DNA of 64,000 nucleotides from Amphiscolops sp. MND2022 (GCA_964187785.1 OZ076410.1:63736001-63800000); one strand, 5' to 3'. Shown: positions 1-64,000, counted from the stretch's first letter. Translations and numbers: made by a program. Notes: generated by a model not told the origin, from the letters alone.

Positions 1-2593
1 CCCTTGGGGCCTCGAGCATTTCAGGAATTACGTATACGGAAACAAAGTAAATCTCACCATGCAGAAATGGAGAAAGAGAGGCCGAAGAAGATTTCGTAAT
101 CATTCAGATATACGGCCTATTCCAGTTCAACCGCGCGAACGGCAGTATTACGCAACACATCCAATGACCGTCATCAGCATCGAAAGCCGACCAATCACAA
201 CACAGGAAACGAACACGTGAACAAACCAACAAAAGAAACTCAATTCAAAATCTTCCACCGCGAAACAACAGCGAATCGTCAAACAGCGCAAACTTTAAAA
301 GTAAAGTACCGCAAATGTCAAAAATGGATAAAGTTTATGGAATTGACATCGAATTCATCTTTAAAAAACGGGGACACTCCCCAGAAACAAACAAATTTCG
401 ATCCGAGAGAATTCAAATTCTTCAACCAAACCGGACTAGAATAGTAGGAAAAGGCAGCGAAAACGAGTGCCTACAACAATACTGTCCCTCTCAACAAGAC
501 AGGAAAGAGATCGAACGAATTAACATCATGATTTTCAATCGATTTTTTCATTACTCCGAAAGTCTGGGGACCACGCCTTTGAGAGAATTTAACAAGAACA
601 TCCACGAGTCCTGGATTAACGCATCGTCCGATAGCGAAAGCCAAATCAGCCACGTAAAAACAGAGAAGTGTCCAGCGAACATCCTGAAAAATTCAAAAAA
701 CACGAAAGTGTAAATCTCATTAGACTGAAACAGACCGCTAAACAAAATACTTTGCCAGAGAACAGGAACGAGAAAACCGCGGAGACGATCAAAAGGGCAG
801 AAAAAGATTTCGCAATGGATCTGCCAATGCTAGTCGAAGAAACAGCACAGGACGCCAAAATATTGGATGCGATCATCGCCTTGGAAGCCGGAAAAATTGA
901 TGGTATCTTTTAGCCTTACTGTCACATCGCGAACATCTTGAAACCCGCTTCGGATTATTATTTTACAAAGACCGGATTGTTATTCCAGAAGCGTTGAGAT
1001 CAACTATAATCCATGACCACCATGGCCATGTATCCATAAACAAAGTGGATAAATCCGCAGAAGCATTCTGGTGGCCAGGCCTCCACCGCGAGATCAGGGA
1101 CAAATCAGGAAACTGTCCCAGTTACCGAGCTGCAGGTAAGATTTTGAAAACACAATTACCACAATCGAAGATAAATAGATTTGAATTTTTAACCGAACCC
1201 GGTCAGGAAATCCGATTAGAATTCGCCGGCCCGATAAAATCAAAATCTCGCGGAGAATTTAAATTTTAGTCGCGATTGACCGTTTTAGCAAGTGGCCAAC
1301 GGCTTAAATTTGTAAAAATTCGGACTCCCGGACCGTAAAAATTTTTTTATTAAAATATATTGTACCGATAACGGAACGCCGCGAACCATACGTACCGACA
1401 ACAGCAGTTGCTTCAAAAGCCAAGAATTTAAAGACTACTGTAACGGTGAAAACACTAAGAGAATACGGTGTACTCCAAATTTACACACGGGAACCGGATT
1501 GGTCGAAAGAACAATTCGCACAATTGAGTCATTAACTAGAGCTAATTTGGAGAATGGCTTAACCTTCGAAGAAAGTGTAAGCATGGCAATTAAAACAATT
1601 AGACAAACACCACATAATACTCAGAAAATGACACCTTTTCAATTAGAGAAAACCACGCACGCCAATCACCAATCTGATTGGTCAGCCCACCTGCCTATTA
1701 TCGGACTGGAAGAAAACACTAACAAATTACATTTTAGCACAACCTGCAGAGCTACAAGTTTTCACGATTCACGTCTCCGATGGAGAACTGGCGGACTACT
1801 GGGAATTCAATGAGTCAAGAAAGAGGGGCCGATCGGTAAGCGACAATTTTAAAAATTACCAATTCTTTGAATAGGAAACTAAACCTAATGCAATGAAATG
1901 AAGATTTAAAACCGACAAAATTTTAACTGCGGCTGAAGAATCCAAACATTTTATAACAACTACTGATGGGAAAACCATCTCTAAGACACTGGCATCTAAT
2001 CACCTTAACTTTCAGCCATCAAAAAAAGGAGACGAAACAAGAAAACTTACCAAACGATGTACCAGGTGCGGGCGTTTCAGCAACGAAGATCTGTGTGATA
2101 CGCATAAAAGAGTCAAATCGCAACAGCAAAAACAATCAACAAGCACCGAGACATTCCCGTCAATGCCAGTCAAACAGACCGAAGAAATTCCGGAAATCAC
2201 CGTAATCTCCGACAGCCAGTCCTCCCAAGCCGAAGAGTTGCCGTCCAGGGCAAATATCGACCCGGAAATCACCGTCACGGTTGATATCAAATATGGCGAC
2301 GGCAACACAGATGAAAAAGCAGACAAGCCAGAAGATAGCCAAACACCAGCAATTCCGCCACCGGTCGGCTGCCGCACAGAGCTGGCACATCGACGTACCA
2401 CCAAAAATGCGGGCCAAACCCCAACCGGATCACCGCAAAAGGACTCGAATTCAGTAAATAAAGGTGTAGTAGAATTTAAAATAGAGGGCGCGAAAACGAC
2501 AAAAAATATAGAGGGGGAAAAGGGGGTCCGCAGATCAAATAGAATTAAGACTGCAAAAAGAGTAGAAAAAATGGGTGGTTAGAGTATTTCTGA
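1..2593 (+). pseudogene. Decayed Ty3/Gypsy pol 3' part (RNase H end, linker, integrase HHCC and core, C-terminal extension)
   Basis: Frame-broken pieces LWGLEHF, HHGH...FWWPG...CPSYRAAG, LEFAGPIKSK, TDNG, GLVERTIRTIESL and ...RRSNRIKTAKRVEKMGG*EYF*. Colinear with the Gypsy at 41021-47679. The left end runs off the window. Confidence 0.92.
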
Positions 2594-2727
2594 CAACCTC
2601 TGAATTATTCTAGATCCAAAGCCAAAGAACCAAAAGAAGGTCATACATTTCACCCGCAGCCCAGCAACCAAAGAGAAAATTGGACCCAAGAACATCCGAG
2701 AAGCTCCTGATTAGTTCCCATAATCCC

Positions 2728-2940
2728 AAAGAGGGGGGAATGTAGAGGTGAAAGTAGAATAGTTTAGACAGTCCTAATTAGAAGGTTAAGTACCTGCCTA
2801 TGAACTCCAAAGGACATTCCACATTGTTTAGTTGATGCTACCTAGATCTTGAATACAATACAATAATCTGATGATACAATTTGTATATGAGAACGTACTT
2901 CTTCTTAATTTGAACTTTCTTATCTTCGTCCTTTTTACCA
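2728..2940 (+). repeat. PPT (2728-2740) and probable 3' LTR (from 2741) of the left Gypsy
   Basis: AAAGAGGGGGGAA is directly followed by TGTAGAG. There is patchy similarity to the 224-bp LTR of the 41-47 kb element. The right end (~2937-2949) is uncertain. Confidence 0.65.
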
Positions 2941-3374
2941 GTCTATAACATTTTCTTTCGTCTAGTTGAATTCTTGGCATCGGAAGTTTTTTCTAAAGGC
3001 TAAGGCAGTTGGTTTTGTTGACACCAAACAGCGAATTTTCTAATATCTTTATATTAGTGCTCTGCTATCTTTGGGTTATAGCGTTGAGCAACTAAACAGT
3101 TTCAAAGGCTCTAGCGAGAAAGAGACAAGTTTGGATATGGGGTTGAGAGTCGTATTAATGGTCTCCTTATAGTTAAATCTACATTTGGGAAGTTCACAGA
3201 CACAAATTTGGTAGATACCCGATTAGTAGTTGTGGATGCATTAATCCTAAAGATTAGAATCACTCGCTCAGTCGATTTGCTTGTTTTTTCTTAAATAATC
3301 GCGAGAACATTTTTACAAGTGAGTACAAAATCCTGTGGGTTAATTGCTGTTTTCTAATGTTTTCCTTATTTTTC

Positions 3375-4587
3375 CCCAGTGATCGAAGCCATGGGACCCT
3401 TGCCAAGATCCATGGCAAGTTCCTTGCTAGCCTTGCCAAGATCTTGCCATGATCTTGCCATGATCTTGCCAAAGATACCATGGCCATGCAAGATCGTGCA
3501 AAGGCTAACCATGATTAACCATGATCTTGGCAAGGGTTCCATGGTACCATTACCGAAACTTTTGGAAAATTCAGAGCTCTTATTTTCAAATTGTAACTAA
3601 AAATTAATTCGGACCAAAAAACAGACATGTATAGGGTTAAACAGAAGAAAAACTGATACTCAAAGACATTAAAGGAAAAATGTTTTTGCTCCGACCATTA
3701 TAAATTTTTATTGCATTCTCGAACTTCAATAATTAGAACCCGTTACCTCAATGGATAAGGTAATAGCGTGATTTCCATAATTGTAAACAAATCATAGCTA
3801 GAAAAGTTGGTTTTCACACCGATATCACAAACCCGCCAGTTGCAATAACTTGATTCGGAGTTTGCTTTGTATGATAATTTATGATAGTACACCGTTTCCA
3901 CGTTGAATGAAGCACATCAGATATTAAATGAACAACCAATAGAAATTTATTAGCTTGCTACAGCAAATCTCAAATAATGTGAACGAAATCGTAGCTTGAA
4001 TGCAAGTAAAGTGTAGGCCAATGCAGCATACGATTTTGTGTACATGTAGCATTCTTTGGTCAGCGTTTGTTCAATTTGAAAGCGTCGTCGGTGATTGTTA
4101 TTTGCTAACTCACTTGGATGCTGATATTGTTCACTTGAATTCTGATTGTAAAGCAGTTTTACTTTGGTGGCAGGTGATTGGCTGAAAATATGGAACGGAA
4201 GCCGAGACGATTCACTTAAAATCTGATATGCTTCACTCAACGCGGAAACATTAGTAACAATGCCGTGCTCTCAAGTAACAAAACTCGGTCAATAAGTGCA
4301 GCAAATTTTCGATCAATAAATGTTATGTCAACAAATGTTATTACAATGGCTAATTCAAAAATTGAAGACGACAAGGACTTTTTGCGAAAAGAATAAGTTA
4401 TGCACAATTAATACTAGCTTACATGTGTTACCATGGTTATCTTGTCAAGATCTTGCCATGATCTTGCAATGATTTGCGTTCCATGTATCATGATTTGTGA
4501 TGATCTTGCCAAGGGTACCATGGTTAACCATGATTTAGCAAGATTTACCATGATCATGGCAACGGTTCCTTGGCTTCCAACACTGGG
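3375..4587. mobile_element. Non-autonomous EnSpm/CMC-like DNA transposon A
   Basis: Imperfect ~24-bp TIR (CCCAGTG..GAAGCCA.GG.ACC / ...CACTGGG), 2-bp TSD TC, and clustered subterminal CAAGATCTTG/CCATG repeats at both ends. Confidence 0.75.
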
Positions 4588-6289
4588 TCAGGTTTAATTC
4601 TGTCTTTTTTGGTAGTATACATACCCTCACAACCAGAGTTTTTCAGACACTTGTGACCAAAGTTTGTCTCAGAAAAAATTGTCTCAGAAACCAGACCAAC
4701 AACACTACTTGGTTTTCAGTTTATCTAATTTTGCAAAATGCCCGTCAGGATTTGGTCGAAAAAGGTGTCACCAGCTGAGATTTTCAATTTTTAGCCAATC
4801 TTCGGGTCGATAGAAAATCAGAATGAATGTGTCTTGGTAAGAGTACCAGCTATTGTAAAAACACCTGGTGACAGAAATCAGACAAATACACGTACAAAGT
4901 CTCTAATTAAGGCGACCGCAAAATTCAATAGGGGGATTTTTGGTTCCTATATGTGGCTCGTTAGCAAAGTAATAGACAGAAAACACCATGAAAAATTTTG
5001 AGCTGTTCTATGCGAAGTCAGTGTATGAATTTAGTTCTATGCTTATTCACCGAATCGAGAGAGGCGCACGAAGGCGCAACAGATTAACGCTCTACCTCAA
5101 GTCGTTTGAGATTTCTCACAGTGTCCGAAAACAGTCCAAAAGAAAACGCTTTGTGCTTTTTCTTCATTGAGAACAGTGAAAAACTGAAGTGCAACCAACT
5201 TTATGTAACAACGTTTCTACAGTGCGGTAAAAACGTGAGGAGGAGGACTCTGTGGGCATATAAGGAGCTTTTTTCTAACTACAATTATCCAAAAACCAGT
5301 AATTAAAATGGAAAGGCCGTTTGGCGTCATGAAGCTTTGCGATTCAAATGAAAGGAGTACCTTTCAAACATTTGATATTCTGTTATCAATTCGACCAGGT
5401 TGGAAACGAACGACGAAAAACCACAAGCATTTGCGTTTTTCTGCATATAGCGTGTACTAAATTGGGACACCTCAGTTTGGCAACTTTGGTCTTGAGGGGA
5501 AAAAGAATGTCAACATGACTCCGGGGAAGTTGGTTACTTCTTAAAAGAAGCACTGATTGGAAACATCATTACAGTTTTTAAAAACCAAAAAATGTGATTT
5601 TAGCTTGAGTTTTACAATTGCTATTTTCCACGATACTTTTTCATTTCATTAAGATTTTTACAAGGTCCCAAAAAAAATTTATGAAGGTTGAAGGTTAACT
5701 TAGTTTATCTAGTGCCATTAGGGTAAATTTGATTTTGAAAAGCTGCAAAAATGACGAGAAAGGAGGATTTCCACTCTTCACAAGTCCCCAATCTGAGCAC
5801 CAAATTGCGATAGCAACTGATAATGTACGGTCAAAAAACAATAAAAAGGTCGAAAACATGTTTCTTGTCTTTAAGGTAGTTATTCCTTGATGAAAGAAAT
5901 ATACGGCGGATTCTATATCTCGTTGTGTTGTAAAAAAGTAGCTTATTATTAAAGTAGAAGAAATATGGGACAACGATTCACCTAAATCCCGCAACTTTCA
6001 ACAACCACATAAGATTACATGAACAAAACATGACCAAACTTTTGGCTCAAAACATCAGGTTTCGAGATAGCAAAGAATATTTGAAACTACATTTTCCATT
6101 TAAAAAATTTATGAAAAGTAATATACATTGCAACAAAACATCCTCCGGGCCCGGAAAGATGTGAAGTAAAAACTCGAAAAGAAAAGCATTTTTAAAATCA
6201 ATTTCTGAAAACTTGTATCCAATGCTACTTGTTTTTGAGATACATGTTATCGATAGCAAAATGGGTAGACATTGGAAAAATACATCATT

Positions 6290-9200
6290 CAAGAATAGGA
6301 AGGACGGGAGAGAGATTGGCAAGGGGAGTGACAAATTTGTCAGAAGATGTCCTAACTTCCGCTGGCCGAGCGACGGCATCGGGGCTCAATTTTAACTTGA
6401 CCACCCGGGAACGTGGATAGCGTCCTCTCGGAGCCGTAAACTCTACTATTCAAACTGGATGTCCGGATTTGAGATCTCTGTCGGACGGATGCGAATATTT
6501 TTAGCAACTATTGAGTACTGGAACGTACACCTTGAGCTATTGATTCCAAATCGCACCTGAATACGCTTGAACTCGAACGTACCTTTCGGCCTGAAAGTGT
6601 GTCGGTAACATAGAACTGGCATTTCCCGACAAGACATGTTTTGGTGTAAACGTGTCTAGGTCCGTGGCGTCAGTGCTCATAGGTCTCAATGGTCGAGCAT
6701 TTGGGCACTGTTTCACGAGGAAAAACGCTGTGGACAAAACTTCATCAGTCTTACGGCTGTTCAACAGGACAGCGTAAAACAAGTGTTTAAAACTGCGGAC
6801 CACTAGTTCCCAAACACCTTCGTGATGTGGGGCACTCGGAGGATTGAACTTCCTCTTGATTCCTTTCTTGACCAGTGCGTTGTTGAGAACCTGCTGGTTT
6901 CAACTGTCAATGTTGTACAGACGTTTCTTTTCACTGGCGACAAAATTTTTCTCATTGTCTGACCAAAAGACAGATCGGATGCCCCGGAGGGCACAATCTC
7001 CTTCGATTCCCATCTACTGCTATCCATTTTCGGGACCAAATCGAAGTGAACTGCTCCATTCCTAAGGCTAGTGAAGTAAAATCACCATCTTTTTCTAGTA
7101 AATCTTTTGACAGATACAAAGAATGAACCGAAAAAGTCAATGGCCGTGTTCGAGAACGGAGGTTCTCTAAAGGCGAGTCTTTCACGGGGTAAATCTGACA
7201 TCACTAGAGTCACAGTTTTGCGCTCCGTTTACGGCTGGTTATGCAAAGCGAGACAATTGTTCTCAAGATGCTTCTCAGTTTGACTACAGCAAACCTTTGC
7301 TGCACTTAAGCTCGTAGATAGTCAACGCCCGGGTAGCAATGCTGCTTGTGTAGGTGTTCTAAAAGTAGCCGCACCATAGTGTGACGACCGTCCAGTAATA
7401 CAGGGTGTTTTACGTCAAAAGTGGCAAACTCAGGGAGTTTCGTTCATCCAGAAGCTCTCAACAGACTATTCGGTCCAATGAATGGAGAACAATGTGGTAT
7501 TTTGCAACTTTTGCTAGGTGGTGAAAATCTCAGTGGATTACTTCTGTCGGACAGGAAAGACACCGATTGAATGTGTAAAACGACGTTGTTTGGCGAGCTC
7601 CAGCTCCACCGCGTCGGTGATTTCGCCAGTGGGCTTCTGTGCAAACTGTTTTGTAGTTATAGCCTCGACGCCTAGTCTGGAGTGCGGAGGAGTGTTTCGT
7701 ATGAGCCAAGCTTCTGCCAATTGAAATTTTGCAAACAGGCAGAGAGAATTGTGGATACCATTGGTGACGTCTCGTTTACTGGTATCAGATAGGCATCCTC
7801 TCAGGCATTTTTAGTTGCCATCAGAAGTTTTTGGATGGCTTCAAGCGGCATTGAGGTCTTTTCAGGAATTTGGGTTCCTTCAACCAATAGTTGTCACAGC
7901 AAGAGCTCGCGGACAGACCTCTTGTACCGGTGTCTGCTGGATTGTAAATCGATTGGACGTAATTCCACCCGTTGTAGTTAGCTCCAAGATCTCCGCTACA
8001 CGGGTAGCTACGTGGGAATGGTTGCTTTTTGAGCGAGTGAATCAAATGTAAAACTGTAGTACTGTCAGCTCACAAGAACGTTTTGCTAATATTGAGTGTT
8101 GGTGGCTTTTGAACTTGCTTCCCAAGCATCGCCGCGAGCAAGGACTCCTGAAGTTCTAGTTTTGGTATCGTCAAGGCTTTCATTGTCCTACGCTAGCCGT
8201 TCTCAACAGAATAGCACTTCAACATTTGGAATGTCGTTCGCCTCAAATGATCTGGTGGGATTAACTTGCAGTTGTGGTGGAAATGACGCCACGTTTGAGA
8301 CAAACATCGTAAGTTTGAACACTCCCAGAAAAAGCAGTTTCAACAGATTTTCAACTTTGAGTGTTTCTTCTTCGACCTTTGGGCTTGACGCTAAATTTTC
8401 ATCCATGTAGAAACTGTTGAGGACATTTAGCGAGGCTTCGGGCATGATGACGGCTTGTCGCTTGCCTTTTTTCTCGAGGCATAGTTTACACAGGTGGTAG
8501 AGTCTTTAGATCCAAAGATATGACGATAATACTAGAAAACAGCACCTTCGAAATTTGGGACTTCGCGCCAGAAGAAACGAAGTGACGGCCTGTCTTCTGG
8601 AGTTACCCCAACTGGGAGGAACATTTCCGCAATGTCCGCAGACACAGCGTATTGGTTTTGTCGGAATCAGATCGGGATATGGATTAAACTGTGCAATAGG
8701 TCTAGTCCAATGAAGAGTAATATTTTCAATGGGTGGCCTTGAACAATTGCGACACCGTTCAACACTCGTCGAACTTCACCGGTTTAAGTGGATTGACGAC
8801 AAAATGGTGCGGGAGGTATGGTGCGGTTACGCAGTCAGCTTTGTCGATGAACGTTTTGAAAAGTTGTCTTGGATGGTAACAGAGTGTCGTTTTCTTATTT
8901 CATCGTCATTCTCAAGGCGGCGTTCTAAAGGTTTCGGAAGACCTAGACCTGAACATTAGTTTTTCGACAAACTGTTTTCGTCCTCGGCCCATACCTCACC
9001 CACTTGATAACAGATCCACTGTGGTATATTGTTTTGTCAAGTATCTTGTCCGCTCCTGTGTCGACTGGTAACGGGACTCCATTTGTTGTTTTGATCCGTA
9101 TGATTACCTTTTATAGCAGCTACGGATTTGGTAACTAGTTCGGAATCAGGATTTTTGGGTACTCGTAACAGCCATGAACGTTGAGAACAAATTTTATGTC

Positions 9201-11950
9201 GGTGGAAGGGGTCCACTCAATACCCAGCCGAACAGAAGACGGACCGCAACTGGAGCAACTTAACGGTCGGAATTGAAAAACCCAGTGAGCGAACAAATTT
9301 AAACTCGTCTTCATCCAGGATCATGTCGACTTCAGCGTAGCTGATTTTTTCAAAGAAATTGGTTCGAAGTGAGAATACTTGGTTTTCAGGTAGTCCACGT
9401 TAATGGTGTTGACACCAACGCTGTGGATTTTCTCACGTACGGTTTGATGGCAAAGGAGAAACAAGAGCGTTCCGAATGAACGGGTGTCAACTGAAGCTCC
9501 ACTAATTGTGTATCAACTACGCGATGGAAAATGATCCTAAGTACGGTCTTATTTATCGGTACTCCATGAACTTTTAGTTTGCGCGCGAACCTTACGGAAA
9601 TCCCAGAATGACAACAGGCTGAGTCGCAAAGGGCTAACACTTTCTGGGAGTTGTCGATGGAAGGGAAGTCAACTTCCGCAAGTTGCGAGCTCCTTTACCA
9701 TCAGTAACAGACGGCAAGCCCGAGCTTTGTACAGCCTGCTGACTTTTCTTTGTTCTTTCAATGCTTGTTGATGTCTCCGGTTTTCGTTCTCTAGGAGCTT
9801 GGTTTTTGTTCGGAAATTATCGGGCGACTCAATGAAGGAACGTGTTATGGGAACTACCGCATCCCGCTTTGGTACACTTCTGCGGTTTTGGACACTGTCG
9901 GAAGGAGTGTCGTCATTGAAACAAAAAAAAACAAAGTTGCTTGTCGGCAACTGGCTTTACCTTCTCCGCAATACTTATTCTTTCTAAGTAACGGACATCT
10001 CCACGGAAAGTGGTTCTTTTTGTAGGCCACGCAATTTGCTGGCGCATTGTCGGAGATTGCTTCGGAGTTCGAGTTTCGTAGGTTGGTCGAGGTTGTTGCA
10101 GCAAAAATTTTGGATGTTGTCTTGGGTTTCGTTAGACCACATTAGGTATTCTCGTCAATTTTGGCCTTTCTCGAAATTGCTTTCGCTGTTCCGTGCGCTC
10201 CGGCAATGACTTTCAATCAATTCTTCAAGTCGACTATTTTCAGTCGATCTAGGTTGCGCTTCACTGTATGCATCGACCAGGCTTCTTTCATGTTCGGTGG
10301 AAACCTTTGGCTGAGCCGTTATGCACTGGACAAATCTCGGTTGTAGATAAGGGACCGAAATACGCCAACCAGCAAACTCACTGTTGCGGAGTAGCTAATG
10401 ATGCCATCACTGTTATGCGTCTTCACTGGTAGAATATTAGCAAGTTTTTCCAAGTATGCAGTTACTTCTGCCTGTGGTTGCCCAAATTTACGCTGACGCG
10501 TTTCGAGTGCATCTTTTTATATAGCTCTACAGTACGGAAACTCGGCCATGGCAACTTTGGTTTATCCTGTAACCAACGTTTCGAGTTGCGTTAACTTGAC
10601 ATCATCGGACAGAGGGCCAATGTCGACGGCGCTCTTGATCTGTCCGAACCACTCGTGTCCTTGAACAGGGTCCCCAGTGTACTGTGACAGTTTCCACTCT
10701 GGTAGCAGGTCTTTCGTAGTTGACGCTAGTAATTATGAGACTTCAGGCAGTGTCAATCTTGCAGAACTTGTATCAGACCTTGGTCATAGAAAGTGGGAAG
10801 ATTGAAGCTGCGCTCGCACTTGGCAACAGCTGTTGTGGCAACAACTGGAGATGGTTCGTAGTATACCGTGCCTCTACTAGTAACAGGCATTGTTGGTGCT
10901 GCCGGTGTCAGCACACTATGTGAATCAGATGACTTGGCTGTAATCGAGGGCTCACTTGTGTGGGAGGGTTGCGTGTTGGGAATGAACAAGCGGAGATGTG
11001 GGGAAGCATTTGACTGACCGGCACCGTTAACGTGGGGTTCAAAGGTGAAGAATGTGGAGACCGAAGCAACTGAACTTGTTTTCGGATAGCTGCTCCTTTG
11101 GTCGGGACCGTAGAGCTCGCTTGTGGGAAGGTTGGCTGAACTTCATTGGTAGGTGGAAGGTTAGCTTCAGCTTTGCTAGAAGATGTGTTGATCCAACCAT
11201 GGATCCGCTCTGTCTCATTGACTTTGTTATAAGCGCTCAAACAAGACAAAGATTCATGAAGGTCTGCGTTAGGTTCCGAAAAAGCTTCTCGGTCGAAGTG
11301 GCTTGTGCTAGTGTTCGACGGATTTCATCCTCCATTTCCTCAACCCTCAAAGCCTCGTGCTTCCGCAGTTTTTGCAGTTCAAAAGTCTTGATGTTCAAGT
11401 CCGAGTTCTGGTTTTTGCTTTGCCTGGTGTATATTTGTTTCATTTTGTTTCTGGATCTCTTGAGGTCACTGTTGAGCAGTTCTGAGATCGTGTGGTCGTC
11501 AACTAGAAGTCTCTAACACTTTGGAACTAGATGCTTTGCTGGACTTAGTCTTGATCGTCGTTTTCTGGCGGGAAGTCTGAGATCAAATATCCAGTTGTTG
11601 GCATTGTCCAATGTAGTCTGCTTCCTTCAAGGTGTGACCATTTTCCACGATGACGATATGCAGCCACTCCTCGAGGTCTGCCGTTGTCATTGCAGGCTCT
11701 CTGGATTTCTTTGTGAGCTCTGAGAAGTGCTCATTTTCTGCGAAGGCTTTTGCCAATGGTGCGTTGCAACATTCGTTTAGTCGGTCAACAGGAACACGAC
11801 GTTCACAGCATCTACGATATCCTTTTGGAGTTGTTCAGATACGTTTCAACCTTAAGGCGACTCTCTGTATCGTTTTGAACATTCTCATCACCGGGGCCCA
11901 CTTGTTTGTTACGTTTTGCGATCACATCAGAATGTATCAAAGAATGGCAC
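6290..11950 (-). pseudogene. BEL-1 gag-pol remnant
   Basis: Fragments ALCDSACC (protease), FYMDENL (RT), TIPKLELQ and NPAD (RNase H region), and integrase core/C-terminus MVRSFK...YVRVQAYSGAIW. Many stops and frameshifts. Confidence 0.9.
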
Positions 11951-12253
11951 GTGCAAACGAACAAACAATGTAGTTTGTGCCTCCCGAAAGAATTGAATAG
12001 ACAACCCGGGTATCGATGAAAACCTAGTCGCAGTGAATGGGGAGGTTTGAAGTATAGTTACTGACTCGATTTCACTCGGTCGTTGAAGTCCGGACGCTTT
12101 TAAAGCAGTCGGATATGCAAAAAGTGTGAGATTTCAGAGTTCAAGCAGACAACTAAGTCTGCACACACTCTGAATTAAGTAACGGGTTCTTGAGACTTCA
12201 GCCACACTGGGAAATCTGGACACTTTTCTCCACAGGAAGAAAGAATCGTTGGT

Positions 12254-13068
12254 TTACTGAGACTGGAATGTAGGAGCAACTTTCTTAGCGGCGTTGTGAG
12301 CACGGTTTTTAGTACGGCTTTATTCGGTAATTACAGAGAGCTTACTTTCTTTACGTAACATGAAGTCAAGACTTTTCAATTAAAGCTCAGGACTTTGAAG
12401 TAAAGCTTTTTATTTTTAAAGAAGTTTCGGGTCATTCTTTTTTTCGGAAGCATTCCTTCACGATACTGAGTACTTCGATTTTTTGATGACACAATAAACC
12501 AGAGCATTGTGTTTGTCTTTCAGTGCCTCAAGGCCTTTCAACACCTCAATCGATTGTGACACAGTTAATGCTTTTAAATTGCTTTTATCATGACGGAAAA
12601 TGCTGTTATCCAGAACGTCATGCCAAAAAGCGAATTCTTTTTTATTTCCGCCCATATAAATGGGGGAGGAAAGTTATGATCTGAGGCGCGTTTTTTTACA
12701 AATTCCGCCAAAACTCCACTTTATCTCCACTCCATCGAGGGAAGTGCACTTCACTTATTGCTTCCCCAGCCAGTCGATCCCGGGTTGGTGCTTGAAATTT
12801 TTCCCAGCCAGTTCGATCCTCTCCTTCGCCATACCTTTTTTGCAATAAGAGTGTCGCGGAAATTATCCCGATGCTCAGCCGGCGTCTTGTTTCTCTTTTA
12901 AATCTTTTGAGAGCAAGTTCTGAACATTTTTTGAGGATTTTAGTGTTTGGATTCAAGCCCAGGCCCGGGAAAGAGAAAATAATATATAATACGGTATACC
13001 GTTCTTTTTTCGGGAGTTAATGTTTCGAGAGCATGATATAAACCCCTGGCGACAAAAATGAAAACCAT
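12254..13068 (-). pseudogene. Decayed ORF X of BEL-1 (interrupted at ~12656-12890)
   Basis: MVFIFVARGLYHALETL..FPG; FWHDVLDNSIFRH..ALVYC; KALLQSPEL*LKSL..MLRKESKLSVIT. These align in order to the intact ORF at 54845-55447. Confidence 0.85.
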
Positions 13069-14151
13069 GAGTTTCTCCTTATATTTTCTGCCTTAAAGAA
13101 AATGTGACTTAACAGAAAACCGACAAGTAGTTTTTCACTTTTTAAAAACTCGCTGTTTCACTTTTCAGAGACTATTGACAAACGAACAAATATCTTTTGA
13201 CAATAACAATAACTTTAAATGTCAGTAACTGTTTTTTGTGAGTCTTGCTATCTCGAAATATATGATTTTTTAGCACTGATAAAGGTTTTTTTCATTCACT
13301 TCAGTTTGACTCAAAATAGCCATAAAAGCAGAAGATTTTTGAAGATGCGGCATCTGCTTTCCAAAAATGTCGCCGGAAGGAGTTTGACCAAAAAGAACCT
13401 TTGTAGAATAGTCGAATATTGAGTTTGACTATACTGTTGACGAAGTTGGGGTTTTGCCAGATCAAAAGCATGGCCTCTCTATGGTCACCATGCAAGAAAT
13501 TTAGGGCGGAATCTTTATCTCGCTTTGTAGTAAAAAGTAGCTGTTTCGATCATTGGGTACAATGTTTCATCTAAATTCCGCAGCTTTCAACAAGCCGATA
13601 GGGTAACATGAACAAAATATGATCAGACATACCACTCAAAACATCAGTTTTCGAGATAGCAAAGATTATTTGAAACGATGTTTTTCATTATGTATTTTAT
13701 GAAGTGTAATATATATCCTACGTAACGCTTAACAACGCAAGAAATGTTTTTACTCGGTCAAAAGTTCTTGATACTCCCCTGGAGCAAAGTTGCTCCTATC
13801 CAGGAAATGTAAATGAAGATTTTCATTGCTGTCCAATCAATTCAGAATATAATTCAGACTGCACTAAATTCCAAGATTTTGTTTTTAAAATGCTGTGAAA
13901 AATCTCCGATGTGCGTTTCAATCGGTTGTGGTGTTGTTTCCGTCATTGAATCATAGGCTAGCACGAACATTTAATTACTTATTTTGTATAAAGTTCAAAA
14001 ACATCGAAAGATATCTCCGAGGGAATTGCATGTGACCTTCAAGGAAATTTCATTTCCGAAAGAAATTGATCCTTAGATTGAGTATCCCGGGAGTTTATTA
14101 TTTCACATTTACTGGTATTAATTGTGTACTATGAAACGACGTCTAACCATA

Positions 14152-14343
14152 TTATGTTCGATTGATTATCTTCACAGATTTCTGGCATGGATTTTTTTTG
14201 CATGGATTGAGTGCTGTTGTATTATCAATGAAAAGTGCTGTTTCACTTTTTGTGCGTTGACCAGGTAAATCGTTATTGTAAACGACGAACAAAGGACCGA
14301 AAGCTGATCCTTGCGAGATTAAAATTGTTATTGGTTTTGTCAA
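14152..14343 (-). pseudogene. Non-LTR (LINE) RT fragment, domains 4-5
   Basis: SQGSAFGPLFVVYNNDLP...ALFIDNT resembles the LINE consensus PQGSVLGPLLFxxYINDLP...LFADDT. Confidence 0.75.
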
Positions 14344-14599
14344 GGGGTTTTCTCAACATTCCGTTAGGTATGTATTGCCATCTCTCGGTCAGATAGTTTG
14401 ATGTCAAAACTTTATTGGCCCAAAATCTGTACTCCTCCTCAATACTATTTAATGAAATTTGATGATCAAGTGTATTATACGTTTTTTAAGCTGAAAAAAA
14501 AACAAGAATTTTCACTCGATTCTTTTTCTTTTTTTGTTGACAAAATCAGTTGGTTCAAATTGCTTGGACGCAGCTTAGGCTAATGATGTCGCAAATATT

Positions 14600-15030
14600 C
14601 GGCTAAATTTTTGATGAGCAGTGCCTCAATTTTCCATTGCTATTTCGATCAGTATCAGTGCTCCGCTTTGTTCTCATCCCGGTGAAAAGTTGAGCTCTCC
14701 TCAATTGGGTCATAATTCAATATCTGGGCTTTTAAGGTACTGCGAATACTTTTTGCTAACGGGTTGTAGCCTAAAAATTTGAAGTTGTGTTCATGCTTTG
14801 CATTTCTGATCTCAGTACCCATTTTGTTTCTGACGGTTTGAAATTTTCATTCCTTCTCTTAATTTGGATGTTGCAACCACTTCTGGCAAAGTTCGTCCTT
14901 TTTTATTTTTCCCATTTTTCAATTTATTCGTGATCCAAGACGACGATGTTTCTTCCGAAACTCTTGCTGAGGTGCAAACCCACCAATACAGTTTCGGCCA
15001 GAACAACATTAAAATTGCTTTAAAGTCGTA
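14600..15030 (-). pseudogene. Possible Mutator/MULE (FAR1-type) transposase N-terminal remnant
   Basis: A stop-containing frame reads RSGCNIQIKRR...KWVLRSENAKHEH, resembling the FAR1/MULE CGC...W...HNH motif. Motif-level similarity only. Confidence 0.4.
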
Positions 15031-18000
15031 TTTTTTCAAACATTCCTGGGACTTTGCAGTTGAGGTCGTTACTGCTTAAGGTCGTTCTTTGGTCACTCGC
15101 TGTATAGTTGTTTAAAAATCTTTTAAAACTCTGGATACAATTTTGGTAAATTTTTACTTTTTAAAGAAAGTTTAGTCTTCACCATGTTTATCAAAAACAT
15201 GGCAACCCTTCTAGTGTCCACTTTAGATGTTTTTAGGTTCTCTTTGGTCCATCGTCAGGTGATGCAACGGAAACCCATCACATTGTGGTCCAAATAACTT
15301 GAGAAACATCGAGCCACGAGCACAAGACAAGACAATGAAACTCAATGTTTCAGCAAAAACTGCATAGTTCTTCTTTGTTCTTGGCTACTCTGGAAGAGTG
15401 GAAGTGAAAATATTCCTTGAACAAAACTTTCTGTCAACAAAACCAAGAGTTTTTGTCGTTTTTCTTTTCCATACTTTTTCTACGTTGCAGAAATCAGCTC
15501 CTTTTTGGCTTGTATTGTCTTTGCTCAAGATTGCTCAAGTTTATCCGATTAAATTACTGGTCCTATATGTTTGATTTCGAGTCTGAGTGCTGCTTAAACA
15601 TGATATTGAACTCAATTCTCAATAAATAATAGTAACAATGCGAGTTTTTCATGCTTTCTTCAAGAGCTTTCAGGATACATTTTCACAACCAAGGACCTCA
15701 TGAATTCAATTTTCTTCAGTTTTTTCACTAGATATCTGCCAAATTTATAAAATCAAAATTGAAACTCTAACCTTTCAGGTCTAGTAAATCTGTAATTATT
15801 TGACCAGCATTTGTATGTGGTACGCGTTCTATCAGCTGTAATGCTATATACTTAGTTTGAAAAGAGTTCACGACTGATTTTTTTTCTGCTGCATTCAAAC
15901 ATAGCCACAACGCACAGCAAGACAACGGCACTAATTTGTTATCTGTAAGTCTTCAACAAGACTGCCATCAAGTATACTGGCTCCAATCACACAAGACATG
16001 AAAATGAATATACAGCAATAATATACATGCATAAAAAGCATGCATGAAAAAAGACAAGACAGATAGAAAAGATAGCTGCAGTTTCTTTTAGTGTGCAATC
16101 ACACTGATAAATATTGCCAAATTATTCTTCAATTACTCTGGTCGAAATTGCAAACTGTTGCAAAAAAATACATAAATTTAAAAATTTCTGGAAGTTTTCA
16201 ACTTATTTTTGCTCTTCATATGTTAAACCAATGAGAAACCAATGAATAAATACGTTATCGATATTTACACCCTGAAAAACCTCATGAGTGCAGAAATTTC
16301 AAAAAATTATGCAAAAAAAAACAAAAAAATGTAGTTTCGCCAAATTATTGAAGAATGTGTTCGACCAAAGACTGAAGAATGAAGAGAAACATAAATATGC
16401 TCACAACTCTTCCCATGACTTTCCTACTGAGGAAGGTAAACCTTGAATATTCGTACTCCTGCGGTTTCTAAAAATAAAAAGGCTCTCCGCCCTACTCTAA
16501 TTTGAATTATATAACTATTTGTATGAAAACTGCGTGAAAACCGCGCAACGTGATGCAATAATTTTTAATAAATCCCAATAACCGCAGAAAATCCGAACAA
16601 TCAGGGCTTCACATATAGCACTTAATTAAAGCTCCATGGAAAGCTGCAGCAAGAGTTGTTCCATTCATCAAACGTGAAACTCGATTCGCTGAAATGGCGA
16701 GTTGAATTGAATGGTAGAAAAATGTCCCTTTTACATAAAACTTAGTTACAAGGCATTAAACAATAGTTATTAGGGGAGGTAAGCGGAGTTTGTTCTCGAG
16801 ATATTCGATCAAGTAAATTATGGAACCGATGAAACTTCAACGGTTATACAAACTGCACCTGTGCTAAATATCACGAGCTAATGTTTTTCTCAGAAGTTTC
16901 GATTCTCCCCTAGAATTTGGTACGTCTTAAAAATATGTTATTGAACGCAAGTGTATTTAAATATTTTTGTCTAGGTATTTGTGTCACATTTTCTTTATTA
17001 ATTTTACGAATTTAGGGTTCGAATGAAAAGAGGTACTTCTGTATGGAGAAAACATTAGCGCTGGAATGAGGAATTGCAAGCAACCCGTGCCTCGGCAAGC
17101 AGTTGTGCAAAATTACTTAGTTAGATTACATGCTCTGTTGAGCTTTAAGGCTGGGCATTAGTGCCAGATAAACGTTCCAGTCCATTATTGGAGGGAAAGT
17201 AGAAAGTCACAGTAGTGTATGAAGTAGGAGAGGTGATATCAGGAGTAAAAATGATTGGGCTAATTTAAAGTTTTTCCGTTTCGATTTCCAGCAATCGTTT
17301 CAAAATTTCAGTGAATTTTCAGAGTACTGCGGGAACCAAGGAACACATTTTACAGAATTAACTTCTCAAAAGCAATTCGTCAAAAATGATATAATTCTGA
17401 CAGTCTCGTTTTTGTTTTGACTTCTATAAATTTCCGGAAAAACAGATGCATTTAATGAACTTTCTTGGAGGTTATTTTTACCCCCTGAAATACTATGCTT
17501 GGTTACGTTGGTAGGAAAATAGTTTTCCACAGTAACATAGGTATAAAATTATAATGGTGCATAGAGTAGGATTATTAAGGAGACAACTTCGATTTCTTAT
17601 TTCTAGTTCAATACTGACAGATTGTTTTCCAAAGTTTCAAGTTATGGCTTTTAGTCAATCTTTGAAAATAACAAAGAATGCTAATGCGAATTAAAACTTT
17701 GAATTGTATTTTGTTTCGGTAACCACAAATGAGGATTTTTTCTGTTAACGCTGATGAATTTCGCTAGTCATTCATGCACGATGACAGAGAATCTACGGAT
17801 ATTGGAAAACTATGCGTTGAGAAACCCGGAGCGTTCTTGTCATAGTAATTATTCTGGAAATTGTCCTTTGCAAATTTTGTAGCCAAATATCGTGGAGGTT
17901 AAATTAGCTGATTCGATCCGGAGCATGGACCAGATTTTTTTACGTCGTCCAACAAAATTTAAAAATACTCAAGGATCAATTTGCAGCTAAATATTTACAC

Positions 18001-18146
18001 CTGTTTTATGCACCTCAATAACAAAAAATACGGTCTCGGGATCCGAGATAAACAATAATTAGACTCACAAAACTGAAGTTGTGGAGATCACCGATTCAAG
18101 ATGAACAAATAGCATTCAAGGTCATACAAACATTCAGATCCTAATG

Positions 18147-19004
18147 TTAACTTTCAGGAGCTTCATTCGGGTCATGAATGAACGTACAGTTATCTCCATA
18201 CTTACAATCACCTCTCGGGTAATTGACACACGGCTGTGTCTTGTACTTCGGATTCTGCTTGTTTTTGTCGTCAGTTTGAGGATATCGGTTGTTACACGAA
18301 ACAGATGAACTCTGCCAGTTGCTTTTTTTCCCATTCTGGCCACTGGGACCGTTTCGTCCATTGCACCCCCTTGGGCCTCTTGGTCTGGGCGTCGGTAGTC
18401 GATTGGGATTACCCATTCGGGTTAACTGGAACGGTCTGGTGCGAACTGGTCCCTGATCCAGGACATTGTCATCTCTCTCCGGGTGGTGTTCCCAGTTTTC
18501 CTTATTGTCATCGTGATCATTTCCATATCCGTGCGAGATATCATTTGAATGGTTTTCAAACACAGAATCGCGAGGCTGTTCGTGCAGGGTGTCGCGGTCC
18601 ATTCTCACAAAAATGCGGCAATTTTGACCAAATGGAGCAATTAAAGTCACAGTGGTGTCGCTATCGCTCCTACAGTATGGCTCAAATACTTGTTCATTGA
18701 AATCGGAACGAATTGTAAACTGCACCGGATTCAATCTCATTCGAATAATCGTTGGCATTTGAAAATCTGACATCCTAGGAACCGAGTTTTCCCAGAACAT
18801 TGCCAAGTCAGAAGATGGCCTGTTCACCGATATCCGGTTGTTCCAGGGGCCAGCATCTGGACTCGTCAAAGATTCACGTTCCGCCTCTGTATGCAAGTCA
18901 GTTTCAATCAGATCTTGGGACAGCAGCCCACCGTTTTCAATTTCGAAAAAAGAGCGCGAGTTATTTGCTCCACAAGAACCATTCAGTCGAGCGTTAGGTG
19001 CCAT
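18147..19004 (-). CDS. Intronless 285-aa protein with a single C-terminal CCCH zinc finger (TIS11/ZFP36-like finger); likely RNA-binding
   Basis: ATG at 19004, TAA at 18147. The C-terminus KYKTQPCVNYPRGDCKYGDNCTFIHD matches C-x7-C-x5-C-x3-H with a KYKT lead-in. Confidence 0.8.
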   Translation of the reverse strand: MAPNARLNGSCGANNSRSFFEIENGGLLSQDLIETDLHTEAERESLTSPDAGPWNNRISVNRPSSDLAMFWENSVPRMSDFQMPTIIRMRLNPVQFTIRSDFNEQVFEPYCRSDSDTTVTLIAPFGQNCRIFVRMDRDTLHEQPRDSVFENHSNDISHGYGNDHDDNKENWEHHPERDDNVLDQGPVRTRPFQLTRMGNPNRLPTPRPRGPRGCNGRNGPSGQNGKKSNWQSSSVSCNNRYPQTDDKNKQNPKYKTQPCVNYPRGDCKYGDNCTFIHDPNEAPES

Positions 19005-20649
19005 TGTTTTTTGATCAATCGTTTAAGCAGTCACAGAAAGAAGGAATAGTAGAATGATAATAACTCAGGATGTTTTTAAAATGAAAATGCTGAATTAAGG
19101 TTCTACTATTAAAGATTGCAAATTTGACTAGGAAAGATGCCGATCTCAAGTTTACCGCGAAGTTCGAAAGCACGAATGGTGGAATAATGGGATTGGATTA
19201 GTTGAACTTATATATAGTTTCACAATAATTACTTAATAATTCGAGTTTGGCGCTAATTGTCGCAATTAGTCTCATGATTGCGCTATCACCAACGTGTTGG
19301 TTCAATACTAAGGGGGTTTATCATTTGTAATTATACTATCAGTAGGGGCTGCCAATTATCGCCTCATATTACCAGTCTTAAATATGAAGGTTAAGGTAAT
19401 AATGTTAATTGCTTACAGATTATAGTTAAACAACCACGCGATTAAACATGTTTCAGATAAGCTTTAAAGTTCTTTTGACCACAAGGTTGAAAGAGCTCCG
19501 AAATACGTCCCAAATTTATCTCTCTAATGGGTCATTCGTGTAGTCATTCAAGGATAATTAGGAGGATAATAATAAAAACGATACTCCAATCAGGCTCATA
19601 GTGTTTATTGTCTGGAAACATTCAGAGTTTATTTTTGATACCTAGTGTGAAAAAATCTTAGAAAAATGTTTTAGATGAAGTAAAATAATATCAGATATTA
19701 GGATTACTGGAAATTGATAACTTGTGATTTCCATCAGTTTAACCTCGACAGTGATTTCGTCCTCAAATGAGGATAGCGATTTTTTCGCAATCAATAATAA
19801 ATTACGACACGCAAAAAACATAGAGGAAAACAAAAAATTGTTTTCCTTATCGACAATCTACTGGACTATCTGGTGTGAATTGTTATTTGTGTCAATATAG
19901 ATTTTTTCCGAGCCACTGGCAAAAAAGTAACTGAAAAAAGTGAAAAATTACAAAAAAGTACATTTCAGAAAATTTTTTATCAATAACTGAGCAACTGCTT
20001 GCTAAGTTACTGTCCCACTCTAGTAACACAGTTTGCCACCATTGAAAACGCATATAGAAGTTTTTTCAATGAAGCTTCAGTTATGAGTTCAACCGATATT
20101 TGAAAGGCCCGGCGCAGCACAATGATTATTTCATTATTTTTTTCTTAGAAAAAAAGCATTATGCGCAGCAAAATAACAGCTGCCTTTGGAATTCCCGTGT
20201 TTCTTCTATTATAAGGCATACTTCGAAGGTCAGACACCCCGTCTATTTTTCATCGCTCGAGCCAGTTGTAGTTCCAATTGCGGCACGATCAGGGATAAGA
20301 TTTCAGCGTGACCGAGTCGCGATTGTAGTACGATCGTCCTACGTCTTGCATGGAGGATCAAAAAGACCAGTAGTTGGAAGTGCTCGAAACTTTTACATGT
20401 TTTTAAAAGTTTCAAGGCAAAATTATTATGTTTTTGGGAGCTAGTCAGTGGAGTTTTCATGCTCCAAAATTTTTTTATGCTGCTACAATATGACGTGAAG
20501 AAATACAGTAGTAATATTATTAAAAGCAACATAGTGTGAAGACTTCATGTTTTTCAAGATGCAATAACTCAAAACAGAAACGAGATACATGATAACTGTA
20601 AAGTATAAAAAACATTGCTTACATTTCAATACATTTCAATAATAATGTT

Positions 20650-21350
20650 GCATATCCATTGTTTTGTAATACGAGAGTAATTCGGCCGGGAATCTAGTCA
20701 TAAAGTTGAACAAACTCTTCAGGTTTTTTTGGCGAATTCTTCTTCAGAAAAAGACAAAAGTTCATCGAGATTTTGCGGCTTTCTCCACGAGACTGCCTTT
20801 TTCAGAACTGACCACAAAATTTCAACAATATTCAGATCTGGTGACTGTGGAGGCCAATTGCTAGACGGACAATGGCATTTTCCTCAAAAAAAAATTCGCG
20901 TCTTTTTGGCTCTGTGGGCCGGGGCGTTGTCTTATTGGAAAATTTCATGCAAATCCAAAAAATCTGGGGAAAGATCTTTCACGATTTGAATAAACAGCTG
21001 GCATCTACTTTGTTTTTATTGAAACAGTCATTTTTCCACCATTCGATCGAATGCACCCAAGAACACTAGCTTGATGGAATCAGTTGATGTTTCAGGACGT
21101 ATTTTTGATTTAATCGTTTGTTTTGGGGCGTCGTACAAACATTCATTCTTCTCGTCGGTTGAAATTCCATCATTGTTTCATCCGAAAAAATCACGGAGTT
21201 TATCCCTACACCTCGCATTTTGACCCACACACCTCGCACTTTATCCCTACGCCAATTCCCTATTTTTTGCGGGTTTACATCGAATATGACAGGTTTCTTT
21301 GGGTATTTCAGACCGCTGCTGACCAAAAATCGCCTGACCAAAAGACGCGG
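20650..21350 (-). pseudogene. Tc1-like (DD34E-type) transposase remnant
   Basis: VRRFLVSSGL...VIFSDET, then FQ*DNAPAHRAKKT, then WPPQSPDLNIVEILWSVLK. Stops and frameshifts present. TIRs not resolved. Confidence 0.88.
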
Positions 21351-22524
21351 AAATTTCGAAAGTGAGCTCTTTGGAGTCCTTCAGACGTTGTAACAGTTCT
21401 GGTTGAAGTTTTTTTGGCCTAAGGAACCTTTAAAGGAGAATGACAAAAAAATTTGAAAACTCGTGAACTGTCTCTTTTGTTTCTGTTTATCTGATGTTGT
21501 TTCAAATGTTTTTCCCTTGAATTAACAATTTGATAAAGCAGAGTAGGTTTTACATTGAAAAGAAAGCGTTCGAATACTTTTCCCACGTGTTTTGGGAATT
21601 AGGATTGCTCCGGGCCGCCTTTTTCCTGGTTCCTTATTGTTTAAGAGATTTGGCAAATTGCTCGGAAGTTTTTTTTCAAAGTGCATTGAAAGGCTTTGAG
21701 CTTTTCAGAAACTGCTTGGAAGTCTAACATAATCTTTCAATGCAGGTCCCTGTTACTCACCACTGGCAACGAATGGTTTCGAAGCAACGGTGGTCTAACG
21801 GTACCGTACCGGGCTCGACGAGCGGTGGTAAAGAATCGAACCCTTCGAAGAGCCGAAACCTTCCTGAAACTCGTTTAAGCAATGACCTTCTGTGAAATTT
21901 CTCGGCCCAGACGTTTGACCGTCAATCTTTTTAATGTTATGTAGTTAATGTCATTTAAGTACGTTTAATACAATTATTTTCGTTCAATTGAATATACTGT
22001 CGGGTAATTTTTGTATACCAATTTTGCCGCCGTGTTTTTCAGTGTGTAGCATTGCATCGTTGTGTTTCATTGTTTTTATTTTGAAAATCGTTTACTTTTC
22101 CGATCATTGAGACAACATCCATAATCTACCCGTATACGAGTCAAATACAGTCTTCTTTTTATTCTTTGCTGTTTTCCCTGGTAACAAGCTTTCGGACCGC
22201 ACAATTAGTTGGTCCGCCGACCCAAGTTCAACCGATGTAGCTATTCAATGTAGCTATCCGAACCGAAGCCTTACGGTGTACTCCAGACGACTTGATTTCG
22301 AGTTTTTCGCAATCATTCAATTGGGTTGACCATCTTGACTCAAATTTCCCGCCGACATCCCAGTGTTGCAACTCCGAAAGCAACCCCCTGTCGAGAACCC
22401 AGAACACATCATTGTGGTGACGTAAAAACAAAAACTTAAACTTGAAATCTAAAACTCTTTATTTTGTTTCAAATATACTTTGTCCTTTTTACCAAACACT
22501 GTTCCCTCACATCATTTCAACCTC

Positions 22525-23092
22525 ATGGTTCATGTAGTTGGTGCTAGTTCTCTTCGAAATGCCCTACACGCTGCCCCACACCAGAATCAGAAGCAACTGC
22601 TTGCAAAACTTTTTCTGCTTCTGACTCGAGTCTCAATCCTCTCGCATCTTCTGCAAAAAAGTTGCAAATGGTGAACTTGTACCTTGGCATGACTTTAGTA
22701 ACAACACCGTCTCTCGTCATAGAATTAACGCTAACAGAGCATGTCCAATAGAAGACCTGTTACAATATTTTCTCGCATTATAAGGTCAAAACTGGAACGA
22801 ATATTTACACTACAAGAGGTGGGCTCCCTAACTTTTTGAAAACGCGTTTCCAGTGAAAAAACGTAGTCATTGACGTTGAAAAATACCTGCTCTACACCCG
22901 AAACGAAAAAACCCTCTTTTTCGAAAACAGTAGAATCGGGTACATTGTAGTCATTAGCGTGAATTGAAACCCTTTTTGACAGTCTTGAGATATCAAGATA
23001 ACGTGAAAGGCCTCCTTAAAATCGGTCCAACACACGACGCCCTTCGCCTAAGAAAAAGTAGAACAGTTGCGAAGAAGTTTAGTCCCTCGTAA
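22525..23092 (+). pseudogene. Decayed ORF X of BEL-3
   Basis: MVHVVGASSLRNALH..., frameshift, ELVPWHDFSNNTVSRHRINANRACPIEDLL...VIDVEKY...ELKPFLTVLR. Colinear with 54845-55447. Confidence 0.82.
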
Positions 23093-26000
23093 ACTCCTGC
23101 TGCTTGGAAGTTCTTTCTCGAGTGATTCAAGAAGTTTCACTACTTCGAGGCACACAGGACAGTAATTCCAAGCCATTACCTTTTCGTACCCACCACGAGG
23201 GCAGTTTTCTGCAATAAGGTCAGTCAAAATGTTTTCTAACTTCAGCGAAGTCCGTTCGAGAGTCTTCTAAAATTTTAACTAGTTCAAACTTGAGTTTCTG
23301 TTCTACCCAGAGAAAAGATTTCCCTGAAAGATAGAAGGGCTAGAGTTGAAAACAATTGCTACTCGGGCTACTCATACAGATGAAATTAAACATTGTTTAG
23401 AAAATTGGTTGAGTTGATTTCATTAGCCATCATGAATCATTCATAACCACGGGATGAAATTACATTGACTCTTTGACTGAAAGTAGAAGCTCGAATGAGG
23501 CTGCTATTGTTACGTTGGACAGGTCAAAGAAAAGTGAGCCTGCCCGCAAAACGATTTTATCCAAAGGCTCCGGTACATCGTAACGAGCTCAAACTTGCTC
23601 GAGTGAGAAGAGAAGAAATCCAAATGCAGAATGAAGCCGAGTATCGCAAGCCCAACCAAAGTTACAAGCTCAGGAAGCTTTCAAAGGATTGTCACTCGAA
23701 GAGCAAATGGCAAAGAACAGGCTAGCTCTTGAAGAACAGGCAGACAAAAACAGACAACGTCTGGCCCAAGCGGCTATCGAAGAAACTGCTGTTGATGTCT
23801 CAGGCAATTCGGATGCCGAGGAAGGAAGATCGTTCACTTCCAAGTGTCAGTCGCGACCAATCGAATGAACCAATTGAAAAGTGAGTCGATACCAGTAGTT
23901 TTGTGCCACGACTTAGTAACAATCCATCGATATTTGAAGTTCAATCAGTCTTTCCTTTCACGTTACCTTAAACCAAGAAAAAAGCTTTGGAAATTTCGAC
24001 TAGCACAGTCAAGGTAACCCTTACAAATGATGTTTTGAACGTCACTGTCCGGACTGTTTTTGAATAACAACTGCCAGTTTCTAAAGCTAACCGAACTTTT
24101 CAACCCCACTCATGTTCAACTTAACCTCAACTCTGCTCGACTCGGACCATTACAATCGCAGACTACGAATGTAACATCGGTGCCTGGTCCACCGCAGAGC
24201 GTATTGACTCCTGGCATCGCATCCCAACAAGTTTCTTCCGTAACCTATAGCAACTCGCAGCAACCGAACTGCTACTCGCAACAATACAACGCCCATCCAG
24301 TTCCGTCCATCGCGTAAGAAACGAACCCGTCACAGTAGAAATTTCCCCCGGAAATTTTAATTGCTATTTTTTTTGTCAAGTTCTCTGCCTATTACTGAGT
24401 TTCCCACCGCCGAATTTTTTTATAGCTCCTCTGTATCAAAAACCATATCATCATCCTATCGCAATATAACCTTCATCTTTAACTGGAAGCGGACCAAATT
24501 CGACACTCACGAAACGCTTCCAAACTGCTCAATCATATTCAGTCCAGCTTATTTGAAATTTAACCGCCAAAGAGTAAGGTAATCCCTTGACAGTCTCGCG
24601 TTAGACCCACTACCCGAGTGGAAACTTTCGAACTTCGATAAGAACCCGCTTGACTGGTACGATTGGTTCCGACAGTTCAGAAGTGCAGTGGATGTGTCGC
24701 CGCTTTCTGACGATGTAAACATGGCATACTCGAAAACGTTGGTCTCCCGCAAAGCAAAAATTCGATTGAAAGTTTTGCCTATTTTGGAGTAATGTAAAAA
24801 GATGCTTTGAGAGCTCTTGAGAGAAAGTTTGGTCAACCGCAAATCGTCTTTAGTGCTCATTTTGACAAGTTGAATGCTTATTCTCCCGTGAAGATGCACA
24901 GTACGGAAAATGTGATACAGTACGCAGGCGTTGTTGCGAGTCTGTCTGTAGCTCTCTTCCAATCTTTGAAATACAACGCCGACCTCAACAGTTCGTCTTT
25001 GTTGAACCAAGCAATAAGTGAATTACCGCCAAATATCAAAGAATCTTGCACCCAACGCTCTTGGATTTCAACCGGATACAAGAAAAAGCGGAAGCGCCTG
25101 ATCGGATGTTGAGTACGTCAAAAAGCAAACAAGATTCGAGTGCGCCCACCAACATCAACTCGAAAACAGCAAAGTTTTTTTCGTCAATCGCTCAAAACCG
25201 GGAACCAGATCGCAAACATATTCCTGTTCAAGTGCTCTGAGCTCAAAGAAAAACACCAATGCAGCGTGCCAATATTTGCGCCTAATCTGACTGGTGTTGT
25301 GTTTCTTTCTTTTGTCTGGGAAAAAATCATACCTTCCGGCATTGTCCAAGTCTCCGCAATTTTCCGAAAGAAATCTGCAAGAGGACGCATAATTCGTTGC
25401 TTCAAGGAGCTGAATGCGTTTTGTCGTTGGGCTGTACAACGGGAACCTCCGACGTAGCCAAATTTGGAACTGAAGATAAATCGAACGACTTCATAACGAT
25501 CCTTCAGATCAGATGATCAGAGTTCAGCAAGCACTACCATGTGTTCAAGATCTCCATTGATCGAAGGACTTCTACAAGTAGTTGAAGTTTATCTGGACGT
25601 TAATGAGCGGTGCCTGAGAGCATACACATTGTGTGAATCTGCATGCAGTCATCCTTGGATTACGACGGACGCTGCTGCAAAATTAAAAGTCACCGGTCCA
25701 CGAATAAAGCTCACTGTGAACGGAATGGGTTCAATCAGAACAGTGGAGACTGAGATAGTTGACTTGACAGTATGATCAATAGAACCTTCTCCGCATGAAC
25801 CTTTTTTTGAGCCCTTGGCTTTGGCAATGAAACTCTTGATCTGAAAGCTCTCAAGGACAAATATCCTTATCATGAACCTGTTCCTGGAGAACAAATTCAC
25901 CACTCAGACGTGAAACTCATTCTAGGCCAGAATGCTCGCGAAGTGATGCGGTTCGCGTCTCTCTAGGCTTGGTCTTCAGGTGGACCAGTTCCATCTACTG

Positions 26001-29000
26001 TCGGGTGCCCGTCTACATGTTTCACTGCCACTACTGAACGAAACGATGAACAAGCACAAGTGGTCAAGTCTTGGTATGACCTTTACTCATACGGAACATA
26101 GAAGATAGTGGACAGCAAATAGCAAGCCGATGCTCGTGGTATGGATATCTTAGAATCGACCACATTCTGTGACGGTGTCAGGTACCATGTGGGAATGCTT
26201 TATGCACACGGTGATACCACGTTGCCTAATAATTACTACGCTTCTTTCGCACAGTTTAAATCACTCGAAAAACGCTTGAATATGGATCCCAGCTTGAATG
26301 ACAGATACGCAAAAATTAACACTGATGATCCAGACTGGGGTTTAATCAGACTTGTGGGTTGCGAAGAACTAATGTCTAGTGCACCCCGAGACTTGTACGT
26401 ACCACACCATCCTGTTTTAAATCCCAACAAACCCGCTTAAGTCTGTAGGCTCCTGAATGGCGCAGCCCTTTTTCGTTGCCACTCTATTAACAAATCCGTA
26501 CCCACTGGTCTCGACTTACTACGGAACTTGTTAATGCCAATTATTCGCTTCCGTGAAAACATGATCGCAGTATCCGCGGACTTTGAGGGCATGTTTATTC
26601 AGGTGGGTGTTTTGCCTGATGACCAGCCTTATCTTCGCTTCTTGTTGCTGGAGGATCCCACTTCAGATGTGGTAGTCCACCGATACATGCGGCAAATTTT
26701 TGGTAGCAAAGATTCCCCTACCTACGCGAACTACTCGCATCAATGTACTGGTCGCGACAACTACGACAATTTTCCGGAAGCAGCTCAAGCTGTCCTCACG
26801 AAGTTTTTTATGGACGACTGTCTGGATGCCTTCTCCACGACAGAAGAAGCAAACGAGGTATCGAAGGAACTTGTGAAACTACCCCTGAAGGGTGTCTTCA
26901 AGCTCACCAAGTTTGGGAGCAATCTCAGGACAGTCCTCAAAGCCAAAGGCAAAGATTCTGCAGTGAATGGAGGTACCGAAACACATGTCTTAGGACTAAA
27001 ATGGAATGGTGCGAACGACACTCTAGTTGTGAGTCGCTTTTTAAATCCGAACCCTCAACCGTGTCTAAACGAACGAGTAGTTCTGAAATGTCTTGCGATT
27101 GTCTTCGGATCCACTGGAATTGTTGGCCCATTCACTTCTCAAGCCCGTTTATGGTTGAAGGAAATTTGGAACCTTCATGGTCTCCAATGGGACACTGAAA
27201 TACCGGAAAGCATTGCAAACCAATTTATCCACTGGAACCAATGTTTACCCCTCCTGAAAACGCCAAGAAGCTATTTTTCTTGAAATATAACGTGAAAGGC
27301 CTCCTTAAAATCGGTCCAACACACGACGCCCTTCGCCTAAGAAAAAGTAGAACAGTTGCGAAGAAGTTTAGTCCCTCGTAAACTCCTGCTGCTTGGAAGT
27401 TCTTTCTCGAGTGATTCAAGAAGTTTCACTACTTCGAGGCACACAGGACAGTAATTCCAAGCCATTACCTTTTCGTACCCACCACGAGGGCAGTTTTCTG
27501 CAATAAGGTCAGTCAAAATGTTTTCTAACTTCAGCGAAGTCCGTTCGAGAGTCTTCTAAAATTTTAACTAGTTCAAACTTGAGTTTCTGTTCTACCCAGA
27601 GAAAAGATTTCCCTGAAAGATAGAAGGGCTAGAGTTGAAAACAATTGCTACTCGGGCTACTCATACAGATGAAATTAAACATTGTTTAGAAAATTGGTTG
27701 AGTTGATTTCATTAGCCATCATGAATCATTCATAACCACGGGATGAAATTACATTGACTCTTTGACTGAAAGTAGAAGCTCGAATGAGGCTGCTATTGTT
27801 ACGTTGGACAGGTCAAAGAAAAGTGAGCCTGCCCGCAAAACGATTTTATCCAAAGGCTCCGGTACATCGTAACGAGCTCAAACTTGCTCGAGTGAGAAGA
27901 GAAGAAATCCAAATGCAGAATGAAGCCGAGTATCGCAAGCCCAACCAAAGTTACAAGCTCAGGAAGCTTTCAAAGGATTGTCACTCGAAGAGCAAATGGC
28001 AAAGAACAGGCTAGCTCTTGAAGAACAGGCAGACAAAAACAGACAACGTCTGGCCCAAGCGGCTATCGAAGAAACTGCTGTTGATGTCTCAGGCAATTCG
28101 GATGCCGAGGAAGGAAGATCGTTCACTTCCAAGTGTCAGTCGCGACCAATCGAATGAACCAATTGAAAAGTGAGTCGATACCAGTAGTTTTGTGCCACGA
28201 CTTAGTAACAATCCATCGATATTTGAAGTTCAATCAGTCTTTCCTTTCACGTTACCTTAAACCAAGAAAAAAGCTTTGGAAATTTCGACTAGCACAGTCA
28301 AGGTAACCCTTACAAATGATGTTTTGAACGTCACTGTCCGGACTGTTTTTGAATAACAACTGCCAGTTTCTAAAGCTAACCGAACTTTTCAACCCCACTC
28401 ATGTTCAACTTAACCTCAACTCTGCTCGACTCGGACCATTACAATCGCAGACTACGAATGTAACATCGGTGCCTGGTCCACCGCAGAGCGTATTGACTCC
28501 TGGCATCGCATCCCAACAAGTTTCTTCCGTAACCTATAGCAACTCGCAGCAACCGAACTGCTACTCGCAACAATACAACGCCCATCCAGTTCCGTCCATC
28601 GCGTAAGAAACGAACCCGTCACAGTAGAAATTTCCCCCGGAAATTTTAATTGCTATTTTTTTTGTCAAGTTCTCTGCCTATTACTGAGTTTCCCACCGCC
28701 GAATTTTTTTATAGCTCCTCTGTATCAAAAACCATATCATCATCCTATCGCAATATAACCTTCATCTTTAACTGGAAGCGGACCAAATTCGACACTCACG
28801 AAACGCTTCCAAACTGCTCAATCATATTCAGTCCAGCTTATTTGAAATTTAACCGCCAAAGAGTAAGGTAATCCCTTGACAGTCTCGCGTTAGACCCACT
28901 ACCCGAGTGGAAACTTTCGAACTTCGATAAGAACCCGCTTGACTGGTACGATTGGTTCCGACAGTTCAGAAGTGCAGTGGATGTGTCGCCGCTTTCTGAC

Positions 29001-31571
29001 GATGTAAACATGGCATACTCGAAAACGTTGGTCTCCCGCAAAGCAAAAATTCGATTGAAAGTTTTGCCTATTTTGGAGTAATGTAAAAAGATGCTTTGAG
29101 AGCTCTTGAGAGAAAGTTTGGTCAACCGCAAATCGTCTTTAGTGCTCATTTTGACAAGTTGAATGCTTATTCTCCCGTGAAGATGCACAGTACGGAAAAT
29201 GTGATACAGTACGCAGGCGTTGTTGCGAGTCTGTCTGTAGCTCTCTTCCAATCTTTGAAATACAACGCCGACCTCAACAGTTCGTCTTTGTTGAACCAAG
29301 CAATAAGTGAATTACCGCCAAATATCAAAGAATCTTGCACCCAACGCTCTTGGATTTCAACCGGATACAAGAAAAAGCGGAAGCGCCTGATCGGATGTTG
29401 AGTACGTCAAAAAGCAAACAAGATTCGAGTGCGCCCACCAACATCAACTCGAAAACAGCAAAGTTTTTTTCGTCAATCGCTCAAAACCGGGAACCAGATC
29501 GCAAACATATTCCTGTTCAAGTGCTCTGAGCTCAAAGAAAAACACCAATGCAGCGTGCCAATATTTGCGCCTAATCTGACTGGTGTTGTGTTTCTTTCTT
29601 TTGTCTGGGAAAAAATCATACCTTCCGGCATTGTCCAAGTCTCCGCAATTTTCCGAAAGAAATCTGCAAGAGGACGCATAATTCGTTGCTTCAAGGAGCT
29701 GAATGCGTTTTGTCGTTGGGCTGTACAACGGGAACCTCCGACGTAGCCAAATTTGGAACTGAAGATAAATCGAACGACTTCATAACGATCCTTCAGATCA
29801 GATGATCAGAGTTCAGCAAGCACTACCATGTGTTCAAGATCTCCATTGATCGAAGGACTTCTACAAGTAGTTGAAGTTTATCTGGACGTTAATGAGCGGT
29901 GCCTGAGAGCATACACATTGTGTGAATCTGCATGCAGTCATCCTTGGATTACGACGGACGCTGCTGCAAAATTAAAAGTCACCGGTCCACGAATAAAGCT
30001 CACTGTGAACGGAATGGGTTCAATCAGAACAGTGGAGACTGAGATAGTTGACTTGACAGTATGATCAATAGAACCTTCTCCGCATGAACCTTTTTTTGAG
30101 CCCTTGGCTTTGGCAATGAAACTCTTGATCTGAAAGCTCTCAAGGACAAATATCCTTATCATGAACCTGTTCCTGGAGAACAAATTCACCACTCAGACGT
30201 GAAACTCATTCTAGGCCAGAATGCTCGCGAAGTGATGCGGTTCGCGTCTCTCTAGGCTTGGTCTTCAGGTGGACCAGTTCCATCTACTGTCGGGTGCCCG
30301 TCTACATGTTTCACTGCCACTACTGAACGAAACGATGAACAAGCACAAGTGGTCAAGTCTTGGTATGACCTTTACTCATACGGAACATAGAAGATAGTGG
30401 ACAGCAAATAGCAAGCCGATGCTCGTGGTATGGATATCTTAGAATCGACCACATTCTGTGACGGTGTCAGGTACCATGTGGGAATGCTTTATGCACACGG
30501 TGATACCACGTTGCCTAATAATTACTACGCTTCTTTCGCACAGTTTAAATCACTCGAAAAACGCTTGAATATGGATCCCAGCTTGAATGACAGATACGCA
30601 AAAATTAACACTGATGATCCAGACTGGGGTTTAATCAGACTTGTGGGTTGCGAAGAACTAATGTCTAGTGCACCCCGAGACTTGTACGTACCACACCATC
30701 CTGTTTTAAATCCCAACAAACCCGCTTAAGTCTGTAGGCTCCTGAATGGCGCAGCCCTTTTTCGTTGCCACTCTATTAACAAATCCGTACCCACTGGTCT
30801 CGACTTACTACGGAACTTGTTAATGCCAATTATTCGCTTCCGTGAAAACATGATCGCAGTATCCGCGGACTTTGAGGGCATGTTTATTCAGGTGGGTGTT
30901 TTGCCTGATGACCAGCCTTATCTTCGCTTCTTGTTGCTGGAGGATCCCACTTCAGATGTGGTAGTCCACCGATACATGCGGCAAATTTTTGGTAGCAAAG
31001 ATTCCCCTACCTACGCGAACTACTCGCATCAATGTACTGGTCGCGACAACTACGACAATTTTCCGGAAGCAGCTCAAGCTGTCCTCACGAAGTTTTTTAT
31101 GGACGACTGTCTGGATGCCTTCTCCACGACAGAAGAAGCAAACGAGGTATCGAAGGAACTTGTGAAACTACCCCTGAAGGGTGTCTTCAAGCTCACCAAG
31201 TTTGGGAGCAATCTCAGGACAGTCCTCAAAGCCAAAGGCAAAGATTCTGCAGTGAATGGAGGTACCGAAACACATGTCTTAGGACTAAAATGGAATGGTG
31301 CGAACGACACTCTAGTTGTGAGTCGCTTTTTAAATCCGAACCCTCAACCGTGTCTAAACGAACGAGTAGTTCTGAAATGTCTTGCGATTGTCTTCGGATC
31401 CACTGGAATTGTTGGCCCATTCACTTCTCAAGCCCGTTTATGGTTGAAGGAAATTTGGAACCTTCATGGTCTCCAATGGGACACTGAAATACCGGAAAGC
31501 ATTGCAAACCAATTTATCCACTGGAACCAATGTTTACCCCTCCTGAAAACGCCAAGAAGCTATTTTTCTTG
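22998..31571 (+). repeat. Tandem duplication, 22998-27282 and 27287-31571 (period 4289 bp)
   Basis: Every ORF in the track recurs with an identical translation at +4289. The junction carries a 4-nt filler AAAT. Confidence 0.97.
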
Positions 31572-33297
31572 CATTGTCAACGCCCTTGATCTTCATGCTT
31601 TCGAGGACAGTTCGCAAGATGTGTTCGCCGCGGTTGCGTATCTGCGTGACAAAGCCCGGACAGCTGATGGAAGTGCATCATTCACACTACCCTTTGTCTT
31701 CGGTAAAATCAGATTTGCTCCGATGAACGCACTATCCATCCCCAAGCTCGAACTCCAGGCTTCTTTGCTTGCGGCCCAGGTTAAGGTCCTTGTATTGGAC
31801 GCTCTAATCGTTGAAGTAAAACGTGTATATATGTGGACAGACAGCACCAATGTCCTCCACTGGTCTTTGTTGCTAACCGCATAACTGAAATCCTTGACCT
31901 GACAACTATTGATGAATGGAATCATGTTTCAACGAACACCATTCCCGCAGATTTTGTAACTAGAAGAATAGAAATTCATAACCTCCATGAAAGTTCTGGT
32001 TAAAGGGACCAACTTTTCTTCTCACCGAAGAACTACCGCTTTCTAATATTCAAAGCATAACCTTTAACACAACTGTTCTTAGCGCCACAGAGTATAAAGT
32101 TATCTTGGTGAGTAATTTCGCCGGAAAGTTCGCTTTCCTGGATTGGAAAGAACTCAGTTCTTTCACTAAACACTTGCGCATTGTAGCATACATGCTTAGT
32201 TTCTGCAAAGCATCGGCGCCCAGTAACAAAGAGCACACCTTGATAGTGACTGCTACAGAGGGCGAACAAGCCTTGATGAAACTTTGGCTTTTGTCCCAAA
32301 AAGAATCCTTTCCCAACGAAGTGCAAAACTTCGGTGGAGGCAAATTAATGCCAAAGAATAGCAACATCACCAACCACACACCCTTCTTGGGACCTCGTGG
32401 TCTTTTACGCTCAACCGGTCGGATAAAGCATCTTCCGGGATTGAGTTTGATACCCAGAACCCCATCGTTTTAGATTCCCGTCATCCAGTTGTCCTGATGT
32501 TCCTGATCGAAACACTTGAAAACATGAAGTCTGCATGCATGAAAGCAGAATGAAAAACTTTTGGCATTTTCGATTAGGGCCACCCTCGACTATAGAAGTT
32601 TCTTAATCAAAAAATCTATGTAAAGTGAAAGAAGGAGACGAGTCTAATGTAGGAAATCATATCATTTTATGGTTTTGCGTTTTGCACACCGTTTCAAAAA
32701 AGAAGCCTGTATTAATTGAATGTTGAATTTGAAATGGTTCGGGAATATTGAAATTTTGGGACAATTTTTCTCAAATGTGGTATGTAGAACACCCTCTAAT
32801 GTGAAACGTCCCCATTTATAAGACGTTATTTAGCATATTGTGCGAAATATGAGGCATGCCTTAAAGTACGAGAAACATGATAGATCAATGATATACAGAA
32901 AATAAAAGTTAGTCCCATGATTGGACTACTGTAGGGTCCCGGAACCCACATTTTGTAGACGGGCAAGTCCGTTTGTCAGCTTACTGTATATTACACGTTA
33001 TATGAACCAAATGCATGGGATAACTAGTGGCTTCGATATATTTGCTTCCTTTTGTAACTGTCTGCCAGAAACTCAAAGACAAAACATTGAACAATAGGAA
33101 TTGAATTGCAAATTTGAAAGTTATATAATTTAAAGCTACTTTGAGAAAATAAGATCTTTATTGCAGAAAATTGAAGATTAAACATGGGTTGGGTTCAATT
33201 GGGGTTTCAATTGCGTACGCTTAGTCTTGAAGGTTCAGGAATTCTTTTGAGATGGGGTTTTATGGCTGGCTTTTTGAGGGGTAGGAACTTCGTTGGT

Positions 33298-33359
33298 TCA
33301 GAATAGACCAAGCACTTTGCTCATGATCATCCACTCGCTGATTTCGATGAAGCCGTCTT
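33298..33359 (-). CDS. Terminal exon of an EF-hand protein (xDGFIEISEWMIMSKVLGLF*)
   Basis: Acceptor tatgtttcAG, 62 nt, phase 1, ending in TGA. It completes a canonical EF-hand loop when joined to exon 57352-57601. Confidence 0.75.
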
Positions 33360-34386
33360 CTGAAACATAGTCGACAAATATTGCATCATCAAAAGATAAA
33401 TAGAAAAAGTAAACTAGAAATTCTCAGCTGAAAAAAGCCGCTTTTATTTCGCTATTTTTGGCGAAAATACCATAATTTCTTGATAAAAAGTTACAGGAAA
33501 CATTATCGATGGAAACTAGAATTACAAAAAGAGAACGTTCGTAATAGATGGTTGAAAATAGAATTGGTACCATTCCCACGCAATGATTTCACGAACAACG
33601 ACGATTTCAGACTTATTCAAATTTTACTCGGCATTTGAATTAATATGAAATTTTGGAAATTATAATTTATTTTTGATGATAATCAGTGAGGAAATTTTGA
33701 TTCTGCAAATTCAACTGATTCAGTTTAATGGTCAACTTTTCTAATCAGCCAGAAACAGCAACTATTTGGACCTTTTTTCATCAACTTTAATCAAGAGGAT
33801 TTCAGTCGAGTTTAGATATCCATAAAACGAATACAGACAACCTTTGAATCTTGTCAACCTGGAAATGCAAGCTATTAGCCACGATCAGGCAATTTTGAGA
33901 TCAGAACTAGTGAGTTGTATATATACAACTCACTAGTTCTGATCTCATATATGCTCACTTGGAACGGGAATCAATTTGAATTACCTCAAACAAGTTGGGA
34001 AAAAACTTTTTGGTTCAAGTAGAAACCAATGTATTTTTTGGGGAAAGTGGAAAAATCGTCGAAAGAATTTTCATAGTGAGAAATTCCATCGTAGCGGCAG
34101 ATTCACGATAACAAATTGAAATTTATTTAAAATAAAAAACGTCCACTAATAGAGGTTATACAGTTCAACCGTCTTGACATCTACCGAGTTTCGGTCTAGC
34201 GTACTAAGAATATGTTGAAAAAGAAACTTGAATGAAAACTCTAATTAGTTAAAATTTGAAACGATACCGTTACATAAAAAGAGACTCTTATGTTAGAAAC
34301 TTTGTCTTTTCCTAACTTATCTATTCAATAGAACATGCGCAGTCAGCCAATATTGACGTTGAACCAATTTTCTTGACATTCAGGGC

Positions 34387-34900
34387 ATGGCAGAAAAAAC
34401 TACCGTAACGAACGTAGAAGCAAAAGCTTCGGAGGGGAACACGGTATTTACACCCAGACAGTGGTTGAAAAAATTCCGACAATTCACAAAACGGGAACAA
34501 ACAATTGATATAACACCACCGCTGAAAAGAGAAGACGTAACAGAAAACGGATCGTCCGGAAAAAACAAGGGATCAAAGAAGATCTTACATGTGGAGTGGG
34601 AATTGAAGCACTTTACCAAATAACACAAGCCGAGTGCGAAACGGAACTGGATAGCATAAAAATAAAACACGAAACACCGGTATTCACCGAACACTACCTT
34701 CCAAAACTAAATACTCACTATAATCGAGAAAATATCGTTTTGGCAAAACAGACCGAAAACAAAACACCCGAAGAACTCTGGAGACAACTAATTCGAATCG
34801 AGAAGGAATATAACTTTAATACAATCTCTGCAGAAGAATTGTTGATATGAAAATACATGACAGTGATTACCAATAAAAAGTACGGGAAAAATGATGAAAG
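34387..34900 (+). pseudogene. Ty3/Gypsy gag fragment
   Basis: PRQWLKKFRQF...GIEALYQIT...KQTENKTPEELWRQLIRIEKEYNFNTISAEELLI resembles the gag of the 41-47 kb element (KQEDTETLDEYWKRLVDIERKCDFGNITAEEII). Confidence 0.75.
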
Positions 34901-37132
34901 AAAAACGTTAGAATTTAAAAAGACAATCGAACCGATTAAAGGTATTCGATATACAGATACTTAATGAGGCATTTCCTTTCAAAAAATGCTGTTACATTTT
35001 CGTAATTTGCAGTCTTATCAGCTTTGGTTAATGCGCCTGATCTCTAAAGAAATACAAGACTTTTTTGCCCCGTTTCAAAAATTGGCTCATTGTCCCGTTT
35101 TGGAAGTCAGATATTCTTTCCTGTTCTAAAAATCAGCTGTTTCGTTTAGTTTTGACAATCGATTTTTTGCATCTAATTTCAATATCAGCTGTTTTGACAC
35201 TAGTTCGTGTAAGCAGTTTTTTTCTGGGAGCGAGGAAAAACTAGTCGAATTTCAAACCAAGACAAAAAGCCAATATCTGAAACAAGACAAACAGAAATTT
35301 TTGCCCCATCGAATTAAATTTGATTTACAAAAACAAGAAGAAAACTGCAGAAACTATAGCAGAATTTTTTTGGGAAAAATTTTGTTTTTCTCAAAAATTT
35401 TGAAAGTTTCAGGATACTGTCTCTAATTTTTTTCTGCGTGTTATTACAAATTGTTTCATCAATCAGGAAAATAACAGAAAAAAACTCAACATTTTTTACT
35501 GTGAAATTCGAGGATTTTTTTCTGAAAAAAATTAAAAATGATTTATATATATTTTTTGTCATTTATTCATTGGAATTTTGCGGTACACATTGACCACAAC
35601 TCTGTATATTTCTTTTCTGACGTTTTGAGTTTCGATTACACGACTAATTATGGCACCACTGAAACGCGACTTGGCCGGAAAATGATGGAGAATTTTGCTA
35701 CTTTTAATCAGTCAATTTCATATTTTTTGAATTGCAAGTTTGAATCGACATGACCGTCAATGAAAATGAAAATTTTTAACCCATTGTGAATATGACATTC
35801 AGAATTGATTTTTTTGGATCAATACCGCACTTTGATACAAGTTGAGCAAAAATTATTCCAAAAAATATTCCAGTGTTCATTCATAACCATAAGTTCATTC
35901 AACTTTTGAGAAACATTTTTTCTCGGTTGGCTGACTAATTCTGCGTCGGCTCGTCTCCTACGCAGCGCACTCCTCTTTTAAATTCTCCTTTTATGGAATG
36001 TTTCCGGTCCTTTGTTTCCTTTTTTGGAAATTTTCCGAAAGCCCAGGTATAAATACCCTTACCCATTTGTCTTGTTGTTCCCCCTGAGGCTAATTTCCTT
36101 CCGCGTTGTCCTTCACCGTTAAGTGATAATATTGGTAAGGGAGACTCACTTCCCATCTCCTACAGGAACTTCCTAGAAGTGGGCTAATAACTATAACCTA
36201 TTAACTTATTATTCGGTAGGAAGTAATTTATGAACTATAAAAGCTTCCTCTCTGAAATCACAGGTGACTACTACCTTACGAGATCGGCAGGAATTTGTCG
36301 TTTTGACTGAAAGATCACTTTTATTTCCTTTTAAGGAATTTCATTTTAGCTACCATATATGGTAGTTGTTTGGTAGAAAATTGGCTCTTCGCCCGTATCC
36401 CAGGACCATAAAAGGCATTATATCATGAAGTTTGAAGACTGTTATTAACCCTTGTTAAGAAACAAAATGTTCACTGTTATTTAAATGCATACAAAAAGTT
36501 TGGATTCAAAGCAAACTGTTCCTAAATTTTTTTTTGTGATTTGATGATTTTCTTTGGGTTGTTTTCTATTCAGTGACGAATATTTTTTTAAAAATTCAAT
36601 ATCAATTGTAATTCATGCCTTTTCTTCGAATTTTTACACAGCTCAGTACAAGTGTTTGATCAAGTGAGATCTAAAATTAGAAAGGTCTCAAATCAGCCTT
36701 TTTAGCCTTTCTTTTCAAAATTTTTTGTTAAATTTGTCTGGATTTTTTTCTAAACATTTTCTAGGCGCAGCTATATTTTTTCAAATGTGCATGGATCTGC
36801 TCAGAGGATTTTGCAGCGTGCATAGAAATTTTACAAAATTTTCCCATGCATGCTTTTAGTATTTGCTATGCTTATCAAAAATTTAGAATGCATGCATGGA
36901 TGCAACATGGAAAATTTTCCGGCAGGTTCGACCAGTGAAGTCAAAAAATTTCAGGATCTATGACTCGCTTGACTTGTTTTTAATGATTTCTTCTGAAGAA
37001 AACATACTGAGAACAACCAAAGCCAGACTTCAAGGCTCAAAAAATTAATAACATCTAATATTACTGTTTTCAAAGTTCCGTGGGTATCTGGATCCAATGG
37101 ATACCTGGAAACCAGGGATACGTGTGTTCGAA

Positions 37133-38916
37133 GTTTTTGATGTTTGTATACCGGTCGAAAGTTTATTTTTGCAAAGAAAAACGATACCAAAAAGTACTTT
37201 TTCGGCACTGTTCTACTGCTTTTGAACAATTTTGGACAGTGTTAGCCTACGATTTAAAGTAATCCAGGGATGACAAAGAGTCGACTTTTCACTCTTAGGT
37301 TTTTTGTCGGCAAAGTGCGACTTGCTTCGAGTTTTTATGTTTACCTAGAGGGTCTCCCATTCGATTGAAATTGTGCAGTATCTAATTTTCTGGCCTCATC
37401 TTCAATTTGTAATTGTATTGGAATTTACAATGAAATAGGTCTGGATTTTCTTATATAACGATTTTCAGCAATAAAAGATGCGGTTGATTCAAATGTTTGA
37501 CTTACCCTAGTCGAGATTGCTTGAAGTTTTTACATGCTGCATGGAAAGATACAGGCTAATTTTTTACAAAACATGGAAAATTCCGGGAGCCTGCATGGAA
37601 ACATTTTGTAGGATTACAATGCAGCCTCCACTATTTGAATTGAAATTGAAAACATTTCCACTACTTCACCGCCGCGATCACTTTATTTTCACGCGTAAGT
37701 TTCTCAAGTAAGTTCCTTGTATACTTATGTAATCACCGTTAGGCAAATAGCACGTTGAATGTGACGCTACTTTGAAACTATAATGTGACTGAAGTTTATT
37801 TGCATTGAAGGCGCCGTAAAATTGATGAAGGTCTCAGCTGCTTTCAAAATTAGTACGGCGTCTTAATGAAACCCGCAAAACTTTAGGATGCATTTTATAG
37901 GCAGCTTGATAAAATTGAATCGAATCAGTGAAGTTTTGTTGCATGGACGTTTCTTTGAGAATTTTATAAAATCATCGAAAATTAGGTTGGTAACCTACAA
38001 AAACATGTAAAAAGTTCAAGCGGTTTTTGATGTTTGTATACCGGTCGAAAGTTTGTTTTTGCAAAGAAAAACGATACCAAAAAGTACTTTTTCGGCACTG
38101 TTCTACTGCTTTTGAACAATTTTGGACAGTGTTAGCCTATGATTTAAAGTCATCCAGGGATGACAAAGAGTCGACTTTTCACTCTCAGGTTTTTTTGTCG
38201 GCAAAGTGCGACTTGCTTCGAGTTTTTATATTTACCTAGAGGGTCTCCCATTCGATTGAAATTGTGCAGTATCTAATTTTCTGGCCTCATCTTCAATTTG
38301 TTATTGTATTGGACTTTACAATGAAATAGGTCTGGATTTTCTTATCTAACTATTTTCAGCAATAAAAAATGCGGTTGATTCAAATGTTTGACTTACCCTA
38401 GTCGAGATTGCTTGAAATTTTTACATGCTGCATGGAAAGATGCAGGCTAATTTTTTACAAAACATGGAAAGTTCCGGGAGCCTGCATGGAAACATTTTGT
38501 AGGATTACAATGCAGCCTCCACTATTTGAATTAAAATTGAAAACATTTCCACTACTTCACCGCCGCGATAACTTTATTTTCACGCAAAAGTTTCTCAACT
38601 AAGTTCCTTGTATACTTATGTAATCACCGTTAGGCAAATAGCACGCTGAATGTGACGCTACTTTGAAACTATAATGTGACTGAAGTTTATTTGCATTGAA
38701 GGCGCCGAAAAATTGATGAAGGTCTCAGCTGCTTTCAAAATTAGTACGGCGTCCTAATGAAACCTGCAAAACTTTAGAATGCATTTTATAGGCAGCTTGA
38801 TAAAATTGAATCGAATCAGTGAAGTTTTGTTGCATGGACGTTTCTTTGAGAATTTTATAAAATCATGGAAAATTAGGTTGGTAACCTACAAAAACATGTA
38901 AAAAGTTCAAGCGGTT
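37133..38916. repeat. Tandem duplication of ~891 bp, slightly diverged copies
   Basis: 37133-38022 and 38023-38916 align end to end with scattered substitutions. Paired ORFs lie at 37517 and 38408. Confidence 0.95.
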
Positions 38917-39866
38917 CCAACCAGGGAGGCGTCTTCTTGGAACGAATTCTGTAGACCGCTGGTAAAGTTTGAACTGCAGATCAAACAAACGTTTTCCATT
39001 TTTCGTAGACTAGTTTTTTGAAATTCAGCGTTTTAAAGCCATGCCCGTGCGCAAGGTGGGATAGTGTAGACTGGAAGTCACCGGAGGCAATAATTATCCA
39101 GTGTAAAATTTCTTGAACTTCTTTCCAAGATTTTGGATTTTCCTGCAGGTTCCCGTTTTTTTTTCGAAACAAATTTTCGCAAAGCAAATTTGAATTAGAT
39201 CATCAAAACTGACCTGTGCCTAATTTTTGGAGCGTCGAATCTTGAATATGCTTGGACAAACACACGAAAAAAACTTGTAAAAACGGTCTTGTGGAGACTT
39301 AGAAGCCAGGAGACTTGAAAGCTATTAAAGAAAACTTTCATGCAATAAATTCGGCATTCAAATTATGTGAATCAGAAATATTTCACGTTTGAATACTCCG
39401 CATTTGTTTAAAAATCATGACGTCAGAGTAACGTGGCATCGCTAAGATATTTCGCAGTTGGATAGCTTTAAAAATCGGTTGGAATCATGGACAACTGTGT
39501 TATCAATGCTCTGGTCTGAAGAACATCAATTAAAAAAGCCTGATTTAGACTTTTATAGATGAACATGTGGTAGCTGAAAATTGATCGTAATGACAATGCT
39601 GAGAAAAATTGAGCGTAAAAGTTTCCCCTGAGGGCTCAGCTCGAACTTGGATTAGCTTCGTGAGAGTAAATCATCCTGTTATCACAGTGCTTTTGGTTCC
39701 ACAAGGAAAAGATAATCCGATAATTCTTCTCTCCCGAGGACTCTGTTTGTAACCTTTTAGGACACGCTTTTGCATTTTCAATTTATCTCCATAATCATTT
39801 CAGAAAAGCAAACAGCGGGTAGATGAAAGAATTTAGTGAAACTATTGTGTCTCCTTGAAGAAGTCA

Positions 39867-40289
39867 TATCAGAACAAAAGATTCATTTGAAAATTAAAAG
39901 AAGTATTTACTTCTGGGTTTCATTAGAAAAAAATGGCGGAACCCTGCTCAAGGTGTCGATAGCAATGTTTTAAAAAGATACTCGTTCACTAAATCAGAAG
40001 TTCAATAATGGCGTCTTTGGTCTAACCCAGTTGGTTTTTTAACTCGCACATTTTGAAAGAAAGAGCACAATAATTATTGTAAGTAATCTGCTCTTTCTTT
40101 CAAAATGTGCGAGTTAAAAAACCAACTGGGTTAGACAAAAACGCCATTAATGATCTTTTGATTTCGTGAACGAGTATCTTTTTAAAACATTGCTATCGAT
40201 ACCTTAAGCAGGGTTCCGCTATTTTTTTTCCAATGAAACCCAGAAGTAAATACTTTTTTTAATTTCCAAATAAATCTTTTGTTCTGATA
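39867..40289. mobile_element. 423-bp palindromic MITE/foldback element
   Basis: Arms of ~200 bp (39867-40067 and 40089-40289) are near-perfect reverse complements around a 21-nt centre, with TA at both ends. Confidence 0.85.
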
Positions 40290-43200
40290 AGCCTTTTTAT
40301 GACATCTAGAAATGACCAAGATTTATAAATTTTATAGTCCTTAAAATTCCACCAATTTGAACGAAATTTCGGCACACTTGATTGTTTTCATGCGTCACTA
40401 CTTGGTCTCATCGGTTATTCCGTAATAGCCCTCAATTCGTGGCAATTCGTTAGTTTAGTAGCATGTTGCTTATAGCAGCAAATGTCTTAGTTACAAGTAC
40501 AATATTTGTCAGCAGGGAAAGTTTCTTAGAGCTTTATCTAGTTTACAAAAAAGTTTGTTTGAAAATTCTTCGATCCATACTACTGAAAATGTTAGAAAAT
40601 GCAAATTAAAAAATTTATTATTGAAATTTGAGTTTTTTCGAAAATTCAGTAGAATATAATTGAACTTTTTGGATTTTTACCATCAGGAGACTCGCTATAA
40701 TCTCCCGAACCAACTGAATTGTTTTGATCGAGGTTTGTGTTTCGAATCAGAAAAAATGCACTATATTTTGTGTCTATGAGCTCTGAAGTTTATGCACTAA
40801 GGAAGGCTATAAAAATTGTATTTGGAAAATTGATGATTTTCATTTGAAATCAAAAACGGGACCATGTCATCTATTTCCCCCCAAACTGCTGCGGGGAGAA
40901 ATAAGACAGAAGGTTCAAATACCATTATGTCGACATCGTTTGCGTTGAAATTTTGGTCCAATAAAATAATTGATGTCGACATAATCTTATCCATTACATC
41001 GACTGTCAGTTAAAAGTTGCTAAAGTAAGGTGAAGAATAGGTTCTAAGAATGAATTTAAAATCAATGTAGCTCAACAGTATCGGCTAAAGTTTTTAAACA
41101 ACTGTATAGCATCGATATCAAAGTGTAACTGTATAGTAATTACATGACTTCAGTGTAAGATGGGTGGCAGGTAGTTTTATGTCCTTAGTTCGGAGAACTA
41201 CTACTTTGACATTGACAGATTGACATATCAGTGTCAGTGTCACATTCCCTCCTCCGTGATGTTCAAGGGAACCAGCTCTGCGATGGCTAGTAGTTTCTGA
41301 TGCGAGGAAAGGGCGTGATGGGATACTTCCTCGGAACGGTGAAGGTGAAAGCGTTTCCTAAATGAACCATGGTTAGAAATATTCGACACCGCCCAACTTA
41401 ACTACTCTCTTCGCCGCTCTTATTCTTTCGGACCTACGTGGTTCTAGGTTTGAATCGAATGAATTACTTTCGTCCCTAGTATTTTGTTTTAGCCGTGTTT
41501 TACCTGTGTGGTCTTGGTCTGTTGCTTCGGCGTTGGGCATGTTTTGGCCGCGAATCGGCGTTCCGAATTCGTCCGGTGGTGTCGCGTCGGTAGTCTGGGG
41601 TATTTCGGTGCTGCAGCCGATAGGAGATGTCAGCATTGGTGTTTGTGACCGTAGTCGCTCTACTTCCCGGTCTATCGCCTCCTTTAGTGTGGCGTCTTCG
41701 GTAACATCTTCCTCTTCTGAGGTGTCATTGTCTGCGTATTGGCTGGTCGATTCCGAGCCGTGGCTAGAAGAATCGTACATAACCACTCGGTTGTACGGTC
41801 GTTTCTTTTTCGCTGGCATTGTTGGCATCGCGGTGTGGCTAGTGCTGGGTTCATTGTTATTGTCGTCTTGCCTGGTGGTCTCCAGCCGTAGGTGCGTTTC
41901 ACACAGCTCACCGCTACTAAATTTTCCACATCTGCGGCATCGGTTTGTGGGTTTTCTCCGATCCTCGGGTTTTCTTGATGTCTGAAAATTCAGGGGCTTT
42001 GATGCCAATTTTTTATGTCTTATCCTCCCTTCGAAGGTAGTTATTGTATGTCCTGTTTCGGCTACCGCTGTTAAGATTTTTTTTGTTTTAAAACCACATT
42101 TCATGGAATTTGGTTTATTCTTTTTCTTTGTTTCGTTGAGGACCAGGTAGTCCGCCATCTCTCCTTCTGCGTCGTTTATTGTGACTACTTGGAGTTTTGT
42201 CGGTTGGGCTGAAATATAATTGGTTAGTGTTCTCCTCCAATTAGACAACAGACATTCCGGCTTATCTATCAAGTTGGTTAGAGCAATGCGCGGCTTTCTG
42301 CCTAAATGCATCTGAAAAGGTGTCGTTTTCAGTCGGCTGTGTGGCGTTTGTCTAATTGTTTTTTCGCTAATTGCACGCTTTCTTCAAAACTCAAGCCGTC
42401 TGCCATGTTTGCTCTAGTAAGTGATTTAATTGTCCGTATTAATCTCTCGACTAAGCCGGTACCGGTGTGTAAATTGGGCGTACACCTTATCCATTTGATA
42501 TTTTGGCCGTCACAAAATTGTTTGAATTCATTACTTTTGAAGCAACTTCCATTGTCGGTTCGAATAACCCGTGGTGTTCCGTTGTCCGTAAAATATCTCG
42601 TTAAAAATTTTAGGACGGTCCGTGCGTCCGTACTTTTACAAATGTGTGCGGTGGGCCATTTGCTAAAACGGTCAACAGCTTCTAAAATATATGTGTCACC
42701 GCGTGTTTTCGATTTAATTGGACCGGCGAAGTCCAATTGGATTTCTTGATTCGGTTCGGTTAAAATCTCGAGATTGTTTTTTTTTCGTGGATGGGATTTG
42801 AGTAGTAATATTCTTACCTGCGGCTCTGCAGCTTGGGCATGATTCGGCCTTTTCTTGAATCTCACGGTTCATTCCAGGCCACCAGAAAGCTTGTGCTATC
42901 TGCTCCATTTTTCCGGCCGACGCGTGTCCGTGATGCAGCATAGCGATAATCGTTGTGCGCATGTTCTCCGGAATTACAATTTTATCATTATAGAACAGTA
43001 ATCCAAATCTTGTGGATAAGTGCGAGCGATGTGGGTGATAAGGGTAGAAGATACTGTCTAGTTGTTGATTTTCAATGGCGGCGATGGCGTTTAATATCTT
43101 TATGTCTCGTGCTGTTTCGTCTACGAGGAGAGGAAGGTCTAGGGCGAAGTCTTTCTCCGCTTTTTTGATTGCTTCCTCGGTATTGTCGTTCTGGTCGGAG

Positions 43201-43833
43201 CTGAGTGAATTTTTCTTTGCCGTCTGTTTGAGTCTAATTAAATTCACAGTCTCATGTTTCTTGAATTTTTTAAAGGCATTTGTTGGGCATTTATCGTTTT
43301 TCGTCCGGCTAGTCTCACTGTCCCCGTCTGATTGGTTGCTGTGTAGCCAGAATTCGTTATTGTTTGGTTGGTATTCCAACAGGGGTGTCGTTCCGATCGT
43401 TTCACAGTAGTGGAAAAAGCGGTTGTAAATTTCGACGTTGAGTTCCACTATTCTTTTTCTGCTGTCCTGGTTTGGCCGATATTCTTGTATGCGCTCGCTC
43501 TCCTTTCCTTTTCCGACGATTCTCGTCCGGTCTGGTTTTAGCAGATAATTTCTTTGAATCCACAGGCGTTTAGTCTCCGGGGAATGGCCTCTTTTCTTGT
43601 GTATGAAGTTCATGTCAATGCCGTTGACTTTGTCCATTTTTGAGTTGGAAAGTTTGCAGTTTATAGCGTTAATGCTAGTTGACGGCGGTGAGGTTTTGAA
43701 CAAATGAGTGCTTGGATTTTGTTCGCGAACATTTTTATCGCGTTGTGATTGGTTGAGATTTTCTCTCGTGTTTAGTTGTTCGGTAAATCGTTTCATGCTT
43801 CCTCGCTCTTGGTTGAACTCAAATAAGCCGTAT

Positions 43834-44572
43834 GTTCTTCTTCTTTTTAGCTTTCACCACCCATTCTGGGGGTACGCTCTCCTCTCGGTTGGCCTCGGCA
43901 AGTGTTCCTATGTCAAGCCAGGTTCGTGGCGGAAATGGGTATGGTGCAATTGGGACATTCCGTGTATTTGGCTTTATATTTCCTTGCTGGGGGCAAAGTT
44001 ACGGGGGATTATGTTGGTTGGCATCTTTTTCTGTGTCTCGCGAAGTTTTTCCGTGACAGTGACTTGTTGCATGATGTACAGGTTCTGTGTGTCTCCGATG
44101 AATGTTCCCCGTTACATGACTTCTGGTGGTTTGTCCGTGTGTTTTCCGTCTTAAAAATTCTAGTGCAGCTTGGGCAGGGAAAGAGGACAGGTTCTTTCTT
44201 GTTATGTATTCTTTTCGTGTGGATACCCAATCCAGCGGCAGTTCGGCACGTTTTCCCGCATTGTGAGCATGTGAGGGACTGCTAAGATTTGGGGAAATTT
44301 CTGGTTTCACCGTTTCCAACTTCCTGGCTATTATCGTGCCTGTGTGGCGGGCACTTGCCGAAACGGGTCCAAGAGGGCCCTCGCCGTCAAGTTTGTTGAA
44401 GAGGTGCTTTGGTTGGCTAGACCATTGCCACTCTGTTGGCTTCCGGGAGGTGGCTTCATGGATCCTTACGGCTCCTTGGAAGTTCTTTTTCCGGCGCCCC
44501 TGTGTGTTCCTTGACGCACAAGACATGCTGTGCGCGGCCCACTTGCGCCACGTAGGAGGCGACACACTCCGC
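43834..44572 (-). mobile_element. Short non-autonomous non-LTR retroposon (5' ribozyme, zinc-finger frame, A/GAA tail)
   Basis: 9-bp TSD ATACGGCTT (43825-43833 and 44573-44581), 3' tail TAAAAAGAAGAAGAAC. Removing it restores ...QIYGLFEFN, matching QIYGLFQFN in the related element at ~105-130. Confidence 0.92.
43847..44425 (-). pseudogene. 193-codon single frame with four zinc fingers (1 CCHH, 3 CCHC) and five internal stops
   Basis: CSQCGKTCRTAAGLGIHTKRIH, CPSCTRIFKTENTRTNHQKSC, CTSCNKSLSRKNFARHRKRC and CPNCTIPISATNLA*HRNTC lie in one frame with no frameshift. Confidence 0.8.
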
Positions 44573-44576
44573 AAGC
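44502..44576 (-). ncRNA. HDV-like self-cleaving ribozyme (predicted)
   Basis: P1 GCUUGC/GCAAGU, P2 GUGUGUC/GAACACAC (1-nt bulge), P3 GCC/GGC, L3 UCCUACGU, P1.1 CC/GG, P4 GCGCACA/UGUGCGU, J4/2 CAAG. All parts are in HDV order. Confidence 0.8.
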
Positions 44577-47500
44577 CGTATATTTGATTGATGACGAACT
44601 CTTCGTCGGCTTCCGCTTCGTCTTGTCCGTCCGCTTTATTTTCCAGTTCGGCGATTTCGGTCGGTACGATCGGATGACGGCTTAAGTAGTCCGTTAGCGG
44701 AATGTTTTTGCCGGCCGTGTATTGGATATTGACGTCGAAATGGCTCAGTCTATCCAGCCAACGAGTTAAGCGTGCGCTATATTGTTTATGTGCCCGGTTC
44801 TTTTTCAGTAATGGTTGCAATGCCTGGTGATCTGTCAACAAATTTACTCTTTTACCGTAGACGTAATATTTAAAGTGTTCTAATCCCCATAAAGCTCCCA
44901 ACAATTCTAATTCGTTTATCGCGTATTGTTTCTCGCAATCGGTTAAAAATCTGCTAGCGAAAGCTACGGGTCTAAATACTACACCTTCTTTTTGCCACAA
45001 AGTCGCACCCAGTCCGGTGTTACAAGCATCGGTTGTAATGTAGTTGTCTCTTTTTGGGTCGAAATGGGCCAAGCATGGTGCTTCTGTGATCTCCTTCTTT
45101 AGTTTTTCGAAATCTTCGTCTACTTCTGCTGTCCATTCTCATTTGACGTCTGTCTTCAGTAATTTCCTCATTCGATCGGTTTTCTTGGATAGGTTGTTGA
45201 TAAATTTGGATAGATGTTGTATGGAGCCGAGGAAAGATTGTAGCTCCTTTACATTCTTCGGTGCGGTTAATTTGGTTATCGCTTCTGTTTTGTCTTTATT
45301 TGGCTTTACGCCGCTTTGATTGATGAAGTAGCCGAGCCAGGTTAGTTCTTTCTTGAACAACTCCGTCTTCGTTTCACTTGCTCGGTAGCCGGCGTTCTGC
45401 AATTTTAAGAGGACTTCTCGTACTTCTTTCTCGTGGTCTTCGATACTGCCATTAGTTACGCAAATAATATCATCGAACCAGACTGGGGTTTTGAATTCTA
45501 GCACGCTATCGATGTGTTCTTGGAATACCGTTGGAATATCTGATAGTCCGTAGAAGACTTTCTTGAAGCGATAGTGACCGGTGAAGTCTCCACCGATAAT
45601 TGAAAATATGCAGTGTTTAGCTGCTTCTTTGGACAGTCTTGCCTGGCCGTAGGCGTAGTCCAAGTCTATGTTCGACATCCAAATTTCGCCTTCGCCGTTG
45701 GTTATTTTGGCGGAAATTTTACTGATTAGTTCTTAAGTATTTGGCATTGCAGCTTTTCGCTTTATGCATGCTTCGTTAAGCTTCTGGAATCCAATGCGAT
45801 TTTGACCGATTTGTCCTTTTTGATGGTGATGACTGCGGGAGAAATGAAGCAATTTTCTGTGGTTTCGTCAGCTTTTTCGATATGTCCCGATTTGATAAGT
45901 TTCTCTAGTTCTTCTCGGACATTTTTCTGGAAATGTATGGGAACGGGTCGTCCCTTTTGTTGTATGGGCTTGATGTCTTTCTTCAACTGAATATCGATCG
46001 TTAGATCTTTTATTGTGCGGTTGTTTTTGAATAAGTCTTCATGTTCGCTAATGATTTTCTTTCGTCTCTCGTCTTCTTCTACGTGGCGGATCACATTCGT
46101 CTTTTTGCCGCCTTGTAGGCCGATTTCCAGTTTGTCCAACCAATCCAATCCCAAAAATGGTTGCGTATTTTTGTTTTCTGTGATAAGGATAGGCAGGGTT
46201 TCTTTGTTTTTTTCTGTCTTTACTTCTACCATTGCCTCGCTCTTGAATTTGATGGGATTTTTATTCACGTCGACGAAGATTTTTGTTGTTTCTTTCATTT
46301 CTTTTGGTGTGATAATTGGAGGCATAATCGTCACGGGTGAGCCGGTGTCGATGATGAATTCTATTGGTTGGCCATGGACAAATAGGATTGTTTTGTAAAA
46401 GTCGACTCGGTTCACTCCGTTGACGGACTGAATATGGTCAATTTCCGGCCATGGTTCGGTGCTGCTATCCGATGAAGCCACTTTTTTAATCCGACTGACG
46501 GTTTTGGATTTACATACCTTGGTGAAGTGTCCCATCTTCTTGCAGTTATTGCATTGGGCCTTCCGTGCCGGACAAACGTGTTCCATTGACCAGTTTGGTT
46601 TTCCGCAGAAGCGGCAATCGCGGTTTGAAAATTTCTTTTTCTCGGTAAAATTTGTTTTGCGTTTCCGTGACTGGTTGGTGTGACCGATCAATTCGGTGGA
46701 TGTCGAGCTGTTTGATGAATCTTTTCTGGCTTTTTTGGTTTTCGTTTTCTTGTCCCCGTATTTTCGGTTGTAGTTATCGAGTTCATTCGTCTCAAGGACC
46801 AGTTTTATCTTCAGAGGGCCGTTTATGAATTTATCGCGGGCTCTTTTGTCTCTGATGGTAGAGGCGAATTTATATGCGATAATTTCTTCTGCTGTGATGT
46901 TACCGAAGTCGCACTTTCTTTCAATGTCCACTAGTCTTTTCCAATATTCATCCAGTGTTTCAGTGTCTTCCTGCTTCATGTTGAAAATTTGCGCTCTACT
47001 GTGGAATACGTTCCTCACTGGAAGGAAGGTTTTCTTGAATAGTGTCAATACTTCGGGTAGTTGGACGTCTTTCAGTTCACAGCCCTATTGGCCTCTCATA
47101 ATTTCATGTTTGGCTTTCAGCTCGAGTGCCCAGATAACATCGCCTTTTATGTGGTAGACTGTGTGTGGGTCCATGTATTCTACACCTTCGTCAATGATTT
47201 CGTCCAGATTGCGGTTGTATGTCAAATGGATGTATTCCGAAAATTGTTCCCACCACATCTTTGGGTTGATTTTAGTGAGATCCGTTTCTCTATCCGATAA
47301 AATCGGAATTTTGTATCTACTTTTTTCCATCCGTTCTGACGTTGTTGTTCGATTGTTGTTTGTTCTGGTTGATTGTTCCGATAAATTCGGTTCACCCTCC
47401 GTTGAGTTGAAGTTGGTGTTGCTGTTTTCCATTGTTCGAATTGCCTACTGCGCCATAAAGTAAGGTGAAGAATAGGTTCTAAGAATGAGTTTAAAATCAA

Positions 47501-49377
47501 GGTAGCTCAACAGTATCGGCTAAAGTTTTTATACAACTGTATAGCATCGATATCAAAGTGTAACTGTATAGTAATTACATGACTTCAGTGTAAGATGGGT
47601 GGCAGGTAGTTTTATGTCCTTAGTTCGGAGAACTACTACTTTGACGTTGACAGATTGACATATCACTGTCAATGTCACAGTTGCTCATTAGATTTTATAG
47701 CGGACAAAATTTGCGCTGAAACAGGGGCCTTTTTATACGATTTTAGTTTTTTCCAAACGTGAATTTCTGGTATTTTGGACAATAATGTCAAAACATATGG
47801 TAGCTTTTTCACATGAAGTGTCCAAACAGTTGTAGAGACAATCCTCTAAGTATATACATTCATATAACATTCCCTTATTAGTGAAATGCTTTATTGAAGA
47901 ACAAAACGTGTTTTCGTGTTGGGGGAAAATTCCCAACAAGGTGTATCTGGGGTGGGGGGAATAGATGACATGGTCCCGAAAAAGTTTTTCAATCAAATCA
48001 TATTAGCATCCTCAAGAGAATTGGGGGCAAATGATTGACTGAAATTTTTTCAAAACTACTTTTTCAACAGTACAATTTCTAACTTTTTTGTCTCAGAAAT
48101 TTCAAACAAACATTTTTGTAAACTAGATAAAATTTTAAGAAATCGTCCCAGTTTTTTTTGTATTTGTCAGTTTTATTTGGATTTGAAATTTGCAATTTAA
48201 AGCAATGGAGTTGCGATATTTTAGAACGCTACCGTATATAATATGAATGGGCTATTTGTTTTGATTGAGCATCGAAGCTGTGTTTCGAAAGCCAGTTCAC
48301 TTAAATAAAGAAACAAGTTTCAGACCACTCTACTGAATTCAAACTTGTAAAGGTGCTATTTTTTCTAGAGTGGGCGTTATTTGATTTCTTCACAGATTAA
48401 GGGTTGAGAGTCCGTTTTTATCTAACTCTCTCCTTTGAGTCAATAGTTATTTTAAGCAATTCATGTGACTGAAACAAGATTTTAACTTATATGCAACTTC
48501 TTGTCAATTATTATGTGAACATCGTGGTCTCGTCGGATGCAAGCCATTTTGTTTTTGGTTTATGTTGCATTTATAGCTGAAAAGAAACTGCTTAAATTGT
48601 GTCATAGTTCCATCCAATTGCATGCATGAAATCATATGGTTCCATAGGATTCCATGCATAGAAACAGCTTGAAAGTATTGTATGGAACCCTATAGATATG
48701 GATCCGGGTATCTTTTCTATATGGAAGTATGGACAAAAAATAATGAAAACAAACACAGGTGTAGTTAGCATTCATCTGATATAGAGCGGACGTAATCAAA
48801 GTTCGTTTATAAATCAAATGACAAATTTACATCAAAAACAGACCAAATTGAAAACGAGACATCTGCTGAATATCATGATATTTCCCGACCTGGGTTTTTC
48901 TAGTGCTCGAATAATTTAAGGGGTTCGAGCCAATACACTTATGCCAGCTGAAACGCTCCAAACTTGCATAGAAAAGTTTCACAACATTTGACACTGTGGA
49001 GCTTTTTATTGGATCAAGTCAGAAAATTTTCCCGTTAAAGCAAGATTTTATCATTGTTGTCAGGAACATATTTCTTGTAAAAGTCTAAGTTTCTATAGAC
49101 TTTGGTTCAAAAGAAGCAGTTGAACAATATCTTTATATCGTTTTTTACGGCCATAAACTGTGACAAATCGCGGCAAATGATACTAAATAATGGTGAAATT
49201 ATTGCATTCGCAGACAAATGAGCATTATTCAATTTCCAATATTTGCAAACATTAACAAACAATAACAAACAATAGCTAGCAAGACCTTTTTATGCATATT
49301 TTCAAGGTTATTCGGAATACATATTTGCAAAAATCAGAGATATTTTGAATATTTGGGTATTTTCGGTCCAAATATTT

Positions 49378-49447
49378 GACGGTCCCGGGAATCGAACCGA
49401 TGATCTTACGGTTGAGAGGCTACTACGCTACCTCTGCGCTAAATTGC
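49378..49447 (-). other. tRNA-like / Pol III A-box and B-box segment within the BEL-2 LTR (second copy at ~56572-56641)
   Basis: TAGCGCAGAGGTAGCG...GGTTCGATTCCC with tRNA-like spacing and a pairing D-arm. Acceptor, anticodon and T stems are broken, so it is not a functional tRNA. Confidence 0.65.
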
Positions 49448-49633
49448 CTTATTATTTGCTTAATTTAAATTCATCTTATTTGTATTGCGCCGCAACATCC
49501 TCCGGGCCCAAGAAGATGAACGGTCTGAACAAAAAAAAACCTTTTTTTTTCATGATCGGGTTGATACAAAATTACATGATACATATGTTTTAAAGATACA
49601 TGTGGTTATTAGGTTAAGTATAAATGTTACGGG

Positions 49634-50335
49634 TTACGATGAATCAGGTAAATCGGGGGAAGGAAGAACTGGGGCTAGTTTCACGACTGGCCGAACGAGG
49701 TTTCCGGACGAGGTCTTAACTTCGGCAGAGCGGGCGACGGCATCGCTGCCAAAGTTGAGTTTGACGACGCGCGCGAGAGGGTAATAGCCTCTCGGGCTTG
49801 TGGGTTCCACGATCCAAACGAGATCTCCGGTTTTCAATTGCCTGGCGGACTGTGTGGACCACTTTGAGCGACGATTCAAAGTTGGTACGTATTCTCTCAG
49901 CCATCTGTTCCAGATAGCGTCAGAATAGGCTTGGGCGCGTGCATACCGCTTGCGGTGGTCGAAATCACACTTAGAATGGGACGGTAGAGACGAGCCAGCT
50001 GTTCCGAGCAAGAAGTGGTTGGGCGTTAACGCCTCCAAGTCAGTTGCATCTGCGCTTGCTGGAACCAGCGGACGAGCGTTGAGGCTCTGCTCCACAAGAC
50101 AAAACACAGTTGTTAGTATTTCATCAGTCAAACGTCTGTTACCGAGTATCGCGTAGAAAGTATGTTTGAAACTTCTCACTAGTCTTTCCCAGACACCGCC
50201 ATGGTGTGGAGCACTCGGAGGGTTAAATTTCCAGTTGACACCTTTCTTTACCATGGATTCGGCAATTGATTGATGATTCCACTTGAGAACGTTCTGGAGT
50301 AATTCTTTCTCTGTTGCAACAAAGTTCGTCCCATT
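49634..50335 (-). pseudogene. BEL-2 integrase C-terminal half
   Basis: (D)NGTNFVA...WKFNPPSAPHHGGVWERLVRSFK...LTPNHFLLG...PRGYYPLARV...RPVVKLAPVL. The HHCC region and both catalytic Asp residues are missing. Confidence 0.92.
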
Positions 50336-53300
50336 GTTGCCCGCTCAGGCGCCAAATGTCTTTCAACAAAAGGCGGGCAGTTACAGTGTATGGCGCGACA
50401 AGACCAATGGGATCATACACTGCGGACACTAAGCTAAGAACAATACGCTGTGTAATTGGTCGATTCAGGTCAGGCGTGGAGCCTCTGCTGACAACCAAAG
50501 TGTCACGACTGTGGTTCCATTTCAAGCCCAATACATGAGAAGTCTCTTCGTCTGTTACTAAGACTTTCTCGGTAGATTCGGTAGACGGTTGGGAACTCGG
50601 GTCAACGTAGTTAACCAAACTTGGGACATTGCTGACAAACTTGGTTAGTTTGAAACCGCCTTTTGCTAACATTTCAACGAGATCTTGAGCCTTCTTGGTT
50701 GCTTCGTTGACGGTTGGGCTTGACTCAAGATAATCGTCCATGTAAAAATGGTTTTCCACACTGTTAGCGGCTTCAAGGAATTGGGTTCGGTTGTCACGTG
50801 CAGTCTGTTGCAACGCGTAGTTGGCACACGTTGGTGAATCCTTAGAACCAAAAATGTGACGTACGTATTGGTACACAGCGACATCTGTTGCTGGGTCCTC
50901 CCGCCACAGAAAACGAAGAGACGGTCGGTCTTCAGGGATCACACCAACTTGTAAAAACATTCCCTCGATGTCAGCGGATACGGCATAGGGATGTTGTCGG
51001 AATCGCATGAGCACATGGATTAACGTCTGCAACAAGTCTGGGCCAGTTAAAAGTTTGCTGTTCAGCGAAACACCATGAAATTTCGCTGCACCATTGAGTA
51101 CACGGCGTACTTTTCCTGGCTTGTGAGGGTGAAACACTGGGTGGTGCGGTAGGTACCACTCACGCGGGTTGTCAACTCTAAAACAGTCTGACTTGTCGAC
51201 TTGAACGATGTATCCCTTGTCGAAGTCGTCCTTAATGGTCTGAGCGTAGCTCGCTTTCAGTTCAGAAGTTTTTTCGAGTCGGCGTTCAAGGGATTTCAAC
51301 TGCACTAAGGCTGAAAAATAGTTGTTCGGGAGACTACTCTCGTCATCAGCCCACAACATACCGACCTGATATCGGCATCCGTCATGATATGTTGTTTCTT
51401 GTAGAATCTTCGACGCTCTAGCATCGGCAGCAGAGCGCGGGTCTACTTGTTTCATTGCAGCAAAAGACTCCATTTCGTACCAACTCCGAAGTTGGTCGGC
51501 CAACTTGGAGTCACTCTCACTTTGCGTGACGGCTTTGAAGCAAGTCGAGACGAGTCCCGAAGTCGAAGGCAGAGGTCCACTCAAAACCCAACCCAACGGT
51601 AATCGGACGGCGATTGGAGTATTTTTTCGGTCGGATTCAAAATACTCCAACGGGCGGATTGAGTGGAACACGTCCTGACCCAGTATCATTTCGACGTCTC
51701 CGTAGCTGTACTTGCTCAGAGCAACGGGCTCCAAGTGAGGGTACTGTTGTTTCAATTGGTCAACATCAATGACATCATTTCCAACATGCAAGTTTTTTCT
51801 GACGTAAGGTTTGACATCAAAAGTAGAGCAAGAGCCACCCGAATGAACAGGCGTCAACTTAAGCTCAACTATTTGAGTGTCAACAACTTGTTGCGAATTG
51901 ATGCCATGAACGGTTAGTTTGGTCGGTAAGCCCTTTACGTTCAACTTGGTTGCGAGATCTTCGGAGATCCAAGAGTGACTGCAGGCGGAGTCACACAGGG
52001 CCAAAACTTTGACGGAGGTGGTTGGTGTATGAACTTCAACTTCGGTTATTTGAAGAAGTCCTTTCACATCGCTCACGGAACAAACTCCGGAGCTTTCTCC
52101 TGCTTTGTTCACTGTTATTTTGGGGCTACGTGATCCAGTTGCTTGATTAGTGGACGGTTTCGGTGTTGTTCTTGGTTGAAAAACTCTCTCCGCGCCATGT
52201 AGCAGGGTGTTGTGAGAGCTGTTACATCCATCTTTGTTGCACTTGCGTGGTTGCGGACATTGTCGGAAAGAATGGTTTCCTTTCAGACAGGAGAAACAAA
52301 GTTTGTTTTCGGCAACAATCTTTGCTCTGTCGGTCGGCGTTTTATCAAGCAACACGCGACAGCGCCACAGTGGATGGTTGTCTTTGCACACAATACAGTT
52401 TAGTTGCACTCGGTTAGGCTTGGTTCCGGTTCCGTTTGAAGATGCGCTAGAAGCAGCAGAGGCAAAAACTTTCGCACCAGTTTTTGTTCGAGTAACGGAT
52501 GGCGCACTTTCATCGTTCTTGGGTTTTGTGGCTGAGACTTTCATCCTCTCGTGTTCCTCGGCCTTATCTTTCAACCATTCATTAAAATCTAAGAGAGTTG
52601 GTCGACTCCAATCTTTCTTGACAGTGTGCATAGACCAGGCTTCCTTCATGTTCGGGGGGAGTTTCTGTACTGCTTGGCCCAAAAGTGCCGCACTCGACAA
52701 GTCGTGTTCGTACTTCAAGGAGCGAAAAACTCCTACCAACGCCGAAATCGTCGCAGAGAAGGCAATCACGTTCTCACTGTTATGCATTTTCAATGGTGGG
52801 AAGCCACTCAGTTTCTCTAGGTGAGCGCTTACCACTGCGTGCGGTTGACCAAACTTACGTTCAAGAGTCTTCAATGCATCTTGGTACATTGTGCCACAGT
52901 AAGCAAACTCAGCTATCGCTGTCTTGGCCTTGCCAGTTACAAGCGTTTTCAAATACGTAAGTTTCACATCGTTCGAGAGTGGTGCGGAGTCGATAGCACT
53001 TTTAAATTGACCAATCCACTCGTGCCATTGCAGTGGGTCTCCGTTGTATTGCTCTAGTTTCCACTCAGGAAGATGGTCTTTTTTGGCAGCAGTCAGTAGT
53101 TGTGCAAGATCTTGGATAGTAACTGCTGTTGGCGTTGCAGGGGGAACGGTTGACTGAACTGTAGTCGGAAATGTCGGAAAGGGAACATTTACTGTGGCTG
53201 TTGTAGACGGTGGAACCGGGAAAGTCATTGATGGGGTTGTTGTCGCAAGCGGATTACAATAGAAAGTTGTTCCTCCGCTTTGAATTGGTACAACTGGTGT

Positions 53301-54611
53301 AAAAATCCCCGTTGTTGTCACGATCGGTGTTGCAGTTGTGCTCGGTAGCATAACTTGTCCTCTTACAGGCTGCGGAACTGGAGCATGTACTGTGGGGAAG
53401 CTACTCGGAGCCGGAAAAGTCCAAGCGGACAAGTTCGGTATGACATGGCTCGTTGGAATGTTGACTTGAGTCCTTGTCGTAGCCGGAGCGACAGAAGGTT
53501 GTACTTGAGGGAACATAGTCAGAGGTTGCTGATTAACCACTGGCACTGTCACGGAAGAAACAGTGTTCGATGTGGTGTTCACAGTTGGTAGTTGAAGCAT
53601 GGGCAGTGGGTTAACCGCAGCAAGTAAAGGTGGAGTACTGTTTGGCCTCGGAATTGTAGAATTAGACGAAATGCCGATTTGGGGAATCTGGCTTTGTCTC
53701 GGCCCAATATTACCATCAGCTAATGATCTCATTTCTAGCGTTGCTTGTCGCATTCGAACAACATCGTTTGATTCAAGAATGACTGCGGTGTTCGACGATC
53801 CAGGTACATTGTTTAAATCAACTGTATTGGTCTGCGGTTGATTTGAAACACTATCAGGTTCATTGACTTCATTAACCCAGTCAGACACTCTCTGGGACGT
53901 GGTTTGCTTCGAGTGTTTACTAATCCGAGACAGAGTTTCATGAAATTCGTCGGTCACTTGAGACAAGTCGTCAGTTAATTCCAATTCTGTGAGCTTAGCT
54001 TCGGCAAGTTTTCGTCTGTTTTCTTCTTCTAGTTCTTCCAATTGGAGAGCTTGCTCTTCTTCCAACCGCTCTTTTTCGCGTTCCAATTGTTTTCGAGCGA
54101 CCTCTTGCTTCTGTTTAGCCAAACGAATGGCGTTCGCATTTTGTCGTTCTAGTTCTTCTCGTCGCTGCGTTGCTAGAAGAAGGTCCTTTTGTCGTTGGCT
54201 CGATGTTTTCGTTCTACCAGAAGTCGATGATCTTTTGGATGCGCTTTTGTTAACTGTGCCGACGGATGAGTGGGACTTTACATCGGATTCAGTGCAACTG
54301 TCGATGTATTCACGAGCTTTTCTCAAAACTTCGTCATTTTGCTCAGTGACTTCACTCAACCATTTCTCTAAATCGGCTTGAATTGCTCCCGAGTAAGACG
54401 TTTTTGATGCAAGGGTAATCAACTGTTCGTTTCTGTTGAAAGCTTTTGTCATTGCATCTTCAGTTTCTTTGACAAGACGTTCAACTCGAACTCTTCGATC
54501 TCCATTTGTAATGGAATCGAGTATCTTCTGTTGGAGTGTATTCAATTCAGTCTGCGCCTTCAACCGATTTTCGTGAAGTTTTTGAACTTTTTCGTGTTGG
54601 GGATCTGTCAT
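50223..54611 (-). CDS. BEL-2 Gag-PR-RT polyprotein, truncated by the deletion at ~50330
   Basis: ATG at 54611, coiled-coil and P/T-rich N-terminus, WKLEQYNGDPLQW, three Cys-His boxes (CIVC..H..C, CFSC..H..C, C...C...H..LLH), ALCDSACS protease, HFYMDDYL RT. It shifts frame after QQWDE. Confidence 0.95.
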   Translation of the reverse strand: MTDPQHEKVQKLHENRLKAQTELNTLQQKILDSITNGDRRVRVERLVKETEDAMTKAFNRNEQLITLASKTSYSGAIQADLEKWLSEVTEQNDEVLRKAREYIDSCTESDVKSHSSVGTVNKSASKRSSTSGRTKTSSQRQKDLLLATQRREELERQNANAIRLAKQKQEVARKQLEREKERLEEEQALQLEELEEENRRKLAEAKLTELELTDDLSQVTDEFHETLSRISKHSKQTTSQRVSDWVNEVNEPDSVSNQPQTNTVDLNNVPGSSNTAVILESNDVVRMRQATLEMRSLADGNIGPRQSQIPQIGISSNSTIPRPNSTPPLLAAVNPLPMLQLPTVNTTSNTVSSVTVPVVNQQPLTMFPQVQPSVAPATTRTQVNIPTSHVIPNLSAWTFPAPSSFPTVHAPVPQPVRGQVMLPSTTATPIVTTTGIFTPVVPIQSGGTTFYCNPLATTTPSMTFPVPPSTTATVNVPFPTFPTTVQSTVPPATPTAVTIQDLAQLLTAAKKDHLPEWKLEQYNGDPLQWHEWIGQFKSAIDSAPLSNDVKLTYLKTLVTGKAKTAIAEFAYCGTMYQDALKTLERKFGQPHAVVSAHLEKLSGFPPLKMHNSENVIAFSATISALVGVFRSLKYEHDLSSAALLGQAVQKLPPNMKEAWSMHTVKKDWSRPTLLDFNEWLKDKAEEHERMKVSATKPKNDESAPSVTRTKTGAKVFASAASSASSNGTGTKPNRVQLNCIVCKDNHPLWRCRVLLDKTPTDRAKIVAENKLCFSCLKGNHSFRQCPQPRKCNKDGCNSSHNTLLHGAERVFQPRTTPKPSTNQATGSRSPKITVNKAGESSGVCSVSDVKGLLQITEVEVHTPTTSVKVLALCDSACSHSWISEDLATKLNVKGLPTKLTVHGINSQQVVDTQIVELKLTPVHSGGSCSTFDVKPYVRKNLHVGNDVIDVDQLKQQYPHLEPVALSKYSYGDVEMILGQDVFHSIRPLEYFESDRKNTPIAVRLPLGWVLSGPLPSTSGLVSTCFKAVTQSESDSKLADQLRSWYEMESFAAMKQVDPRSAADARASKILQETTYHDGCRYQVGMLWADDESSLPNNYFSALVQLKSLERRLEKTSELKASYAQTIKDDFDKGYIVQVDKSDCFRVDNPREWYLPHHPVFHPHKPGKVRRVLNGAAKFHGVSLNSKLLTGPDLLQTLIHVLMRFRQHPYAVSADIEGMFLQVGVIPEDRPSLRFLWREDPATDVAVYQYVRHIFGSKDSPTCANYALQQTARDNRTQFLEAANSVENHFYMDDYLESSPTVNEATKKAQDLVEMLAKGGFKLTKFVSNVPSLVNYVDPSSQPSTESTEKVLVTDEETSHVLGLKWNHSRDTLVVSRGSTPDLNRPITQRIVLSLVSAVYDPIGLVAPYTVTARLLLKDIWRLSGQQWDELCCNRERITPERSQVESSINCRIHGKERCQLEI

Positions 54612-54844
54612 CTTGCCTGTTTTTTTTTGTTTGTTTAGGCTAAAAGAAGACAATCACGTTGGGTCGCACGGTGTACGACAGATTAAAAAAGGAACACGCT
54701 GCTGTTTAGGGTGGGAGTTCCTTCTGAACATCAACCGAGCAGTTAAGCTCGGACACAGCACAGAAAGGAAAGGAGGAAGCGGGTTGCAGCGTCAACCGGT
54801 CAGTTAAGTCCGGACACAGCTACAACTCGAGACGCGAGGATAGT

Positions 54845-55447
54845 TTACTCGTTGGCAGCAGACAACGTGTTTTTTATCGCCTTGCGGGCGCGTTTAGAGG
54901 GGCGTTTGGGGCAACTACGGGCAGTAATTTGTGATAAATCATTTTCATTCTTCAAAACAAGATTCAGATGTTTCAATTCTATATCAGGACTCTGGTGCAA
55001 CGCCTTCAAGTTTTGCAAATAATCGAGATCTTTTTGCTTACGCAGCGAGATAAAATCTTTTTCAATGTGCAGTACAAGAATGTTTGTCTCTTTCAATTGC
55101 AAGAAAATATCAGGCGTTCGATTCCGTTGGCAGTACACAAGAGCCCTGATTCTGTGTTGATAGGATTTCAGAACATTTATCAAGTCAATTAATGACAAGG
55201 CACGATAAAAGTTGCTTTTATGTTTACAGATGCTGTTATTAATGACGTCGTGCCAAATTATCAGTTCTTTTTCGTCTTTGAAATCCTTTTCAATCAGGTT
55301 TTGTACTACCTTTTTAGCATTTTTTGCGTGAATGTTGAAACTCAGGCCCGGAATGGAGTAAACTTTTTCTTTTATTGCTGTTTGATTTTCAGGGTTAACG
55401 GTTTCTATTGCGTGATGCAAAGAACTTGCGGCCAAAATTCGCACCAT
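54845..55447 (-). CDS. ORF X: intact 200-aa extra ORF upstream of gag, SGNH/esterase-like motifs (fold inferred)
   Basis: Open ATG-to-stop frame inside BEL-2 between PBS and gag. Motifs ILAASSL, SIPGLS, IIWHDVINNS and ALHQSP are spaced like SGNH blocks I, II, III and V. Homologues occur in the other two BEL elements. Confidence 0.85.
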   Translation of the reverse strand: MVRILAASSLHHAIETVNPENQTAIKEKVYSIPGLSFNIHAKNAKKVVQNLIEKDFKDEKELIIWHDVINNSICKHKSNFYRALSLIDLINVLKSYQHRIRALVYCQRNRTPDIFLQLKETNILVLHIEKDFISLRKQKDLDYLQNLKALHQSPDIELKHLNLVLKNENDLSQITARSCPKRPSKRARKAIKNTLSAANE

Positions 55448-57351
55448 TTACTTTTATGGCATTTTTCTACTAATCTTTTTTACAATTATCGGGAATTTTG
55501 TTTTTTTTTGAGCAATAGATGTGTTTTTTTTCCAAATGTCCTCACTGAGGTTTCTTTTGTGTTTTTTGTGGTAGTTTACAAAATTTCTTTCTGCACAACA
55601 AAACGCATTTTTCCACTGTGAAGCACAGTGTTTCCCAGAATATAGTTTGGTTTTAAGGTCTTGCTACCGAGTATATTATAGCACACATAATGAACATTGA
55701 GTACTGCAAATTAATTTAATGCCAAATTTAAATTTCAACTAGTTTTTTTTCGACTTTCCCATAAGTCTTGTCTTAATTTACTCACGAGTTTGGGGTGTTT
55801 CCTCGTCTAGATTTTCTGATGGGCCATGGGGAATATGGTTTTCATCTGTCGGGAATAAATGCATCAAAGGGTGTGTTGGAATGACAGATCGAGTTCCCAG
55901 GTGGTCGCTGGTTGCCTTCTTGAGTTCACAAATAGCCCTGCTCGTGCGGGAGGTCACGGGTTGCCTTCTGCAGGTCAAGTGTTAGAAAGTCCCTCTGCTG
56001 TCGTTACGTGACTGTGGGGGATTGGCAGGGCACCCTTTCTGAGAACCGGCGTCACTTCACTGGGGGTAATCGAGTCAACGTCTGTGGGTAGCAGAGTCTA
56101 CTTGCTTCTAATAATTGTCGATGAAGTTGAATGATGTGTAAGCTTCATTCCAATAATTGAATTGATGTGTGAATTCCAATAGTTGAAGTGATGTGTATGC
56201 TTCTTTTCGGCGAAATGTAATCGTTAATGATATCGAGTTTCTATATTATGGGCCTCTCTATGGCCACCATGTAAAAGTCTAAGTTTCTATAGACTTTGGT
56301 TCAAAAGAAGCAGTTGAACAATATCTTTATATCGTTTTTTACGGCCATAAACTGTGACAAATCGCGGCAAATGATACTAAATAATGGTGAAATTATTGCA
56401 TTCGCAGACAAATGAGCATTATTCAATTTCCAATATTTGCAAACATTAACAAACAATAACAAACAATAGCTAGCAAGACCTTTTTATGCATATTTTCAAG
56501 GTTATTCGGAATACATATTTGCAAAAATCAGAGATATTTTGAATATTTGGGTATTTTCGGTCCAAATATTTGACGGTCCCGGGAATCGAACCGATGATCT
56601 TACGGTTGAGAGGCTACTACGCTACCTCTGCGCTAAATTGCCTTATTATTTGCTTAATTTAAATTCATCTTATTTGTATTGCGCCGCAACATTTCTTTAT
56701 CGTTGAACACTGGATTTTCAAACAAACAAAAAAATCAAAACATTCATAAAAGCTTACAAAATTGAAAAGTAAAAGTGAAAGTTGTCATTTTCAACATGAA
56801 ACTTCCTTTTGATTTCTAGACATTTCTCCAAAAAAGTTCAACTATCTCCGGAATTACATATGCTACGAACCTTTTTTTCATTGTATCGTGAAGTATGAAT
56901 TTAAGTATTTCGAGACTATTCAGAGAATCGTGTCTCTTCAGTATGAATTTAAGTATTTAGAGACTAACGGATTTTTCTCAAGAAAAAGAAATGTTTTGGA
57001 TTTGAAAATTATGACACACCTCTCCAAGCAATTTCGCAATAAACAGGGCGTCAAATATGTTGTTTCCTACTTGCTCCACTCTTCTCATAACACATGTCGA
57101 GCATGAGCAACTAATGAAGCAGCGTAGGTTTTTGAATAAAATTACTGACGGTGATGTTACAAAAGCTGACACCGGATTAAATTATTTTTGCGTTCCTTCT
57201 TAAAATAGAAAAATCTCAAAAAGGAATGCGAATTTGTCTGAACTGGACAACTCACTAAAAAGCATCTTCATAGAACAGATCTGATACGACATTAAATTAG
57301 TTCAGGTCTATTTGTAAGTTGCTTTACATTTTCATCGGCAAAGCTACTTAC

Positions 57352-57601
57352 TGTTTATATCGAGTGCTTTGTAGATAACTGTGTAATATTCCCTATCCTT
57401 ATAGTAATAGGTAAAGAAGTTGAAAGAAGAGTGTCGAGGTAAAATCACGGCTTTGTCGGTGTGGTCAAAAAACGGGGCTTGTGAGTCGTAAACTTGAACC
57501 TGTAGAGTTTCACTGGACCCCCAAGTGGCAGAATGGGTGTTAGGGTCATCGCTCACTAGAAGCTCCTCATCCATGGATAAATATGGTTCCGAAACAATTC
57601 C
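57352..57601 (-). CDS. Internal exon of the EF-hand gene (GIVSEPY...YKALDIN)
   Basis: Acceptor ttttatAAG, donor GTAAGT at 57351, 250 nt open, ending in phase 1 to match the 33359 exon. Confidence 0.75.
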
Positions 57602-58151
57602 CTTATAAAAGCAGTGATGACCTTTGTTCCGAAAAGTAGCACAGTTCCGAAAATAACACTCATTTTAATCCTAATAAGTATGAAAAATTACGAATGGGGA
57701 GACCACTCTTCCGACCAATTTGCCAGCTTGTAGAATTTTTGTTGCAGAATTTCGGTGTTTTGGCATTCGGCACAAAATGGTCATTTCGACCTAACTGAAA
57801 AAAAACACGACGAAAAGTCACTATACTAGTCGCGTCTCATTTTATGAAGCGCCGACAAAAACACTTGGTTAGTTGAAGCTAGCCTTCTAAATCCATATAT
57901 GAACCAGTTGCATGGTTCAATGAATCGGTAGTTATGCTCATCTGAATAATGTTTCAAATTATTGAAAATAATAGTTTATGGCAAACAAGATGCTATTTTT
58001 TTGACATTGTGACTCTTGAGAAGTTTGGACATCAGTTCAATACCCTGGCATTTAATTCGTGAGAAAGATTTAAAAAATGGAGGTTATATTGCATGTTTAT
58101 TGAACAGTTAAGTCAGATTCACTGATCAAATAATAATGATATGATCATCAC

Positions 58152-58433
58152 TGGTTTTTGGGGCGTAGAAAAGGGACGCAAATGGTGGTTCGACAGACCA
58201 ATTTGTTCAGATTCCCCGTATTGGCTAGTATCTTGGTTGTACCTGGGTAAGTACGCAGGACCACGCAGATTTGGGTTCTGGAACATACCACCTTGGTTTA
58301 CTGGCATGAACCCGGTTTGCGTGTTTTGAGGGAGCTTCTTTGGCAAGTAGGTAACGCGAGAATCAGTTGGGGGTATATCCATTGAGATCAAAATTATTGC
58401 ACAGACTAATTTCAGAACAAACTTTTCTTTGAT
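58152..58433 (-). CDS. Probable upstream exon of the EF-hand gene (hydrophobic FVLKLVCAIILIS, then a P/Q/G-rich region)
   Basis: Open frame, candidate acceptor cttcAG at 58434, weak donor GTGATG at 58151, phase 0 compatible with the next exon. Boundaries and start are uncertain. Confidence 0.5.
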
Positions 58434-60123
58434 CTGAAGATGGAATTTGATCGAAGACAGCTGGGCTAAAAAGTAATGCATTAATCCCCGAAAGTTGAAT
58501 TAACACCCATACAGTAGTATTTGCTCATTCGTGGATTTTGTAACAACCAGTTTGTTGGAAAGCAATTTGGAATGGAATTGTTCGAACGCTAGAGCTCAAT
58601 TTCCAATAAATTGGCGGTAGCCAATCACATTTCAGTGACTCCCGTGTTTCCAAATTTGTTCAAAGCAGTTTTTTATTGCCAGTGTGAAAGAAGTGTGAAT
58701 GAAAAGCGATCAAATTTTAACTGGTTGCTATTTGGTGGGACGTGAATAACAAAGTGGTCCATCAACCCAATGTCGTATAAAATATTTGACACGTGAATAC
58801 CAGAGAATTTGAAGATTAATGAAAGGTGATTGAAAAACGTGTGAAATGAATCATTAGTGTGATTTTACTCATATCAATTTTCACAAAACTAAGTTTTTAT
58901 TGCGCAGACTGAAGTACTGGAAATTGGTGCCGGCGCGGCTTTATGTGCAATCTTCAGTTCACTGATCTAATAAGTGGCTCTAAAGTTTCAGAATTTCATT
59001 TATAAATCGATATCAAATTATCAGTAAAACAACATTCGATTACAAAATAACCAGTTGGGTTTCTGTATAAACTCACGAATCAAAAATGCCTGATGCTTAA
59101 AATAACAATGTGCACTGCTTCTCAACTCGTACTTCAAATGAGAGGCCATAAAAACACAGCACTGGCGTAATTTTATCTGTCTTAACTATTTATCGGAGTT
59201 TCAAATTCTTTCGAATATTTGGTTGGCTCTTGATAAAGCAGAGAGGCCAATTGAACAGAGTCAGGTGTAATCGATAATTCCTTGACAGCGCCATCTTGAG
59301 ATGAATAGTGACTAGACTCATATCTTCAAATCACCCAAAAGTACCCGAACAGAAACCAAATAAAAACAAAACGCTTAATCCATCGCCCCTTTCATAACTT
59401 TTAATATCCAATAAGCAAGTACTTCAAAATCAACAACAGATATTCAATTTGAAAAGATAAAATATCTTGATATTTTAGGTTACCAAGAAAAAACGAAAGA
59501 GTATTTTTCCAGGGTTAGGATAATACAAAGGAACCAAAATCCAAAAGATGGCCGTCTATTTTTCTCAAGACTACCTGCAAGTTTCAAAGCACCACAAACA
59601 GCGTAGCCACAAAACATGCTCAATGCAGCAGCTTGTAGCTCATTTTTTTTTCAATTATATTCTTTTCGACAAGTGACTGAACGTAATTAAATCTAGTTAA
59701 ACATTCATAACTTAGCTCAAATTATCAAATTAACCAACAGGTGATTGAATGATACAATTGATAGAGAAGTACATGCGATAGAAACAAATACACCATCGCT
59801 GAAAGCTAAATTTCAACGCTCGTTATGTACAAAAACTCTTTTCACAAATTCTCACAAATTCCACAAAACTTTCGACCGTAAAATTTTATTGAAGTAATCA
59901 AAAATGTAAAAAATTATTGCTTTTCAGAGACATTAACAAAACCGAACAAAGACGTTCCGTAGATTCGTGTAGTGGAATATATAAAAGAAGAAAAATAGGA
60001 AAAAGAATTATATTAAGCAGAGTTGTTCCAAAATTCAGAATTGAACTTGATGTTCATAAAAATACTTCAAACGATACTACAATATTCGTTTTGAAAAAAG
60101 TTCTAAGTTCTACATGATTTATA

Positions 60124-61190
60124 CCCGGGTTGACCCTCCATGGATATCTTAGTAAGATCTTGGCAAGATCTTGGAACAATCTTGGCTAAGATCTTGTCAA
60201 GATCTTGCCATGGTATTCATTTTGCCATGGTAAGATCTTTTCAAGACAGGCATGTATCCAAGAAAAATCTTACTAAGAATCCCAAGTTGGCAAGAAAAAT
60301 CTTAGTAAGAAGCCCAAGATGGCAAGAAAAATTTGCTACGAACTGCTTGATATAGAGAAAAAAAGCAGCATCAGAAAAACTTCAATTTAAAAGTTATTGA
60401 AATTCCAAAACTCACTTACAACTATAAAATACAAGAATCTATTCAACCATTAGAATAACATCAAAAACAACTGAAATAATGTTTTATCATCACTAAAATA
60501 AAATCTATCATCTGAAAATCACCGGGATAGCATCTAAAAACACTGAATTGAGAACCGAATCCAGAGGAACATACATGGAATAAGATCTAAAATTCCCCAG
60601 AACCACGATATTTTCTCCAATTTCATAGAAAAACCCCTGAATGGACCAAAAACCGTGTACGTCGGTACTCATTTCAGTGGAATAAGATCCTAAGCCACTG
60701 ATCACTGAAATAAGGACTTCGATCTCTGGATTAAGATCTAAAAGTTCCCCAAAATGTCGATATTTTCGCCAATTTCTTGATAACCCCTAAAATAGTCCAA
60801 AAAACCTTGTAGGTCGGTTCTCAATTCACTGTTGTAAGATCTAAAACCACTAGAATAAGTCTAAAATTACCTAGAACGACAATGATTTCTTCGATCTTAA
60901 TCCAGAGAATTTCAATCTTTGCAGGAAATCAAGGTCCAGGCTGAGAAATCGCGGAAAGACCCGGCAAAAGAATTATTATACGAATGTAGCTATTTTTAGC
61001 ATTCTTGATCGAAATTTTGAAATCTTAGAATTTTTTCAATCTTAGTAAGATTCGATCTTGGAATAATGATACATCTTGGTAAGATCTTAGTAAGAATCTT
61101 GCCATGGGATCCATGGATGCCAAGATGTAGTAAGAATTTGGTAAGATCTTGCCAAGACAGCCAAGATGTTAGTAAGAGGGTCAACCCGGG
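60124..61190. mobile_element. Non-autonomous EnSpm/CMC-like DNA transposon B
   Basis: 15-bp TIR CCCGGGTTGACCCTC, 2-bp TSD TA, and subterminal AAGATCTT repeats at both ends. Confidence 0.8.
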
Positions 61191-61307
61191 TAGGAAAGAT
61201 GTAAATAATCGAAAATGGAATATGTTCTTTGGAAAAAGAAACAAGACGGGAACGTCTCAAGTCGGCGCCCCACTTAAGGCTCAAAAGGCGCAAATCTTTT
61301 AAAATAT

Positions 61308-62119
61308 CCCATGTTGAGCACTCCCTGCGAATCTGTACAGATCTGTACAGATCCTGACAGATATTCCAGGATTTTTCGAAAATTAACTAGTCAAAAAACA
61401 GTTTTGAAATTGAAATTAGTTGAATAAAAAGTGCTCTACAAGATACACACGCCTCCTAGTTAAAGTTTTGAAAAAAGTTTCTGTGCGAATCTGTACAGAT
61501 CTGTACAGATCCTGACAGATATTCCAGGATTGGTCGTAAATTAACCATACAAAAATGACCAATAAATTACTATAACGTATTCCAAGTTTCCAGCAATTAC
61601 TAAAACTACTCCAGCTAACCATCTTCCCGAAAAAATTACAACCACATTCCTTTATCAACTCCTCTACCAACCCAGACGGTAGCCACATGTATAATTACAT
61701 CCGCCAAATCGAAGTCAATATAGCAAACGAGCTGCTCAAAGTTGAACAGCAACTTCTGGAAAGTTCGAGTGAAATAGATAAATTACCGTGCAAAACCTAT
61801 ACCGAACATTCCCCAGACACCAAAATTACCTTGATGGGGACAAGTTTTCCTGCTCAAGAATTTTGAGTGATGGAGATTTTCAACTGACTGAGCCTTGGTC
61901 AGCAAAAATACTTGTTGAAGAAGCACAAAAATGCTTTTCTTTCCCAGAAGCTCCGCGAAAAAGTTTCCTGAACAATCTGTACAGAAAATCCTTGAACATC
62001 CTTTAAGATCCTTGAAGATCTGCAGTTGTCCTTAGGAAGCAGTGGCACGATCTTTACAGATCCTCAAGGAAAAAAGGCTCACAGATCTGTACAGATTCTC
62101 AAGGAAAACTCAACATGGG
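61308..62119. mobile_element. Non-autonomous EnSpm/CMC-like DNA transposon C
   Basis: TIR CCCATGTTGAG, 2-bp TSD AT, subterminal AGATCTGTAC/AGATCC repeats, and a 46-bp direct repeat near the left end. Confidence 0.75.
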
Positions 62120-63204
62120 ATGCTCTTTGATGATCTCATATCATTTAACAATTATGGTTGAGTCTAAATCTAATTGTTTATGTACTATTGGTTTAACACG
62201 TTGACTGAACTTGTTCAATTAGGAAGGACGGAGAGAAAAATTCTCAATTTTCGAATCTATATTTTCGTTATATGATACGTGAACTTTAGACTGCTCAAAT
62301 TCTAATATTGAAGGTGCCACATTATGCGTAACGTTTAATTCTATCTCGGATTCGTCTTTGTGGAAGCACTTTTATTGGATCTCATTTCTATCAAAATTGC
62401 TTCAAATTTGCCATCTATCTCCAGTTTCATTCTTCCAATCGTTTCGCTATTCCCCTCTTCAAAGATCTTTTTACCATGCATGTATTTCGTTGCTTACTTG
62501 TGTAGCGTCTGTTAGCTGAGTGTTTAAACTATTCTACCTGAATAGGTTTTGGTTTTGACATTTTCCAAGTTTCAATAGCTTGATATCAAGATATATATGT
62601 TTCGACTACCTTAATTGAGCTCAAAGCACTTTCTGGTGAAAACTCCACACTTTTAGACCTTCTTTCTGTTCTTTTTTAAATCTTTAAGTTGGTGACAAGA
62701 TGATCGAGAGTGAAGAAACAGTTGTAATAAACGCTTCAGCGAGAGACAATCATCAGAGTTGTTGAAGGTTTAGATATAGGAAAATCGATAGAATTGAAAT
62801 GAAATGAAAAAAGTAATCGTACATTTAATAATCTGCTCTGGTTAAGGGGTTGTGAAGATCCAACCATTTTTCAAGCGAATGAGCAAAACTGCCTTGGTAC
62901 CCCCTCTTTTCCCAACTGGGAACAAGCAGTAACATGGCATATACTTTGTGCATGTCATGCTAACGTCAGGCTCAGAAGAACCTGACGCAGAGACCGAGTG
63001 ACTATATTCAAAGCGTTTAATGCAAACCTACTCTTCATAACTTTGCTTCAATTTCAAGCGGTTGTAAACCATTAATACCGTTCACTCATTCCGTGACGTG
63101 AGCAGAAGTTGTAAATCAGGACTATTGTGTGTTAATATGTAATTCTACCCATGCATTAAGATCCCGTTGGAACGTATTTCTGCACACACATTTCTTTCTG
63201 TAAA

Positions 63205-63535
63205 ATGCATAATGACTCAACACTATCGGGCAACCACAGTCAACATTGTTCGTTCTGCCATAAAGAATGCAAAGCAGATGAATATCACTGGGTTATGGTC
63301 TGCGAGAACTTTAGAGACATAAGGGAAGAACTTATCCCGAAATTTTTTCAATCGTTTCTAAATATAACGAAATTTGACCAGCTGATGAATTCCATGAATA
63401 TTGAACTTCTTGAAAATCTTTCTGCTCTGTGCGGTGCTATATGTAATGCTGGAACGTCTGGTACCAGCTAATCAACCTGTCTTGTAATTAATACGCCCTT
63501 TGGACAACAAATTAATAATAAATATTCAAAAAAAA
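63205..63535 (+). pseudogene. 3' end of a LINE (C-terminal Cys-His region, 3' UTR and A-rich tail)
   Basis: CSFC...DEYHWVMVC..FRDIRE..IPKFF...KFDQLM matches the common LINE ORF2 C-terminal CxxC..DExH...C pattern and is followed by AATAAATATTCAAAAAAA. Confidence 0.7.
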
Positions 63536-63829
63536 TCCACAAATTGAAGAGTACAGAGTCAGCATCTCCCATAAAGAAATATTATCAAAATGCATTAGTA
63601 TGCATTTGCTAAATTATTACATATGACATTTATTTACGAAAAAAATTACTCACAATACAGCATCATATTGTACAATTTACATCAATGTATTATTCAAATC
63701 GTAACACTGAGAAAACAAATGCAAATGGGACGGGTGTCAATGAAAAGTAATGTTTAGGATGTTTATTAACAGAAGAACAGTTTTTGATCGTTAGTTTCAA
63801 GAGCGTCTGATGTGCGTAATTGGGAGGCG

Positions 63830-63946
63830 GAAATTTCGTCGCCAGAAATTTCGTCGTCAAAAATTTCGTCGTAAGAAATTTCGTCGTATTAGCAAATCCA
63901 GAAATTTCGTCGTCAGAAAATTCGTCGTCGGAAATTTCGTCGTATT
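63830..63946. repeat. 15-bp tandem repeat (GAAATTTCGTCGTCA), 4 + 3 units
   Basis: Directly visible. Both blocks end in CGTATT. Confidence 0.9.
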
Positions 63947-64000
63947 GATTAGAATAACAGCGTTCATCAAAAGATATCATTTGAATTCTACAGTTACTTA

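What the first reader, a model, noticed from the sequence alone, without database searches (positions are those of the whole stretch)
43834..44576. RT-less mini-retroposon: HDV-like ribozyme, four zinc fingers and a GAA tail
Seen: a 739-bp insert with a 9-bp TSD whose first ~75 nt fit all HDV helices (P1, P1.1, P2, P3, P4, catalytic-position C). A single frame with four zinc fingers follows and ends exactly at an A/GAA tail. The predicted G1 (44576) lies inside the TSD, implying 4-5 nt of microhomology at the 5' junction. Known: HDV-like ribozymes form the 5' ends of R2, RTE and L1Tc/ingi elements, and internally deleted non-autonomous derivatives exist (R2 SIDEs, NARTc/RIME). Inference: this is a 5'-complete, self-processing parasite of an unseen LINE that retains a DNA-binding ZF module. 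Finger 1 (GLGIHTKRIH) looks R2/RTE-like.
Basis: partly seen in the sequence, partly recalled or inferred. Interest (0 to 1): 0.85.

Follow-up and report, generated by a model that had tools for sequence, protein, structure and literature searches.

The report
Deleted LINE copy with HDV-like ribozyme
This is one broken, internally shortened copy of a 3.9-kb jumping gene (a LINE) whose first 75 bases fold like the self-cutting hepatitis-delta RNA; its full-length relatives end in four zinc fingers and land about 17 bases beside GAC/GAT-type triplet repeats.

Summary
A 739-bp insert with a target-site duplication sits in the pol gene of an LTR retrotransposon, and more than 20 paralogous empty sites confirm the insertion.

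Its first 75 nt fit the HDV double pseudoknot. Across 36 related 5' ends, 91% of pair cells are paired and 19 of 25 pairs show compensatory changes. Independent full-length copies begin exactly at the predicted G1. Cleavage itself is untested.

- The "unseen LINE" is present in this genome. It is a ~3.93-kb single-ORF element with APE, RT and four C-terminal zinc fingers, and its stop codon abuts the (GAA)n tail.
- The window copy is a one-off internal deletion of that element. Its junction is unique in the genome.
- The finger frame carries three stops and is out of frame with the 5' ORF. This is a dead copy, not an amplifying RT-less family.

New points:
- The clade is large. It occurs in marine metagenomes, in Symsagittifera roscoffensis, and at protein level in Branchiostoma belcheri.
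- It inserts 15-19 bp downstream of (GAN)3 or longer runs, and the run end is most often 31 nt before G1.
- Finger 4 keeps an invariant Asn(+3)/Arg(+6), the canonical GAN-reading pair. This suggests, but does not show, finger-guided targeting.

The closest known analogue is L1Tc/NARTc.

The parts
44573..44584 (-). 5' copy of the target-site duplication. The perfect 9 nt ATACGGCTT are at 44573-44581. The last 4 nt (GCTT) are ambiguous with the element's first 4 nt.
   Evidence: Empty sites in paralogous LTR elements overlap by 12 nt.
44502..44576 (-). HDV-like ribozyme fold, nt 1-75 of the element. Helices: P1 44571-44576/44541-44546; P2 44561-44567/44502-44509; P3 44558-44560/44547-44549; L3 44550-44557; P1.1 CC (44555-44556) with GG (44539-44540); P4 44514-44535. 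J4/2 is CAAG at 44510-44513, with the candidate catalytic C at 44513. This copy has G where the family has A at the last J4/2 position.
   Evidence: Covariance model R1 scores 82.2 bits, E = 1e-21. Full-length copies start at G1. Coordinates were checked.
44524..44526 (-). ATG inside the P4 loop, in the frame that runs on into APE/RT in family-A full-length copies.
   Evidence: Its use as an initiator is inference only.
44308..44501 (-). Remnant of the 5' coding region of the LINE (element nt 76-269).
   Evidence: 95-97% identical to nt 1-275 of the full-length copies L031-L036.
44307..44308 (-). Internal deletion junction. It removes about 3.19 kb (APE, RT and linker) and has a 2-nt (TG) microhomology. 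It is unique in the genome.
43850..44307 (-). C-terminal coding remnant with four zinc fingers: ZF1 (C2H2) 44204-44269; ZF2 (C2HC) 44114-44176; ZF3 (C2HC) 44021-44080; ZF4 (C2HC) 43898-43957. In-frame stops lie at 44282-44284, 44009-44011 and 43913-43915.
43835..43849 (-). ORF stop TAA followed directly by the A/(GAA)3 tail. There is no 3' UTR.
   Evidence: The tail has 2-7 GAA units in other copies.
43825..43836 (-). 3' copy of the target-site duplication (perfect 9 nt at 43825-43833).
44599..44607 (-). GACGAAGAG, an in-phase GAN run in the target. It ends 22 nt before G1 and about 14-17 nt before the TSD. This is the family's preferred upstream target motif.
   Evidence: The same motif and spacing appear in 22 of 30 other insertions and in 5'-truncated copies.
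42714..45072 (-). Host: the pol ORF of an LTR retrotransposon, interrupted between the RT-RNase H domain and the integrase zinc-binding domain. The LINE lies in the same orientation.
   Evidence: Pfam RT_RNaseH 1.6e-28 and Integrase_H2C2 9.3e-12.

Best explanation
Window 43834-44576 (minus strand) is a single dead copy of a ~3.93-kb APE-type LINE, called family A here. It has lost about 3.19 kb of its interior.

The intact element works as follows.
- A single ORF of about 1,260-1,290 aa encodes a basic N-terminal stretch, an APE endonuclease, a reverse transcriptase and four C-terminal zinc fingers. It ends in the first bases of a (GAA)n tail.
- The first ~75 nt of the RNA fold into an HDV-type double pseudoknot. 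This is inferred to cut the transcript just 5' of G1. The element could then be read through from any upstream promoter and still yield RNA with an exact 5' end.
- Insertion is by target-primed reverse transcription. The bottom strand is nicked 15-19 bp downstream of a run of GAN triplets, mostly GAC/GAT. The cDNA is copied to the RNA's 5' end. The upstream junction is sealed at G1, in this copy through 4 nt of microhomology. A 9-19-bp duplication results.

Shown here: the anatomy, the parent family, the uniqueness of the deletion, the covariation of the fold, the coincidence of 5' ends with G1, and the target preference.

Inferred: self-cleavage, how translation starts, and which protein part reads the GAN run.

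Not decidable here: whether the interior was lost during reverse transcription (template switch) or after integration.
For: Parent and deletion.
- Query nt 1-275 and 268-742 lie 3.4-4.1 kb apart in about 10 places, at 95-98% identity.
- Full-length copies carry Exo_endo_phos_2 and RVT_1 followed by C2H2 fingers.
- The junction is unique in the genome.
- Other copies have different internal deletions.

Ribozyme.
- Independent full-length copies of three families share no sequence upstream of G1, and their TSDs abut G1.
- A covariance model built on P2, P3 and P4 finds 36 5' ends in the held loci and at least 55 in the genome. Many of the genome hits lie 100-800 nt upstream of APE-coding matches on the same strand.
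- On that alignment 91.4% of cells pair, 19 of 25 pairs change on both sides, 0 of 500 shuffles reach this, and slid controls pair at 25-55%.
- P1, which was not part of the model, pairs at 87% with 5 of 6 pairs compensatory.
- The J4/2 C is invariant in the 10-sequence seed alignment. By my reading of the 36-row alignment it changes only in the degenerate copy L070.
- Rfam's HDV-F-prausnitzii model aligns end to end with one family member, in the right register but below threshold (26.2 bits).
- The same fold sits upstream of a homologous RT gene in Symsagittifera roscoffensis (57.8 bits).

Insertion.
- Empty sites confirm the insertion.
- 22 of 30 upstream flanks hold at least 3 in-phase GAN triplets, against 3.4% of controls, and the run most often ends at -31.
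- 5'-truncated copies keep the run 15-18 nt before the TSD.
- Near-identical elements (99.3%) sit at the same position of paralogous repeats that are only 67-73% or 90-94% alike.
Against: - No cleavage assay was done, and no RNA 5'-end data could be obtained. The public runs served were contigs and behaved like DNA.
- Rfam gives no hit for the window copy at E <= 10.
- Plain MFE folding shows no signal (z = 0.46). This is expected for a pseudoknot.
- P1 is 6 bp here rather than the classical 7.
- The window copy has a G in place of the family's A in J4/2 and may itself be inactive.
- A 5' end at G1 would also be produced by an internal promoter starting there, as in L1Tc Pr77.
- All family-A copies examined carry stops or frameshifts. 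Uninterrupted ORFs were seen only in the sister family B.
Confidence: 0.85

Rival explanations
1. This is a member of an RT-less, non-autonomous mini-retroposon family, comparable to SIDE, NARTc or RIME. It is mobilised in trans by a LINE and keeps a working zinc-finger DNA-binding module.
For: Both termini of the LINE are kept and the copy is flanked by a TSD at a typical target. Ribozyme-bearing clades are the ones known to give bipartite non-autonomous derivatives (PMC5786205). A second TSD-flanked 0.8-kb bipartite copy with other breakpoints exists on contig C4.
Against: The deletion junction occurs once in 1.07 Gb, with all 37 candidates scored. The finger frame has three stops and is out of frame with the 5' ORF. 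The C4 copies multiplied by tandem segmental duplication with identical flanks, not by retroposition.
Confidence: 0.04
2. The conserved 5' fold is not a self-cleaving ribozyme. It is a structured 5' leader with another role, such as an internal promoter, a translation element or a recognition site for the element's protein.
For: Activity is untested. In L1Tc the same 77 nt act as both promoter and ribozyme (PMC3383444), so roles can overlap. A conserved GGAAAAGGA motif and, in families A and B and the S. roscoffensis copy, an ATG follow the fold closely. There is no Rfam hit above threshold.
Against: All five HDV helices co-vary, including the two pseudoknot helices P1 and P1.1 that were not modelled. 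The L3/P3/P1.1 core and the J4/2 C are conserved as in HDV. This combination is specific to the HDV active-site architecture.
Confidence: 0.08
3. The zinc fingers are a general nucleic-acid chaperone or RNA-binding module, as in L1Tc C2-L1Tc. In this reading the preference for sites beside GAN runs comes from the APE domain, DNA shape or chromatin, not from the fingers.
For: The C-terminal C2H2 fingers of L1Tc bind nucleic acids without sequence specificity and act as a chaperone (PMC5814959). Pfam's best finger hit is the dsRNA-binding zf-C2H2_jaz type. ZF1 has no base-reading residues, and only ZF1-ZF2 have a near-canonical linker. In other target-specific APE LINEs the endonuclease gives the specificity (my own knowledge).
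Against: An APE nicks where it binds, but here the motif lies 15-19 bp from the nick at a fixed distance. ZF4 keeps Asn(+3) and Arg(+6) in 13 of 13 lineages, and ZF3 in most. These are the residues of the engineered GAA and GAT modules (PMC9705829 table 2). The fold matches DNA-bound finger arrays best.
Confidence: 0.4

Closest known systems
L1Tc / NARTc and ingi / RIME (Ingi clade, trypanosomes)
   Same: - A single ORF with an N-terminal AP endonuclease, RT and C-terminal CX2CX12HX3-5H fingers.
- An HDV-like ribozyme in the first ~77 nt.
- TSD-flanked copies with a conserved motif upstream of the insertion site.
- Shortened partners that keep the element's 5' end (the first 77 nt are shared by L1Tc and NARTc).
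Sources: PMC3185411, PMC3383444 and PMC5814959.
   Different: - No RNase H domain was detected.
- There are four fingers (one C2H2 and three C2HC) instead of two.
- The tail is a short tandem repeat ((GAA)n or lineage-specific 5-7-mers) instead of poly(A).
- The target motif is a GAN run.
- The hosts are marine animals.
- Here the shortened copy is unique, whereas NARTc and RIME are abundant families.
- RT phylogeny was not tested.
Vingi clade (compact single-ORF APE LINEs related to Ingi)
   Same: A compact single ORF, no RNase H, and internally deleted non-autonomous derivatives are reported (PMC5786205 and PMC13708176).
   Different: Vingi is described as inserting without site specificity. 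PMC5786205 does not list Vingi among the six clades known to have 5' ribozymes. Membership could not be tested because no reference Vingi sequences were available.
R2 and its SIDE derivatives
   Same: A 5' HDV-like ribozyme releases the element from a co-transcript. 5' junctions form by microhomology when cleavage is at the element's end (PMC3774820). Zinc fingers take part in target recognition, and internally deleted derivatives exist.
   Different: [quoted passage not shown] This element has an N-terminal APE and C-terminal fingers, and its copies are dispersed.
RTE clade
   Same: A short single-ORF APE+RT element with almost no 3' UTR, microsatellite-like tails, predicted HDV-like ribozymes and bipartite derivatives (PMC5786205). 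The nearest named protein hit outside the clade carries the automatic name 'Craniofacial development protein 2', which in my recollection marks RTE/BovB-type ORFs (22-24% identity, E = 1e-22).
   Different: The ORF is about 250-300 aa longer, with a conserved four-finger C-terminus. Identity to that hit is only 22-24%. There is a strong target-site preference.
HDV / HDV-like ribozyme families in Rfam (RF00094, RF00622, RF01787, RF01788, RF02682)
   Same: The same helix order. The P3-L3 core reads GCC-UCCnnnnU-GGC, followed by P1' and GG. A C lies in J4/2, and G1-U closes P1.
   Different: No Rfam model reaches its threshold. P1 is 6 bp in families A to C. P2 carries a conserved one-base bulge.

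Membership tests
HDV-like self-cleaving ribozyme | Nested double pseudoknot with P1, P1.1, P2, P3 and P4 in the canonical order. | tested here: met
   On 36 homologous 5' ends, 91.4% of cells pair and 19 of 25 pairs change on both sides. Slid controls pair at 25-55%.
HDV-like self-cleaving ribozyme | Cytosine in J4/2 and the conserved L3/P3/P1.1 core. | tested here: met
   C64, C18-C19, T20-C22, G28-G29 and G38 are invariant in alignment A1. By my reading of the 36-row alignment, the C changes only in the degenerate copy L070.
HDV-like self-cleaving ribozyme | Cleavage immediately 5' of the first P1 nucleotide. | tested here: inconclusive
   Genomic 5' ends and TSDs of independent copies coincide with G1. 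This is indirect, because a promoter starting at G1 would give the same result.
HDV-like self-cleaving ribozyme | Self-scission activity that depends on the J4/2 C and a divalent metal. | not testable with these tools
   This needs in vitro transcription and cleavage assays.
HDV-like self-cleaving ribozyme | Match to a curated Rfam HDV-type model. | tested here: not met
   No hit at E <= 10 for the window. The only hit is sub-threshold: RF02682 on L069, 26.2 bits against a gathering score of 44. Rfam holds few HDV-like families.
Amplifying bipartite non-autonomous LINE derivative (SIDE, NARTc, RIME, Vingi-N type) | Keeps the 5' and 3' termini of an autonomous partner. | tested here: met
   Element nt 1-269 and the last ~470 nt are 95-98% identical to full-length copies.
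Amplifying bipartite non-autonomous LINE derivative (SIDE, NARTc, RIME, Vingi-N type) | Several dispersed copies share the same deletion, showing mobilisation in trans. | tested here: not met
   The junction is unique among all 37 scored candidates in the genome.
APE-type non-LTR retrotransposon (LINE) | APE endonuclease and RT in one ORF, TSDs, 5' truncations and a 3' repeat tail. | tested here: met
   Pfam domains, TSDs of 9-19 bp, 5'-truncated copies and variable (GAA)n tails.
Ingi / Vingi clades | Placement of the RT domain within the clade by phylogeny. | not tested
   No reference Ingi or Vingi sequences could be obtained. Only the architectural resemblance was assessed.
R2 clade | C-terminal restriction-like endonuclease and N-terminal ZF/Myb domains. 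| tested here: not met
   The endonuclease is an N-terminal Exo_endo_phos_2 domain and the fingers are C-terminal.

The most novel reading that the evidence does not exclude
This widespread marine-animal LINE clade is a zinc-finger-guided, site-selective APE retrotransposon. The conserved C-terminal C2HC fingers ZF3 and ZF4 carry Asn(+3) and Arg(+6). They would read GAN triplets and place the APE nick a fixed 15-19 bp downstream. The HDV-like ribozyme then lets the promoter-less insert be released from whatever transcript crosses it. If so, this would be a naturally modular protein-DNA targeting device on a compact single-ORF APE LINE.
Probability: 0.4. Interest if true: 0.75.

Novelty: new variant of a known kind. 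Interest (0 to 1): 0.5.

Why it matters
The window copy itself is ordinary debris. It leads, however, to a large and apparently undescribed LINE clade that is abundant in marine metagenomes and present in an acoel.

The clade combines three things usually discussed separately:
- a 5' HDV-like ribozyme that no Rfam model captures;
- a conserved four-finger C-terminus;
- a measurable insertion preference at a fixed distance from GAN triplet runs.

It widens the known range of HDV-like ribozymes in retrotransposons. It gives a metazoan counterpart to the trypanosome L1Tc architecture. It also offers a testable case of how an APE-type LINE might gain site selectivity through a separate DNA-reading module. 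That question bears on current efforts to use compact LINEs as gene-insertion tools.

Tried and rejected
- Rfam scan of the region at E <= 10 found no HDV family, only a chance snoRNA hit.
- Plain MFE folding of nt 1-92 gave z = 0.46. This is uninformative for a pseudoknot.
- My own strict HDV descriptor hit only element 5' ends in 263 kb of loci. It also gives about 1 hit per 190 kb in shuffles and one likely chance hit at window 2225, so it is not evidence on its own.
- RNA 5'-end evidence could not be obtained. The look-up of sequencing runs returned one seawater metatranscriptome with a tiny share and four runs of unknown kind kept as contigs. When laid on L033 they behaved like low-coverage DNA and showed no starts or ends.
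- I tested whether the GAN run marks acidic-codon repeats of host genes, so that insertion in sense orientation traps a promoter. The GAN frame is the longest open frame upstream in only 13 of 28 sites and the medians are equal. This is not supported.
- I tested whether the GAN preference comes from pairing of the (GAA)n tail with the target, and rejected it. Relatives with (AGGAC)n, (TGAAG)n, (CAAGGAC)n or (TCAAGGT)n tails keep the upstream GAN run. The run also lies upstream of the nick, not at the primer.
- The Branchiostoma belcheri locus (L084) has a homologous RT gene fragment but no ribozyme hit. It is probably 5'-truncated.
- The ribozymes in L045 and L079 are atypical: a shifted P1, and a 24-nt L3 that looks like a duplication. 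They were kept in the counts but not interpreted.
- The Kojima 2011 Vingi paper and the Ruminski 2011 paper are not held.
- Clade assignment by RT phylogeny was not possible.
- Earlier scan notes held nothing on this element.

Full report
**What is in the window.**
- On the minus strand, 44573-44581 and 43825-43833 are identical (ATACGGCTT) and enclose 739 bp.
- The surrounding ORFs belong to the pol gene of an LTR retrotransposon, also on the minus strand. RT_RNaseH lies upstream of the insert and Integrase_H2C2 downstream.
- I searched the genome with the insert plus 300 nt on each side. In at least 20 paralogous LTR elements (90-99% identical) the two flanks are adjacent and overlap by 12 nt, for example C5:29813013-29813316 with 29813305-29813607.
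- So the insertion is real, and the duplicated target is AA(T/C)ATACGGCTT.
- The uninterrupted target already ends in GCTT, which is also the element's first four bases.

**It is an internally deleted copy of a LINE that is present in the genome.**
- The insert matches end to end only itself. In about ten other places its nt 1-275 and 268-742 lie 3.4-4.1 kb apart at 95-98% identity.
- These full-length copies measure about 3,920 nt from G1 to the stop codon.
- They encode Exo_endo_phos_2 (APE) and RVT_1, followed by zinc fingers. No RNase H is detected.
- The junction in the window is at 44307/44308. It joins element nt ~269 to nt ~3,461 with a 2-nt TG microhomology.
- A 100-nt probe across the junction finds only the window. 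All 37 candidates were scored, and the other 36 match one side only.
- Other family members have different internal deletions. Relative to L033 these are 1-643 + 3751-3924 on contig C4, 1-242 + 2350 onwards in L040, and a gap at 1779-2221 in L038.
- The window copy is therefore one of several individually damaged copies, not a member of an amplified RT-less family.
- Whether the interior was lost by template switching during reverse transcription or after integration cannot be told.

**The zinc fingers.**
- In intact relatives such as P0001 (1,261 aa, family B) the ORF ends with four fingers: ZF1 CX2CX12HX4H, ZF2 CX2CX12HX3C, and ZF3 and ZF4 CX2CX11HX3C. Ten to 25 residues and the stop follow.
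- In the window all four lie in one frame (44204-44269, 44114-44176, 44021-44080, 43898-43957). The stop TAA (43847-43849) runs straight into AAAGAAGAAGAA.
- That frame has stops at 44282-44284, 44009-44011 and 43913-43915, and it is out of frame with the 5' ORF across the deletion.
- The module is thus a coding remnant. It is present because the LINE has no 3' UTR, so any copy that keeps the 3' end keeps the fingers.
- The array is conserved across the clade at 38-61% identity.
- AlphaFold models four beta-beta-alpha fingers with mean pLDDT 84.
- The best structural and sequence matches are DNA-bound finger arrays (CTCF, Aart, ZBTB7A). R2 proteins rank further down.

**The HDV-like fold.**
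- By hand the first 75 nt give: P1 GCTTGC/GCAAGT (G1-U36); P2 GTGTGTC/GAACACAC with one bulged A; P3 GCC/GGC; L3 TCCTACGT, whose CC pairs with the GG after P1 (P1.1); a 7-bp P4; and J4/2 CAAG beginning with the candidate catalytic C.
- Independent full-length copies of family A share no similarity upstream of G1. Their TSDs abut it, for example AAAACATGTTTTT, TAAAATGAGA, CTGAAGTTTATC and TTTAAGTTGATT.
- The genome holds sister families: B at 58-61% amino-acid identity, with uninterrupted 1,289-codon frames; C at ~44%; and others.
- Homologous 1,200-1,500-aa proteins sit on ~4-5-kb marine metagenome contigs.
- Their 5' ends carry the same architecture with different helix sequences. P2 is, for example, GGTGTTC/GAACACC, GAGGGGA/TCCTCTC, GCTTGT/ACAAGC or GATGCGA/TCGCATC. 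P1 is GCTTTC/GAAAGC or CCTTGC/GCAAGG. P3 is ACC/GGT.
- I built a covariance model (P2, P3 and P4 only) from 10 of these. It finds 36 5' ends in the held loci, with the window at 82.2 bits.
- It also finds at least 55 in the genome. Many of these lie 100-800 nt upstream of APE-coding matches on the same strand.
- On the resulting alignment the full double pseudoknot gives 91.4% paired cells. Nineteen of 25 pairs change on both sides, no shuffle out of 500 reaches the observed values, and slid controls pair at 25-55%.
- P1 was not in the model. It is 87% paired, with compensatory changes in 5 of 6 pairs.
- The J4/2 C is invariant in the seed alignment and, by my reading, changes only in one degenerate copy.
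- Rfam gives nothing for the window. Its HDV-F-prausnitzii model aligns full length and in register with one family member, below threshold.
- I conclude that this is a genuine HDV-type fold. Catalysis remains inferred. The window copy carries a G for A in J4/2 and may be inactive.

- Upstream flanks of 22 of 30 insertions hold at least three in-phase GAN triplets within 70 nt. These cover families A, B and C and the metagenome relatives. Controls give 3.4%.
- The triplets are mostly GAC/GAT, and the run most often ends exactly 31 nt before G1.
- The S. roscoffensis copy has GACGAT ending 31 nt before its G1.
- In 5'-truncated copies the run ends 15-18 nt before the TSD, so it is positioned relative to the first-strand nick.
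- Elements 99.3% identical sit at the same position of paralogous repeats that are only 67-73% alike (L033/L034) or 90-94% alike (L005/L011, with different truncation points). This indicates repeated independent hits on the same site.
- The window insertion fits this pattern, with GACGAAGAG at 44599-44607.
- Tails differ among lineages: (GAA)n, (AGGAC)n, (TGAAG)n, (CAAGGAC)n and (TCAAGGT)n. The GAN run stays, so tail-target pairing is not the cause.
- ZF4 keeps Asn at helix position +3 and Arg at +6 in all 13 aligned lineages, and ZF3 does so in most.
- Engineered fingers of the form xxxNLVR are the GAA and GAT modules (PMC9705829 table 2).
- That the fingers read the GAN run is therefore a specific, testable hypothesis, not a result. 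The alternative is a chaperone role, as shown for the L1Tc C-terminal fingers (PMC5814959).

**Comparison with known systems.**
- HDV-like ribozymes at LINE 5' ends are established for R2, R1, R4, RTE, Ingi and LOA. Bipartite non-autonomous derivatives are reported for RTE, Ingi, Vingi and R2 (PMC5786205).
- Junction formation by microhomology when cleavage is at the element's end is described for R2 (PMC3774820).
- The nearest architectural analogue is L1Tc. It has a single ORF with AP endonuclease, RT, RNase H and C-terminal C2H2 fingers, a ribozyme in the first 77 nt, a conserved motif upstream of insertions, and the shortened partner NARTc.
- The present clade differs in several ways: no RNase H, four fingers, short-tandem-repeat tails, the GAN-run target, and animal hosts.
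- It is not R2-like. The endonuclease is an N-terminal APE.
- The nearest named protein outside the clade carries a name I associate with RTE-type ORFs, at 22-24% identity.
- Clade placement by phylogeny was not possible.

**Verdict.** The object in the window is a dead, one-off deletion derivative. The interest lies in its parent clade: a new HDV-like ribozyme family outside Rfam, a conserved four-finger C-terminus, and a fixed-distance preference for GAN runs.

Noticed in passing
L033:579-600, L046:1490-1500, L085:3265-3285 and equivalents: A conserved GGAAAAGGA(A) motif lies 5-20 nt after the ribozyme's last helix in nearly all lineages. In family B and the S. roscoffensis copy the ATG follows directly, at about +100. 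It could be a translation-start or protein-binding signal.
   Followed up: no
window 44524-44526; L032-L035 5' ends: Compared with family B, family A has a frame change in the first ~50 codons. In family A the frame that continues into APE/RT is open through the ribozyme and contains an ATG in the P4 loop. The ATG homologous to family B's start (about +118) opens only a 42-codon frame in the window copy.
   Followed up: partly
L033:166-495 and 4456-4785 (G000 C8:691812-692141 and 696102-696431): The sequence flanking the L033 insertion (and, in diverged form, L034) reaches k-mer depths of 1e5 to 5e5, against about 60 for single-copy DNA in the same runs. It is an extremely abundant, satellite-like repeat, and it carries the GAAGATGAC target motif.
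   Followed up: partly
G000 C4:11202735-11218001 (L041, L042): Four tandem units of 4.7-4.9 kb each contain the same TSD-flanked 0.8-kb internally deleted family-A copy (element 1-643 + 3751-3924). The flanks are identical, so this is a segmental tandem duplication rather than retroposition.
   Followed up: partly
L044:1-190: Three tandem ~60-nt repeats lie directly upstream of the ribozyme of a metagenome relative.
   Followed up: no
L076, L077, L078, L079 3' ends: Relatives have short 3' UTRs of 18-45 nt ending in lineage-specific tandem repeats of 5-7 nt instead of (GAA)n.
   Followed up: partly
L079:190-215 (also L080): One lineage with an intact ORF has a 24-nt L3 that looks like an internal duplication (TCCCAGC...TCCCAGTCG). 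It is unclear whether that ribozyme can still fold.
   Followed up: no
window 2225 (minus strand): A second match to my hand-made HDV descriptor, with an AT-only P3 and a 5-nt L3. It is consistent with the chance rate seen in shuffles.
   Followed up: partly
run X1 on L033:825-1014: A seawater metatranscriptome holds a 195-nt contig that is 92% identical to the APE-coding part of family A. This hints that a close relative is transcribed in plankton.
   Followed up: no
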